Part shown: in pieces, positions 1-52,146 of the stretch | How positions within the stretch are numbered: position 1 is the stretch's first letter | Layout of the letters: each line of letters opens with the position of its first letter | Made by a program: the position numbers and the translations under genes | From: Acaryochloridaceae cyanobacterium VAR_48_metabat_390 | Lineage (GTDB): Bacteria > Cyanobacteriota > Cyanobacteriia > Thermosynechococcales > Thermosynechococcaceae | Reading direction: 5' to 3' | NCBI GenBank assembly: GCA_031422435.1 | Contig: JANPLU010000084.1 | Span: 1-52,146 of the forward strand | Length of the DNA stretch: 52,146 bases | The notes under the pieces: model-generated | What the model was told of the DNA's origin: nothing | Databases searched by the model: none | The model's input: only the letters and a program-made list of their open reading frames with translations

Positions 1-146
1 GCTTCAACTGTACGATGCGCCAACGAGTCTCACGATTAGTTCGTAAAACACTTTCCTTCTCCAAAAAACTGGAGAATCATATTGGGGCTATTTGGCTCTT
101 TGTGCATCATTACAATGCATCCTTACTTGTTTAGGACTACCAATTT

Positions 147-443
147 ATGAAACGGGCGTTTCGGAAATATCATCGCGCTTTGGCAACAATCTTGTGCCTG
201 CCCTTAGGCTTAACCGTCCTAACGGGCATGGCAACAACCATTGTGGGGGAATGGTCTTGGAATTTTGGACTCTCCCGTCGCGTCCTGCTGGGGCTGCATA
301 CGGGTGAAATTTTCCATCTTGAGGCGATCTACCCCATCCTAAACGGGTTAGGTCTAATTGGGCTATTGGTCACTGGGTCTAGCATGACGAGCGTATTTAA
401 GGCTAGAAAACCAAGAACATCCATTTCGGATTCTCTAGATTAA
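147..443 (+). CDS. Small two-TM membrane protein, PepSY-associated TM-helix-like
   Basis: 98 aa; N-terminal [17 protein letters not shown] helix and LH.GE motif resemble cyanobacterial PepSY-TM proteins. Confidence 0.6.
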
Positions 444-505
444 AGTGGATTTACCGTAGATTGGAGTTCATTGCTCAGGGTCGCTATCCCAATTGTTTTT
501 ACCCT

Positions 506-1420
506 ATGCGTACTTCCCATTCCCCTCCCTCTGCGCGATCCTATGCGGTGTTGTCCATTGTGGCGGCGCTGCTCACCATTGCCCTCAAGTTTGGAGCCTA
601 TGCCCTCACAGGTTCGGTCGGGCTACTTTCCGATGCCATTGAGTCCATTGTCAACTTAGTGGCGGCAGGGGCTGCCTTTTGGGCGCTCTCCTACGCTTCT
701 AAACCGCCTGACGCGGAACATACCTTTGGGCATTCCAAAGCAGAGTATTTTTCCAGCGCCCTTGAAGGGATTTTGATTTTAGTGGCTGCCCTTAGCATTG
801 CCGTAGCAGCAACAGACCGCCTCCTCCATCCACAGCCCATTGAGCAGGTGGGCATTGGATTAGGACTGGCTCTGGTTGCCACGGCTTTGAATGGCGGCGT
901 TGCTTGGACTTTACTTCAGGCCAGCCGACGGTTTCGTTCCATCACCCTCCGTGCGGATGCCCACCATTTACTGACGGATGTGTGGACTTCTGTGGGCGTC
1001 GTGCTGGGCATTGGGTTGGTCAGCGTTACAGGTTGGGTCATTTTTGACCCCATTGTGGCGCTGCTGGTGGCAGCCAATATTGTGTGGACGGGGCTAAGGC
1101 TGCTCAGAGAGACGGGATCGGGGCTACTCGATTCTGCGATTCCCGCAGAGGACCAAAAGGCGATCACCCTAATCTTAAGTGAATACAAACCCCAAGGCGT
1201 TCAGTTTCATGCCCTCAGAACTCGCGTGGCTGGGTCACACTGCTTTGTCTCATTTCATGTGCTGGTGCCAGGGGCTTGGACTGTTCAGCGAGGGCACGAT
1301 TTGTGCGAGATGATTGAACAGGCGATCGCCGCAGCTCTACCAGGGACAGACGTAACCACCCATCTTGAACCCATCGAAGACCCGATCTCCTGGGATGATG
1401 ACGGTCTGTCAAACGATTAA
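506..1420 (+). CDS. Cation diffusion facilitator (CDF/FieF-like) transporter
   Basis: [46 protein letters not shown] and THLEP motifs; the in-frame ATG at 506 is preferred to TTG at 461. Confidence 0.9.
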
Positions 1421-1483
1421 ATGAATTCAAGCTAAGAACGTGTGGTTCAATATACTCTGTATATAAGAGCTTCTAGGTTTAAG

Positions 1484-2419
1484 ATGGTGCAAGCTACTGA
1501 GACTAGGTTATCAAGAGAAAGCGTTTTTGCTTTGAAGGTTGATTTCAGTCCTGAAACAACTAATCCAGCAAAGATGTTTCGTGCCTTATCGGGCTTGTCA
1601 GATGCATTACAAGCAACCGATCAAACACTTATTAGATCTCTCAACATCAGAATAGAACCTATTCTTCTTATTGATGATATTGAAAAAGGTTCTCTTCTGA
1701 TTTGGATTAGAAATTTTTTACAAAGCATTGATGATGACTCCATCAAAGATTTAAGTTTGAAAAAATTAGTCGGAAATTATCTGGTAAAAGGTAAATATAT
1801 AATCATTGATTTCATAAACAATCGTAACTCAATCTCAAGTAGAGATGAAATCATAGAATTACAAGCCGAACTGATCCAAGAAGCCGAGCGAACAGGTATT
1901 AGTAGCTTATCAATATATAACCCAGTCAATCAAAGAGATATTCTTTCAAACATCAATCAAATCAAAAATGCTTTATCTGAACTGGATGAAGAGTCTAAAG
2001 TTTATTACTATCTGAATCCTAGTGAATCTCTACCTTTTAACAAAGCCTTTAATATATCGCCTGAATCCATTGAAGACTTGGCCACCAGTGATATTTTGTG
2101 TGGAAAGCTTCCAATGATTCTCAAGGTTAAGAAACCAGACTATCTCGGGGAGTCAAAATGGGAATTTCGACATGAAAAGAAGAAGATAGAAGCAAAAATA
2201 ATTGATTCTAATTGGATTAAAATATTTCGTTCTAGATAAATTAATTTAGGACCAGGAGATGCACTAAGAGTTGATGTGGAAGTTGAAACTCGTTATGACT
2301 TGAATAGAGAAGTTATTTCGATTACATATACGATTTCAAAGGTTTTCGAGGTGATTCCTATGACTTCTGCTGAACAGCTTTCCATTGAAGAAATTGAGAA
2401 TGTTTATGAAGAATTTTGA
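1484..2419 (+). pseudogene. AT-rich hypothetical protein gene interrupted by one in-frame TAA (2237-2239)
   Basis: The frame stays open for 59 codons past the TAA (INLGPGDALRVDVEVETRYDLNREVISITYTISKVFEVIP...EEF) to TGA at 2417-2419; visibly lower GC than neighbours. Confidence 0.65.
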
Positions 2420-2566
2420 AAAGCTAAGTTATTTATGAGCTTGGGGCTTTTATTAAATCTTAGAAATCATGAATAATTTGAGCCTGAACTGCTGCCTAAA
2501 AGATAACGGAGGCGTAAAAGACACGATTATCTAAACCCTCAAACGATGACGAAAGCTAGGTAAAGC

Positions 2567-5281
2567 CTATCCTAAACCTGGGTCATCCAAAAGCATTGGC
2601 TCTCGCAGGGTATCCATTTCATTAATGGGGAAGCGATCAATCACCTGCACTGCTCGTCGCGCATTCTGACGCAGCTCTGCGGAAAGGTAGGGCACATTAG
2701 GGATTTGGGACAAAACATCAACCGTTCGCCGCAAGATCCGCACAATATCTCCTTCGTCTAGACTGGTACCCGCACACAGTTCTGCCCAAGTGGCACCGGA
2801 AGCCCACTGCTCAATCATGCCAATCAGCTCAGTCTCAAGCCAGACTGGAAGCGTCACGCCTTCTCTGTGCTGCGCCTGAATAAGCTGCCGTTTAAGGGAG
2901 CGGAGTGATTCTAACGCCTCCTGTACAGGAGCTGCTGCGGTGTACCGCACCCAACTATCGGAGCGGTTATTTTCGGCAACCAGAGCCGCGCAAGCCGTCG
3001 CCAGATGATGGGGTGCCAAGGCTTCAAACTCACCGGAGCGTAACACTAAGGCCAGCCACAGCTCATTTTCGCCTCGCAGGAGGGCGGCGGTTTTACCTAG
3101 GTTAGTCGGCTGAAGGTGATCGAGTGCCTCAAACTGACGCAAGAGCTTGACTAGGCACAGAAAGTCTTGCCAGCGCTGTTGAGACTGATGGTGCAGTTTG
3201 GCCTTGCGATCGCGCAGGTGAGATTGCAGCCGACCAATGCGCTGGTCAATCCGCAGAAAAATAGGGTGCTGCTTCTGGGTGGCGTGGGCAGGGTGAGATT
3301 TAATCTGTGCCTCTACAGCATCAATACGCGTCTGCTGCCCCTCAAGCTCTGGGGGAATTTCTCGTGTCAAGGACGGAATTTTCTGAGCGACTTCTGCCGT
3401 TTGGGGTTCTCCAGGGCGCGTATGTCCTGGCTTAAACGACCAGTCCTTCGGGATAGAAATGGCTTCAATCCCTTTCATCACGGCGGTCTGAATGTTCAAT
3501 ACATCGCGGCAGGTGGCAACACACCAAACATTATCTTGGCGCAAACATAAAAAGTGCGGGAGTTGACCGCTGCCGGAGAGTAATTCTATAAGTAGAGCGC
3601 TGAACGGACGATCGCCCCCCGAATTGCCTTTACCCATCGGCTTAAGCAGCAGAACTGCCCCAGGCGAAAGCTGCGGCAGTGCCTGAAGAGTGTCCTGAAG
3701 GCAGATCTCTTCGGCCTGATGCTCTAGCACTTTCAGTAAACGCTGTTCTTCTTTAAGACGACCCTTCAGTTTGCTGTACTGCTGAATCTGCGTCAGATTG
3801 ACGGTAGCCGCCTTTTGCTGAAGTTCGTCAATTTCTTTCTCTAGGTCGGCGATCACTTGCTGCTGCGGTGCCAACTGCTGCATGGCAATATACTGCCCAA
3901 AGCTTTTCTCAATGAGCGCCCGTGATTCTTCAAGGGTGCGGGTTTGCAGTAGGTTCAGCACCATGCCGTAGCTGGGGGTGAACTGACTCACTAAGGGGTC
4001 TGCCCCCATCGTGGCAAGGTAGGCGGCTTCGTTTGCACCCTCAAAGGCGGTTTGCAGCGTAACGACATGGCCTAAAACATCCATGCCGCGCCGTCCGGCT
4101 CGACCGGACATCTGCAAAAATTCTGAAGCGTTGAGGAGGCGATGACCGAGATCGGTGCGCTTGGAAAGGCTTGAAATGACGGTGGTACGCGCAGGCATAT
4201 TAATCCCTGCGGCGAGAGTTTCAGTGGCAAAAATGACCTTAATAAAGCCCTGCTGAAACAGTTCTTCCACCAACGACTTCCACGCGGGGAGCAGCCCTGC
4301 ATGGTGCGGCGCAACGCCCCGACGAATGCCGTCTAATACAGGGGACTGAGCCAGCTCTGGGTACAGTGCCGTGAATTGAGCAAGGCGCACCTTAAGCTGA
4401 GCCGATTCTTCAGCATTTAGCAAAAGCTTAAGTTCTCGGGTCGCAAGGACGGCCTGGTCACAGCCGCGCCGACTAAAGATAAAGTAAATGGCAGGCAGCA
4501 TTTGCCGCTGCTGGAGCGCCACAATCACCGAGTAGGGGTCAGGCGATGCGCTTCGGGGACTGCGCGATCGCCCCCCCCGCTGCTTAGACGGCAGCGCCTT
4601 CAGTTTGGGGTTGAGTTTGGTGCGCTGCTGGTTTAGCAACGGAAACAACCCCTGATGGTTGCCAAAGTGAAACTGAAGCGGCACAGGCCGCCAGTCTGAC
4701 TGAATGAGCTGAGTAGGGCCATGCACCCATTCAATCCAGTGGGTGAGCTGCTCGGCGTTGGCGATGGTGGCGGAGAGCGCAATGAGCTGAATGTTGGGCG
4801 GACAGTAAATGATAGATTCTTCCCAGACCGTCCCACGCTGGCGATCGTTCATATAGTGGCACTCGTCTAGCACCACGGCTTCTACGTCCGTAAGAGCCGT
4901 CTCAATCACCTCGGTAAAGGTGCCGTAGAGAATATTGCGGAAAATCTCGGTGGTCATAACCAAAATAGGCGCATCTCGGTTGATGCACAGATCGCCCGTC
5001 ACCAGACCCACTTTATCCGCGCCAAACTGATGGCGGAAATCTCGCAGCTTTTGATTGGAAAGTGCCTTAAGGGGCGTTGTGTACAGCACTCGCTTGCCCC
5101 GAGACAGCGCTCGCGCAATGGCGTATTCTCCAATTAGCGTTTTGCCGGAGCCAGTCGGAGCCACAACAACAACAGACTTGTCGGCATTGAGTGCGGCGAT
5201 CGCCTCAGTCTGAAATGCGTCCAACTCAAAGGGATACAGCATTGACAGATCTAAACCAGAGGCTGAAACATTTTGTTGCAC
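2567..5281 (-). CDS. helY: Ski2/HelY-like DEAD/DEAH-box RNA helicase with DSHCT C-terminus
   Basis: APTGSGKT, TPLKALSNQK, LDECH, LSAT, ATETLAAGINMPA, QMSGRAGRRG, DEGDIVRILRR. Confidence 0.9.
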   Translation of the reverse strand: MQQNVSASGLDLSMLYPFELDAFQTEAIAALNADKSVVVVAPTGSGKTLIGEYAIARALSRGKRVLYTTPLKALSNQKLRDFRHQFGADKVGLVTGDLCINRDAPILVMTTEIFRNILYGTFTEVIETALTDVEAVVLDECHYMNDRQRGTVWEESIIYCPPNIQLIALSATIANAEQLTHWIEWVHGPTQLIQSDWRPVPLQFHFGNHQGLFPLLNQQRTKLNPKLKALPSKQRGGRSRSPRSASPDPYSVIVALQQRQMLPAIYFIFSRRGCDQAVLATRELKLLLNAEESAQLKVRLAQFTALYPELAQSPVLDGIRRGVAPHHAGLLPAWKSLVEELFQQGFIKVIFATETLAAGINMPARTTVISSLSKRTDLGHRLLNASEFLQMSGRAGRRGMDVLGHVVTLQTAFEGANEAAYLATMGADPLVSQFTPSYGMVLNLLQTRTLEESRALIEKSFGQYIAMQQLAPQQQVIADLEKEIDELQQKAATVNLTQIQQYSKLKGRLKEEQRLLKVLEHQAEEICLQDTLQALPQLSPGAVLLLKPMGKGNSGGDRPFSALLIELLSGSGQLPHFLCLRQDNVWCVATCRDVLNIQTAVMKGIEAISIPKDWSFKPGHTRPGEPQTAEVAQKIPSLTREIPPELEGQQTRIDAVEAQIKSHPAHATQKQHPIFLRIDQRIGRLQSHLRDRKAKLHHQSQQRWQDFLCLVKLLRQFEALDHLQPTNLGKTAALLRGENELWLALVLRSGEFEALAPHHLATACAALVAENNRSDSWVRYTAAAPVQEALESLRSLKRQLIQAQHREGVTLPVWLETELIGMIEQWASGATWAELCAGTSLDEGDIVRILRRTVDVLSQIPNVPYLSAELRQNARRAVQVIDRFPINEMDTLREPMLLDDPGLG

Positions 5282-5392
5282 AGGTACACCAACGCCATAA
5301 ATGGGACTTTAGTTTTTGCGGCAAAACCCGCCGATCCCTCTGGCTTTTCCTTTGGTTCTATTCTATAGTCCTCTTTCCTTTCAAGACAGAAA

Positions 5393-5427
5393 CTGCCCGG
5401 GCAACAAGTACCCGAGCAGCCCCCTAC
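5393..5427 (-). terminator. Hairpin after cheA (terminator or GTAG-type REP-like)
   Basis: ctgcccggg...cccgagcag arms followed by cccctac (GTAG on the minus strand) just downstream of the cheA stop. Confidence 0.4.
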
Positions 5428-5442
5428 GATATGCGATGCGAC

Positions 5443-8400
5443 CTATTTGATCAACACTTCTCCATTGATCATCCGCTGAGCCGCATCTAGCAGCACTTCT
5501 TCGAGGTAGGGCTTTGTAAAATAGCCCTTTGCCCCTAAGTCAACCGCCATCTTCTTATGCTTAGATGCACCCCGAGACGTCAGCATGGCGATCGGCAGAT
5601 CGTGAAGATCCTCATCTTGCTGAAGGCGAGATAGCAGTTCAAGACCGTCCATCCGAGGCATTTCAACATCGCAGAAGATGAGATCGCAGGGTAGCCCAGA
5701 GCGCAGCTTTTCCCAGGCTTCCATGCCATCTCTTGCCTGCTCTACTCGATAGCCTGCTTTGCTGAAGGTCAAAGACAGCAGTTCTCGCACCGTAATAGAG
5801 TCATCCACAATCAGCACCATCGGATCCGTTTCGACCTCACTGACCGGAATCTCAGCGGCACCTTGCCAAAACTGATGGTTCCGCTCAACCCGATCTAGGG
5901 ACAGATCGATTAGCTCCAGCACATCGGCGATGACCATAACCCGACCATCCCCCTGTACCGTCACCCCAGAGATGCCGAGGGGTTTGGGGACAGGACCCGT
6001 CAACTGCTTGATGACGATTTCCTGCTCACCCATCACCTCATCAACCTGAAGCCCAATAAAGTCATCGCCACTGCGCAGAATAACGACGGAAACTTTACCG
6101 CTGCTATCGGGGCTGTGGTAGCGCCCACCCCGCTTAATGGTGCGGTTGTAGGGCAGCATCTGGGTTAGGGTTTTGCAGGGGAGTTGGCGATCGCGCCAGA
6201 CAATCAGTGACTGCCCGTCATCTTGCGCCACGATCTGCTCTGGGTCTAAATCCAACATATCTTCAACCCCATCAATGGGGAAGGCAATGCTGTAGTTTTG
6301 ATGCAGGCAGCATAGCGCTTTGGTAATACTCAGCGTCAGCGGCAGGCGAATGGTAAACGTTGTGCCTTTATCTGGCGTTGAGTCTGTGTTAATGACCCCG
6401 CGCAAGTCGCTAATGGAGCTACGCACCACATCCATGCCAACCCCGCGCCCAGCTAACTGATCGGCCTGATCATTCGTTGAGAAACCAGACTGAAACAGAA
6501 AAGCATAGATTTCTTGTTTTGACATAACCGCAGCTTCTGCCGCCGTTATGAGTCCTTTCTCAATCGCTTTGGTCTTGACGCGCTCAATGTCAATTCCGGC
6601 TCCATCATCCGCAATTGAGATGATGGTCTGATTCCCTTGATAAAACACCCGAATCTTGATAGTTCCTTCTGGATCTTTTCCCAGACGCTGACGAACTTCA
6701 GGCGTCTCAAGTCCGTGGTAAATAGCGTTATTAACCAGGTGGGTTAGTGGATCATAAATGCGCTCTAAAATCCCTTTATCAATCAGCGTGTCGCGTCCCT
6801 CTAGCTCTAGACGTGCCTGCTTACCACACCTCAGAGAAACATCTCGGATGGCCCGGGGCAGGCGCTCTGCCATTTGAGAAAACGGAATCATGCGTGAGGT
6901 CGTTAGACCTTCTTGAACCTGAGTGGTGACTTGACGGAAGACCCGTGTAACCTGCTCATTAGAGTCAACGACAAATTGAATGTCGGAGGCCGCCTCACGC
7001 ACCCGCACAATCCGTTCAATAATTTCTTGGGATAGGCTATGGAATCCAGTAAAGTTATCCATTTCTAGGGCATCAAAGCTAAAGCCCGATGCATGAGCCG
7101 TTTGCTCAGAGTCTCCTTCTCCAAAAATGCCGCTGGTGCCGCCTAGCCTAGACGCAGGCACAGATCTCTTTGAGCGCTGCGTTGCCGCTAGCAAAGAACT
7201 TTCCAGGAGAGAACGCTCGTACAAATCCTGCATTTGCTGGCCCAGTTCGCCAAGCTGCTGCACCTGAAACAATAGATTATCGAGAAACTGGCGTTGCCGA
7301 TCCTGGTTGTCTTCCAGGGTATTTCGGTTAATGACCAGTTCCCCGATCAAGTTACTGAGGTTATCAAGCTGCTTAACCCCCACCTTCATGGTTTGAGCAG
7401 AACCAGGTCGCCGATTGGAGCGATTGGCGGCATTACGTCCCCCAGTAGCAGCGCCAGAGGATTCAGCGTCCAGAAGCCTCTCAAGGTCACTAAATTCGGA
7501 ATCGAACGATTCAGCAACGGGCACTTCTAGCTCAAAGTTATGAGCAAGGCTTGGCTCTTCTGCCAGCAGAGCTTTTAATGCCTCAAAGTCAACAGACACA
7601 GCAGTAGCGGCGAGGGGAAGCACCTCCTCAAACTGGGGGGCTATCTGCGGTTCTTGTAAGAGGTCATCTAAGAAGGACTCAACGGAGTCTGCGGCAGTTG
7701 TTGGCGCAGCGGCAGACTCACTAAATACGCTAAACCAGTCCATGCTGTCTAAGACTGGAGCGGCTGGAATGAGGCTTAACAGGGGCTGAGGTGGCTGAAT
7801 GGTTGAGGTATGACCCTCTAGCACCGCATCTCGAGCCTCTTTAAGGGCTGGAATGGTAATTGCAGCTAGGGTGGCTAACGCATTTTTAGACTCGGCGATC
7901 GCATCGCTGACCGTCATCACCAAATTCTGCCAGGTTGCCAACCCAGCCTGGGCACCTAGCTCACATAAACTCGCGCAGACTTCTTGTAGGCCCTGTCGGG
8001 CGGCAACAGCATCGCTAGTATCGGCCTGAAAAAGCTGAAGCATCAAACGGAGCTGTTCTAAAACATCTGACTCAAAGGCAACCATTGTCTGCTCTTGAGA
8101 CATTGCCGCCGCAGATGCAGCACCAACCGTATCGCCGTCGGACTCTAACTCAAACTCAGTGCCTGTAAGCTGAGCCAAATGCGCCTGAAGCTCAGCAAAA
8201 ACTGGCTCCACTGACTGGATCGTTTGATAAGATAGCTCATCAGAAAGAGACAGCGAATTCTGAAGCTCCTCCGTAAGCGTACTCAAACCGTCAAATATCT
8301 TTAAGAATAAAGCCTCAATTTTGGCATCCACCTTGACGGGATGATCTCTCAGAACTTTAAAGTAGTCTTCTAGACGATGAGAAATATGCTGCATACTGTG

Positions 8401-8583
8401 AATGCCCAGCATTGCCGCCCCTCCCTTCACCGAGTGAGCAGCCCGAAACACCTCACTCATCAGCTCTGCGTCATCGACCACAGCCTGAAGATTGAGCAGC
8501 CCATTTTCAATGGTGTCTAAATGCTCCTTTGCTTCTTCAATAAAATAGCCAAGTATCCGCTGTTGTTCAGGCTGCATGGGCAC
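5443..8583 (-). CDS. CheA-like hybrid histidine kinase/response regulator (PilL/HmpE type)
   Basis: Hpt FRAAHSVKGGA, HLVNNAIYHG, DDGAGID, GRGVGMDVV, CheW domain, C-terminal receiver (IVDDS...CDVEMPRMDG). Confidence 0.93.
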   Translation of the reverse strand: MPMQPEQQRILGYFIEEAKEHLDTIENGLLNLQAVVDDAELMSEVFRAAHSVKGGAAMLGIHSMQHISHRLEDYFKVLRDHPVKVDAKIEALFLKIFDGLSTLTEELQNSLSLSDELSYQTIQSVEPVFAELQAHLAQLTGTEFELESDGDTVGAASAAAMSQEQTMVAFESDVLEQLRLMLQLFQADTSDAVAARQGLQEVCASLCELGAQAGLATWQNLVMTVSDAIAESKNALATLAAITIPALKEARDAVLEGHTSTIQPPQPLLSLIPAAPVLDSMDWFSVFSESAAAPTTAADSVESFLDDLLQEPQIAPQFEEVLPLAATAVSVDFEALKALLAEEPSLAHNFELEVPVAESFDSEFSDLERLLDAESSGAATGGRNAANRSNRRPGSAQTMKVGVKQLDNLSNLIGELVINRNTLEDNQDRQRQFLDNLLFQVQQLGELGQQMQDLYERSLLESSLLAATQRSKRSVPASRLGGTSGIFGEGDSEQTAHASGFSFDALEMDNFTGFHSLSQEIIERIVRVREAASDIQFVVDSNEQVTRVFRQVTTQVQEGLTTSRMIPFSQMAERLPRAIRDVSLRCGKQARLELEGRDTLIDKGILERIYDPLTHLVNNAIYHGLETPEVRQRLGKDPEGTIKIRVFYQGNQTIISIADDGAGIDIERVKTKAIEKGLITAAEAAVMSKQEIYAFLFQSGFSTNDQADQLAGRGVGMDVVRSSISDLRGVINTDSTPDKGTTFTIRLPLTLSITKALCCLHQNYSIAFPIDGVEDMLDLDPEQIVAQDDGQSLIVWRDRQLPCKTLTQMLPYNRTIKRGGRYHSPDSSGKVSVVILRSGDDFIGLQVDEVMGEQEIVIKQLTGPVPKPLGISGVTVQGDGRVMVIADVLELIDLSLDRVERNHQFWQGAAEIPVSEVETDPMVLIVDDSITVRELLSLTFSKAGYRVEQARDGMEAWEKLRSGLPCDLIFCDVEMPRMDGLELLSRLQQDEDLHDLPIAMLTSRGASKHKKMAVDLGAKGYFTKPYLEEVLLDAAQRMINGEVLIK

Positions 8584-8669
8584 CCCCTCCTAAGATCTCC
8601 GTAAAATAGGCCAATGCTTGCATCATGGATCCGCTAAAGTTCTGAGTGGTGAATTGGGTGTTGAATGGC

Positions 8670-11168
8670 TTAGCTAAACTCTGTTCCATCGACTTTAAAA
8701 CGCTCCACAGAAGACTGTAGATCGCGTGCCACGCCCACCAGATTACGCAGCGAATCGGATACGCGCTGAGCCTCTTGGGAGGTTTCTTGAGCAGTCAACT
8801 CAACGGACTGCATCACCTGCCCCACATAGCGTGAGGTTTCAGTTTGTTCGGAGGTTGCTTTGGTAATAGAGCCAACCAACTGCTTAATTTGCTCAGACAC
8901 CTGAATAATGTCCTCTAGGGAGTGTTTGGCCTGTTCGGCTCGCTGGGTTCCTTCAATAACCTGCTGAGTTCCCTCCTCCATTGCGGTCATCACAGAGCTG
9001 GTTTCTCCCTGAATTTGAAGCACAATTTGCTCAATTTCCTTAGAAGACTTGGCGGCTCGGTCTGCCAACTGACGCACTTCATCTGCCACCACCGCGAACC
9101 CTCGACCCGATTCGCCTGCCCGTGCCGCCTCAATACTGGCGTTTAAGGCCAAAAGGTTGGTTCGAGACGCAATCTGCGAAATTAAACCCACAATCTTAGA
9201 AATTTCTTGAGAAGATTCCGCTAGTCGCTTTACCTTACGGGTCGTTTCCGCCACCGTTTCTCGAATCTGCATAATCCCTGCTACGGTGCTTTCTACCGCC
9301 TCTCCACCCCGTAACGCGGCGTCAGATGCACGTCGGGCGACCTGGTCGGCAGCACGGGCGCTATCCGCCACTTCCTGAATCGAAGTCGTCATCATCTGTA
9401 CCGAGTTCAGCGTAGCGGCGAGTTCCTCCGCCTGCCGAAGCGCATCGGAAGATAGCTCTCGGGCAAATTCTTCGTTTTCTGCAGCGCCCTTATTCACTTC
9501 TTGAGCCGCAACCTTCACCTGCTTAACGATTTTTTGAAGGTTGTAAATGGTGAGGTTGAAGGAGTCAGCAACCGCACCCAAAATGTCGGCTGTCACCTCA
9601 GCCTGAACCGTGAGGTCCCCCCGCGCTGCCCCTTCTACGTCGTCTAGCAGGCGAATCACCTGACGCTGAAGATCTTCTTTGGCCTTTTCCTGATCGTCAG
9701 CCTTTCGCTGAGAGTCTTTGGTACTGGACTCAATAAAGTGAGTCATTTTGTTGAAGCTCTTGGCAAGTTGACCAAACTCATCATCAGAGAACTCGATCGC
9801 CTTGACCCCCCAATCGCCTTGCGCAACAGCCGATAGTTTAGTCTGCAAGTCGCTGGTTGATGCCTTAAGCTGACGCGTGATAATTTGACTGAGCGCCAGA
9901 GTGGTAAGCCCTCCCATTGCCCCTGCGGCTGCAGCCCCTAACCCTAACTTCGCCATGGGCGTTCCTTGTAGACTGCCCACCACCAGTGCCGTTACGCCAA
10001 CCACCACACCCGTAGATGCCGCCATGATAATGGGCTTTTTATTGAGGGGCGTATTTTCAAAGGGGGCTAACATTGGCAGTCGCCGTGAAACCACGTTTAA
10101 TGCCGCAGCCTTGTCAGAGTCAGCTTTCAGCGTGCTGCTGCTAGACGGCTTCTTCATCAAAGCCTCTGACTTTTCAGCCCCACTGCTTAAAGACGGTTGC
10201 GCTACAGGCTCAATGGATAGAATGCCTGTGGCATCAGCTTCCCACTCTTCAAGCATATTTCCTTCCCTGAGTGGATGGACGGCATCCGCATTAGTATCGA
10301 GATAAAAATCTGCTTCCGTTTGGAGGGAAACAGATCTATCGAGATTGGCGAGGTGATCGGGTGAATCCATCTCGTCGTTGTCTATGTGATTTAGAAAATC
10401 GCTGAAATCTTCTTCACCGCTTTGGATCTGAGACGGTAAGGCACTACTGGGCAAGCCATCATCCAATCCATTTATATTTTCTTCTGCAAAATTGTTAACG
10501 TGAGGCGCATCACCAGCATTGGCTTGCTCTCCAGAAAATTGATTATCTGACATCGAACCCTCTGGCTTTTGTGAACCTTTTTTTCCCATCAAGAGCGTAA
10601 TTTCTTCATCATCATCAAATAAATCTGAAGCCTGAGCTAAGTCAGCTGAACCCAAAAGGCTCTCTTCAGAATTGTTCTCTTGAAACAACAGATTTCGCCA
10701 GCCTACCTGAGACGCAGGTGCTTCCATACCGTTTTGCATCTCTAAATCAAGATTGGCGGCTGGAACCTCAACCTGCTTTTGAGAGGCCGCTAAGCCCACC
10801 TGAATTTGGGTCATTTCCCCTTCAGATTCAGAATACGATGACATATCTGGCCAATACTCTACTGGCCCAGTCATATCTTCAATCGAGCTATCCCCTAAAA
10901 TCTGAGCGACATCTGACAGGCTATTGTTGGCGCAACCCCTCAATTCGGGGTCATTGGTCACTTGTAGCACCTGCTGATAGTGGTGCTGTGCAACGTCATA
11001 CTGACGTAAACAACTGTAGATGTGACCGCAGAGCAACTGTAGGTTTGGATCGTCAGGATACTCTGATACCAAGGTCTTTGTAAGAGATGCGGCGTCTTCA
11101 TAGTGACCCTGCATGTAAGCACTCACTGCTTGTTGATATTGCTGTGCATATTGAGTACTGAATGCCAT
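8670..11168 (-). CDS. Methyl-accepting chemotaxis protein (PilJ/HmpD type) with N-terminal TPR
   Basis: [37 protein letters not shown] signature, HAMP ([11 protein letters not shown]), two TM helices, N-terminal TPR-like helices. Confidence 0.93.
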
Positions 11169-11339
11169 TGAAATGCTCCTGACGGTTGTTCTACGGGAAT
11201 CTAGTTTTCACAACGCACTAACGACAAGGAAACTCACGCTCTGTTCTATGTGACGCTAGAAAACACACTAACGGAAAAAGAAATAAAGTGGATTGCTTTG
11301 AGGCCTACACTTAGGGGTCGAAATCAAGCAAAAAGATCG

Positions 11340-11900
11340 TTATGCAGCCCATCGTGCTGACCTCAGAATTGATGCTGGATCTAACAACTGCAGCGACTGC
11401 TCTGATAGTCCTTGCCATTCTCCCTTTAAAAAAGGCGTCATACTATCGACGGTTTGATTAGAGGTGGGCATGAGCGTGTCTAGGCTTAGCCATTCCATTC
11501 CTCTAATACGCTCGACCGCTAGACCCACCATGGTGTCTTGAGATTCGATAACGATAACAGAGACTTCCGTTCGTTCAGTATTCAGGAGTTTAGCGCCACC
11601 CAAAAACTGGCCCACATCAGAAACCCAAATCACCTGTCCTCGGAAATTTAAGACGCCCATGAGAATTGGCGAAACGTTGGGCACTGGAGTAATTTGATCT
11701 GGAACAATCGATAAAACCTCACGAATGCCCATTGCGGCTAATGCAAACTCCTCGCCCGACTCCACAAAAAAGCGTAAGTACAGGTCTCCCTCTGGATTTT
11801 GCTGGGATGGAAAATTAGATAAAGTCTCTGAGTAAGCGTCCTGGTTGGATACTTCAGCAGCGGGGAATTGAGGGTCAGGCAGATCAGGCCCATCGAACAT
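11340..11900 (-). CDS. CheW adaptor (PilI type)
   Basis: ITPVPNVSPILMGVLNFRGQVIWV, GLAVERI; operon position. Confidence 0.9.
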   Translation of the reverse strand: MFDGPDLPDPQFPAAEVSNQDAYSETLSNFPSQQNPEGDLYLRFFVESGEEFALAAMGIREVLSIVPDQITPVPNVSPILMGVLNFRGQVIWVSDVGQFLGGAKLLNTERTEVSVIVIESQDTMVGLAVERIRGMEWLSLDTLMPTSNQTVDSMTPFLKGEWQGLSEQSLQLLDPASILRSARWAA

Positions 11901-11905
11901 AGCGA

Positions 11906-12271
11906 CTAACCTTTGAGTAATTTTTGAATCGTAGACAAAAGCTCTTTAGGCTGGAACGGTTTAGCAAGGTATGCATCTGCACCTTGCTTCATTCCCCAGT
12001 AGCGATCAAATTCTTCTGTTTTTGAGGAGCATAGGACAACAGGCAGGCTCTGGATGGTGGGGTCTGTCTTTATTTTGCGACAGACTTCATATCCATTCAT
12101 GCGAGGCATGATAATGTCTAGAACGACAATGTCAGGCTGAACCTTTTGGATCTGTTCCCAAGCTTCGACCCCGTCAGTTGCAACTAAAACTGTTAAACCA
12201 AATTGCTCTAGTACGCTGCTCATCAGTTGACGCTGAGTCATACTATCATCAACAATCAACACCTTGACCAT
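11906..12271 (-). CDS. CheY-like response regulator (PilH type)
   Basis: VLIVDDS, LDIIMPRMNGYEVCR, FDRYWGMKQGADAYLAKPF. Confidence 0.92.
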   Translation of the reverse strand: MVKVLIVDDSMTQRQLMSSVLEQFGLTVLVATDGVEAWEQIQKVQPDIVVLDIIMPRMNGYEVCRKIKTDPTIQSLPVVLCSSKTEEFDRYWGMKQGADAYLAKPFQPKELLSTIQKLLKG

Positions 12272-12778
12272 TCGCTAATACCTAGTTGCTGTGCTCTTCA
12301 TGTGTGCAGTAAAATTTTTTCTAGTGGGTACGTAAACCCGTAGAAATAAAGTAAAACTGCTGCAAACAAATCTAAAGTTTTTTGCTTTAGCGAGAGGGTC
12401 TTAAGCTTGTAGGCTGATGACCAAACAATAGGCCTTTGAAGTCTGAAGACTTTCCTTAAGATTTACCTATTTTTAGACTGTATATCTGTGGCAATGAAAA
12501 AATCATTACTGGATGTACAGACTCGCTCTAGCACAAATATGCTTGCCCACTTAGGGTACCCGCTCGATAGAGGCAAATTACGCTATTGGGCACTAAGAAT
12601 ACAAATAAGTTTTCTAAGGCAGTGTGGTGAGATTGATCGTTTCCATAACAGCTCTCAACCACAAAGCTTAGAGGAGTTCTGGAAGCACCCGCAAAGTTCT
12701 TACTCAAAACACTCAGTCAGAAAGCCATTTCAAGATAAAATTAGGACTGAAAGTTACGGAGCCTCAACGCAAACTCGT

Positions 12779-12868
12779 ATGGATATCCTGACATTAGGCT
12801 GGGTTTCTTTGCTAACGCTATTTACGTTTTCGATCGCCATGGTGGTCTGGGGTCGCCACGGCATGTAG
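12779..12868 (+). CDS. petN: Cytochrome b6f complex subunit VIII
   Basis: 29 aa [29 protein letters not shown] matches the PetN consensus; it is the C-terminus of track ORF 12488..12868. Confidence 0.95.
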
Positions 12869-12922
12869 TATTGATCACCCAATTGATTTAGTTTATCTAT
12901 CTCTAGCTCAGTAAAAGAAAGC

Positions 12923-13069
12923 GTGGAAGTTTCACCCGTCAGCATACTGTCGGCTGCGGTACTTGGCCTACTCGTTATTGTGACGGGGGGAGTAGCATAC
13001 CTAACGCTAGCCGAGTGGCGCGATCGCCGACGAAAAGATAATGAAAAACGCGAGGCCCGTCGCCGATAA
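12923..13069 (+). CDS. Small single-TM hypothetical protein (48 aa), not in the ORF track
   Basis: GTG start; MEVSPVSILSAAVLGLLVIVTGGVAYLTLAEWRDRRRKDNEKREARRR; hydrophobic helix plus basic tail; stop 3 nt before the argS ATG. Confidence 0.75.
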   Translation: MEVSPVSILSAAVLGLLVIVTGGVAYLTLAEWRDRRRKDNEKREARRR

Positions 13070-13072
13070 GCT

Positions 13073-14836
13073 ATGGCTTCAGTTCAAGAGACATTAAAAG
13101 ACCGACTCCAAGCCGCGCTTGGAGCGGCATTTGGGGATGAATTTGCGGCGATAGATCCAGTGCTTGGGGTAACGACGAACCCTAAGTTCGGAGACTATCA
13201 GGCGAATGTTGCGCTGCCGTTGGCGAAACGGGTCAGTTTGTCCCCCCGTGAGGTAGCGGCTAAAATTGTGGCAGCGTTATGTATTGATGACATTTGCGAT
13301 GTTCCGGAGATTGCCGGCCCTGGGTTCATCAATTTAACGCTCAAGCCTGCTTTTTTAGAAGGGCAGCTTAGAATGATCGCCGCAGACTCTCGCTTGGGCA
13401 TCCCAACGGTTCAACATCCGCGGCGCGTGGTGGTAGATTACCCCAGCCCTAACATTGCCAAAGAAATGCACGTTGGGCATCTACGTCCGGCAGTGATTGG
13501 AGAATGTCTGGCAAGAGTGCTGGAGTTTTTGGGGCACGATGTACTGCGGGTGAGCCACGTCGGCGATTGGGGAACACCCTTTGGGATGCTGATTGCCCAT
13601 TTGCGCTCACAATACCCCACAGCTTTAGATGCAGATAACGACTTAAGCTTGGGCGAACTGTCTACGTTTTATCGAGAGGCGAAGCAGCGGTTTGATGCCG
13701 ATGAAGCCTTTCAGGATGCGGCGCGGTTGGCGGTGGTGCAGCTTCAGGCCGGAGATGCTGAAACCCTTAAGGCTTGGAAGATTGTTTGTGACCTGTCAAA
13801 GCGCTCCTATCGGTTGATTTATGACCTGATGGGGGTTTCGCCAGAGATTTGCGATCGCGGTGAATCGTTTTATAACTCAATGCTCCCTGAGGTGGTTTCA
13901 GCGCTGGATGCGGCGGAGCTACTGGTAGAAAATCAGGGTGCCCAGTGCGTGTTTCTCGAGGGCTACACCAACAAGGCAGGGGAACCGCTGCCGATGATTG
14001 TGCAAAAGTCTGACGGGGGGTACAACTATGCCACCACAGATTTAGCCGCCATTCGCTACCGGATTCAGGCGGATAAAGCAGATCGGCTAGTCTACACCAC
14101 AGACGTTGGGCAATCGAATCACTTTGCCCAGGTCTTTCAGGTCGTGCGTCGAGCGGGATGGGTGCCACAGACGGTAGAGCTAGTCCATGCACCCTTTGGT
14201 TTGGTGCTAGGAGAAGACGGGAAGCGGATTAAAACCCGCTCTGGAGATACGGTGCCCCTGAAGGATTTGCTAGAAGAGGCGATCGCCCGTACCCGTGCAG
14301 ATTTCCAGCAGCGTCTGCAAACCGAAGATCGCTCAGAATCTGAAGACTTTGTAGAAGATGCAGCGCGAACCATTGGCATTGGGGCAGTCAAGTATGCAGA
14401 TTTAAGCCAAAACCGCACCAGCAACTATATCTTTAGCTACGACAAGATGCTGGCGCTTCAGGGCAATACGGCACCCTATATGCTGTATGCCTACGTTAGG
14501 GTGCAGGGCATTAGCCGCAAGGGCAACATTGATTTTGATCAAATTGCGTCTGATTTACCCATCGCCCTTGAAGACGAAGCAGAGCTAGTGCTGCTCAAGC
14601 ACATTTTGCAGATGGCGGACGTGATTGCTCAAGTTAGTGAAGACTTGATGCCGAATCGTTTGTGTCAGTATTTGTTTGAGCTAAGCCAAAAGTTTAATCA
14701 GTTCTATGACCGCTGCTCGGTTTTGGATGCCCCAGAACCCCAGCGCACGACAAGGCTGCTACTGTGCCACACCACAGCGCGGACGCTTAAGCTAGGGCTT
14801 TCTTTGCTAGGGATTTCTGTTTTAGAACGAATGTAG
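13073..14836 (+). CDS. argS: Arginine--tRNA ligase
   Basis: [53 protein letters not shown]-terminal LERM. Confidence 0.97.
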
Positions 14837-14860
14837 TAGGGGCGCAAGGCCTTGCGCCTC
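14836..14860. repeat. GTAG-type REP-like palindrome between convergent genes
   Basis: gtaggggcgcaaggccttgcgcctc. Confidence 0.6.
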
Positions 14861-14874
14861 TGTAGGATGTACAT

Positions 14875-15507
14875 TTAAAGCTTAGAGACGGCTGCCGAAC
14901 CCTTGAGATACCAGCGCCAGGGAATTTCTACGCCCTGGGTTAGCCCAATACGAGTAGTTTGAACCAGTTCTAGAGATAAAATTTCTGCATCCGCCTCTCG
15001 TAAAGGATGCTCAAGCCAAAGGGGCTGACCGTGCATCAACGGAACCTGGCTCAAGCTGCGGTCAATCTCAAGGCACCGACAGAGTTTGCCTGGGCCTGCT
15101 GCCAACCTCGCTTGAGCCTTGGGCGACAGCGCTGGCTTTGAGATTATGTCTTGCAGCGCAAGGGCACGAATCAAGACGGCACTGGCTATGCCATCTTGAT
15201 CGGTCACAACATTAAAGCAGTGGTATATGCCATAGATTAAATAAACATAGCTATAGCCCGCAACACCAAACATCACAGTGTTCCGTGGGGTACGTTTGCG
15301 GTAGGCATGGCAGGCGGGGTCATCAGGGCCATAGGCTTCTGTTTCAACAATGATGCCCCGCAGTCGTTCGCCATTAGGGAGCTGCCGAACTAGGACGCAG
15401 CCAATAAGGTCAGGGGCAACTTCTGGCGCAGGACGAGCAAACCACTGCGGCTCAATGACGGGAGAGGGGTGGGTTGAGATCAAAACGTTGTGAACTGTAG
15501 AGGGCAA
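14875..15507 (-). CDS. mpg: DNA-3-methyladenine glycosylase (AAG/MPG family)
   Basis: IVETEAY, YVYLIYGIYHCFNVV, AVLIRA, GPGKLC, TTRIG; start codon uncertain. Confidence 0.92.
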   Translation of the reverse strand: MPSTVHNVLISTHPSPVIEPQWFARPAPEVAPDLIGCVLVRQLPNGERLRGIIVETEAYGPDDPACHAYRKRTPRNTVMFGVAGYSYVYLIYGIYHCFNVVTDQDGIASAVLIRALALQDIISKPALSPKAQARLAAGPGKLCRCLEIDRSLSQVPLMHGQPLWLEHPLREADAEILSLELVQTTRIGLTQGVEIPWRWYLKGSAAVSKL

Positions 15508-15708
15508 ATTTTGGCAGCGTTTAATTCAATTGTAAAGACGTTGCAGTTTCAGCAACCGCGCACCGATTGATTCAGGCTTGCACCATTGTTATAAAAGCAT
15601 GAGCCGTTGCGTCAGGAGAGTTGAGCCAGTTTGAGGAATTAACCCAATATCTTGCGCTGATGTCTGTCGACAGACTAATAATGAGGGTGCATTGTATTCA
15701 ATGACATC

Positions 15709-16302
15709 ATGGATTCTTCTGTCGATGCGATCGCCTCTCTCTCTCTGACTGATCACCGTCAGTGGGGAAATGCAGTGGCACAGCCTACGGGCGATCAGCT
15801 AGACAATATCAAAACGCAGATTGACTTAGTGCTGATGGCGTTAGAGGCGTTGACGGGCATTGGGTCTGACGCCATGCTTCAGGCTGCGGTCGATCTGGGC
15901 GTTCAGGAAATGGTGGGCGATCGCGTGGCGCTGTGGCGGCTGCGGCAGTCTAACCCGATTCGACGAGGGACAGGCGGACGCAAAAAGCTGGATATAGAAG
16001 AAGCGCGATCGCTGGTACTGATTAGCTGCCATCTGGCTCAAAAACACCATGAAACAATTCGTCGTGCAGTGTGTCTGCTTGAAGAATTAGCCGAGCAAAA
16101 CCGACCACCCCACCAAGCCGCGTTGCTCGGAGACTATCTCGATCAGTTTACAAACCTCTACCAAGAACGGATGGAAGATGACCACCGCACCCCAGCAGCC
16201 TTAACCGATATCGGGTTAAAACTGTTGATAGACCTATTGTTCTATAGTGCGCCTCAAGGCATTCGTCGGTTGTGGATGGCTCTCTTAGATCGCACCCAAT
16301 AG
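15709..16302 (+). CDS. Conserved cyanobacterial protein (DUF3038-like)
   Basis: IDLVLMALEAL, RVALWRLRQSNPIRR, LLFYS...RRLWMALLD. Confidence 0.75.
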   Translation: MDSSVDAIASLSLTDHRQWGNAVAQPTGDQLDNIKTQIDLVLMALEALTGIGSDAMLQAAVDLGVQEMVGDRVALWRLRQSNPIRRGTGGRKKLDIEEARSLVLISCHLAQKHHETIRRAVCLLEELAEQNRPPHQAALLGDYLDQFTNLYQERMEDDHRTPAALTDIGLKLLIDLLFYSAPQGIRRLWMALLDRTQ

Positions 16303-16381
16303 ACCGAACCCAGTAGATTGAACACAGACAAAGTATTTGGCTTACCCTGTTCTTCCATGATTTCTTTGGCAACGAAGCATA

Positions 16382-17713
16382 ATGTCTGTTCTTAGCCCCA
16401 CCATTTCTAAGCTATACACGCCGCCCACCTGCACGCTTGAGGTGACGGCAAAAACATCTCCTCTGTCGCGGTGGACGCGGACGCCAGCCATTAAATCACT
16501 TCAGTTTTTGCTCAGTTTTGACAGTTCAGCGCAGCGTGCCCGTGAACCGATTGAAATCTATGGCGATCAGACCCAGCTATCGGCACTCACAGAAACCGTC
16601 ACCCAGTACATTCAAACGATTCTGGCAAGTCGAGCGACGGAGCTGCCCTTATCTGGGTCGCAGTCGGGGCCGAAAACTGAACCGTCAGCGCCAGCCCCCG
16701 ATGATGGGACTGCTGAACTTGCGCTGCGGCCTCGCAGCCTGCTGACCCATGAATTAATGCTGGGCAGCTTAGCCACGGCTCAATCTGGTTCAAGTCTGCT
16801 GCTGAAGGTATCTCAACTCTATGACCTAGCAACGGCGCTAGAAGACTGCACGACTGACCTCCAGCAAATACCAACCCTGATTGCGGCAGAACGACCTGCT
16901 GCTGTAATGCCCTTTCTTAGAAGCGCTGCGGTGGTGTTGTTGACGGTGGGTCTAGGAACCGCTACTTGGCGATTATTTCAGACTGGACCTGTTGCGGTTA
17001 ATCCATCCGCATCGACCTCAAAAACTGCAATGGCTCCGTCTGCGACGCCGCTTCCATCGGCACCGTCTCCTTTGCCGTCTGCGCTTTCGCGTCCCCTTAA
17101 TTTGCCGTCTATTCAGCTCCCTAACCGTTCTGACAACTCCATTACTGCCAGACGTTCAGGCAATCAAAACCTAAATCAAGCCGAACCCTCCTCGTCCGCA
17201 AGGCCGCAACCCGCTGGACAATCTCGCGCTACCACCAACGCGCCACCCCAGAGCATTGCGAGTCTTCCGTCTATTGAAGCCCCATCTGTGCCAAACGCTG
17301 CTGGATCTCAGGCAGATGCTTCTGCGCCGTCCAGCATCGGGAGTACAATGCGTTCTAGAGCTTTGTCTCAAGCCCTTGAGTCGGCTCCTGCGCCCCAAAG
17401 ATCGGCTACTGGACAATCGACCTTGTTTGATATCACACCACAGGTGTCTGAAGTTCGTGATTATGTGGCATCTCGATGGCAACCGTCGTCCCCTCCGCCC
17501 AAGACGCTAGAGTATCGGGTGACGGTCAATGCAGATGGGTCGCTCGGTGCAATTGAACCCCTTGGCGCATCAGCCCAGCAGTATCTTAATCAGCTGCCAC
17601 TACCGCAGTCTTCTTCTGTCTTTGTCTCTGCGTCGGGTACTCGTTCTAATATTCGGCTGCTGCTGCGTCAGGATGGCACAGTCCAAACTTTTCTGGACGA
17701 AGCGGGTCAATAA
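16382..17713 (+). CDS. Conserved cyanobacterial membrane protein (DUF4335-like)
   Basis: YTPPTCTLEV, SQLYDLATALE, one TM helix, Pro/Ser-rich linker, C-terminal LEYRV domain; commonly follows DUF3038. Confidence 0.7.
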   Translation: MSVLSPTISKLYTPPTCTLEVTAKTSPLSRWTRTPAIKSLQFLLSFDSSAQRAREPIEIYGDQTQLSALTETVTQYIQTILASRATELPLSGSQSGPKTEPSAPAPDDGTAELALRPRSLLTHELMLGSLATAQSGSSLLLKVSQLYDLATALEDCTTDLQQIPTLIAAERPAAVMPFLRSAAVVLLTVGLGTATWRLFQTGPVAVNPSASTSKTAMAPSATPLPSAPSPLPSALSRPLNLPSIQLPNRSDNSITARRSGNQNLNQAEPSSSARPQPAGQSRATTNAPPQSIASLPSIEAPSVPNAAGSQADASAPSSIGSTMRSRALSQALESAPAPQRSATGQSTLFDITPQVSEVRDYVASRWQPSSPPPKTLEYRVTVNADGSLGAIEPLGASAQQYLNQLPLPQSSSVFVSASGTRSNIRLLLRQDGTVQTFLDEAGQ

Positions 17714-18762
17714 TGATGGCTGAAGCTTCTACAAAGACTGTTTTGACTTCGGCGCTGCCTACTCCACATTTGCTAAGTGTGGCTCCGATGATGGATCGCA
17801 CTGATCGCCATTTTCGCTCTTTCTTGCGACAAATTACGCGACGAACCCTGCTGTATACCGAAATGGTGACAAGTGCTGCCATTCTGCATGGCGATCGCCA
17901 CTATCTCCTCGCCTTCTCACCCGCCGAAAAGCCCTTAGCACTTCAGGTGGGCGGAGATAACCCCAAGGCGCTGGCACTATGTGCCCAAATTGCCACAGAC
18001 ATGGGCTATGACGAAATTAATCTCAACGTAGGGTGCCCTAGCGATCGCGTCCAGAGCGGCAACTTTGGCGCTTGCCTCATGGCTCAGCCAGAGCGGGTGG
18101 CAGAGTGCGTGGCGGCAATGCGGCAGGCAGGGTCTATCCCTGTGACGGTGAAGCACCGGATTGGCATTGATGACCGTGACGCTTATGAAGATATGGTGCA
18201 GTTTGTGACGACCGTTGCGGCAGCAGGATGCGATCGCTTTTCGGTACACGCGCGCAAAGCATGGCTGCAAGGCTTAAGTCCAAAGGAAAACCGCGACGTG
18301 CCGCCGTTGCGCTATACAGACGTATATCGACTTAAGCAAGATTTCCCGCAGTTAGCGATTGAAATCAATGGCGGAATCCAGACCCTTGCTCAAGCGCAAG
18401 ATCACCTAAAGCAGGTGGATGCGGTCATGATTGGGCGCGCTGCCTACGATACGCCGTTTATGTTTGCGTCAGCCGATCAGATGATTTATGGAGAAAATTC
18501 GCCGCCACCTACCCATGAATCTATCGTAAAGGCGATGCTGCCCTACATTGTACAGTGGACAGAGCAGGGGCAGAGACTGCATAAGATTACGCGGCACATG
18601 CTTCAGCTTTTTGCGGGTCAACCTGGAAGCCGTCAGTGGAAACGCTGCTTGACGGAACGATCTTCTGAGACAGGCGCTGGCGTGGAGGTTGTTCAATTGG
18701 CACTTTCTCAAGTGCTAGCAGCACAGGCTCGCGGCACCGAAACATCGCAGATTCAAAAATGA
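17713..18762 (+). CDS. dusA: tRNA dihydrouridine(20/20a) synthase
   Basis: SVAPMMDRTDRHFR, INLNVGCPSDRVQ, HARKAWLQGLSPKENRDVPPL. Confidence 0.95.
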   Translation: MMAEASTKTVLTSALPTPHLLSVAPMMDRTDRHFRSFLRQITRRTLLYTEMVTSAAILHGDRHYLLAFSPAEKPLALQVGGDNPKALALCAQIATDMGYDEINLNVGCPSDRVQSGNFGACLMAQPERVAECVAAMRQAGSIPVTVKHRIGIDDRDAYEDMVQFVTTVAAAGCDRFSVHARKAWLQGLSPKENRDVPPLRYTDVYRLKQDFPQLAIEINGGIQTLAQAQDHLKQVDAVMIGRAAYDTPFMFASADQMIYGENSPPPTHESIVKAMLPYIVQWTEQGQRLHKITRHMLQLFAGQPGSRQWKRCLTERSSETGAGVEVVQLALSQVLAAQARGTETSQIQK

Positions 18763-18778
18763 AGCGCAGGAATACTTT

Positions 18779-19144
18779 TTAAGACCTTTTTCGATTTAAG
18801 CCCTGCTTAAAATTGAGAGGAAACAGTGTTGTCTCATCAAAAAATGCCCCTTTGAGCTGAGCATCATTGAGAGTGGCGCTACGAAGATCTGCAAAGTAGA
18901 GTTTTGCCCCCCGTAAGTTGGTGCGGCCAAGGTTGGTGCTTGCTAAATTTGCATGTTGTAAATTCGCCCCGCTGAGGTTGCTCCCAAATAGATCGGCTCC
19001 GCGTAGGTCGGCATAGCTGAGGTCAGCATAGCTGAAATCTACGAAGCTGAGCTTTGCGTTAAAAAGCACGGCTGCGTTCAATTGAGCTTCAGAAAATTGC
19101 CTAATGCCTTGTGAATACTGTGCAAGCAGTTCTTGCGCGTTCAT
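18779..19144 (-). CDS. Pentapeptide repeat protein
   Basis: Repeats ADLSY/ADLRG/ANLQH; typical MNAQELL...Y..G.R.F start, so ATG at 19144 is preferred to the longer overlapping call. Confidence 0.85.
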   Translation of the reverse strand: MNAQELLAQYSQGIRQFSEAQLNAAVLFNAKLSFVDFSYADLSYADLRGADLFGSNLSGANLQHANLASTNLGRTNLRGAKLYFADLRSATLNDAQLKGAFFDETTLFPLNFKQGLNRKRS

Positions 19145-19220
19145 AGCGATTTGCCTTTGGAGCACCATCCCTAAACTAGGATACGCGCTTTGTTCACTTT
19201 TTCTAAGGGGGTCTGGCGGC

Positions 19221-20504
19221 TTAACTGTTTTTCTCTTGAGACAAAAGGGGTCGCGGGACGGGCTGATTAAATACAGCCTCAATGCCATTGCGGCGCTGCT
19301 CGATGGATTCTACCGTTGAAGTCCATAGGGTTTCGTAGAAAAAGAAGGATACGCCTGCAAATTGGCGATCGCGCACCCATTCAACCTGCTGCTGAATCCA
19401 GCTCATCGGGACATCTCGATTTTTAAGACCCGACAGAATGCCGATGCTGACAGGGATATGCTGCCGCGCTTTCTGAAGCTCAGGGCGTTCTAGCTCCATC
19501 AAAAAGCGGTTACGGTCTTTACGATAAACCTGAATAACAAGCTCTTCAACGTAGCCCAGCTGCTCCCAGGCTGTCCAATCTTGCAAAAACACATCATAGG
19601 AAAATTGTGCAGGGTTGGGTGAAAGCGATATTAATGCTTTAGGATTTTTAGCCTTGACCGCCCGAAATATAGCTGCCATCAATCCCGTGATCTTGTCCGC
19701 CCGCCAACGCATCCAGGCTTTATTCTGCGGGTTTTTGGGCGGATTTTTGCCCTGATGCTCTTGCTGGTAGAGTTTAACGGTAAACGGGTCATAGCCTAGT
19801 TCTACGGGTAGACCAAAGTGGTCGTCTAGCTGGATGCCCTCTACGCTGTAGTTTGTGACCACTTCAACCATAAGGCTTGTGATAAATTGCTGAACCTCTG
19901 GGTGAAAAGGATTAAGCCATACTCTTAGATCCTGACCTTCCTTCACCACTGCGTTGCCATCTCGACGTTGAGTCAGCCAGTCAGGATGACGTTTTGCTAA
20001 GTCTGAGTTAGCCGGAGCCATTAACCCAAATTCAAACCAGGGAATCACGCTGATATTTTTGGCGTGAGCTAGGTCTATGAGTTCTTTGAGCATGTCGCGA
20101 TCGCCCTGTTCCATTTCACGAGCATCGGGCTGTCCGGTATTGCCTAAATCAGGGTAGAGCCGCTGCGAGGTGCCAAGGGCAGATTCTGCGACTTTGCTAG
20201 GGTAGAGAGTATAGCCCCAGTTCCAGACCGTAGGGTACACCGTATTGAAGTTGAGGTTCGCAAGGCGACGGATGCCTTTTTTAAGGCGATCGCGGGAAAA
20301 CAACACGTCGCTGTCAATATTCGTTAGCCAAACCCCACGCAGTTCGGTCTTGGGAGAAGTCACTTTAGAAGGCTGAGCCATTGAGCGAAGCAAAACGACC
20401 CAGCCTATCACCACCATAAAAATGAACAGCCACAGCATCCTACGTCTCCTCCAATCCCAATGCTTTAGCATTCTTTGTCCCAACGCTGCAAAACTCCTCA
20501 TCAT
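19221..20504 (-). CDS. Glycoside hydrolase-like 10 (GHL10/YddW) protein
   Basis: ELRGVWLTNIDS, NFNTVYPTVWNWG, IPWFEFG, WLNPFHPEVQ, GIQLDDHF; N-terminal TM anchor. Confidence 0.88.
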   Translation of the reverse strand: MMRSFAALGQRMLKHWDWRRRRMLWLFIFMVVIGWVVLLRSMAQPSKVTSPKTELRGVWLTNIDSDVLFSRDRLKKGIRRLANLNFNTVYPTVWNWGYTLYPSKVAESALGTSQRLYPDLGNTGQPDAREMEQGDRDMLKELIDLAHAKNISVIPWFEFGLMAPANSDLAKRHPDWLTQRRDGNAVVKEGQDLRVWLNPFHPEVQQFITSLMVEVVTNYSVEGIQLDDHFGLPVELGYDPFTVKLYQQEHQGKNPPKNPQNKAWMRWRADKITGLMAAIFRAVKAKNPKALISLSPNPAQFSYDVFLQDWTAWEQLGYVEELVIQVYRKDRNRFLMELERPELQKARQHIPVSIGILSGLKNRDVPMSWIQQQVEWVRDRQFAGVSFFFYETLWTSTVESIEQRRNGIEAVFNQPVPRPLLSQEKNS

Positions 20505-20679
20505 TTGCCAAACCGCTTCCTTCTAAACGACAGAAATTGCCATAGCATAGTAGACAGCACTCAAGCATTGCGTCAGCAGATTTCTCTGGCGTAATCTTTT
20601 ATGCATAGGATTGAGAATTCTCGCTCATAGTGAAGTCCCTTCCTCTGAACGCGTCAGCGTCAGCCTATGTGAAACGCCT

Positions 20680-23600
20680 ATGGCCTTGCTTCACGGTACC
20701 TGGATTCATCCTTCCTTAACGCAGCTAGATCCACAATCTTTATCCATCTGCGAGCAGCCCTTAGAAAGCCTATTTTTTATTTGGGGAGAAACTTGGCGCA
20801 GTCTATCAACGACGATTTCTTCACACCCAGACGCCGCCCCTTTGGGTCTCGTGCCCCATCCCTTAAGTTTGTCAGCCGCTGAGTTAACGGCCTATGTGCA
20901 GACGCTCCATCAGAAAGGCGCAGTTAATTTACCCTCAAGCCTTAGCACAGCCCTTCATGCCTACGACTGCAAGCAGCCGCATAAATATCCGGCAGAGTGG
21001 CAAGAGCGCGCCTTAGGGCTATTGTGCCGTTGGACTAAAGACGAAGTGCTTCCACTGCATTCGGGCGCTGTAGTAGAACCGACAGAAGACGTCTGCTTGT
21101 ATCCATTTCAGGTGGGCGGGCTGTGTTTAAGCGCGGCGGCTGCCACTGAGTTTTTGCTTGCTATTCCGCTCAGTGCAGACCTTCAAACTGAAGATCCTCT
21201 GGGGAAAGATCTTCGGTACTGGAGCCACGTCTCACGGTGGAGCTTAGATTTGCTCGTGCGATCTAAGGTGCTGCCTTCTCTGCAACAAGATCGGGGTGGC
21301 TCTGTTTATGCCTCCTGGCAGCCGCTGTTAGACAGCGCCTTAGACCAGGCACGACTGCGACAGATGCAGGCTCAAATGCCGCTGGTTTGTCAGTACTGTT
21401 GCAACGCATCTGCTGGCAAGGCGGAACAGCCGCCTGCCTTGGCATTGCCGACGCCTTCTCAATCTATTTTATTAGCATCCCTTCAGCAGCTTGTAGATCA
21501 GCAGGTTCGGCGCATCCTTGGCGGCGAAAGCAGTATCGCTGCACTGACCAAAATACAGGATAAAAACCTATCTGAATGGCTGTCTGCGCTGGAACGTCCC
21601 ACGGGAGAAATGAGTTTCAAAAGGGAACCGGGCGATCACTCCGAATCTGGCGATCGCCTTCTCTCGGCCTTTTTCACTTGGACCCAACCCCTTCAGCTTG
21701 CCTCGACTCAGCAACAGGCCTTTCACGCAGTTTTTTCTTTGACTCCACCCCTGCCCTCTTCTCAAAGCTGGATTGTGAGCTACGGGCTACAGGCTACCGC
21801 TGACCCGACCTGTTGGGTCAGCGCAGAGCAGATTTGGGCGACCCCTTCGCCATCACTTTCTATTCAGGGACACATCTTGGAGCATCCTCAAGAAACGCTG
21901 CTGGCGGGGTTGGGGCGCGCCTCACGGGTGTATCCGGCGATTGAAGAGAGTCTACAGATGGCGCGCCCCATTCAGCACACTCTCACTCCAATTCAGGCCT
22001 ATGAATTTTTAAAGGCCGTGACATGGCGTTTAGAAGATAGCGGCTTTGGCGTTATTGTGCCGCCCAAGCTGGCGAATCGAGAAGGGTGGGCGAATCGCTT
22101 GGGCTTACAGGTTCGTGCCGCCGTACCCACAACGGCGAAAGCCGCCGCCATTACGCTCACCAGTCTGCTGAACTTCAAATGGGAACTCACCATTGGTGGA
22201 CAGCGCTTGTCTAAGGGCGAATTTGACCACTTGATATCTCTCAATTCACCCTTGGTTGAAGTAAATGGCGAGTGGGTGGAGCTAAGACCCCAGGATATTC
22301 GCTCTGCTGAGGCGTTTTTTGCCAGCCGTCAGGGACAGGCCGGACTTACGCTTGAAGACGCGCTAAAGCTGAATACAGGCGATGTATTGACCCTAGATAA
22401 GCTGCCTGTGGTGAAATTTGAAGCCACAGGTGCCCTAGAGCAGCTCTTAGAGACCCTTAGCGGCAACCAAACAGTTCAGCCCATTGAGCAGCCTAAGCAG
22501 TTTGAGGGAACGCTTCGCCCTTATCAATCGCTGGGTGCAGGCTGGCTTTCTTTTCTAGAGCAGTGGAATTTAGGGGCTTGTCTGGCCGACGACATGGGAT
22601 TAGGCAAAACCATTCAGCTCATTGCGTTTTTGCTGCACCTAAAGGCAGAAAAGCGCTGGAGCGGCGCTATGCTGCTGATTTGTCCGACCTCCGTTTTGGG
22701 AAACTGGGAGCGAGAGCTAAAGCGCTTTGCCCCTACCCTTAAAATCATGCTGCATCACGGCGCAGGACGGCTTCAGGGAAAACCCTTTGCTCAGGCGGCT
22801 GCAAAGCATGATGTGGTGTTGACCAGCTATCCGCTGGTGCATCGAGATGAAAAGGCGCTGGTTGCCGTGAATTGGCAGACCATTATTTTAGATGAAGCCC
22901 AAAATATCAAAAATCCTGAAGCGCGACAGTCTCAAGCGATCCGTAAGCTTCAGGCCAAAACTCGCATTGCCCTGACCGGAACGCCGCTCGAAAATCGGCT
23001 CACGGAACTATGGTCGATTCTGGACTTTCTGAACCCGGGCTACCTTGGCTCCAAGGCATTTTTTCAGAAGCGGTTTGCGGTGCCCATTGAAAAGTATGGC
23101 GATACGGCTTCGCTTCAGACGCTGCGATCGCTGGCTCAACCCTTCATCTTGCGGCGCACTAAAACTGATCGCACCATCATCCAAGATCTGCCCGACAAAC
23201 AGGAGATGACGGTCTTTTGCCCGCTCACCCCAGAGCAGGCCGCACTGTATGAAAAAACGGTGCAAGATTCTCTCGCCGCAGTGGAATCTGCCGAAGGGAT
23301 TCAGCGCCACGGCGTAATTTTAGCTACACTTACAAAGCTCAAGCAGATCTGCAACCATCCCGCTCAGTTTTTGAAGGAGGCAGCTTTAACAGATACCCCC
23401 CAACGGTCTGGCAAGCTGAAGCGGCTAGAGGAGATGTTGGAGGAGGCACTGATGGAGGGCGATCGCGCCCTAATCTTCACCCAATTTGCCGAAATGGGGA
23501 AACTGCTTCAGGGCTATTTGCAGCAGACCCTCAACCGCGAAACGCTGCTGCTGTACGGCGGCATCTCAAAGCCGAAGCGCGAAGCCATGATTGATCGGTT

Positions 23601-23955
23601 CCAGAACGATCCACAGGGACCACGGCTGTTTATTTTGTCGCTGAAGGCTGGAGGCGTGGGGCTTAATCTTACCCGCGCCAATCATGTTTTCCACTTCGAT
23701 CGCTGGTGGAACCCAGCGGTGGAAAACCAGGCAACGGATCGGGTGTTTCGGATTGGGCAAACCCGCAATGTGCAGGTGCATAAGTTTGTGTGTAGCGGCA
23801 CGTTAGAAGAGCGCATCCACGACATGATTGAGAGCAAAAAGGCGTTAGCCGATCAGGTGGTGGGTGCTGGAGAAAACTGGCTTTCTGAGTTGGGGACTGA
23901 CCAGCTTCGGCAACTGCTGCTGCTTGATCGCAGCGCCATCATTGAAGAAGAATAG
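20680..23955 (+). CDS. SNF2-family helicase with DUF3670-like N-terminal region
   Basis: LADDMGLGKT, LDEAQNIKN, LTGTPLENRL, LSLKAGGVGLNLT, WWNPAVENQATDR; start MALLHGTW. Confidence 0.92.
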   Translation: MALLHGTWIHPSLTQLDPQSLSICEQPLESLFFIWGETWRSLSTTISSHPDAAPLGLVPHPLSLSAAELTAYVQTLHQKGAVNLPSSLSTALHAYDCKQPHKYPAEWQERALGLLCRWTKDEVLPLHSGAVVEPTEDVCLYPFQVGGLCLSAAAATEFLLAIPLSADLQTEDPLGKDLRYWSHVSRWSLDLLVRSKVLPSLQQDRGGSVYASWQPLLDSALDQARLRQMQAQMPLVCQYCCNASAGKAEQPPALALPTPSQSILLASLQQLVDQQVRRILGGESSIAALTKIQDKNLSEWLSALERPTGEMSFKREPGDHSESGDRLLSAFFTWTQPLQLASTQQQAFHAVFSLTPPLPSSQSWIVSYGLQATADPTCWVSAEQIWATPSPSLSIQGHILEHPQETLLAGLGRASRVYPAIEESLQMARPIQHTLTPIQAYEFLKAVTWRLEDSGFGVIVPPKLANREGWANRLGLQVRAAVPTTAKAAAITLTSLLNFKWELTIGGQRLSKGEFDHLISLNSPLVEVNGEWVELRPQDIRSAEAFFASRQGQAGLTLEDALKLNTGDVLTLDKLPVVKFEATGALEQLLETLSGNQTVQPIEQPKQFEGTLRPYQSLGAGWLSFLEQWNLGACLADDMGLGKTIQLIAFLLHLKAEKRWSGAMLLICPTSVLGNWERELKRFAPTLKIMLHHGAGRLQGKPFAQAAAKHDVVLTSYPLVHRDEKALVAVNWQTIILDEAQNIKNPEARQSQAIRKLQAKTRIALTGTPLENRLTELWSILDFLNPGYLGSKAFFQKRFAVPIEKYGDTASLQTLRSLAQPFILRRTKTDRTIIQDLPDKQEMTVFCPLTPEQAALYEKTVQDSLAAVESAEGIQRHGVILATLTKLKQICNHPAQFLKEAALTDTPQRSGKLKRLEEMLEEALMEGDRALIFTQFAEMGKLLQGYLQQTLNRETLLLYGGISKPKREAMIDRFQNDPQGPRLFILSLKAGGVGLNLTRANHVFHFDRWWNPAVENQATDRVFRIGQTRNVQVHKFVCSGTLEERIHDMIESKKALADQVVGAGENWLSELGTDQLRQLLLLDRSAIIEEE

Positions 23956-24005
23956 GCTAATTGTCTTTACCGCAATTGAGACAAAACTTTAGGCACGGTA
24001 CCCAT

Positions 24006-24037
24006 AAAAAGCCGACAAACTAACCAAGTTTGTCGGC
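24006..24037 (-). terminator. Rho-independent terminator
   Basis: gccgacaaact-aacca-agtttgtcggc 11-bp stem with A-tract on the left (U-tract on the minus strand). Confidence 0.75.
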
Positions 24038-24153
24038 CTGTTGTGTGTTCCCCATTGATGGCTCAGTTCTCTGAACCACCTGCAGTATGGCAATTGCAAC
24101 CCGCTTGTCCGGTGATAGCTGTCACCCAATGGCGATGTTCTTCGTCATACCCT

Positions 24154-24624
24154 TTACTCCCCCAATCGCTGTAAAAACCGATCAAGCTGGTTAGCAAAGT
24201 TTTGGCGATCGCGCTGGCTAAATGCCGGAGGGCCTCCCGTATCCACGCCTCCACTGCGTAACTCATCCATAAAGTTCCTCAAAGACAGCCGCTCTCGAAT
24301 ATTGCCTTCACTGTAAAATTCCCCACGAGGGTTTAGCGCAACGGCTCCTTTAGCGATCGCCTCGGCAGCGAGCGGAATATCTGCGGTGATGACGAGATCG
24401 CCTGGACTGAGGTGTTCAACAATATATTGGTCTGCAACATCTAGCCCCGAACGAACCTGCACCGCTTTAATATGAGGTGACGCCGAGATTTGCACCTCTT
24501 GGTTTGCCACAAACGTGGTCAGAATTTCGACTCGTTTAGCAGCTCGAAACAAAATTTCCTTGATAGGGTTTGGACATGCATCCGCATCAACCCAGATTTG
24601 AATGTTAGATCCCTCAGTCGCCAT
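24154..24624 (-). CDS. YaiI/YqxD family protein (UPF0178)
   Basis: [33 protein letters not shown]. Confidence 0.92.
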
Positions 24625-24702
24625 TTGTCATTCGCCATACGCGATCATTTCTTTTAGGGTAGAGTCATAGCCCGCTTTAATTCTTTTTATGTATGGTTAG
24701 GT

Positions 24703-26523
24703 ATGGCATCCTATCGCAATATTATTCAATACTTTCAGGGCTACTGGGCGATCGCTGCTCTCAGTATTGCTGCGTCCAGCTTGTTTGAGATTCTGGATTT
24801 ATGGGTTCCCTACGGCATTGGTCAAATCTTAAACGTGCTGTCAAAGCAGCCTCTAGATGCACCGCTGTTGGCGGTAATTGGGGCGATCGCGTCTTTCTTT
24901 CATCAGCCCGTCGTCACTCCTTCTTTTTCACTGGGGGTGATTGTGGGCATCATTTTTGTGGTTTCAGTGGTGCGGGCGCCCATCCAGCCGTGGATTGGCA
25001 GTTGGTTCCACTGGGCAATTCCGCTGCGGGCACGGCGAGACGCAACCGAAAAAGTCTTGAGCAAAATCTTAACCCTGCCTCTGTCCTTCTATGACGAAAA
25101 CAATCCAGGGCGCATTGCAGGGCGAGTAGCACGGGGGCTAACCAACCACACTTGGTCTTATCCAGAACTGGCGGGGCAGTTTATCCCAAAGCTCGCACGG
25201 GTATTCGGCATTTTTGGGGTGATTTTGCTGCTGGAATGGCGGATTGCGATTGCATTTCTTTTATCTTTTCTCGTAATCTTCGGCCTTAGCCTACGGGGGC
25301 TGCGCTACATCATCAAGCGCGAAGCCATGCTCGATGAGTACATGGAAAGTACCGAAAGCCGCACCTCAGAAATTATTACCAACATCAAAACCGTCAAAGC
25401 CTTTGCCACAGAAGCTGCCGAACTCAACCGTCAGCGCCAGCGTCTAGACCGAGAGCTGACGATGGTGCTGTACCGCATCCATCGCGGCTACGTGCAGCTC
25501 AACACCCTACAAAGAACACTGGTGCAGAGCTGCGTGTTTGGCGTACTGACCCTAACGCTGATGGCAACCCTTCAAGGAGAACTCTCCTTGGGGCATTTTG
25601 TAACGCTCTTCACTCTATCGAGCATGGCCTACGCCGAGCTAGAGCCATTGAGCATTCTGTCTGAGTTCTTTGCCCGACGCTATGCCTCAATGCTGCGCTT
25701 CCATGAGTTGATGCAGCATCCCATTGGCAGCGATGCGGTAAACCTAGACGCTGCAATTGCGCCAACTACGGCACCTCAGTTTAGTGGAAAAGTCGATTTC
25801 AAAAACTTGAGCTTTGGCTATGGCCCTGAACGACTGGTGCTGCAAAACGTTAATCTTCTCATTGAGCCATACCAGACCGTTGCCCTGGTTGGTCGCTCCG
25901 GCTCTGGAAAATCAACCCTAGTCAAACTGCTGTTTCGCTACTTTGAACCCACCAGCGGTCAAATTTTGATAGATGGAACAGACGTGCGATCGCTGGATGT
26001 CAAACAGTATCGCTCTCGCCTCGCCATTGTGCATCAAGAGGTAGACGTGTTTAACGGCACGATCTTAGATAATTTGGTGTACGGCAACCCCAGCGCCAGC
26101 CTGACGGAGGTTGAGGCCGCCTGCAAGATGGCGCGGGTAGATGAATTTATAGGAGAGCTATCGAACGGCTACGCCACAGTCGTAGGGGAACGGGGCGTTC
26201 GCCTATCGGGCGGTCAGCGGCAGCGGTTGGGCATTGCCCGTGCCCTCATCGTAAACCCCGATATTTTAGTGTTTGATGAGGCCACCTCTAGCCTAGACTA
26301 CGAGTCTGAGCGCGCCATTCAGTTGGCGATGCAGTCGATTTTAGGGACGCGCACGACGCTGATTATTGCGCACCGTCTAAGTACCGTAAGAGATGCGGAC
26401 AAAATTGTGGTACTCGAGCAGGGGCGCATCATTGAGGTAGGCTCCCACACGGAGCTGCTAGAGCAGGGAGGATTTTACGCCAGACTCCATGAGCTGCAAA
26501 GTTCTAGCATTTTGGTGCCCTAG
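24703..26523 (+). CDS. ABC transporter ATP-binding/permease protein
   Basis: N-terminal TMD; GRSGSGKS, LSGGQRQR, VFDEATSSLD, IAHRLST. Confidence 0.92.
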   Translation: MASYRNIIQYFQGYWAIAALSIAASSLFEILDLWVPYGIGQILNVLSKQPLDAPLLAVIGAIASFFHQPVVTPSFSLGVIVGIIFVVSVVRAPIQPWIGSWFHWAIPLRARRDATEKVLSKILTLPLSFYDENNPGRIAGRVARGLTNHTWSYPELAGQFIPKLARVFGIFGVILLLEWRIAIAFLLSFLVIFGLSLRGLRYIIKREAMLDEYMESTESRTSEIITNIKTVKAFATEAAELNRQRQRLDRELTMVLYRIHRGYVQLNTLQRTLVQSCVFGVLTLTLMATLQGELSLGHFVTLFTLSSMAYAELEPLSILSEFFARRYASMLRFHELMQHPIGSDAVNLDAAIAPTTAPQFSGKVDFKNLSFGYGPERLVLQNVNLLIEPYQTVALVGRSGSGKSTLVKLLFRYFEPTSGQILIDGTDVRSLDVKQYRSRLAIVHQEVDVFNGTILDNLVYGNPSASLTEVEAACKMARVDEFIGELSNGYATVVGERGVRLSGGQRQRLGIARALIVNPDILVFDEATSSLDYESERAIQLAMQSILGTRTTLIIAHRLSTVRDADKIVVLEQGRIIEVGSHTELLEQGGFYARLHELQSSSILVP

Positions 26524-26576
26524 GGTTTGGTGCCTCGCCACGATGCCATACATGCAGCTAAAGTTAAATCCATAGC

Positions 26577-26627
26577 AAAAAAGCGATCACTCTATCAGAT
26601 CCAAGCTGAAGTAGAGGGATCGCTTCT
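26577..26627 (-). terminator. Probable terminator of rbp
   Basis: aagcgatcactcta...tagagggatcgctt inverted repeat preceded by an A-tract. Confidence 0.55.
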
Positions 26628-26653
26628 CAACCATTCGTTAGTTACAGTGAGTC

Positions 26654-26959
26654 TTAGTAGCGACGTCCGCCGCCGCCACCACCGCCAAAGCTGCCGCCGC
26701 CAGCGCCTCGGTTATCTTCACGAGGCTTAGCCTTATTAACTTTCAGGCTGCGACCCATCCATTCAGCGCCATCAAGCTCGGCGATCGCTTTTTCCTCTTC
26801 AGCATCGCTGCCCATTTCGACGAAAGCGAACCCACGCAGCCGACCGGTTTCACGATCAGTGGGTAATTTGACAGATTTGACAGTCCCATATTCAGCAAAG
26901 GCGCTGGTGAGATCCTCTTGGGTAACGTCATAGGAGAGGTTACCAGCGTAGATAGACAT
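26654..26959 (-). CDS. rbp: RRM RNA-binding protein with Gly-rich tail (Rbp family)
   Basis: SIYAGNLSY (RNP2), RGFAFVEM (RNP1), LDGAEWMGR, GGGG tail. Confidence 0.95.
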   Translation of the reverse strand: MSIYAGNLSYDVTQEDLTSAFAEYGTVKSVKLPTDRETGRLRGFAFVEMGSDAEEEKAIAELDGAEWMGRSLKVNKAKPREDNRGAGGGSFGGGGGGGRRY

Positions 26960-27030
26960 ATTAGGAAAATTCCAAGATGAGTAGTGTTCTATTCTAGCCT
27001 AGGTTTGAGATGGGCTTAATAAACGATGGT

Positions 27031-28707
27031 TTACTTCAATTGCCCCGATCGCAGAATACTAATCACCAGCCATAGCCCAATCACGCTAGCCGCAATAAAG
27101 AGAGAGTCGCTGATCCAGATAAATCGGCTGGCTTGGGTTTGGGCAGTAATGGTAGCAGCGCCCATAATTAGGGCACCCACCACAATGCTAAAAGATAAAC
27201 GATTGGCAGCAGCGTCTAAAGTACGACGCATTCCATCTAACTCTGGAATAGAAACACGCCACGTTAGATTTTCTGAAGTGACGCGCTCTAAAATCAGCTC
27301 CATTTGACGGGGGGACTGAAGGCTTAAGTTTTTAAGATCTAAGGCCGTTCGCAAGAGCGCCTGAAGCGGGGCTTCACCCACGAGCTGCTTTTGAAATAGG
27401 TCGGTCATGAGGGGCTTAATTTCTTCAAACAGATTGATGCTGGGGTCAAAGGAGCGCACTACGCCTTCGAGGTTGGCAAGGGTTTTGGCGTATAGCCCCA
27501 AAGAGCTGGGCAACCGGATTTTGTTATTACGCGCCACCTGCAAAATTTCATAAAACACTTCGCTAAAGTTGATGGCAGCTAGATCGCGGTTGTAGTATTT
27601 ACGCAGCAGACGCTCATAGTCTTGCTCTAAGTTTGGGATATTAGCAGGCTGACTGGTTTCTGCTAGCTCCAGGGTGAGCTGAGCGCAGCGACGGGCATCC
27701 ATTTCAACGATCGCCAGCAGCATTTCGGTTAGCAGGCGCTGGGTATTCGGGTCTAAACGACCGACCATGCCGCAGTCTAACAGCGCAAGTTGCCCTTCCC
27801 CCAGGTAAAAAATATTGCCAGGGTGCGGGTCAGCGTGGAAGAACCCATCCACGTAGATTTGCTGGGCGAACGCGCGAAACAGCATAATCATGAGCGATCG
27901 CCGTTCCCCCTGGGTATCATTCCCCACACCTGTCCCCGTTAGACGCGCTTCTAAAATAGGGCCGCCATTCAGCCATTCCATCACCAGCAGATTTTCGGAG
28001 GTAATATCCCAATTAATGGCGGGGATGCGCATTTTAGTGGGGTCAAACCAGCGGCTTTTGGCAAGATTACGCCGGAGTTCGTCGGTAAAGCCTGCTTCGC
28101 GACGAAAGTTCAGCTCGTCTTTAAGGGCATCGCAAAACTCAACGGCAAGGGTTTGGATGGCGTATTCTTTGCCTAGCTCTGTTTTACCCGCCAACCCTGC
28201 TAAAAACTGAATGAGCTGAATATCTTGCTCTACCACCTCCGCAATGCCAGGGCGCTGGATTTTAAGAGCCACTTCTTGACCGTTGATGAGGGTAGCACGA
28301 TGGACTTGGGCAATGGAACCAGCGGCGATCGCAATGGGCTGCACCTGAGCAAACACCTGTTCTAGAGGCTGTCGCAACGACTGCCGCAGTACAGGCTCTA
28401 CCATCGACCAGGGCACCGCAGGCACATTGCTTTGGAGCGTAGAGAGTGCATCAATGTAGGCGCTGGGAAGCAAGTCAGGGCGCGTACTTAAAAGCTGCCC
28501 CAGCTTGACGTAGACAGGCCCCAGCTCAATCAAAATTTTGCGCAATACCGCAGGGGTGGGGAATTCTGGCTCATCGGACTGTCGCCCCATCAGCAGACGA
28601 CGCATATAGCCCCAGCCGTTACGCAACACAATCTCAGCAATTTCGCGCTGGCGGGGACCAGTTTGGGTTAAGCCTGATAACATTGCCGATGCTCCACTAT
28701 CTGTCAA
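27031..28707 (-). CDS. ABC1/AarF/UbiB family atypical kinase
   Basis: LGPVYVKLGQLLSTRPDLL, AAGSIAQVH, VALKIQRPG, FFHADPHPGN, LLDCGMVG; start may be ATG 28683. Confidence 0.92.
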   Translation of the reverse strand: MTDSGASAMLSGLTQTGPRQREIAEIVLRNGWGYMRRLLMGRQSDEPEFPTPAVLRKILIELGPVYVKLGQLLSTRPDLLPSAYIDALSTLQSNVPAVPWSMVEPVLRQSLRQPLEQVFAQVQPIAIAAGSIAQVHRATLINGQEVALKIQRPGIAEVVEQDIQLIQFLAGLAGKTELGKEYAIQTLAVEFCDALKDELNFRREAGFTDELRRNLAKSRWFDPTKMRIPAINWDITSENLLVMEWLNGGPILEARLTGTGVGNDTQGERRSLMIMLFRAFAQQIYVDGFFHADPHPGNIFYLGEGQLALLDCGMVGRLDPNTQRLLTEMLLAIVEMDARRCAQLTLELAETSQPANIPNLEQDYERLLRKYYNRDLAAINFSEVFYEILQVARNNKIRLPSSLGLYAKTLANLEGVVRSFDPSINLFEEIKPLMTDLFQKQLVGEAPLQALLRTALDLKNLSLQSPRQMELILERVTSENLTWRVSIPELDGMRRTLDAAANRLSFSIVVGALIMGAATITAQTQASRFIWISDSLFIAASVIGLWLVISILRSGQLK

Positions 28708-28774
28708 AAACGCATGGTTTATGTTTAGAGTTTAGCGAAGGCGATAAGCACATCAAGTGTTATCCCAACGCTTA

Positions 28775-28944
28775 GGATCATGGATTTAATAATTCACATT
28801 AATTGCCCTCACCCCAACCCTCTCCCTAGGGAGAGGGAGCAAGAGTCTGGTTCCCCTTCTCCTTAGGGAGAAGGGGCTAGGGAATGAGGGCGTGCAAGGT
28901 GCATAACTTCTCCCAAATTCTCTGAGTTATTAAATTCACGATCC
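28775..28944. mobile_element. 170-bp MITE-like element with imperfect 22-bp terminal inverted repeats and TTA flanking duplication
   Basis: Left ggatcatggatttaataattca vs reverse complement of right ggatcgtgaatttaataactca (3 mismatches); TTA at 28772-28774 and 28945-28947; GC-rich branched palindrome inside (28805-28891). Confidence 0.65.
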
Positions 28945-30777
28945 TTAACGGTAATTCTCGGCCTGGGACTCAAACAGTCTGGCATAGCGACCGTTAAGCT
29001 CAACCAACTCCTCGTGGGTTCCCGCTTCGGCAATGTGTCCGTTGTCCATCAAATAAATGCGATCCGCCATTCTGACCGTCGAAAGCCGATGGCTAATCAA
29101 CACCGCCATTTGATCGCGGGTTAGCTCTCGAAACCGCTGAAACACCTCATACTCCGCCATCGGATCCATCGCGCTCGTCGGTTCATCCAGAATAATGAGC
29201 TGCGAGTTCCGCAGAAAGGCGCGCGCCAAGGCCACCTTTTGCCACTGACCAATGCTCAGTTCTTCCCCTTGCTCAAACAGCTTGCCTAAAATGGTGTCGT
29301 AACCCTTGGGCAAACGCTCAATCACGTCGTGGGCACCTGATCGCCGTGCGGCCTGCTCAACGTCCTGCTCGACAGAAGATTCAATGTTGCCAAGCCAGAT
29401 ATTGTCTCGCACCGAGAAAAAATACTTGGCGTAATCTTGAAAAATAACGCTGATATCCTGCCGTAAATCTGCGATCGCAAAGTCCCGAATATCAACCCCG
29501 TCAATCAGAATCTGTCCCTGGGTCGGTTCATAAAGACGGCACAGCAATTTAATCAGCGTCGTTTTGCCGCAGCCATTCTCACCCACTAAGGCGATCGTTT
29601 CTCCAGGTAAAATTTTGAGAGAAACGTCATCTAAAGCCTGTCTGGGCGTATCGGCATACTGAAAGCTGACGTTTCTTACCTCAATCCCGTGCTGCACTGG
29701 CTTCGGGAACGGCTTCGGATAGGCCGGATCGGCAATTTTAGGCTTTAGGTTCAAAAATTCGTACAGGTTGGTCAAAAAGAGATTGTCTTCGTACAGCCCC
29801 GATAGCCCACTCAAAACCCCTTGCAGCGCCGACTCCCCTCGCTGAAGCGCCTGCTGATACAGCACTAAATCACCAATCTTAAGCCTGCCCTGAATCGTTT
29901 CGTAGGCAATAAACACAAAGACCGCCACCGTCAACACTTTGGCAAAGCTTTCTGCCGATAGGTTTGCGATCGCCCGTCGCAGCATCAACCGAAAATTCTC
30001 TTGGTATAGCTGGAGCCGCACCTCACGTCCCTGCCGCCGAAACAGGCCACTTAAATTAAACAGCCGAATCTCTTTGGCAAACTGATCGTGCGCCAGCAGC
30101 ACCCCTAAATACATAGAGCGCCGTTCTAGGCTGGTTCGCTTACGCTGCCACTGATACTGCACCTTTGCAAACTTGAGCCGCACCCAAAGTGCAGGCAGCG
30201 CCGCCACCAGCAGCACACCAGCCAGCCCCCAGTACAGCGATATGAGCAGCGCCAAAATCCCCGCAAGCGAAATGCCGTTTTGTAAAACCTGCGCAATCCG
30301 ATTCAGAATTTGATTGGGTCGAAACGATGCCTCCTGCTGGGCGCGCTGAAGGGTGTCGTAATACTGCGCATTTTCGTAATACTCAAGATCAATCTCAGCG
30401 GATTTTTGAAACAGAATCTCCTGAACATGATCCGTAACCCGATAGGTCTGCGCCGCATTCACCAACTCCGCCAAGGAGGTAAATACGCTGGTGATCAGCA
30501 TGACGCACCCAGACAAAATCAGCAGAAAGAGTGCATGTTCAAACGCTACGGCCTTATTTACCGCCGTTAAGCTCACCGCAATTTGGTCAATAATCAGCTT
30601 GAGTAAATAGAGCGAGATCAGCGGCAATACACCCTGTAAGCTCAGCACCACAACGCGAGCCACTGTCCATTGCGGGGAGCTTTGCCACACCAGCCGTAGG
30701 GCAGGGAGCAAATGAAAGGCTTTTGTAACGCGTTGACGTATTTTTTGTAATGCCTGCATAGAGAACATCTTAAACAT
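28945..30777 (-). CDS. ABC exporter (lasso cluster D protein)
   Basis: TMD plus GENGCGKTT, LSIGQWQKVALAR, ILDEPTS, ISHRLST; overlaps the kinase stop. Confidence 0.9.
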   Translation of the reverse strand: MFKMFSMQALQKIRQRVTKAFHLLPALRLVWQSSPQWTVARVVVLSLQGVLPLISLYLLKLIIDQIAVSLTAVNKAVAFEHALFLLILSGCVMLITSVFTSLAELVNAAQTYRVTDHVQEILFQKSAEIDLEYYENAQYYDTLQRAQQEASFRPNQILNRIAQVLQNGISLAGILALLISLYWGLAGVLLVAALPALWVRLKFAKVQYQWQRKRTSLERRSMYLGVLLAHDQFAKEIRLFNLSGLFRRQGREVRLQLYQENFRLMLRRAIANLSAESFAKVLTVAVFVFIAYETIQGRLKIGDLVLYQQALQRGESALQGVLSGLSGLYEDNLFLTNLYEFLNLKPKIADPAYPKPFPKPVQHGIEVRNVSFQYADTPRQALDDVSLKILPGETIALVGENGCGKTTLIKLLCRLYEPTQGQILIDGVDIRDFAIADLRQDISVIFQDYAKYFFSVRDNIWLGNIESSVEQDVEQAARRSGAHDVIERLPKGYDTILGKLFEQGEELSIGQWQKVALARAFLRNSQLIILDEPTSAMDPMAEYEVFQRFRELTRDQMAVLISHRLSTVRMADRIYLMDNGHIAEAGTHEELVELNGRYARLFESQAENYR

Positions 30778-31654
30778 CCATGGGTGTGGTGATGCCTCTT
30801 AAATCTGCTTCAACAAGCTTTACTAAATCAGACAGCTCAGACAGCGCAGGCTTCCGCTCAAATCGCGCTATCGGCACATTCTGCGCCATCCAAGTGCAGT
30901 CTCGAAAATTCTTGGTTCTAAATTCAGAATGCGTGAGCAACGTGGTTGCCCGAGAATGCTGAAGCAGCGCAATACAGGCATCCGAGGCATTTAGCTCCAC
31001 AATCCGATGCTCAGCCCCTTCATCTAAAACATAAATGCGCTCCAGCGGAAAAGCCGCTTGCCCAAAGCCAGTCGTAAGCTGATGCGATCGCTTAGTCGAT
31101 GAACCATGAATAACGGGCAAACTCTCAGGAGAGTAGCCCGTCGCCGCCGCAGATTCAGGCCAAAGCTTAATCAAGGGGTATCCTGGTAGCGCCATTGGGC
31201 AATCTCCACCCAATTGAACCACCATTACGTCATCCGTCATCACCGGATACCCGTGACCGTGAAAGGCTTGTGCCATTGTTGACTTGCCCGCGCCGCTGTT
31301 GCCGACAAAGGCGATCGCCACGTTATTAACCACAGCGCTACTGGCATGAAGCACTAGCAGCCCTCGCTGACGCAGCAGCACCGCTAAAATAGGGCCAACA
31401 ATAAATGTATTAAGCAGTGCTTCATCTACCCCTGGCAGCGGGTCAACCAAAATTTTTCGACCGTCCAAAACCGCAAACGTGGCAACGCCATCTACCGTAC
31501 CCACAAACTGCTGTCCACCATCCGACTTCAGCGTTTCTAAGTCTTTAGAGCTTGCTAAGACTAGCCATACATCTGGTTCGCCATCCCCTAGCGTTAAAGC
31601 CCGCAACGGAATCTCAGAGCAAACACTAAGCTGATAAGCAGTATAAGTGTACAT
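30770..31654 (-). CDS. HPr-kinase-like kinase (PadeK-type lasso tailoring kinase candidate)
   Basis: LHASS, Walker A GNSGAGKST, TDD di-aspartate; lies directly after the precursor. Confidence 0.82.
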   Translation of the reverse strand: MYTYTAYQLSVCSEIPLRALTLGDGEPDVWLVLASSKDLETLKSDGGQQFVGTVDGVATFAVLDGRKILVDPLPGVDEALLNTFIVGPILAVLLRQRGLLVLHASSAVVNNVAIAFVGNSGAGKSTMAQAFHGHGYPVMTDDVMVVQLGGDCPMALPGYPLIKLWPESAAATGYSPESLPVIHGSSTKRSHQLTTGFGQAAFPLERIYVLDEGAEHRIVELNASDACIALLQHSRATTLLTHSEFRTKNFRDCTWMAQNVPIARFERKPALSELSDLVKLVEADLRGITTPMDV

Positions 31655-31759
31655 CTCATCCTATTTTTGAACCCCTGCAAACCGCAAGGCTACCAAAAAA
31701 ACAGCTACGACTCAGCAAAACTACAAGATAAGGCACCCAAATCTAAAAAGATTGGGTTT

Positions 31760-31790
31760 AAAAAAGGGTAGAAACTAGTTTCTACCCTTT
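31760..31790 (-). terminator. Perfect 28-bp palindrome plus U-tract downstream of the lasso precursor
   Basis: aaagggtagaaactagtttctacccttt (31763-31790) is its own reverse complement; A-run on the left. Confidence 0.7.
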
Positions 31791-31865
31791 CCAGCAACTC
31801 AGAAAATGTCGTTCTAAGTCTCGAAAAAGCTATTCGTATTCCCCAGCGCACCAGCCCAAAGCCGT

Positions 31866-32033
31866 TTATTTAGGAACAACATTACCATCTTGAGAGCCAG
31901 TAGCATTACCAAAAGCATTTCCGTTAAAAAAGATGGTATCTGCAGCGTTAGAACTGCCAAAGGCTTGGGTAATTTCTTGTAAAGCGCCGTGTTGCTTTAA
32001 TTTAGGGGCATTAAACTGTTTTTTCATGTCCAT
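31866..32033 (-). CDS. Lasso peptide precursor (55 aa; alternative start 32027)
   Basis: MDMKKQFNAPKLKQHGALQEITQ-AFGSSNAADTIFFNGNAFGNATGSQDGNVVPK; leader FxxPxLxxxGxxxxxT with Thr at -2; Asp at core position 9; lies between cyclase and kinase. Confidence 0.9.
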   Translation of the reverse strand: MDMKKQFNAPKLKQHGALQEITQAFGSSNAADTIFFNGNAFGNATGSQDGNVVPK

Positions 32034-32055
32034 TGTCCAAGTCAACTACTCGCCT

Positions 32056-32083
32056 AATTTAGCTCATAATTTCTAGAATGCAA
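32056..32083 (-). promoter_or_regulatory. Possible sigma70-type promoter for the precursor
   Basis: Minus strand TTGCAT-16 nt-TAAATT about 20 nt upstream of the precursor ATG. Confidence 0.3.
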
Positions 32084-32202
32084 ACCTCTCAATGTAGAGA
32101 AAAGTCGCTTACTTCATGAATCAATCGGAAAAACGCGGTGTCTACGCTTTCATCTCCAACGTCTAAAAACTAAAGATACAGCACAGCCTAACGTATTTTC
32201 TC

Positions 32203-34281
32203 TCAGGACTCATAATCTCTAGATTCATTTTGCACTATCCTATTATCCTGTTTCTGAAGCCTCAGCCACAGCGATAGTGCTGTTCCTCTCCAAACTGTCG
32301 TTATTTGAACCTGCCGATTTTGTAAACTGAACTTAAGGGATTGAAACTGATCTTGCAAAAGCGCTAAATTCAAGAAGGACTCAGCACTGCCGCCGCCATG
32401 ACCGGAGAGCGCGTTTTCGACAGTAGATCCGTCGGTATGGATCAGCCCGTGTTCAAAGTTCTCTTCCATAGATGTCTTTCCCCCTCTCCACCGAATCGGT
32501 TCAGGCAACACATCTACCAATGCTCGACGCATAACACTCCGCGACCATCCATTTTTGAGCTTCTGCTCTGGCGGCAATGCCAGACAAAACTCAACCAATC
32601 GCTTGTCCATAAAAGGGTGTCTGACCTCAATAGAAAAGGCAGACGCGCACTGATCCGATAACTCTAGAACATGGGTAAATGCGCCAGAGGTTAAATCTCT
32701 ATACTGATCTTCCCTGGCGCTCTGAGGAGGGTACTGGCTCGATTGGCGCGCCTTACAAAGGTTGAAAACGCCCAAGCGTAAAGCAAATTGAGGGTTAAGT
32801 ACAGCGCTAGCGTTAAGGATTTCGTTCGACTGCTGTGCCTTTTTGGTGACGTATTTAAGCTTATGAACAACCCCCAAAAGCCATTGAGGTAAATAAGGCT
32901 TAATCCCATACTGTAGCCACAGCTTACGACGAGATATTGTAAAAGTCTGGCTGATGCCATTAACCCGTTGAGCAAAAGTTAGCCACTGGTGCTTTTGTGC
33001 AAGTTCCGATAGGTAAGGCATAGCATACGCTAACAGAATTGCCCCTGGAGAGGTGTCGAAGTGCCTAGAGACAGCCTTCGCTTCTGCAACAAAGGTTTCC
33101 CACTTTCCTTGACGCGCCAATTCCGTAAAATAAACCGATCCGTGAGAGACAACCGTATCTCCATCAAATCCGTCTAGGCAAATGCGAACGCCAGAAGCCT
33201 GAGTGGCACGGTTTAAACCATGAACGAGAAAATGACTCGGCCCTAAAAATGGTTCATCTAGGTACCGGAAAAATTCTTGCCATTTCGACAAGGGACCAAG
33301 GCGATCTGCCTCTATAAAATGCGGGATATAGCCACCCTGCTCTAGCACTATATTAAAATACTCGCGTTCATCACAGCTTGAGATGCGGTCGAAAATATTA
33401 GAAAAGGTATGCAGGGCTGCAGAACTAGATTGCTCTAGCAGCTCATGCGCCACGCAGGTGATGGCAGAAGAATCCAATCCCCCACTGAGGTGAGAACCGA
33501 TGGGGAAGGCACTGCGAAGCCGACAGCGAACCGCCTCAAAGAAAATGTCTCTAAATGCTGCTGCATAGTCTTCGTCTGTGGGCAAGGTAACAGATGCGGT
33601 GCAGTCGAGTGACCAATAGCAGCAAAGATTGAAATCTGCCTGTGCCGCAACAGTTACCCAGTGGGCTGGCGGGAGCCGAAAAATCTCTTCGTAGACAGTG
33701 TCAGACTTACTTTCTAGCATTGGTTCTAGAAAGTAGTCGGCAATGCGCCGCTCGTTAAGCTGACGAGATACCTCTGGAACCGCAAGCAGCGCTTTGATTT
33801 CAGAGGCAAAAATAAAGTATTGATCTGTATTGCAGTAGTAAAAAGGCTTGATGCCAAAGTGGTCTCTTGCACAGAAAAGCGTTTGCTTGCGGCTATCCCA
33901 AATGGCAAAGGCAAAGTCGCCCAGAAGATAGTTGGGGCAGTCTTGCCCCCATTTTTGATAGGCAGCTAGGATGATCTCACTGTCTGAAATGGCTGAAGCG
34001 TTGACAGCATCTAGCGCTAAGGCGTTAATCAATTCTTCTCGATTGTCAATGCGAGCATCTGCCGTAATGACCAAATCTGCGGCAGCGTCGCAGTAGGGCA
34101 GAACCTCTTTCAAGGACTCTGGTGTTGTCCATAGCATGCCGTGCCCTAGCCCAATCCTGTCACCCAGCCAAACCTTTGACCCATCCGATCCTCGATGAGC
34201 CATGGGTTGGAGCATCCGCTCAAGGACTTGGGACTCTATAGGACGTCCGTTTTTATTAAAAATACCGACAATTCCGCTCAA
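32203..34281 (-). CDS. Lasso peptide isopeptide-bond-forming cyclase (asparagine synthetase-like, C protein)
   Basis: Starts MSGIVG (Ser in place of the AsnB catalytic Cys), ARDHFGIKPFYY, SHLSGGLDSS, GFDGD, RHPFMDKRLVEF; TTG start with GGAG RBS; adjacent to B1/B2. Confidence 0.9.
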   Translation of the reverse strand: MSGIVGIFNKNGRPIESQVLERMLQPMAHRGSDGSKVWLGDRIGLGHGMLWTTPESLKEVLPYCDAAADLVITADARIDNREELINALALDAVNASAISDSEIILAAYQKWGQDCPNYLLGDFAFAIWDSRKQTLFCARDHFGIKPFYYCNTDQYFIFASEIKALLAVPEVSRQLNERRIADYFLEPMLESKSDTVYEEIFRLPPAHWVTVAAQADFNLCCYWSLDCTASVTLPTDEDYAAAFRDIFFEAVRCRLRSAFPIGSHLSGGLDSSAITCVAHELLEQSSSAALHTFSNIFDRISSCDEREYFNIVLEQGGYIPHFIEADRLGPLSKWQEFFRYLDEPFLGPSHFLVHGLNRATQASGVRICLDGFDGDTVVSHGSVYFTELARQGKWETFVAEAKAVSRHFDTSPGAILLAYAMPYLSELAQKHQWLTFAQRVNGISQTFTISRRKLWLQYGIKPYLPQWLLGVVHKLKYVTKKAQQSNEILNASAVLNPQFALRLGVFNLCKARQSSQYPPQSAREDQYRDLTSGAFTHVLELSDQCASAFSIEVRHPFMDKRLVEFCLALPPEQKLKNGWSRSVMRRALVDVLPEPIRWRGGKTSMEENFEHGLIHTDGSTVENALSGHGGGSAESFLNLALLQDQFQSLKFSLQNRQVQITTVWRGTALSLWLRLQKQDNRIVQNESRDYES

Positions 34282-34294
34282 CCATGCACTCCTG

Positions 34295-34774
34295 TCACTC
34301 TAGTGACTCAATGGGTCGAATGCGTAAGGGCTGAGGCAGACTAGGCAAAGGCTTGAAGCGGCTTAGGTCATTGAGCTGCCCCATTACAACGTGCCCTTCA
34401 TACTCAATCCAAGCATGGGCTTCGAGCTGATCAGCATTATTTTTATCCACGCCAATCATGAGTTTTGAAGGGCAGCCCTGCTGGTCTAAGAGCGTTTTCA
34501 TCGTGAGCGCTCTGGCTAAACATTTCACAGAACCTGGCATAAATTTACAGCAGGCATTGACAGCCCATTGCACCCGAGCAACAAGCTGACGTTGACTAAG
34601 CAGGTCTGTCGCAGCGGCCTGCTTGGGACTGCTAATGCGCTCTAAAAAACTACGCAAACGATTAAAAGACCGCCAAACCAAACCTAGCCGCACGAAGGTC
34701 AATAAAACGTAGGTTTTAAGGAAAAGATTCCGCTCTGGCGGGGCAATCTGAATAAACCTAAGAATCGGCTTCAT
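34295..34774 (-). CDS. Lasso peptide leader peptidase B2 (transglutaminase-like)
   Basis: KCLARAL and EAHAWIE catalytic Cys/His motifs; start MKPILRF overlaps the B1 end. Confidence 0.9.
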   Translation of the reverse strand: MKPILRFIQIAPPERNLFLKTYVLLTFVRLGLVWRSFNRLRSFLERISSPKQAAATDLLSQRQLVARVQWAVNACCKFMPGSVKCLARALTMKTLLDQQGCPSKLMIGVDKNNADQLEAHAWIEYEGHVVMGQLNDLSRFKPLPSLPQPLRIRPIESLE

Positions 34775-35072
34775 TGCGAATCTCGACGAGCTGAGCATTC
34801 ACTAAATCGCTCAGTAAAGCCTGGACGGAGCTTGCGCAGGTTTCGGAGTCTACCTCATAGTCTTCCAGAATACTGTCGCAAATGTCTGCAACGGTCTTGG
34901 GCTGTTGAATGAACTCCCAGATCACGCTGCCAAGCTCATCTAAGCCGTAGTACGTCCCGTTTTTGAGGTTGAGAATAACAGACTCGCCAGCCAGATCGGA
35001 TGAAACCTGGTCTTGACTCACAACGACGAGGGAATCTTGCGAAATCAAAGCGCCAGAGGTAGACATACTCAT
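34758..35072 (-). CDS. PqqD-family RiPP recognition element (lasso B1)
   Basis: SSDLAGESVILNLKNGTYYGLDELGSVIWEFI...YEVD...LLSDLVNAQLV. Confidence 0.92.
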   Translation of the reverse strand: MSMSTSGALISQDSLVVVSQDQVSSDLAGESVILNLKNGTYYGLDELGSVIWEFIQQPKTVADICDSILEDYEVDSETCASSVQALLSDLVNAQLVEIRNEADS

Positions 35073-35171
35073 ACTGATACTATCTGCAAAAATGTTCTAC
35101 AAATCTAGCCTATGTTTTTGCAAGCGTCTATGAGGCCATAAAGCGGAATCTGATGAAATCCAACGCTTTTT

Positions 35172-36569
<1,398 letters not shown>

Positions 36570-36791
36570 TCAACGACTGGATTAAGGTATCTGTTTTTCC
36601 ATTGGGTGGAGTAGAGCTGAGATTCAGTTTTCTGTGCTGAACCCAAGACTTCCCCCACTAGAATAAAGTTGAGTTCGACTTGCCTAAAGCTGCGCTCCAT
36701 TGAAGAATAGAGGAGAAAACACCTCTGACACTCTGATACAGGACAGTCAAGGGCATCAAAATGACAATAGAAAGCTGACCAGGAGAGCAAC

Positions 36792-38231
36792 GTGACGCAA
36801 CAGTTTGACTACGATCTTGTCATTATTGGTGCTGGAGTAGGAGGCCACGGGGCAGCGCTCCATGCCGTAGAGTGTGGACTCAAGACCGCCATTGTGGAAT
36901 CTCACGATATGGGCGGCACCTGTGTTAATCGAGGCTGTATTCCATCTAAAGCGCTGTTGGCAGCCTCAGGTCGTGTGCGAGAACTGCGAGATGAGCATCA
37001 TCTCAAGTCCTTGGGCATTCAGCTTCAGCAGGTATCTTTTAACCGCGAAGGCATTGCCGATCACGCGAGCAATCTGGTCGCAAAGCTGCGGGGCGACCTT
37101 ACCAATAGCCTGACGCGCATTAAGGTAGACATTCTGAAGGGCTGGGGAAAGGTTGCGGGGCCTCAAAAGGTCGAAATTATTGGCGATGCAGGGGACAAGA
37201 CCGTTACCACACGCAACATTATTGTAGCCAGTGGCTCTGTTCCTTGGGTGCCACCAGGGGTGCAGGTGGATGGCAAGACCGTTTTTACCAGTGATGATGC
37301 CATTAAGCTCAACTGGCTGCCGTCTTGGGTTGCCATTATCGGCAGCGGCTATATTGGCCTAGAGTTTTCGGATGTTTATACCGCCCTTGGATCTGAAGTG
37401 ACGATGATTGAGGCGATGGATCGGCTAATGCCAACCTTTGACCCCGATATTGCCAAAATTGCCCAGCGGGTGCTGATTGACCCACGGGACGTAGAGACTC
37501 GCGTAGGGTTAATTGCGAAGAAGGTTACGCCAGGATCACCTGTGGTAATTGAGCTGGCTGACCCTAAAACCAAAGAAGTGGTTGAGACCATTGAGGTGGA
37601 TGCTTGCCTAGTGGCAACGGGTCGTATCCCTGCCACCAAAAACTTAGGATTAGAAACCGTCGGAGCCGAAACCGATCAGCGTGGATTTATTCCGGTGAAC
37701 GATCATCTCCAGGTCATGAGCCAGGGTGAGCCGATTCCGCACCTGTACGCGATTGGGGACGCGACGGGCAAGATGATGCTAGCTCACGCGGCCTCAGCCC
37801 AGGGGATTGCGGCGGTAGAAACTATGTGTGGACGCGATCGCACCGTCAATTACCGCGCCATCCCCGCAGCCGCCTTCACCCATCCTGAGGTTAGCTTTGT
37901 GGGGTTAACAGAACCTCAGGCTAAAGAACTCGGTGATGCAGAAGGATTCAAAATTAGTGCAGTGCGGAGCTATTTCAAGGGCAATTCTAAGGCGCTTGCA
38001 GAAGGTGAAACCGATGGGATTGCCAAAATCATCTATCGAGAAGACACAGGGGAAGTTTTGGGAGCGCACATTATTGGGCTACACGCAGCGGATTTAATCC
38101 ATGAGGCGTCTAATGCGATCGCCCAAGGTGCCACGGTGCAAACGCTGTCTCACTTTGTCCATACCCACCCCACACTATCTGAGGTGCTAGATGAAGCTTA
38201 CAAACGCGCGGCGGTGGCAGTGAAAGCGTAG
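36792..38231 (+). CDS. lpdA: Dihydrolipoyl dehydrogenase
   Basis: [27 protein letters not shown]. Confidence 0.96.
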
Positions 38232-38300
38232 GTAGAGCTGTAAGGGCCTGCACCTTCAGCCTGTGCGGTTGGCACTTGGCACTCTTTTCCCCAACTCTCT

Positions 38301-39992
38301 TTACAGCGAGACCGTATAAATGCGCTGAGTTTCCAGATGATTCAGCGCTGATTCAGTCAAATGATTTGAATCCACATCTTGGCGATCTAACTTAACTTGT
38401 AGCGTCTTGAGCGGGTCAGTCCCTGGAGAAATGAGAAATTCAAACCGAGACACCTGAGGCCAAGTCTTGAGATCTTCTAGGATATGAGCGATCGCCCCCA
38501 TATAGGGATGCCCTGGCTGCGTAAACCAATCCGCATCTGCCACATTAGGCTGATCTAGCCCTAAATGCACCACTAAAGCCGAATCTCCAAAAATCGCCGT
38601 TGCCACAGGACGTGTCTCTTCCTGTAAGAGCAAATGCTGGGTATCGGCTAAGTGTCGTAGCTTTTCGAGACGTTCGTAGCTTTCATCTTCCGTTGGTTCT
38701 TCTGCCCATTGAATACCGACCGTCAGAAGATAGGTTTGTAGCAGCATGTGGCCTAACTTAGCGGCTTTAGTGTTGAGGTAGGTCATGTTAAAAGAGGTTG
38801 CCTCAATGAGCAGCGGCACTCGACCCACCACGTCGAGACCATAGCCCTTAAGCCCCGCAATTTTGCGCGGGTTATTGGTAATGAGGCGAAGGTTGTGAAT
38901 CCCTAAGTCATTGAGGATCTGTGCCCCTACGCCATAGTTGCGCAGGTCTGCGGGGAACCCTAGCTTTTCATTGGCTTCAACGGTATCAAAGCCTTTGTCT
39001 TGCAGCGTGTAGGCTTTGAGCTTGTTGATAAGTCCGATGCCGCGCCCTTCTTGACGCAGGTACACCACCACACCTTCGCCTACGGCATCAATCATCTTGA
39101 GCGCTGCCTGTAGCTGCATCCGGCAGTCGCAGCGCAATGAACCAAGGGCATCTCCCGTCAGGCACTCGGAATGGACGCGCACCATGATGGGGCGATCACC
39201 AAATTTCTCGATATCGCCCTTCACAATCGCCACATGATCTGAGTTGTCGAGCATGTTGCGATAGCCGTAGATTTGGAATTGCCCAAACTCGGTGGGTAGC
39301 TCTGCGATGGTTTCGCGGTGGACAAAGCGCTCGTGCTGAAGACGATAGCTAATGAGGTCTGCAATGCTGATGATTTTAAGGTTGTGTTGGCGGGCGTAGT
39401 CAACCAAATCTGGCAGCCGCGCCATCGAGCCATTGGGGTTCTGGATTTCGCAGATGACCCCTGCGGGGTATAGCCCAGCCATGTGTGCTAAGTCCACCGC
39501 CGATTCGGTGTGGCCTGCCCGTTTAAGCACGCCACCCTCACGCGATCGCAGTGGAAAAATGTGCCCTGGTCGCCGTAAATCGGCAGATAATGTGTTGGGG
39601 TTAATCGCTACCTGAATGGTCTTAGCGCGATCCTCGGCGGAAATGCCCGTTGAAATGCCAAGTGCTGGAGATGCGTCAATGCTGACCGTAAAAGCCGTCT
39701 GATTCGGGTCTGTGTTGTTTGTCACCATGAGCGGTAGGTCTAGGGCATCTAAGCGTTCACCCGTCATCGCCAGACAGATTAGCCCTCGCGCCTCCACCGC
39801 CATAAAATTAATCATTTCTGGCGTAGCAAATTGAGCCGCACAGATTACATCGCCCTCATTCTCGCGGTTCTCATCATCCACCACTACCACCGCGCGTCCT
39901 GACTGGATATCCGCAAGTGCCGCTTCAATGGGATCAAACTTAAATCGAGAATCTGCCGAGGGCTGAGGTGAATTCAAAGCGCTTACCGTCAC
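38301..39992 (-). CDS. ribBA: Bifunctional DHBP synthase / GTP cyclohydrolase II
   Basis: [47 protein letters not shown]; cyanobacterial C-terminal extension. Confidence 0.96.
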
Positions 39993-40225
39993 GTTTCTTA
40001 ATAACTATCCTCATTCTAAAGGGTTATCGAACGGACTCAACACGCTTGAGCTTCTTGTTGAACATCTCCAAGAATAGGCTTACCACCGTGGGGTTTCGCG
40101 GCTTAATGCTGCCGCCATTTTCTATTGTTGAGCTGTCTTGACTCAAAGAAATACAGTCATTGCCATTTGGTACTACAATGCATCCAAAGTTCAGACATCG
40201 TTAGATTGAATAAGTAGAGTATTGA

Positions 40226-41290
40226 ATGGATACGGGGTCTGGGGAAAGAGTTGCGGTTGCGGTTGTCGGTGCTTCAGGCTATGGCGGGGTTCAGCTTGTG
40301 CGTCTGCTGATGGATCACCCCAATGCTGAGGTGGTTTATTTAGGAGGAGACAGCAGTGCAGGTCAGCCCTATGGCGATCTGTATCCTCATTTAGGCCATC
40401 GTACAAAGCTCACCATTGAACCCATTGATTTAGACGAAATCAGCCGTCGTGCGCAGGTGGTATTTTTGGCGTTGCCCAATGGTCTGGCGGCACAGATGGC
40501 AACACCCCTCATCGAGAAAGGCTGTAAGGTATTAGACCTCTCCGCTGACTATCGCTTTACAGACCTTAGTACCTATGAGCATTGGTATGGTCAGTCTCGT
40601 ACAGATCAGGCAGTTGCTGCAAAGGCGGTCTATGGTCTGCCAGAGCTAAACCGCAGCCGTTTGGTGAATGCCCAACTGGTGGGCTGTCCTGGCTGTTACC
40701 CCACCGCGAGCCTTTTGGCACTGGCTCCCCTTCTCAAGCAGGGGTTTATCCAGCCTGATAGCGTCATTATTGACGCAAAATCTGGGACTTCGGGCGGTGG
40801 GCGGCAAGGTAAAATTCCGATGCTGCTGTCAGAAGCGGATGGTTCGATTGGGGCTTACGGCATTGCGCACCATCGCCATACCCCAGAAATTGAGCAGACC
40901 TGCCGCGAGCTGTCGGGGCAAGAGATGATGGTGCAGTTTACCCCTCACCTAGTCCCCATGCCGCGCGGCATCTTGGCAACAGTCTACGCAAATCTGCGCG
41001 ATCCAGGCTTGGTGGGGGAAGACCTCATCACCATTTACTCTGCGTTCTATCGAACCTCTCCGTGGGTGAGAGTGCTGCCCGTGGGCGTCTTTCCGCAAAC
41101 CAAGTGGGCGTGTGGCACAAATCTTTGCTACATCGGCGTTGAGGTGGATGAGCGCACGGGACGAGTGATCGTGGTTTCGGCGATCGACAATCTCATTAAG
41201 GGTCAGGCAGGTCAGGCGTTGCAGTGCCTAAACATTATGATGGGCTGGGATGAAGCACTTGGCTTGCCGCAGTTGGCGTTTTATCCTTGA
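40226..41290 (+). CDS. argC: N-acetyl-gamma-glutamyl-phosphate reductase
   Basis: GASGYGG, DLSADYR, PGCYPT, HRHTPEI, DNLIKG. Confidence 0.96.
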
Positions 41291-41431
41291 TGGGGCGACG
41301 GCTATTGCAGCCTGACTTAGCCAAATAAATAGAAGTTTTAGGCTTTTCTCGGCTTAGACCTATCGTGGACACCCGCCCCGCCCCTTGGCGTAGTCTCTTT
41401 CATACACCGTAGTTCCGTTAAACCAAGGCAA

Positions 41432-42085
41432 TTAGGGCTGAGTCAAAGGGGCAGACGAGGCTCCCTGGGTTGGAACCTGCGGCAGCACTGAAGGGTTAAC
41501 CGTTGAATTGGGAGCGGATGGTGGAGTGTCGATAGAACTGTTGGGCGCTGTACCCGTCGAGGGTAAAGGCAAAATTGGCGTAACGGTTGGTGCTATGGGC
41601 TGACCTAGATTGAGCGGATCCTGATTGGGGAGGATTGGAGCACCTACGTCTGGAATGGCGCTCCCTGGCTGGGGCGCAGCGGCGCGATCCGTCGTACCTA
41701 GCGCAACCCGCGTACCGCCGACCTTGCGCAGCAGGTCAAATAAACCAATCACCGTCTCATAATTTAGCCGCTTATCGGCCTGAAACACCACAACACCCTG
41801 AGGTTTTTGTCCAACGTAGGCGGCGAGAAGCTGTGAAAGCTGTTCTTTAGAAACAACAGTATTCTGAATAATAATCTGTCCCAAAACGTCTACTTCAACG
41901 ATGAGCGTGTCGCCAAACTGGGTTTGAGCAGAGCTAGCTTGGGGTAAATCTACATTTAAACCCTCTGTTTTAGACGTGTTGACGGCTCCTAGGAGGAAAA
42001 AGACCAAAATGCAGAAAATGATGTCAATGAGCGGAATAATTTCAATCCGAACGTCTAAATCATCGGGCTCTATATTGACTTTCAT
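41432..42085 (-). CDS. exbD: Biopolymer transporter ExbD/TolR with Pro-rich tail
   Basis: IEIIPLIDIIFCILVFF, VDLPQA, QADK. Confidence 0.88.
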   Translation of the reverse strand: MKVNIEPDDLDVRIEIIPLIDIIFCILVFFLLGAVNTSKTEGLNVDLPQASSAQTQFGDTLIVEVDVLGQIIIQNTVVSKEQLSQLLAAYVGQKPQGVVVFQADKRLNYETVIGLFDLLRKVGGTRVALGTTDRAAAPQPGSAIPDVGAPILPNQDPLNLGQPIAPTVTPILPLPSTGTAPNSSIDTPPSAPNSTVNPSVLPQVPTQGASSAPLTQP

Positions 42086-42159
42086 GTCGGCTCTCGCTCA
42101 GAAAAATGCGGTCGTTGAATCAAGGAGACGATGGCACACAGCCATGGTGCATGGGGTAT

Positions 42160-42843
42160 CTAATAACCCGTCAGCTTTTTAGTGCCTTCAAAGCCGCTAG
42201 ATTGGGGAGCGTTTGCCATCGTCTGAGACTGGAGCCAAAACTGTCGATAGGTTAGCTCTAGCTCATTACCTGTACGTCGAAAAATGAGAGACTGGTGAAA
42301 CAATAGCCCTTGAAAAAGCCGATAAAAGGCTAGGGAAACAATCGCCACAATCAGGCCTACAGCGGTACTAATTAGTGCTTCAGCAATCCCATCGGGAACC
42401 CTTGCGAGAGAGGATGCCCCTCCTGCACTTATGCCTGCCAGAGACTGAATTAGACCCAAAACGGTGCCGAGCAAACCTAGAAGGGGTGCCATCGCAATCA
42501 CGGCCTCTAGAACCTTATGTCCACGCCGCATTGAGTTCAGCTCTTCATCGGCAGATGCCTCTAGGGCAAGGCGAAAAATTTCGGGTTCTTTATTAGCAAG
42601 GCGTAGGGGCGTGTATAAAAATCGACCCATTGGCTGAGCAGTGACCTGTCGCGCTAGGTGGGTAGCCTCATCCCAGTCGCGGCGCGCTGCCTCTAAGATC
42701 TGATCCGCTGTCTTGCGTTCACCTCTAAGGATTGTGCTCCAAAACCATAGGCGCTCGATAATGGTGCCAATCGACAGAATAGACAGAAATAGAAGGGGCC
42801 AAACGGCTGGGCCACCTTTTTGGATAATGTCACCGAAGTTCAC
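42160..42843 (-). CDS. exbB: MotA/TolQ/ExbB proton channel protein
   Basis: APLLGLLGTVLGLI, GIAEALISTAVGLIVAI. Confidence 0.9.
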   Translation of the reverse strand: MNFGDIIQKGGPAVWPLLFLSILSIGTIIERLWFWSTILRGERKTADQILEAARRDWDEATHLARQVTAQPMGRFLYTPLRLANKEPEIFRLALEASADEELNSMRRGHKVLEAVIAMAPLLGLLGTVLGLIQSLAGISAGGASSLARVPDGIAEALISTAVGLIVAIVSLAFYRLFQGLLFHQSLIFRRTGNELELTYRQFWLQSQTMANAPQSSGFEGTKKLTGY

Positions 42844-43038
42844 GGCATTTCCCTAAATTCAATGAACAACCCTTTAAGCGGATCATAGTGGAGAAAGAAA
42901 AACCTTCCTCACCCTGAAACCTACGATATCTTGCCCAGCTTATTATACTTTGCGCAGAAATCTATCCGGTAGAGGTACCCACACCTTACAAAATCGCTTA
43001 TTTTTGAAACGATATAAACATCTTCAAAAATAAACTCC

Positions 43039-43350
43039 ATGAAGCTTCCGATGCAAACTGTGTATAACTGGTACCGCAATACGCTGCGCAATCCTAAGTA
43101 TCGCTGGTGGATCGTGTTGGGCACTTTAGCGTATCTGGTTAATCCCATTGATATCTCCCCTGATTTTCTGCCTATCATTGGAGAAATTGACGATATTGCG
43201 CTGGTGACGCTGCTGGTGGCTGAGGTTTCTCAGATTGTAATTGACAAAATGAAAGCGCGTCAGCCGAATGCTGATATGCCGACCCCTGCGGCTGGCACAA
43301 ACGCGGCTGCTCACACCGTAGAGGTAGAATCAGTCTCCATGCCAGAATAG
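43039..43350 (+). CDS. YkvA/DUF1232 family protein
   Basis: YLVNPIDISPDFLPIIGEIDD. Confidence 0.88.
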   Translation: MKLPMQTVYNWYRNTLRNPKYRWWIVLGTLAYLVNPIDISPDFLPIIGEIDDIALVTLLVAEVSQIVIDKMKARQPNADMPTPAAGTNAAAHTVEVESVSMPE

Positions 43351-43354
43351 CAGC

Positions 43355-43807
43355 ATGAATGTATTGTCTTTACAGACTGACGGTTGGTTTGAATATCCTG
43401 TAATTGTGCAGCCGCACCACACGGACTATGCGGGGGTAGTTTGGCACGGCACTTATCTCACTTGGATGGAGGAAGCTCGCGTTGCGGCGTTAAGGTCAGT
43501 TAGCGTTGAGTTTGCCGATCTGGTGGCGATGGGCTGCGATTTGCCTGTGGTTGATCTACATCTCGCCTATCGACAGGCCGTACAAATGGGACAGCGCGTA
43601 TGTGTGCGATCGCGTTTAGAACCAATCACAGGGGTGCGTCTGATTTGGACTCAAAATGTTTGTGCGCTAGATACAGATCTTTGCTACGTGGTAGGTCGCG
43701 TCGTGAATGTGCCGATTGATCGCCATAGGCGCAGAATTTTGCGAAAGCTGCCGCCTGAGTTAGAAAAGGCGATCGCCGATTTGACCCATATCGCCGCAAT
43801 ACGCTAA
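43355..43807 (+). CDS. Acyl-CoA thioesterase (4HBT/YbgC family)
   Basis: HTDYAGVVWHGTYLTWMEEAR. Confidence 0.88.
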   Translation: MNVLSLQTDGWFEYPVIVQPHHTDYAGVVWHGTYLTWMEEARVAALRSVSVEFADLVAMGCDLPVVDLHLAYRQAVQMGQRVCVRSRLEPITGVRLIWTQNVCALDTDLCYVVGRVVNVPIDRHRRRILRKLPPELEKAIADLTHIAAIR

Positions 43808-45759
43808 GGCTGCTTTAGCCCAATATCAATCCCAAAGGGCGTAGGCTGCGCATTATCAATGGGTACCACATCAATCTGATAAACCCCTGGCTCTGAGACC
43901 AAAGCTTGCCAGTTCAAAACGTTTTGAGCGCTGTTGAGGGGCTGTCCAGCAGAGTCTCGAATGGTTAAAGTCACGGCCTGATTATCAGTCACTGCGGCGG
44001 AAAGCACCTGCCCTACGGTTGTCGTTACTGTATAGCGCTGAATCTGTGCGGGTGCCAATTGTCCCGTCAAGTGCTGAATCGAACCTTCAGGCGTAAAGGT
44101 GAGCGGGGTAGTCTCAAGGGTGGGAGAAACCTCCGTAGAAGTGGGGGATGGATTGGCAGACACCGAGGGTGTAGCAGTGGGCGATAGAGTTGCTGGTGCT
44201 GGGTTAAAGAGCGCCAGCGTAAGCTGAAACGGCTGAGACTGAGTATCTGAATTCTGTACCTGGATTGCGTAAGTATCGGTTTGCGAGAGAGTGCCCCGCC
44301 AACCTGTCGTTTTTTGGCTATTGCGCCCGACTGGGGTTAAGTCTGATCTCAAAAGACTAAACATGGCACGCTCTCCTGTAAGCGTGGCGGAAAATTTTTC
44401 GTCCATGCTGCCCTCAAATCGGTAGGTTTTGACTTCGTTAGGCTGAAGCGTTTCCTGTACCGTTACAGATTGCCCTGGGGCTAAATCTAGGGTTTTACTA
44501 TAGCTAATAGTATTGCTGGGTGAGGGTTGAGGTGATCGCGTTTGAGCTGGAAATGAGGATACCTTCTTAGGCGGCTCCTTTACCCAAGGACGCAGCATCA
44601 AAAACTGCATCAGCAGCCAGCCAGCCCCTGCCGAAATCAGGGCGGTAGAAAGCCCTGCCGCAACCAGTATCACTGTCTTAGCGCCGCTGCGTTTTGGTCT
44701 AGAGGTAAATGACTGAGGGGCACGATAGACGGCTGGAATAACGGGTTTTTTCGATTTCAGATGCTCTTTCTGCAATTTTTTCGGCGGCTCTGCCACAATT
44801 GTTCGCATCTGTGAAGTTTTGGGCGAGTCTGCGGACAAGGCGGCAAGGGCTGAAGGCGGTTTAAACCCTGTAGATGAGGTAAAAGGCACCGACTGAAGTG
44901 CCTGAAGAACGGCATCGGCAGTGGGATAGCGATCGCTCGGCTTATGAGCCAGCATCTTGTCCAAAATATCTGCCAAACCATCACTGACGGACGTGTGATG
45001 CCTCCAGTGCCAAACTGCGGCTGCGTCGTCAAAAAGCTGAGCGGGTTCTAGCCCCGTCAACAGAACCAAACAGCAGACCGCCAAAGAATATAGGTCACTG
45101 CTGGGGTAAGCGCGACCTGACTGCAGCTGCTCAATCGGAGCAAACCCAAACTTACCTACGGCAGTACCGGAAGGCATCACATTGGTTTGCTGAAGCTGCG
45201 TGACAACGGTTTTAACGACGCCAAAATCAATCAGCACTGGCTTACGATCTTCAGACCGCAGCATTAAATTATCGAGCGAAATATCCCGATGAATAATGCC
45301 CTTACCGTGAATGTATGACAGTACGGGCAGCAGTTGCTTCAGAAACTGGCGCACCTCCTGGACCGAAAAATGCTCTCCCTTTTGAAGTCGCTGTCTAAGA
45401 ACAGTTCGATAGGTTTCTCCTTCAACATAGTCCTGTACCAGAAACAGGCGCTGGGTTTGGTCTAGCGCCTCAGCAAACATTGCCCGAAACTGAGGCACCT
45501 GAGAATGCTCAAGCTGATAGAGCGTTTGAGCTTCGCGCTGAAACAGCTCTTTTGCTTTCTCAAAAATGGTCGCGTCGTTGGAACTAGGGCAAAATTCTTT
45601 GACCACGCAGCATTCCCCAAACCGCCCTTGATCTTCAGCTAAGTAAGTTCGCGCAAAGCCCCCCTCAGCCAGCAGCTTCAGCAGTTGATAGCGACCTTGC
45701 AAAACGGTTTCAGCAGCAATGGGAGACGGCATCCTTTCACCCGTGGCGTTGATATGCAA
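43804..45759 (-). CDS. Hanks-type Ser/Thr protein kinase with TM helix and extracytoplasmic beta-rich (PPC-like) domains
   Basis: GGFARTY, VVKEF, IIHRDIS, LIDFG, SDLYSL; TM about aa 363-388; start may be the internal ATG (MPSPIAA). Confidence 0.9.
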   Translation of the reverse strand: MHINATGERMPSPIAAETVLQGRYQLLKLLAEGGFARTYLAEDQGRFGECCVVKEFCPSSNDATIFEKAKELFQREAQTLYQLEHSQVPQFRAMFAEALDQTQRLFLVQDYVEGETYRTVLRQRLQKGEHFSVQEVRQFLKQLLPVLSYIHGKGIIHRDISLDNLMLRSEDRKPVLIDFGVVKTVVTQLQQTNVMPSGTAVGKFGFAPIEQLQSGRAYPSSDLYSLAVCCLVLLTGLEPAQLFDDAAAVWHWRHHTSVSDGLADILDKMLAHKPSDRYPTADAVLQALQSVPFTSSTGFKPPSALAALSADSPKTSQMRTIVAEPPKKLQKEHLKSKKPVIPAVYRAPQSFTSRPKRSGAKTVILVAAGLSTALISAGAGWLLMQFLMLRPWVKEPPKKVSSFPAQTRSPQPSPSNTISYSKTLDLAPGQSVTVQETLQPNEVKTYRFEGSMDEKFSATLTGERAMFSLLRSDLTPVGRNSQKTTGWRGTLSQTDTYAIQVQNSDTQSQPFQLTLALFNPAPATLSPTATPSVSANPSPTSTEVSPTLETTPLTFTPEGSIQHLTGQLAPAQIQRYTVTTTVGQVLSAAVTDNQAVTLTIRDSAGQPLNSAQNVLNWQALVSEPGVYQIDVVPIDNAQPTPFGIDIGLKQP

Positions 45760-45807
45760 GTCTATCTTATCGCTCCAGACTTTAGTAATAACGCTAGATA
45801 AATGAAA

Positions 45808-45854
45808 AATCTCAAAAGCGAAGCCCGTCAGTGACGGGCTTCGCTTTTGAGATT
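45808..45854. terminator. 23-bp perfect inverted repeat, terminator after thiC
   Basis: aatctcaaaagcgaagcccgtca-g-tgacgggcttcgcttttgagatt. Confidence 0.8.
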
Positions 45855-45871
45855 GACTTATACCTTAAAGC

Positions 45872-47362
<1,491 letters not shown>

Positions 47363-47463
47363 TGAGATCGTAACACCAACATCAAATTTTTCCTAAGTTC
47401 CCTAGCGCTAACGCCGCATCAATGCGACGCTCAAAGGATGCGTTGAGCAATTCTGTATTAATC

Positions 47464-48000
47464 ATGTCTTTTGATTCTGCTGATTTTTCTGAAGTTCCTG
47501 CGGGGCAAACGGCGCTGACGCTAATGCAGCCCACGTTTATTCGCGTGATGGATCATCTCCGTCGAACCTTAGAGAAATCTGCGTGGAAGGGGCAGTACGA
47601 AACGACCCACGCTTGGCCTGAAGGCACAACGCCTGAAGTGAAAGCGGAGGTGCTATGGCTATACGACAAGCTAGAAGGCGCAGCGAAAGTAGATCAGGCA
47701 GATATTGAGTGCCAGTTAGAGGAGCTACCGCAGCCTATTCCGGTTTATCTTTTACATTTAGAAAAAGAGCAGCAAACAAGAACGATTAATGTTTGGGAGC
47801 TGTGCTATCAGATTTGCTTAGAGAGCTATACCCCAGAGATTGAATCTAGGGGCTTTGTGGAGGTTCCGTTAGAGGAGGCAAGGCCAGACCGCTGTTTGTT
47901 TGATGCATCCGGTGAAGTGGATTGGGTACGGCTGGATCAGAAGACGGCGGGTGTGATCCAGGCTGCGTTCCAGTCTCTTGAAAATTCTCATATTGGGTAG
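47464..48000 (+). CDS. Conserved hypothetical cyanobacterial protein
   Basis: LMQPTFIRVMDHLRR..W.G.Y, WELCYQIC, VDW..LDQK; start 47422 or 47464. Confidence 0.7.
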   Translation: MSFDSADFSEVPAGQTALTLMQPTFIRVMDHLRRTLEKSAWKGQYETTHAWPEGTTPEVKAEVLWLYDKLEGAAKVDQADIECQLEELPQPIPVYLLHLEKEQQTRTINVWELCYQICLESYTPEIESRGFVEVPLEEARPDRCLFDASGEVDWVRLDQKTAGVIQAAFQSLENSHIG

Positions 48001-48015
48001 GCTACAGTCCGACAA

Positions 48016-48106
48016 AATCCCCTCCTGGGAGGGGTGCCCGTAGGGCGGGGTGGGTTAGTCAGTAGCGCCATGACTAACCCACCCCTACCCCTACCAGGAG
48101 GGGATT
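48016..48106. repeat. GC-rich branched palindromic repeat (REP/MITE-like)
   Basis: aatcccctcctgg...ccaggaggggatt outer 13-bp IR; ggggtgggttagtca...tgactaacccacccc inner 15-bp IR. Confidence 0.75.
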
Positions 48107-48134
48107 AATGGATCGGAATATGGCAAATATCTTT

Positions 48135-48212
48135 GCTAAAGCCGGAGAGGGCAGGTTTTACCGCAAGCTTCTGTTTGGTATCAGTACGGCTTTAGCTAAA
48201 CCTGCCCCTACA
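48135..48212. repeat. GTAG-type REP-like pair
   Basis: gggcaggttt...aaacctgcccctac plus gctaaagccg...cggctttagc. Confidence 0.6.
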
Positions 48213-48231
48213 GACCTGCCTCTCTGTATCT

Positions 48232-48735
48232 TTATGCTTCGCCTTCGGGGACAAACTTCATGGCTGCACCATTCATGCAGTAGCGTTTGCCTGTGGGGGC
48301 GGGGCCATCATCAAAAACGTGGCCTAAATGACCACCACACTTGCTGCAATGGATTTCGGTGCGAACCATAAAAAATGCGCGATCGACGGTCGATTCAACG
48401 GCATTTTCGATGGGGTCATAAAAACTAGGCCAGCCCGTGCCGCTATTGAATTTAGTGCCTGAGGTAAAGAGTGCTTGACCACATCCTAGGCAGTCATAGG
48501 TGCCCTTTTCGTACTGTTTATCTAGGGGGCTTGTGCCTGCACGTTCTGTACCGTGTTCCCGCAGGACACGGAAGGCTTCTGGAGGAAGGCTTTGTCGCCA
48601 CTCTTCTACGGTTTTTGTGACTTCAAACTGTTTTTGTGAGGCTGCCATAGCGGATGATCTCCTAAACCATTGATTGAGAATAAAAGTAGAACCGAACCAA
48701 GCAAGACCAGCGGTTAGGAAGGTGCGTTTGTTCAT
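48232..48735 (-). CDS. msrB: Peptide-methionine (R)-S-oxide reductase with Tat-like signal
   Basis: GTERA, CxxC twice, GTGWPSF, GHLGHVF.DGP.PTGKRYCMNG; N-terminal KRTFL. Confidence 0.95.
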   Translation of the reverse strand: MNKRTFLTAGLAWFGSTFILNQWFRRSSAMAASQKQFEVTKTVEEWRQSLPPEAFRVLREHGTERAGTSPLDKQYEKGTYDCLGCGQALFTSGTKFNSGTGWPSFYDPIENAVESTVDRAFFMVRTEIHCSKCGGHLGHVFDDGPAPTGKRYCMNGAAMKFVPEGEA

Positions 48736-48843
48736 GAGTTGGGAGTAGTGAGGCTCATTGAAGGCGCTTTATCTATGATGACAAAATTTAGATGAATGAG
48801 GAACCGTCAGAAGGAAGGCTCCTTCGCATTGCCTCAACCATCG

Positions 48844-49905
48844 TTAAGCAGGCTGAAAATGGCTCAGTTTTGACTGAAGTTCAGCAGGTGCAAATACACC
48901 ATGCTCTGTAATAATGCCTGCGATGAGATCGGCGGGGGTTACGTCAAAGGCAGGGTTATAAAACTCCACCCCTGGCGGGCATAACCGCGCTGCGCCCACG
49001 GTATGAATCTCGGACGGATCGCGTTCTTCGATGGGGATGCCGCTACCGTCTACAAGCTGGAAGTCGATGGTAGAAAGGGGAGCCGCTACATAAAAGGGAA
49101 TGTTGTGGGCTTTGGCACAGAGCGCCACGCTATAGGTTCCAATTTTGTTGGCTGCATCGCCATTGGCGGCAATGCGATCGGCACCCACGACTACCACATC
49201 AATTTTGCCAAGCTTCATGCAGTGAGCCGCCATATTATCGGTAATCAGCGTGACGGAGATGCCCTCTTGCACGCATTCCCAGGTTGTGAGCTTTGCCCCC
49301 TGGAGGCGTGGTCGGGTTTCGTCAGCATAAACGCGCTCTAGGCGTTCTGCTGCCCAAGCCGATCGCACCACGCCCAGTGCCGTGCCATACCCTGCCGTTG
49401 CCAATGCGCCTGCATTGCAGTGGGTGAGCAGCCGCAGTTTTTGGGGCGTTTGCGGCAGTATAGACAGGCCATGACGACCAATTTCTTGACAGGTGTGGAG
49501 GTCTTCGGTGGCGATCGCATGGGCTTCATCCAGTAGCCGCGCCTGAATTTGCTCAACGGAGCCAGCGGTCGCTTTAGCTACCTTCATCATGCGGTTGAGT
49601 GACCAAAATAAATTAACAGCCGTAGGGCGAGTGGCGGCAAGGGTCTGAGAAACGCGATCAAGAGACGCAAGAAATTCAACGCGATCGGTTTCAGGAAGCT
49701 CTCGTGCGCCTAAGTACAGGCCGTAGGCGGCAGCAATGCCGATGGCAGGGGCACCGCGCACAATCATGATTTCGATGGCCTCCACCATATCGGCACAGCG
49801 CTTAATTTCTACTACGCTGTATTCAGTTGGCAGTCGGGTTTGATCAATGAGCCGCACATGGTCATTTTGCCAAACCACTGGGTAAATAGAAGTATTTAAC
49901 GTCAT
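48844..49905 (-). CDS. mtnA: S-methyl-5-thioribose-1-phosphate isomerase
   Basis: [50 protein letters not shown]. Confidence 0.96.
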
Positions 49906-49949
49906 GAGACTTGCCCAACCGATAACAGCTAGTGATTATGATAAAGCAG

Positions 49950-50645
49950 CTATTCGCCCATTTCCGCAGTACGGTGATACTTTGTCTCATAAAAGCGAGC
50001 AACGGCCTGCCCCAGCGTAAACAGTAGTGCCGCGTCGCTAGAGGCTCCAATCACAGCCCCTACGCCAGGGATAAGTTCTACAACGGACAAACCCGTCTTA
50101 ATCAGGCTGGTGCCCCCAAAAGACAGTGCATAAATTGCCAGCACTTCTCCCCGTCGGGTGGCATCCTTGAGCGGCAGGTCATAAATTGCCGCAATTCGAT
50201 AAATCATTTCAGCCTGAAGTGAAGAGAGTGCCGCAATATCAACGGCAAACAACACCGCCGCGACGGGGGGCAAAATATTGGTAACAAGTCCTAGCCCTGC
50301 CGCTTTAAGGGTAGCTTCTTGAATGAGCTGCTGCGTCAGCTCTGCCCGCGTCTTTTGGGCATGTTGCTGCCGCAGCAGTTGAACATCCTGAGTCACCTTT
50401 GCAACATCTACTTGACCTAGCGCCGCAGCAAACCATCGCAGCATCGGCAGTTGCGTAACGCTCTTCAGCATAGGATTTTCGGCAAAGGGCGTTACGACCT
50501 GTCCTAATTGCTCGGTGCTTTTCTCCACAAAATTGTGGGCGTTTTGCTGGATATCATCTGCTGTTTTTGCAGTCTGCTGAACTGTTGAGCGCAGGGCTTC
50601 TATAGCAGCATGGGCAGCCTGCTCAAAGGGGTTAGGCGCTGTCAT
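49950..50645 (-). CDS. Hypothetical protein, EcsC/DUF697-like
   Basis: DIAAL..LQAEMIYRIAAIY, IPGVGAVIGA. Confidence 0.65.
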   Translation of the reverse strand: MTAPNPFEQAAHAAIEALRSTVQQTAKTADDIQQNAHNFVEKSTEQLGQVVTPFAENPMLKSVTQLPMLRWFAAALGQVDVAKVTQDVQLLRQQHAQKTRAELTQQLIQEATLKAAGLGLVTNILPPVAAVLFAVDIAALSSLQAEMIYRIAAIYDLPLKDATRRGEVLAIYALSFGGTSLIKTGLSVVELIPGVGAVIGASSDAALLFTLGQAVARFYETKYHRTAEMGE

Positions 50646-50750
50646 AAGTTTTGCGATGAAAAGATTTCAACCCTATTCTACGCAATTCATTACTCCCTTC
50701 TATCAATCAGACTGAATAGATAGGCAGGATTGGGATTACTGGCTGGGGTT

Positions 50751-50862
50751 GGGTTTCGACTCCGTGTTCGACTGAGCGATAGCCGCATTGTCCTGAGCCT
50801 GTCGAAGGGAAGTCTCAACCCTCTCACATACGAGATTTGAGGGTTGAGCGAAGTCGAAACCC
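50751..50862. repeat. TTCGAC-type palindromic repeat carrying nested 25-nt and 24-nt insertions
   Basis: Right arm gagggttgagcgaagtcgaaaccc pairs with a left arm split into gggtttcgactccg + ctcaaccctc by 49 nt. Confidence 0.7.
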
Positions 50863-50880
50863 GCCTCTTAGAGCAGTCCT

Positions 50881-52146
50881 CTAACCTACAGCCGCAGGGG
50901 TTTTACTCAAGAGCTTGAGAATCCGCTCTGCAATCTGAGGGCTGTCTAGCCCTAGGTCTGCCATCGACTCATTCGGTGTCGCATGCTCCACCAAAATATC
51001 GGGCACCCCAATCCGTGTTACTGGAACCACCACATCATGCTCCATCAGCGCTTCTATTAAGCCAGAGCCAAATCCGCCCGTAATACAGCCTTCTTCAAGG
51101 GTGACGACGCGACCAATTTTTTTAGCCAGGGGCACCATTAGCTCAACGTCAAGGGGTTTTGCAAAGCGAGCATTCACCACAGCGGCTCGAATGCCGTGCT
51201 CACTCAAAATTTCAGACACCTGAACTGCAGGGTACACCATCGAACCATAGGCCACAATCAGCAAATCATCGCCTTGGCGGAGCAGTTCTGCCTTACCAAT
51301 GGGCAAAGGCTCCCATCCTTCTTCGAGGAGAGGCGCGCCATAGCCGTTACCGCGCGGGTAGCGCATGGCGATCGGCCCTTCGGTATGGTTAATGCCCGTC
51401 ACCAGCATTCGCTGAAGCTCAGCTTCATCTTTGGGTGCCATCAGCGTCATGTTAGGGATACAGCGCAGATAGGCAATGTCGTACATACCTTGGTGGGTGG
51501 GACCATCCGCACCTACAATTCCGGCTCGATCTAGACAGAAAAAGACGGGCAGGTTTTGAATGCAGACATCGTGAATAATTTGGTCATAGGCACGCTGCAA
51601 GAAGGTGGAGTAAATGGTCACGACGGGACGCAGCCCTTCGCAGGCCATCCCTGCTGCCATGGTGACGGCGTGCTGCTCGGCAATGCCGACATCAAAATAT
51701 TGCTTGGGCAGCTTTGCCTGAAGCTTATCGAGTCCGGTTCCGGTTGCCATTGCCGCAGTGATGCCAACAACGCGAGAGTCGTCCTCGGCAATCTTAATGA
51801 GGGTTTCGGCAAAAACTTTAGAGTAGCTAGGTGCTTTAGGGGTTTTAGCCGCAAGCGCCTTGCCTGTGACGAGGTTAAATGGCGTTTGAGCGTGGTAGCC
51901 AACCTGATCTTTCTCGGCGATCGCATAGCCTTTGCCTTTCACCGTTGCCACATGCACTAGCACAGGGCCAGGGTGCTTGTGTGCTTCTTGAAACGTCGAA
52001 ATCAGCTCTTCTAGGTTGTGCCCGTCGATGGGACCCATGTAGGTAAAGCCCAGTTCTTCAAATACCGCGCCAACCTTAGAAACCGCGAGGCGCTTCATGC
52101 CGCCCTTAAGCCGACCCAGCTCGCCTTTATCTACAAAGGGCAACTG
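50881..52146 (-). CDS. dxs: 1-deoxy-D-xylulose-5-phosphate synthase (5' part outside the window)
   Basis: [53 protein letters not shown]. Confidence 0.96.

Follow-up and report, generated by a model that had tools for sequence, protein, structure and literature searches.

A cyanobacterial-type lasso-peptide cluster with an HprK-like protein and an internal serine as candidate phosphorylation site

The 52,146-nucleotide stretch of an Acaryochloridaceae cyanobacterium analyzed here (contig JANPLU010000084.1; hereafter the window) contains an intact lasso-peptide cluster of the cyanobacterial type. Our preferred reading, to which we give slightly less than an even chance, is that the cluster makes and exports a 32-residue class II lasso peptide that is likely phosphorylated on an internal Ser. 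In the pathway envisaged, B1 would bind the leader of a 53-aa precursor, B2 would cleave behind Thr(-2)-Gln(-1), and C would adenylate Asp9 and link it to the newly formed Ala1 amine. The 23-residue tail would be threaded through the resulting 9-residue ring. K would likely phosphorylate Ser24 of a G-S-x-D motif while the precursor is still linear, and D would export the product.

The gene cluster and its biosynthetic enzymes

The cluster spans 6.1 kb (positions 28945-35072) and is a complete lasso-peptide set of six co-oriented minus-strand genes in the order B1-B2-C-A-K-D. The sequence-only reading had described a complete B1-B2-C-A-kinase-ABC cluster flanked by purA and an ABC1 kinase gene, and both the genes and their positions stand. 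The adenylosuccinate synthase gene purA (35172..36554, minus strand; PF00709, 621 bits) flanks B1, and beyond D, outside the cluster, lies a gene for an ABC1/UbiB-type atypical kinase (27031..28707, minus strand; PF03109, 234 bits), which is not kept as a cluster neighbor in the relatives examined. The overlaps noticed earlier between B1 and B2 and between kinase and exporter amount to 41 nt and 8 nt, respectively, for the longest ORFs.

The enzymes are those of a lasso pathway, namely a PqqD-like RRE, a Cys/His peptidase and a PP-loop cyclase with a dead glutaminase site. B1 (34758..35072, minus strand; 104 aa) is a stand-alone PqqD-type RRE and putative leader-binding chaperone that matches PqqD (PF05402; 69.2 bits against a Pfam cut-off of 23.4) and the NCBIfam model NF033536, lasso_PqqD_Bac (83.4 bits, cut-off 80). 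B2 (34295..34798, minus strand; 167 aa) is a transglutaminase-like Cys/His leader peptidase, as indicated by Transglut_core3 (PF13471; 90.2 bits, Pfam cut-off 26) and lasso_biosyn_B2 (NF033537; 104.5 bits, NCBIfam cut-off 33), and its Cys93 and His128 do not vary across 72 homologues. C (32203..34281, minus strand; 692 aa from a TTG start, beginning MSGIVGIF) is an Asn-synthetase-like, ATP-dependent lasso (isopeptide) cyclase with 913.6 bits to lass_lactam_cya (NF033535; NCBIfam cut-off 525) and, in Pfam, 162.8 bits to Asn_synthase (cut-off 21) and 110.3 to GATase_7. Its PP-loop, SGGLDS at 266-271 (S266 to S271), is invariant among homologues. The PqqD, Transglut_core3 and Asn_synthase domains proposed for checking in the sequence-only reading thus all score above their cut-offs. 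Curated NCBI lasso models recognize all three proteins and the precursor A above their cut-offs, and two of these models are cyanobacterium-specific.

C additionally exceeds the threshold of TIGR01536, a generic model for asparagine synthase (290.6 bits, cut-off 267.1). A role for C as a glutamine-hydrolyzing AsnB was nevertheless rejected, since Ser2 stands where AsnB has its Cys nucleophile after Met1; this replacement, picked out earlier from the letters, holds in 97 of 97 homologues. That the locus lacks a working lasso pathway, either because C acts as a genuine glutamine-dependent asparagine synthase or because the cluster is a decaying remnant, is highly improbable. The TIGR01536 match would fit such a reading, but C scores three times as many bits with the lasso cyclase model, and none of the six frames is interrupted, their catalytic residues being preserved. 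Moreover, the proposed comparison of the purA flank bore out synteny, with the purA-adjacent cluster kept in six of seven genomes, these being the ones with a purA match among those inspected from the genus.

The last gene of the cluster encodes D (28945..30777, minus strand; 610 aa), an ABC exporter with transmembrane and nucleotide-binding domains (PF00005, 121 bits), which is MsbA-like (286 bits) at scores under the equivalog cut-offs. Pfam and NCBIfam scans matched no peptidase domain in D, and the cluster contains no nucleotidyltransferase gene.

The precursor and its predicted product

The precursor gene A (31866..32027, minus strand) lies in an ORF of 31866-32045, within which homology supports a start at the ATG at 32027, where the match to lasso_cyano begins (NF033528; 49.7 bits, cut-off 33), giving 53 aa. 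The leader, MKKQFNAPKLKQHGALQEITQ, has Thr at position -2 and ends in EITQ, after which the core opens with AFG. The predicted 32-aa core is AFGSSNAADTIFFNGNAFGNATGSQDGNVVPK, with a ring from Ala1 to Asp9 and a tail motif of G23-S24-x-D26. The precursor therefore shows both a penultimate leader Thr and an Asp/Glu acceptor at core positions 7-9. Column conservation was assessed in 83 unselected precursors, all of which (100%) carry Thr(-2) and Gly3, while 98% have Asp9. The remaining core columns conserved to at least 70% are G15 (80%), G23 (90%), S24 and D26 (76%), with column 24 being Ser in 86% and Ser or Thr in 93%. The core is new in sequence, and its 90% cluster consists of seven metagenomic members that are unnamed or labeled 'hypothetical'. 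Cleavage behind T-Q is supported by a close homologue (L044) that carries Gly immediately after T-Q. From the sequence, the predicted product is a 32-residue class II lasso peptide with an Ala1-Asp9 ring and a monoisotopic mass of 3156.454 Da (core minus 18 Da), or a predicted 3236.420 Da with one phosphate.

Because Gly3 is invariant (100% of the 83 precursors), a cut two residues downstream has to be considered. Ala is less usual than Gly as a first core residue, and Gly is the commonest first residue among known lasso peptides, which counts for a start at Gly3. Such a core would have 30 residues, form a 7-residue Gly-to-Asp lactam and yield a lasso of 2938.348 Da. The accessible part of a paper on a Cyanocohniella MAG likewise draws the peptide with an N-terminal Gly (PMC9332814), but in the Cyanocohniella homologue Gly stands right behind T-Q, so the drawing fits cleavage after T-x. 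The invariant Thr, moreover, sits exactly two residues ahead of Ala1, and the accessible literature presents a penultimate leader Thr as an established recognition element (PMC10368454). Rings formed between an N-terminal Ala and an inner Asp, as predicted for the window, are described for paeninodin and pseudomycoidin in the available excerpts (PMC6993621). We consider a core beginning at Gly3 improbable, and continue with the 32-residue core.

The kinase-like protein and the G-S-x-D serine

K (30770..31654, minus strand; 294 aa) is a P-loop kinase-like protein with a predicted HprK/PEPCK fold. It has a Walker A motif, G121-x-G123-K124-S125 (GNSGAGKS), and a D141-D142 pair, and 15 aligned sequences all share H103, G121, G123, K124, S125, D141 and D142. 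Its AF2 model (pLDDT 92.4) was matched by Foldseek to ATP-dependent PEPCK (E 3e-9, TMq about 0.6) and to the HprK/P structures 1kkl_B and 3tqf_A (E 1.2e-5, TMt 0.55). No curated NCBIfam model scores above its cut-off (TIGR04352 and TIGR04355 reach 27-28 bits against 200), the best PDB sequence match has an E of only 0.02, and a Pfam scan of K itself matched neither PF27840 nor PF07475. The kinase-like identity of K rests on the P-loop, the DD motif and the predicted fold. Most of the 120 K homologues listed carry the precomputed label PF27840.1, a family named 'ScmC' in the Atlas (HprK-like RiPP-associated proteins), and some also carry PF07475 (Hpr_kinase_C). HPr kinase/phosphorylase and ATP-dependent PEPCK, which form one structural superfamily, share the predicted fold and P-loop with K, and the sequence alignment with Coxiella HprK spans LHA...G.SG.GKS...DDV. 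Identity between K and HprK/PEPCK proteins is about 10-16%, however, and K has an N-terminal domain of its own and sits in a RiPP operon. An HPr-related role for K is not expected.

An analogy to paeninodin-type clusters had been drawn from the letters, and it holds in part: the cluster does encode an HprK-like protein with a P-loop and a metal-binding DD, but the precursor ends in Lys rather than Ser. The core terminates in DGNVVPK, and its last eight residues include no Ser, Thr or Tyr, so that a phosphorylation site, if any, must be internal. According to the accessible parts of the papers concerned, the residue modified by characterized lasso kinases is a C-terminal Ser (PMC8498205, PMC6993621), which these enzymes are reported to require while being indifferent to the remaining peptide (PMC8498205). 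A C-terminal Ser is found in only 11 of 83 related cores. The only hydroxyl residue conserved in the core across the 83 precursors is Ser24 of the G-S-x-D motif.

Motif counts were compared with shuffled tails, and since these sequences are mutually related, the shuffles and Fisher tests overstate significance. Of 83 tails, 61 contain GSx[DN], whereas shuffling gave 5.3 on average and 14 at most. A second sample was chosen without reference to the tail: the leader and the first 12 core residues were made into a profile and run against 1.84 billion representatives, and the best 150 of 1734 matches were taken. Among 148 of these (the best of the 1734), 90 have GSx[DN], whereas shuffled tails gave a mean of 7.0 and never more than 17. 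Within this same best-scoring set, 84 representatives have the motif without a C-terminal Ser, 27 a C-terminal Ser without the motif, 6 have both and 31 have neither, so that motif and C-terminal Ser are nearly mutually exclusive. This pattern suggests internal-Ser phosphorylation, and K would likely act on the conserved internal Ser, unlike the C-terminal Ser targeted in other phyla. A precedent for an internal site is LppK, an HprK-like RiPP kinase reported, in the accessible text, to act on Ser3 (PMC13381572). Alternatively, GSxD could serve folding, threading or recognition.

A further alternative is that the lasso pathway operates as proposed while K is no peptide-tailoring kinase, being instead an accessory nucleotide-binding protein with a part in export, immunity or regulation or acting on another substrate, so that the product stays unmodified. 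K is translationally coupled to D through their overlap and adjoins it in 56 of 77 loci, it passes no curated kinase model, its top fold matches are PEP carboxykinases and not protein kinases, and the precursor lacks the C-terminal Ser that characterized lasso kinases need. The invariant Walker A motif, DD metal-binding motif and His103, however, are catalytic features of HprK-type enzymes, and in the pseudomycoidin kinase PsmK a DD-to-AA mutant is reported to have lost phosphorylation, according to the portion of the paper available (PMC6993621). In addition, the HprK-like proteins of RiPP clusters studied so far are peptide kinases, as far as the accessible literature goes, and a single hydroxyl residue is conserved in an otherwise variable tail. 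We regard a non-tailoring K as unlikely, though it deserves more weight than a shifted cleavage site.

It is also conceivable that the paeninodin rule is kept by trimming the tail after the Ser (G-S / x-D...), whereby the 8-residue follower would be lost and Ser24 would become a phosphorylated C-terminus. The exclusivity of motif and C-terminal Ser could be explained if both routes yield a C-terminal Ser, and the segment behind the Ser ranges from 5 to 36 residues, as a disposable follower would. Yet the cluster has no second protease and D no peptidase domain, the subfamily of the window conserves the post-Ser segment (xDG-V/I-V/I-x-P), and two Cys behind the motif in 26 of 83 members suggest that the segment is retained in the product. 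Known lasso kinases are, moreover, said in the accessible text to modify the linear precursor ahead of cyclization (PMC8498205). Trimming of a follower accordingly seems a poor prospect, about as improbable as a core beginning at Gly3.

Phosphorylation of the intact tail on Ser24 is a specific prediction because the kinase-like gene is near-universal in these clusters, a C-terminal Ser is absent from the precursor, and the GSxD Ser and a C-terminal Ser nearly exclude each other. What had been described as 'possibly phosphorylated' is now cheaply testable with the predicted masses, and the compact, intact 6.1-kb cluster with its single Cys-free precursor is convenient for expression. If internal-Ser phosphorylation is true, the substrate rule of RiPP HprK-like kinases would be widened, and the cluster would offer a new tailoring logic and a means of phosphorylating lasso scaffolds at a chosen site; if false, nothing sets the cluster apart within its catalogued family.

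Known systems and recurrence among cyanobacteria

The paeninodin and pseudomycoidin clusters of Bacillota and the SyanK-type clusters of Proteobacteria resemble that of the window in having split B1/B2, C, an HprK-like P-loop/DD protein and an ABC exporter. They differ from it in gene order, and the window has no nucleotidyltransferase. A C-terminal Ser is common to all characterized kinase substrates in the accessible literature, whereas the window precursor has the internal G-S-x-D instead. In the LPP family (Bacillota), the accessible text describes LppK as acting on a core Ser under guidance by an RRE-bound leader; the family has an RRE and a signal-peptidase-like protease, but no lasso cyclase or B2 (PMC13381572). 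The LPP phosphosite lies near the N-terminus of the core, whereas the candidate Ser24 lies in a C-terminal tail motif.

Closest to the window are genome-mined cyanobacterial lasso clusters (NF033535 plus NF033528; e.g., Cyanocohniella sp. LLY and Roseofilum MAGs), which share its four core proteins and the B1-B2-C-A-K-D order. The Cyanocohniella precursor is 62% identical to that of the window (BLASTP), and both have DTIFFNG followed by a GSxDG..VP tail. The accessible parts of the Cyanocohniella and Roseofilum MAG papers do not mention the kinase-like gene, and by 2019 a lasso cluster of the cyanobacterium Stanieria had already been noted to encode a homologue of PsmK, according to the excerpt available. 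A full-text literature search found no characterized or isolated lasso peptide from a cyanobacterium among the papers covered, these genome-mined clusters included. This literature, as far as it was accessible, bears out the earlier remark that genome mining is the main source of knowledge on cyanobacterial lasso peptides.

The cluster type is already catalogued, and the window is a new member of it. The novelty assigned by the sequence-only reading was too high, given that curated models NF033535 and NF033528 exist and that the B1-B2-C-A(n)-K-D order was found again in about 90 other cyanobacterial loci and the same six-gene order in all nine other genomes of the genus. With this order recurring in dozens of cyanobacterial loci, the gene set goes well beyond what chance would produce. 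K is present in 14 of 15 loci selected by the cyclase (BLASTP), and in the 15th a K-like frame is cut short where the contig stops. Around K itself, 77 selected loci have C upstream in 70, D downstream in 56 (within 0.6 kb after K) and the full set in 52. The leader-plus-ring profile yields 1734 matching representative clusters at 50% identity.

B1 homologues lead the purA-adjacent, 64-99% identical clusters of the genus, in which the purA neighborhood is constant and the central genes are swapped. A broader proposal, more tentative than the reading of the window itself and more probably wrong than right as a whole, is that cyanobacterial lasso peptides form a large family in which a distinct HprK/ScmC-like kinase clade modifies a conserved Ser inside the threaded tail (G-pS-x-D) and not a C-terminal Ser, and that a cyclase-precursor-kinase cassette may be exchanged between congeners at the purA-adjacent locus, diversifying the product.

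Between A and K lies a perfect palindrome of 14+14 nt (31763..31790, minus strand), which lies about 77 nt past the precursor stop codon and is followed by a T-run. Its stem is 13-14 bp, with z = -2.79 for a 121-nt stretch. Palindrome and T-run together form a putative partial terminator, by which the ratio of precursor to enzymes would be set, and the palindrome 3' of the precursor is kept in two of the genomes compared (G401 and G403).

The lasso cluster and its place among cyanobacterial loci

The six co-oriented genes described in the sequence-only reading were all found at the coordinates proposed there, on the minus strand: the PqqD-type RRE gene B1 (34758-35072), the Cys/His leader peptidase gene B2 (34295-34798), the cyclase gene C (32203-34281), the precursor ORF A (31866-32045), the gene for the P-loop protein K (30770-31654) and the ABC exporter gene D (28945-30777). 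The flanking genes were also as that reading had placed them, with purA (35172-36554, minus strand) upstream and an ABC1/UbiB-type kinase gene (27031-28707, minus strand) downstream, and the overlaps it had noted between B1 and B2 and between K and D measure 41 nt and 8 nt, respectively, in the longest ORFs. The HMM searches it had proposed returned the Pfam families PqqD for B1 (69.2 bits), Transglut_core3 for B2 (90.2 bits) and Asn_synthase for C (162.8 bits); C additionally matched GATase_7 (110.3 bits) and D matched ABC_tran (121 bits). NCBIfam holds dedicated lasso models, four of which were exceeded at their curated cut-offs: lasso_PqqD_Bac (83.4 bits, cut-off 80), lasso_biosyn_B2 (104.5 bits, cut-off 33), lass_lactam_cya (913.6 bits, cut-off 525) and lasso_cyano (49.7 bits, cut-off 33).

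The cyclase begins M-S-G-I and therefore has Ser in place of the AsnB Cys nucleophile, as had been claimed. All 97 of the homologous cyclases compared have Ser at this position, and their PP-loop SGGLDS does not vary; in B2, Cys93 and His128 are invariant across 72 sequences. The cluster is real, intact and correctly read, and it belongs to a kind already catalogued; that the locus encodes a lasso pathway as such is very likely.

The cyclase family is patchily distributed. Counting the window's own genome, 14 of the 401 genomes sampled from the phylum pass its cut-off, as do 23 of the 48 in the window's family, and a match at E <= 1e-60 was present in all 9 other genomes of the genus. In 15 loci picked via the cyclase, the gene order is B1-B2-C-A-K-D, with one to four copies of A. 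A 3.4-kb contig labelled uncultured Chryseolinea sp. (Bacteroidota; L090) carries a cyanobacterial-type C-A-K stretch with a GSLD-containing precursor, for which a binning error is more likely than transfer.

Two neighbors were considered as further cluster members and set aside. An ABC exporter gene at 24703-26523 (plus strand), weighed as a possible second transporter of the cluster, resembles D only in the nucleotide-binding domain (38% over 267 aa), and two unrelated genes stand between it and the cluster. The ABC1 kinase gene does not adjoin the cluster in any relative examined.

The earlier remark that cyanobacterial lasso peptides are mostly known from genome mining agrees with the full-text, non-subscription literature searched. 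In that literature, cyanobacterial lasso clusters appear only as genome-mining results, namely those from Roseofilum (PMC9967302), Cyanocohniella (PMC9332814) and Chlorogloeopsis (PMC11392904), and a Stanieria cluster is remarked on for its homologue of the pseudomycoidin kinase PsmK (PMC6993621). The exact phrase 'cyanobacterial lasso peptide' was not found in it, and a characterised example may exist elsewhere.

The precursor, its predicted core and a downstream hairpin

The lasso_cyano match begins at the ATG at 32027, from which the product starts MKKQF, and the precursor is therefore 53 residues long. A leader pattern gathered 115 precursors, of which 105 are unique, from 80 of the 93 sources, and a looser version of the pattern revealed further precursors in loci initially scored without one. 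Conservation was assessed in 83 unique precursors chosen solely for Gly3 and an acidic residue at positions 8-10; in these, Gly3 is conserved at 100% and Asp9 at 98%. Among the same precursors, the penultimate leader residue, Thr(-2), is conserved at 100%, G15 at 80%, G23 at 90% and D26 at 76%, and position 24 is Ser in 86% and Ser or Thr in 93%; no further core column reached 70% in this alignment.

On the basis of this column conservation, cleavage is predicted after T-Q, which would release the 32-residue, Cys-free core AFGSSNAADTIFFNGNAFGNATGSQDGNVVPK of class II, with a ring that probably joins Ala1 to Asp9. A minor alternative is cleavage before the invariant Gly3, which would give a 7-residue ring. 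Calculated monoisotopic masses are 3174.464 Da for the linear core, 3156.454 Da for the predicted lasso ([M+2H]2+ 1579.234), 3236.420 Da for that lasso carrying one HPO3 ([M+2H]2+ 1619.217) and 2938.348 Da for a lasso that starts at Gly3. The T-Q site is supported by the penultimate leader Thr, the known recognition element according to PMC10368454, and by a close Cyanocohniella homologue in which Gly directly follows T-Q.

A perfect 28-nt palindrome (14+14 nt; 31763-31790, minus strand) followed by a T-run lies about 77 nt past the precursor stop codon. It is retained in the two closest relatives (G401 and G403), and hairpins of similar build, with a T-rich tail, come after 18 of 110 precursor genes, as opposed to 1 of 110 shuffled controls. 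Such a hairpin would fit a leaky terminator that lifts the precursor over the enzyme transcript. A scan with consensus promoters and terminators gave no excess over shuffles and missed the precursor-gene hairpin, whose loop is 2-4 nt long, and nothing matched in an Rfam gathering scan of 28500-36800. A look for sequencing runs turned up metagenomic DNA but no RNA, a result that bears neither way on expression.

Leader-like sequences also occur away from the cluster. A cyanoexosortase A gene (TIGR03763, 207.9 bits) on contig C134 of the window's genome (G000) is preceded, at a distance of about 200 nt, by a small ORF (L129:7309-7491, plus strand) with the lasso_cyano-like leader KKSWNVPHLTKYGTVEQLTE; the ORF scores 20.6 bits where 33 are required. 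Asp and Glu are both missing from positions 7-9 of its core, which is hence not a standard lasso core; the ORF may be an orphan RRE substrate or a chance match. Two database proteins matched by the leader-plus-ring profile described below, P0165 (382 aa) and P0159 (133 aa), contain five and two lasso-leader-like stretches, respectively, within one chain; they represent either fusions or tandem arrays of precursors, or else unrelated proteins in which a leader-like module is repeated.

The kinase-like protein and its candidate target

What kind of protein is K? None of the curated family models was exceeded at its cut-off, and the models for HprK-related kinases A and B gave 27-28 bits where 200 are required. 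The best PDB sequence match, to Coxiella HPr(Ser) kinase, is weak (E 0.021) and spans LHA...G.SG.GKS...DDV. Fifteen homologues taken from lasso loci of cyanobacteria were aligned, and residues H103, G121, G123, K124, S125, D141 and D142 are invariant among them. A confident AlphaFold2 model built on this alignment (pLDDT 92.4, pTM 0.89) matched ATP-dependent PEP carboxykinases (E 3e-9, TMq about 0.6) and HprK/P (1kkl_B and 3tqf_A; E 1.2e-5, TMt 0.55) in a Foldseek search of the PDB, and the two groups of matches form one fold superfamily. In a large protein database, K matched 1316 proteins at E <= 0.001, some of which are named 'serine kinase' or 'HPr kinase' at source. Among the 120 homologues listed, most carry the precomputed label PF27840.1 (PF27840 is 'ScmC' in the ESM Atlas) and some also PF07475 (Hpr_kinase_C); neither family matched K in a local Pfam search. 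The description of K as HPr-kinase-like is therefore supported by the invariant P-loop and DD motifs and the predicted fold, but not by a curated kinase model. In PsmK, according to PMC6993621, replacing DD by AA at the predicted metal site abolished phosphorylation.

K belongs to the regular make-up of the cyanobacterial lasso cluster and is no occasional add-on, given its recurrent order and co-occurrence in loci picked in two ways. BLASTP found it in 14 of the 15 cyclase-picked loci, the fifteenth having a K-like frame cut off by the end of the contig. A search with a 9-sequence K alignment against one genome per species gave 77 loci, nearly all cyanobacterial by title. The cyclase lies at most 3.5 kb upstream of K in 70 of these loci and the exporter directly follows K in 56; B1, B2, C, K and D are all present in 52, and most of the others are short contigs.

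A second HprK-like paralogue, 307 aa long and scoring 294.8 bits with the K profile, sits outside any lasso cluster at G000:C20:24777-25667 (L128:8745-9668, minus strand). It is followed by the gene for a 388-aa protein (L128:7575-8741, minus strand) with a C-terminal PqqD match of 18.1 bits, below the cut-off, and a search for a precursor-like ORF upstream of the paralogue found none.

A further question is which residue K would modify. Characterised lasso kinases, according to PMC8498205 and PMC6993621, phosphorylate the linear precursor at its C-terminal Ser and are little affected by the remaining sequence. The sequence-only reading had likened the cluster to the paeninodin type; the presence of an HprK-like protein accords with that analogy, but the window's core terminates in Lys and lacks a hydroxyl residue throughout its final eight positions, and Ser is the last residue in only 11 of 83 related cores.

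The sole conserved core hydroxyl is Ser24, within a G-S-x-D motif. GSx[DN] occurs in 61 of the 83 tails, where 1000 shuffles gave 5.3 on average and 14 at most. To avoid selection on the tail, a profile of the leader and first 12 core residues of 98 precursors was searched against 1.84 billion cluster representatives, which gave 1734 matches at E <= 0.001; the leader end was recognisable in 148 of the best 150. Within these 148, the motif occurs in 90 (shuffle mean 7.0, maximum 17) and is nearly exclusive of a C-terminal Ser (odds ratio 0.08): 6 have both, 84 the motif without a C-terminal Ser, 27 a C-terminal Ser without the motif, and 31 neither. Relatedness among the compared sequences inflates the significance of the nominal Fisher p of 2e-8. 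A further alignment, A3, had been chosen for the GSxD motif and was left out as motif evidence.

In the reading favoured here, cyanobacterial precursors with a short tail and a terminal Ser would obey the paeninodin rule, and those with a long tail, the window's included, would receive a phosphate on the internal serine of G-S-x-D. Outside lasso peptides, the HprK-like RiPP kinase LppK acts on an internal Ser, Ser3 (PMC13381572). We tentatively propose from the conservation of Ser24 that K may phosphorylate this residue, at somewhat less than even probability. An alternative is that the G-S-x-D motif is structural or serves recognition and that K has another job. In another, the tail would be trimmed after Ser24, leaving a C-terminal Ser. 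The departure from the C-terminal-Ser rule, together with a conserved internal Ser, is one point worth following up.

A maximum-likelihood tree computed for 93 K proteins with a quick method has a deep split (100% support) between clades of 15 and 78 rows, with GSxD in 1 and 51 rows, respectively. This split was rejected as an independent sign of co-evolution between K and the precursor, and the tree is given little weight, since whole clusters co-diverge.

Sequence mosaic beside purA

The synteny check at purA gave a genus-level answer. Six of the seven examined genus genomes with a purA match carry the lasso cluster directly downstream of purA, like the window, and the seventh has it on a different contig; in three genomes from other genera of the family, no lasso cluster lies beside purA. 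A search of 28400-35400 for flanking direct or inverted repeats marking a mobile insertion found none; the hairpin palindrome was the one repeat returned.

Window positions 28945-36554 were compared with loci L113-L119 (from G401, G402, G403, G405, G406 and G409). DNA identity between G401 and the window is 87% for purA, 97% for B1, 89% for B2, 81% for C, 87% for A, 93% for K and 94% for D, so that B1, K and D (93-97%) exceed purA. For G409 the values are 78%, 70%, 54%, 53%, 43%, 51% and 71% in the same order, and protein identity is 41% for C, 37% for A and 40% for K, versus 75% for D and 64% for B1. Across the genus, the cluster ends (B1 and D) are at 64-99% protein identity, and C, A and K are at about 40% in G409 and G405. 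At the same site in G406, the cyclase is of the short type and the core differs strongly. From this identity mosaic along the locus in G401, G409 and G406, the middle genes of the cluster appear to have been replaced by exchange, with the cluster's ends and position retained, a pattern consistent with recombination-driven product diversification. The apparent cassette swapping at a fixed locus is the second point worth following up.

In the G405 locus (L117, G405:C85), the K and D homologues at 5543-8287 are each split into two ORFs, which may be frameshifts, pseudogenes or assembly errors in a genome that is 76% complete. The exporters of related loci sort into one class with about 60% and another with about 38% identity to the window's D; this division does not follow cyclase subtype, another sign of modular reshuffling.

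Follow-up and report, generated by a model that had tools for sequence, protein, structure and literature searches.

A cyanobacterial lasso peptide cluster with a kinase gene and a likely phosphorylation site at an internal serine of the precursor tail

We analysed a window of 52,146 nucleotides from the genome of an Acaryochloridaceae cyanobacterium, in which the lasso precursor gene at 31866-32027 sits in an intact B1-B2-C-A-kinase-ABC cluster. The six genes are co-directional, all on the minus strand, with the precursor gene (A) in fourth place. B1 (34758..35072) encodes a 104-aa RiPP recognition element of the PqqD family (PF05402; NF033536, 83.4 bits against a cut-off of 80), and B2 (34295..34798) a 167-aa leader peptidase with Cys93 and His128 motifs (NF033537, 104.5 bits, cut-off 33). 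The third gene, C (32203..34281), specifies a 692-aa lasso cyclase, a macrolactam synthetase with its SGGLDS motif intact (NF033535, 913.6 bits, cut-off 525). Recognition element, peptidase and cyclase are co-located and keep their catalytic motifs, as in class II lasso pathways. After the precursor come the gene for a 294-aa P-loop protein (K, 30770..31654) and that for a 610-aa ABC exporter (D, 28945..30777; PF00005), which overlaps the kinase stop codon and holds the same post-kinase position in related loci. The cluster lies between purA and an ABC1/UbiB kinase gene (window:27031-36554) and has the same neighbours in L001-L003, the orthologous loci of three related MAGs (Thermosynechococcaceae/Acaryochloridaceae); its gene order is seen repeatedly across cyanobacteria. 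It encodes no psmN-type nucleotidyltransferase and no extra peptidase. Being compact, with a single precursor gene and without further tailoring genes, it offers a clean test case. Elsewhere in the genome lie two unlinked NTP_transf_5 (PsmN-like) genes, at G000:C128:95015-96067 (+) and G000:C16:73978-75378 (-), the former 45% identical to a cluster-linked copy in locus L039.

The space between precursor and kinase holds an inverted repeat with two perfectly matched 14-nt arms and, on the coding strand, a U-run after it (31760..31790, minus strand; arms 31763-31776 and 31777-31790). The folding z-score of this intergenic region is -3.3, the 28-nt palindrome is kept in L001-L003, and a related 17-bp hairpin occurs in L146. 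The repeat would be a terminator- or stabiliser-like element; placed after the precursor, palindrome and U-run would favour more precursor than downstream transcript. A promoter and terminator scan gave no excess over shuffled sequence and no promoter-like site upstream of the cluster, and it missed the perfect hairpin.

The first-pass annotation had read a 55-residue lasso precursor from 31866-32033. Its translation matches the minus strand exactly, down to the stop codon, and the product passes the NCBIfam model NF033528 lasso_cyano (49.9 bits, cut-off 33). This is the only match to that model in the whole genome, which rules out a second lasso_cyano precursor there. The first ATG (32033) is missing from all three orthologues, and translation therefore probably starts at the second Met, 32027; the precursor would then have 53 aa, of which the leader (31965..32027) accounts for 21 and the core (31869..31964) for 32. 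The leader pattern claimed earlier is present as Phe(-17), Pro(-14), Leu(-12), Gly(-8) and Thr(-2), and the proposed cleavage after Thr-Gln is supported. A six-frame search of the 3.7-Mb genome gives this pattern eight times, and this copy alone is in a small ORF with Asp or Glu at core positions 7-9; 60 shuffled windows contained no such ORF. Comparison with L001 gave 16 synonymous and 5 replacement codons, and 17 of the 21 base changes fell on the third position of a codon; the range over L001-L003 was 16-19 synonymous to 5-6 replacement codons. This excess indicates that the gene is under purifying selection and, together with the shuffled windows, rules out a chance ORF. The gene is AT-rich, with 37.7% GC against 50.8% for the window.

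A precursor profile search of 1.84 billion representatives returned 389 matches at E 0.001; the best 150 yielded 144 parsed precursors, 143 of them with cores of 20 aa or more, and the profile used to retrieve these representatives contained the tail motif described below. Leader Pro, Gly and Thr were invariant in 113 of 113 aligned precursors, a biased count since the rows were hand-picked from the best 150 of 389 matches. All 113 match NF033528 at E 0.01 or better.

The P-loop protein had not been covered by the first-pass annotation. It carries His103, a GxxGxGKS loop, Lys124, Ser125, Asp141 and Asp142, all intact, and its AlphaFold2 model (pLDDT 94) matched PEP carboxykinases (PEPCK) and HPr kinase in Foldseek. 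We consider it an HPr-kinase/PEPCK-fold peptide kinase. The same His/Lys/Asp-Asp set has been described for PadeK and ThcoK (PMC9266682) and for BsfK (PMC10368454), and it is invariant in 54 of 54 aligned kinases, a comparison that omitted three odd clade rows and five long-branch rows. The cluster thus has the paeninodin type of HPrK-family kinase, with H103, K124, D141 and D142. Relatives of this kinase at E 1e-30 or better occur in 57 of 401 genomes of the class, some without adjoining lasso genes, and close orthologues (at least 77% identity) in four of nine same-genus genomes. Searching from the precursor instead, we found eight long-core loci in seven other genomes, and the kinase adjoins the precursor in all eight. 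A metagenome scan with the kinase alignment added seven loci, all distant (28-43% identity), of which two became outgroup rows. For six loci from outside the cyanobacterial set (L005-L009, L103), a relaxed scan recovered no precursor.

We built a kinase tree from 62 kinase-precursor units, and the kinase of this cluster fell in a 35-unit group with an SH-aLRT value of 100, or 99 after six outgroup kinases were added; both are quick trees with SH-aLRT support only. The tree covers kinases with at least 200 aligned residues (which excludes, for example, L002 and L094) and a parsed precursor within 2.6 kb. The group, hereafter the clade, is defined from the kinase tree and not from the peptide. 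Two arginines mark its kinases: Arg235 in 32 of 32 against 2 of 22 outside, and Arg95 in 26 of 32 against 0 of 22.

Several other loci carry related leaders or kinases. The genome itself encodes a second HPrK-like kinase, 34% identical to the one described here, at G000:C20:23574-25667 (-) (L176); no lasso genes surround it, and a 388-aa protein with a weak C-terminal PqqD match follows. Other genomes of the family (L109-L113) have similar kinases, with no lasso genes in the stretch examined. From G000:C134:29338 onward (L170:1471-1653, +) there is an orphan lasso-type leader, similar to the precursor in L100; its core has no Asp or Glu at positions 7-9, no lasso enzymes are encoded nearby, and the second kinase may serve it. 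Lasso-type leaders with poly-arginine cores, no acid at 7-9 and a C-terminal Ser are found at L142:3834-3992 (+) and L144:3608-3766 (+), next to a kinase and an exporter, with no cyclase match in the examined stretch; these could yield a linear cationic phosphopeptide. At L145:3624-3794 (-) and L147:3740-3901 (-), leaders of this type precede very acidic cores; a clade kinase adjoins, and the 7.5 kb contain no B or C match. Finally, L045, L050 and L051 (around 9800-10300, -) hold tandem precursors with Gly/Ser/Thr-rich cores, mostly without an acid for the ring; B1, B2 and a kinase flank them, with no cyclase in 20 kb; L045 also has two glycosyltransferases and a nucleotidyltransferase, and a cyclase-less, possibly glycosylated RiPP is conceivable.

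The core was said to form an Ala1-Asp9 ring, and the comparison supports this prediction. Asp9 (codon 31938-31940) is the sole acid at core positions 7-9; it is conserved in 36 of 41 distinct clade cores and in 133 of 143 library representatives (from the best 150 of 389 matches), and intact B1, B2 and C genes adjoin. Asp26 falls outside positions 7-9 and was rejected as ring acceptor. The 32-aa core has no Cys, and therefore no disulfide, in keeping with class II, and extends 23 residues past Asp9 as claimed. Natural lasso rings are reported to have 7-9 residues (PMC13352647). A few relatives have the aligned Asp at core position 10 after a normal Thr(-2), namely L037:9860-10096 (+), L040:10254-10433 (-), L042:9863-10072 (+), P0159, P0160 and P0226; they have either a shifted cut or a 10-residue ring.

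Two other judgments on the core were not supported. Ala1 had been called atypical, yet Ala is the commonest first residue in the clade (19 of 41 cores) and stands first in 62 of the 143 representatives from the best 150 of 389 matches. It is listed among ordinary lasso first residues (PMC12670498); pseudomycoidin has an Ala1-Asp9 ring by NMR (NOE), and the paeninodin ring also begins with Ala (PMC6993621). Nor is the 23-residue tail unusually long, as the residues after Asp9 comprise loop and tail together. Clade cores have a median of 37 aa (range 29-58 aa) and the same 143 representatives a median of 40 aa; 32 aa is thus short for the family and inside the 13-33 aa span of characterised lasso cores (PMC13352647). 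Achromonodin-1 has 30 aa, with a 20-aa loop and 22 post-ring residues, and pandonodin 33 aa, with an 18-aa tail and 25 post-ring residues (PMC13352647; bioRxiv 2023.06.21.545946). Both first residue and length are ordinary for the family and for characterised lassos, which rules them out as novelty.

The conserved part of the tail is a G23-S24-Q25-D26-G27 motif (31884..31898, minus strand; Ser24 codon 31893-31895). The 41 clade cores share two blocks, one comprising the ring and a hydrophobic strand (Gly3, Asp9 and positions 11-13) and the other the distal G-S-x-D with hydrophobic residues, separated by a spacer of variable length. The conserved Ser lies at position 19-35 in the clade and 19-41 in the library representatives from the best 150 of 389 matches. 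G-S-x-D occurs in 25 of 41 clade cores (2000 shuffles: mean 1.1, maximum 5) and S-x-D in 31 of 41 (shuffle mean 7.4, maximum 16); these counts come from related sequences, overstate independence and are to be read as a pattern, not as probabilities. Ten of the 41 lack S-x-D, and three have no motif at all. Outside the clade, G-S-x-D is found in 0 of 35 cores, a terminal Ser in 16 of 35 and a Ser within the last three residues in 27 of 35, as against a terminal Ser in just 2 of 41 clade cores. These placements indicate that sister kinases go with a terminal Ser and clade kinases with an internal Ser followed by an extension. Nesting in the kinase tree suggests a direction, with the extension gained after an ancestral terminal Ser. 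It had been proposed that the tail may be trimmed; as the most conserved block after Asp9 is the distal G23-S24-x-D26, the tail seems to be maintained and not an expendable end. Exactly two Cys follow the conserved Ser in L038, L041, L043, L074 and L081 and in 54 of 122 representatives (best 150 of 389 matches), and the first of them most commonly occupies Ser+4; these members are predicted class IV relatives with a tail disulfide; a Cys upstream of the Ser occurs in only 1 of the 122.

We propose, with a probability of roughly 0.6 for the reading as a whole, that the precursor of this kinase cluster gives rise to a 32-residue Ala1-Asp9 peptide that is likely phosphorylated on the tail-internal Ser24. 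The genes, their catalytic residues, the coding signal and the conservation pattern are observed, and from them we infer every chemical step. B1 would bind the leader, and the kinase would phosphorylate the still-linear precursor at Ser24 of G-S-x-D. B2 would then cut after Thr(-2)-Gln(-1), C would close the ring around the C-terminal part by linking the amine of Ala1 with the side chain of Asp9, and the exporter D would secrete the product. The calculated monoisotopic mass is 3156.45 Da for the cyclic peptide and 3236.42 Da for its phosphorylated form. This order follows the analogy with paeninodin (PadeK), pseudomycoidin (PsmK) and BsfA (BsfK), whose kinases act on the linear precursor, with help from B1 in the case of BsfK (PMC9266682, PMC10368454). 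The site cannot be the paeninodin-type terminal Ser, since the core ends in Lys and those of its orthologues in Lys or Arg. The arrangement of BsfA is not found either: this precursor has Gly3 and Thr(-2), and position 3 is Ser or Thr in 0 of 41 clade cores.

We also co-folded the kinase with the core, which scored 0.55 against 0.02 for the best control, with runs agreeing on at least 57% of contacts and a partner pLDDT of at least 42. Of 157 solved complexes, 116 reach the mark used, as do 2 of 215 mismatches; passes at 0.60 or under account for 18 of the 157 complexes and for both mismatches that pass. This model lends weak support to kinase-core pairing and names no contacts. Arg235 is a possible candidate partner for Asp26, and one idea is that Arg235 and Arg95 read Asp26 instead of a terminal carboxylate; the two may also be merely inherited marks of the clade. 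G-S-x-D could itself be conserved for structure, or be read by the cyclase, the exporter or a target instead.

How the chain would thread is a separate matter. At somewhat short of even odds, we favour an arrangement in which residues 10-22 form a hairpin loop, Gly23-Ser24 pass through the ring, and phospho-Ser24 with D26-G-N-V-V-P makes the lower lock. The loop would then vary in length within the family. Three features point this way: the variable spacer, Cys pairs that are nearly always downstream of the Ser, and few aromatics, with none at positions 14-20 in 98 of 122 representatives (best 150 of 389 matches) and 24 of 31 clade cores. Pseudomycoidin stays threaded through a bulky residue at position 21, and modification of its C-terminus was proposed to act as a lock (PMC6993621). 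An AlphaFold2 model of the core pairs residues 8-13 with 16-22, which would return residues 21-23 to the ring; its confidence is low (pLDDT 65.5, pTM 0.26), and AlphaFold is reported to fail or be unreliable on lasso folds (PMC12214591).

The strongest competitor keeps the same Ser24 phosphate and differs in the loop. Phe12 or Phe13 would sit above the ring, N14-G15-N16 would pass through it, and a long free tail, maybe clipped by exopeptidases, would follow. We regard this as possible, though clearly less probable. Hydrophobic residues occupy positions 11, 12 and 13 in 37, 34 and 28 of the 41 clade cores, Gly15 is common, and upper plugs are typically found at positions 12-16 (PMC12214591). 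Pandonodin, which combines a short loop with a long, disulfide-bearing tail (bioRxiv 2023.06.21.545946), could serve as a model for the Cys-pair members. However, a short loop leaves no conserved lower plug, as the lack of aromatics at 14-20 in most clade cores makes plain, and a 9-residue ring with only G, N or A below Phe13 would likely slip. These data also bear on the plugs named earlier, Phe12, Phe13 and Phe18. Phe18 is a poor candidate, as P0004 has Leu there and only 6 of 41 clade cores have an aromatic residue; Phe12 or Phe13 stays as a possible upper plug, given that lasso loops can be as short as 3 (PMC12214591).

It is improbable that residues 25-32 act as a follower peptide, removed after phosphorylation to leave a plain paeninodin-like 24-26-mer ending at or near phospho-Ser24. 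Host carboxypeptidases commonly truncate lasso tails (PMC13352647), but the cluster encodes no peptidase besides B2, the extension keeps a hydrophobic-Pro pattern, and the Cys pairs of the representatives (54 of 122, from the best 150 of 389 matches) imply a retained disulfide tail. A shade less probable again is phosphorylation of ring Ser4 or Ser5, with G-S-x-D kept for structure or target binding. BsfK modifies Ser3 of a precursor without a C-terminal Ser (PMC10368454), LppK also modifies Ser3 (PMC13381572), and core position 5 is Ser or Thr in the four closest homologues. Across the clade, however, no ring position is consistently Ser: positions 4, 5 and 6 are Ser in 11, 16 and 15 of 41 cores, position 5 being the best, whereas 31 of 41 contain S-x-D. 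Gly occupies position 3 in about 80%, Ser4 is replaced by Ala in the close homologues P0003 and P0004, and sister kinases pair with a C-terminal Ser. Least probable of all is a branched-cyclic, unthreaded phosphopeptide or a silent cluster, for which one may cite that unmodified pseudomycoidin was isolated unthreaded (PMC6993621) and that the cluster lacks the PsmN-type nucleotidyltransferase found beside four of seven clade loci examined, while all genes are intact, the precursor is under purifying selection, and the G000:C128 gene offers a nucleotidyltransferase elsewhere in the genome.

The lasso kinases described in the papers cited here modify a C-terminal Ser or Ser3 (PMC6993621, PMC9266682, PMC10368454, PMC13381572). 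Phosphorylation of Ser24, if true, would be a third regiochemistry and would test whether phosphorylation locks the thread sterically, as has been proposed. Should the variable spacer prove to be the loop, the cyclases of this family would accept long insertions, which is relevant to lasso engineering. One may go further and imagine a large cyanobacterial family in which an internal G-S-x-D phosphoserine is an enzyme-installed lock under the ring, following a tolerant loop of about 10-30 residues; this is a speculative extension that we consider doubtful. Were it true, threading stability would be switchable by phosphorylation, clade relatives of up to 58 aa would be by far the largest known lasso peptides, and the cyclases of the longest relatives would be natural scaffolds for large-loop grafting. 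LassoPred draws on 47 lasso structures, which represent three phyla and include no cyanobacterial example (PMC12214591). As for biological role, a secreted signalling or competition peptide is our default guess.

The precursor and the cyclase both pass their family models, NF033528 and NF033535, and nothing sets this precursor apart from its family; NF033528 spans leader and ring only (35 positions) and does not capture the tail motif. A PDB sequence search with the precursor profile found leader peptides of other lasso systems and a chance-level match, and no solved member of the family. Our literature search, with subscription journals mostly outside its scope, found no characterised cyanobacterial lasso peptide and no lasso kinase acting on an internal tail Ser; in the accessible portions of PMC9332814 and PMC6993621, cyanobacterial lasso clusters are mentioned only as predictions. 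The closest systems are the class II lasso peptides paeninodin and pseudomycoidin of the Bacillota, which share the Ala1 ring start, the Asp acceptor, split B1 and B2, the HPrK-family kinase and the ABC exporter (PMC6993621, PMC9266682). Their kinases, as described there, modify a C-terminal Ser, whereas here the core ends in Lys and the conserved Ser lies 8 residues from the end. Gene order also differs, B1-B2-C-A-K-D here and C-A-K-B1-B2-D there, and the psmN-type gene of the pseudomycoidin system has no counterpart in this cluster. BsfA/BsfK of Bradymonas sediminis and LppK of Paenibacillus offer the precedent of an HPrK-like kinase that modifies a non-terminal Ser on a linear precursor with the help of B1 (PMC10368454, PMC13381572), as predicted here. 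Their reported site is Ser3, near the N-terminus, and ours a tail Ser; BsfA is described with Ile(-2), and this precursor has Thr(-2). Pandonodin has a ring of 8 residues. Achromonodin-1 and pandonodin, of comparable length, are the precedents for the two threading models; both are proteobacterial, the accessible portions of the sources describe no phosphorylation, achromonodin-1 has a Gly1-Glu8 ring, and pandonodin belongs to class IV. At full length, the 32-mer would slightly exceed the longest class II peptide mentioned in the portion of PMC13352647 available, and its clade relatives reach 58 aa. The class of chemistry is not new, and first residue and length are ordinary; the interest of the locus lies in the likely internal phosphoserine and in the long-core family to which it belongs.
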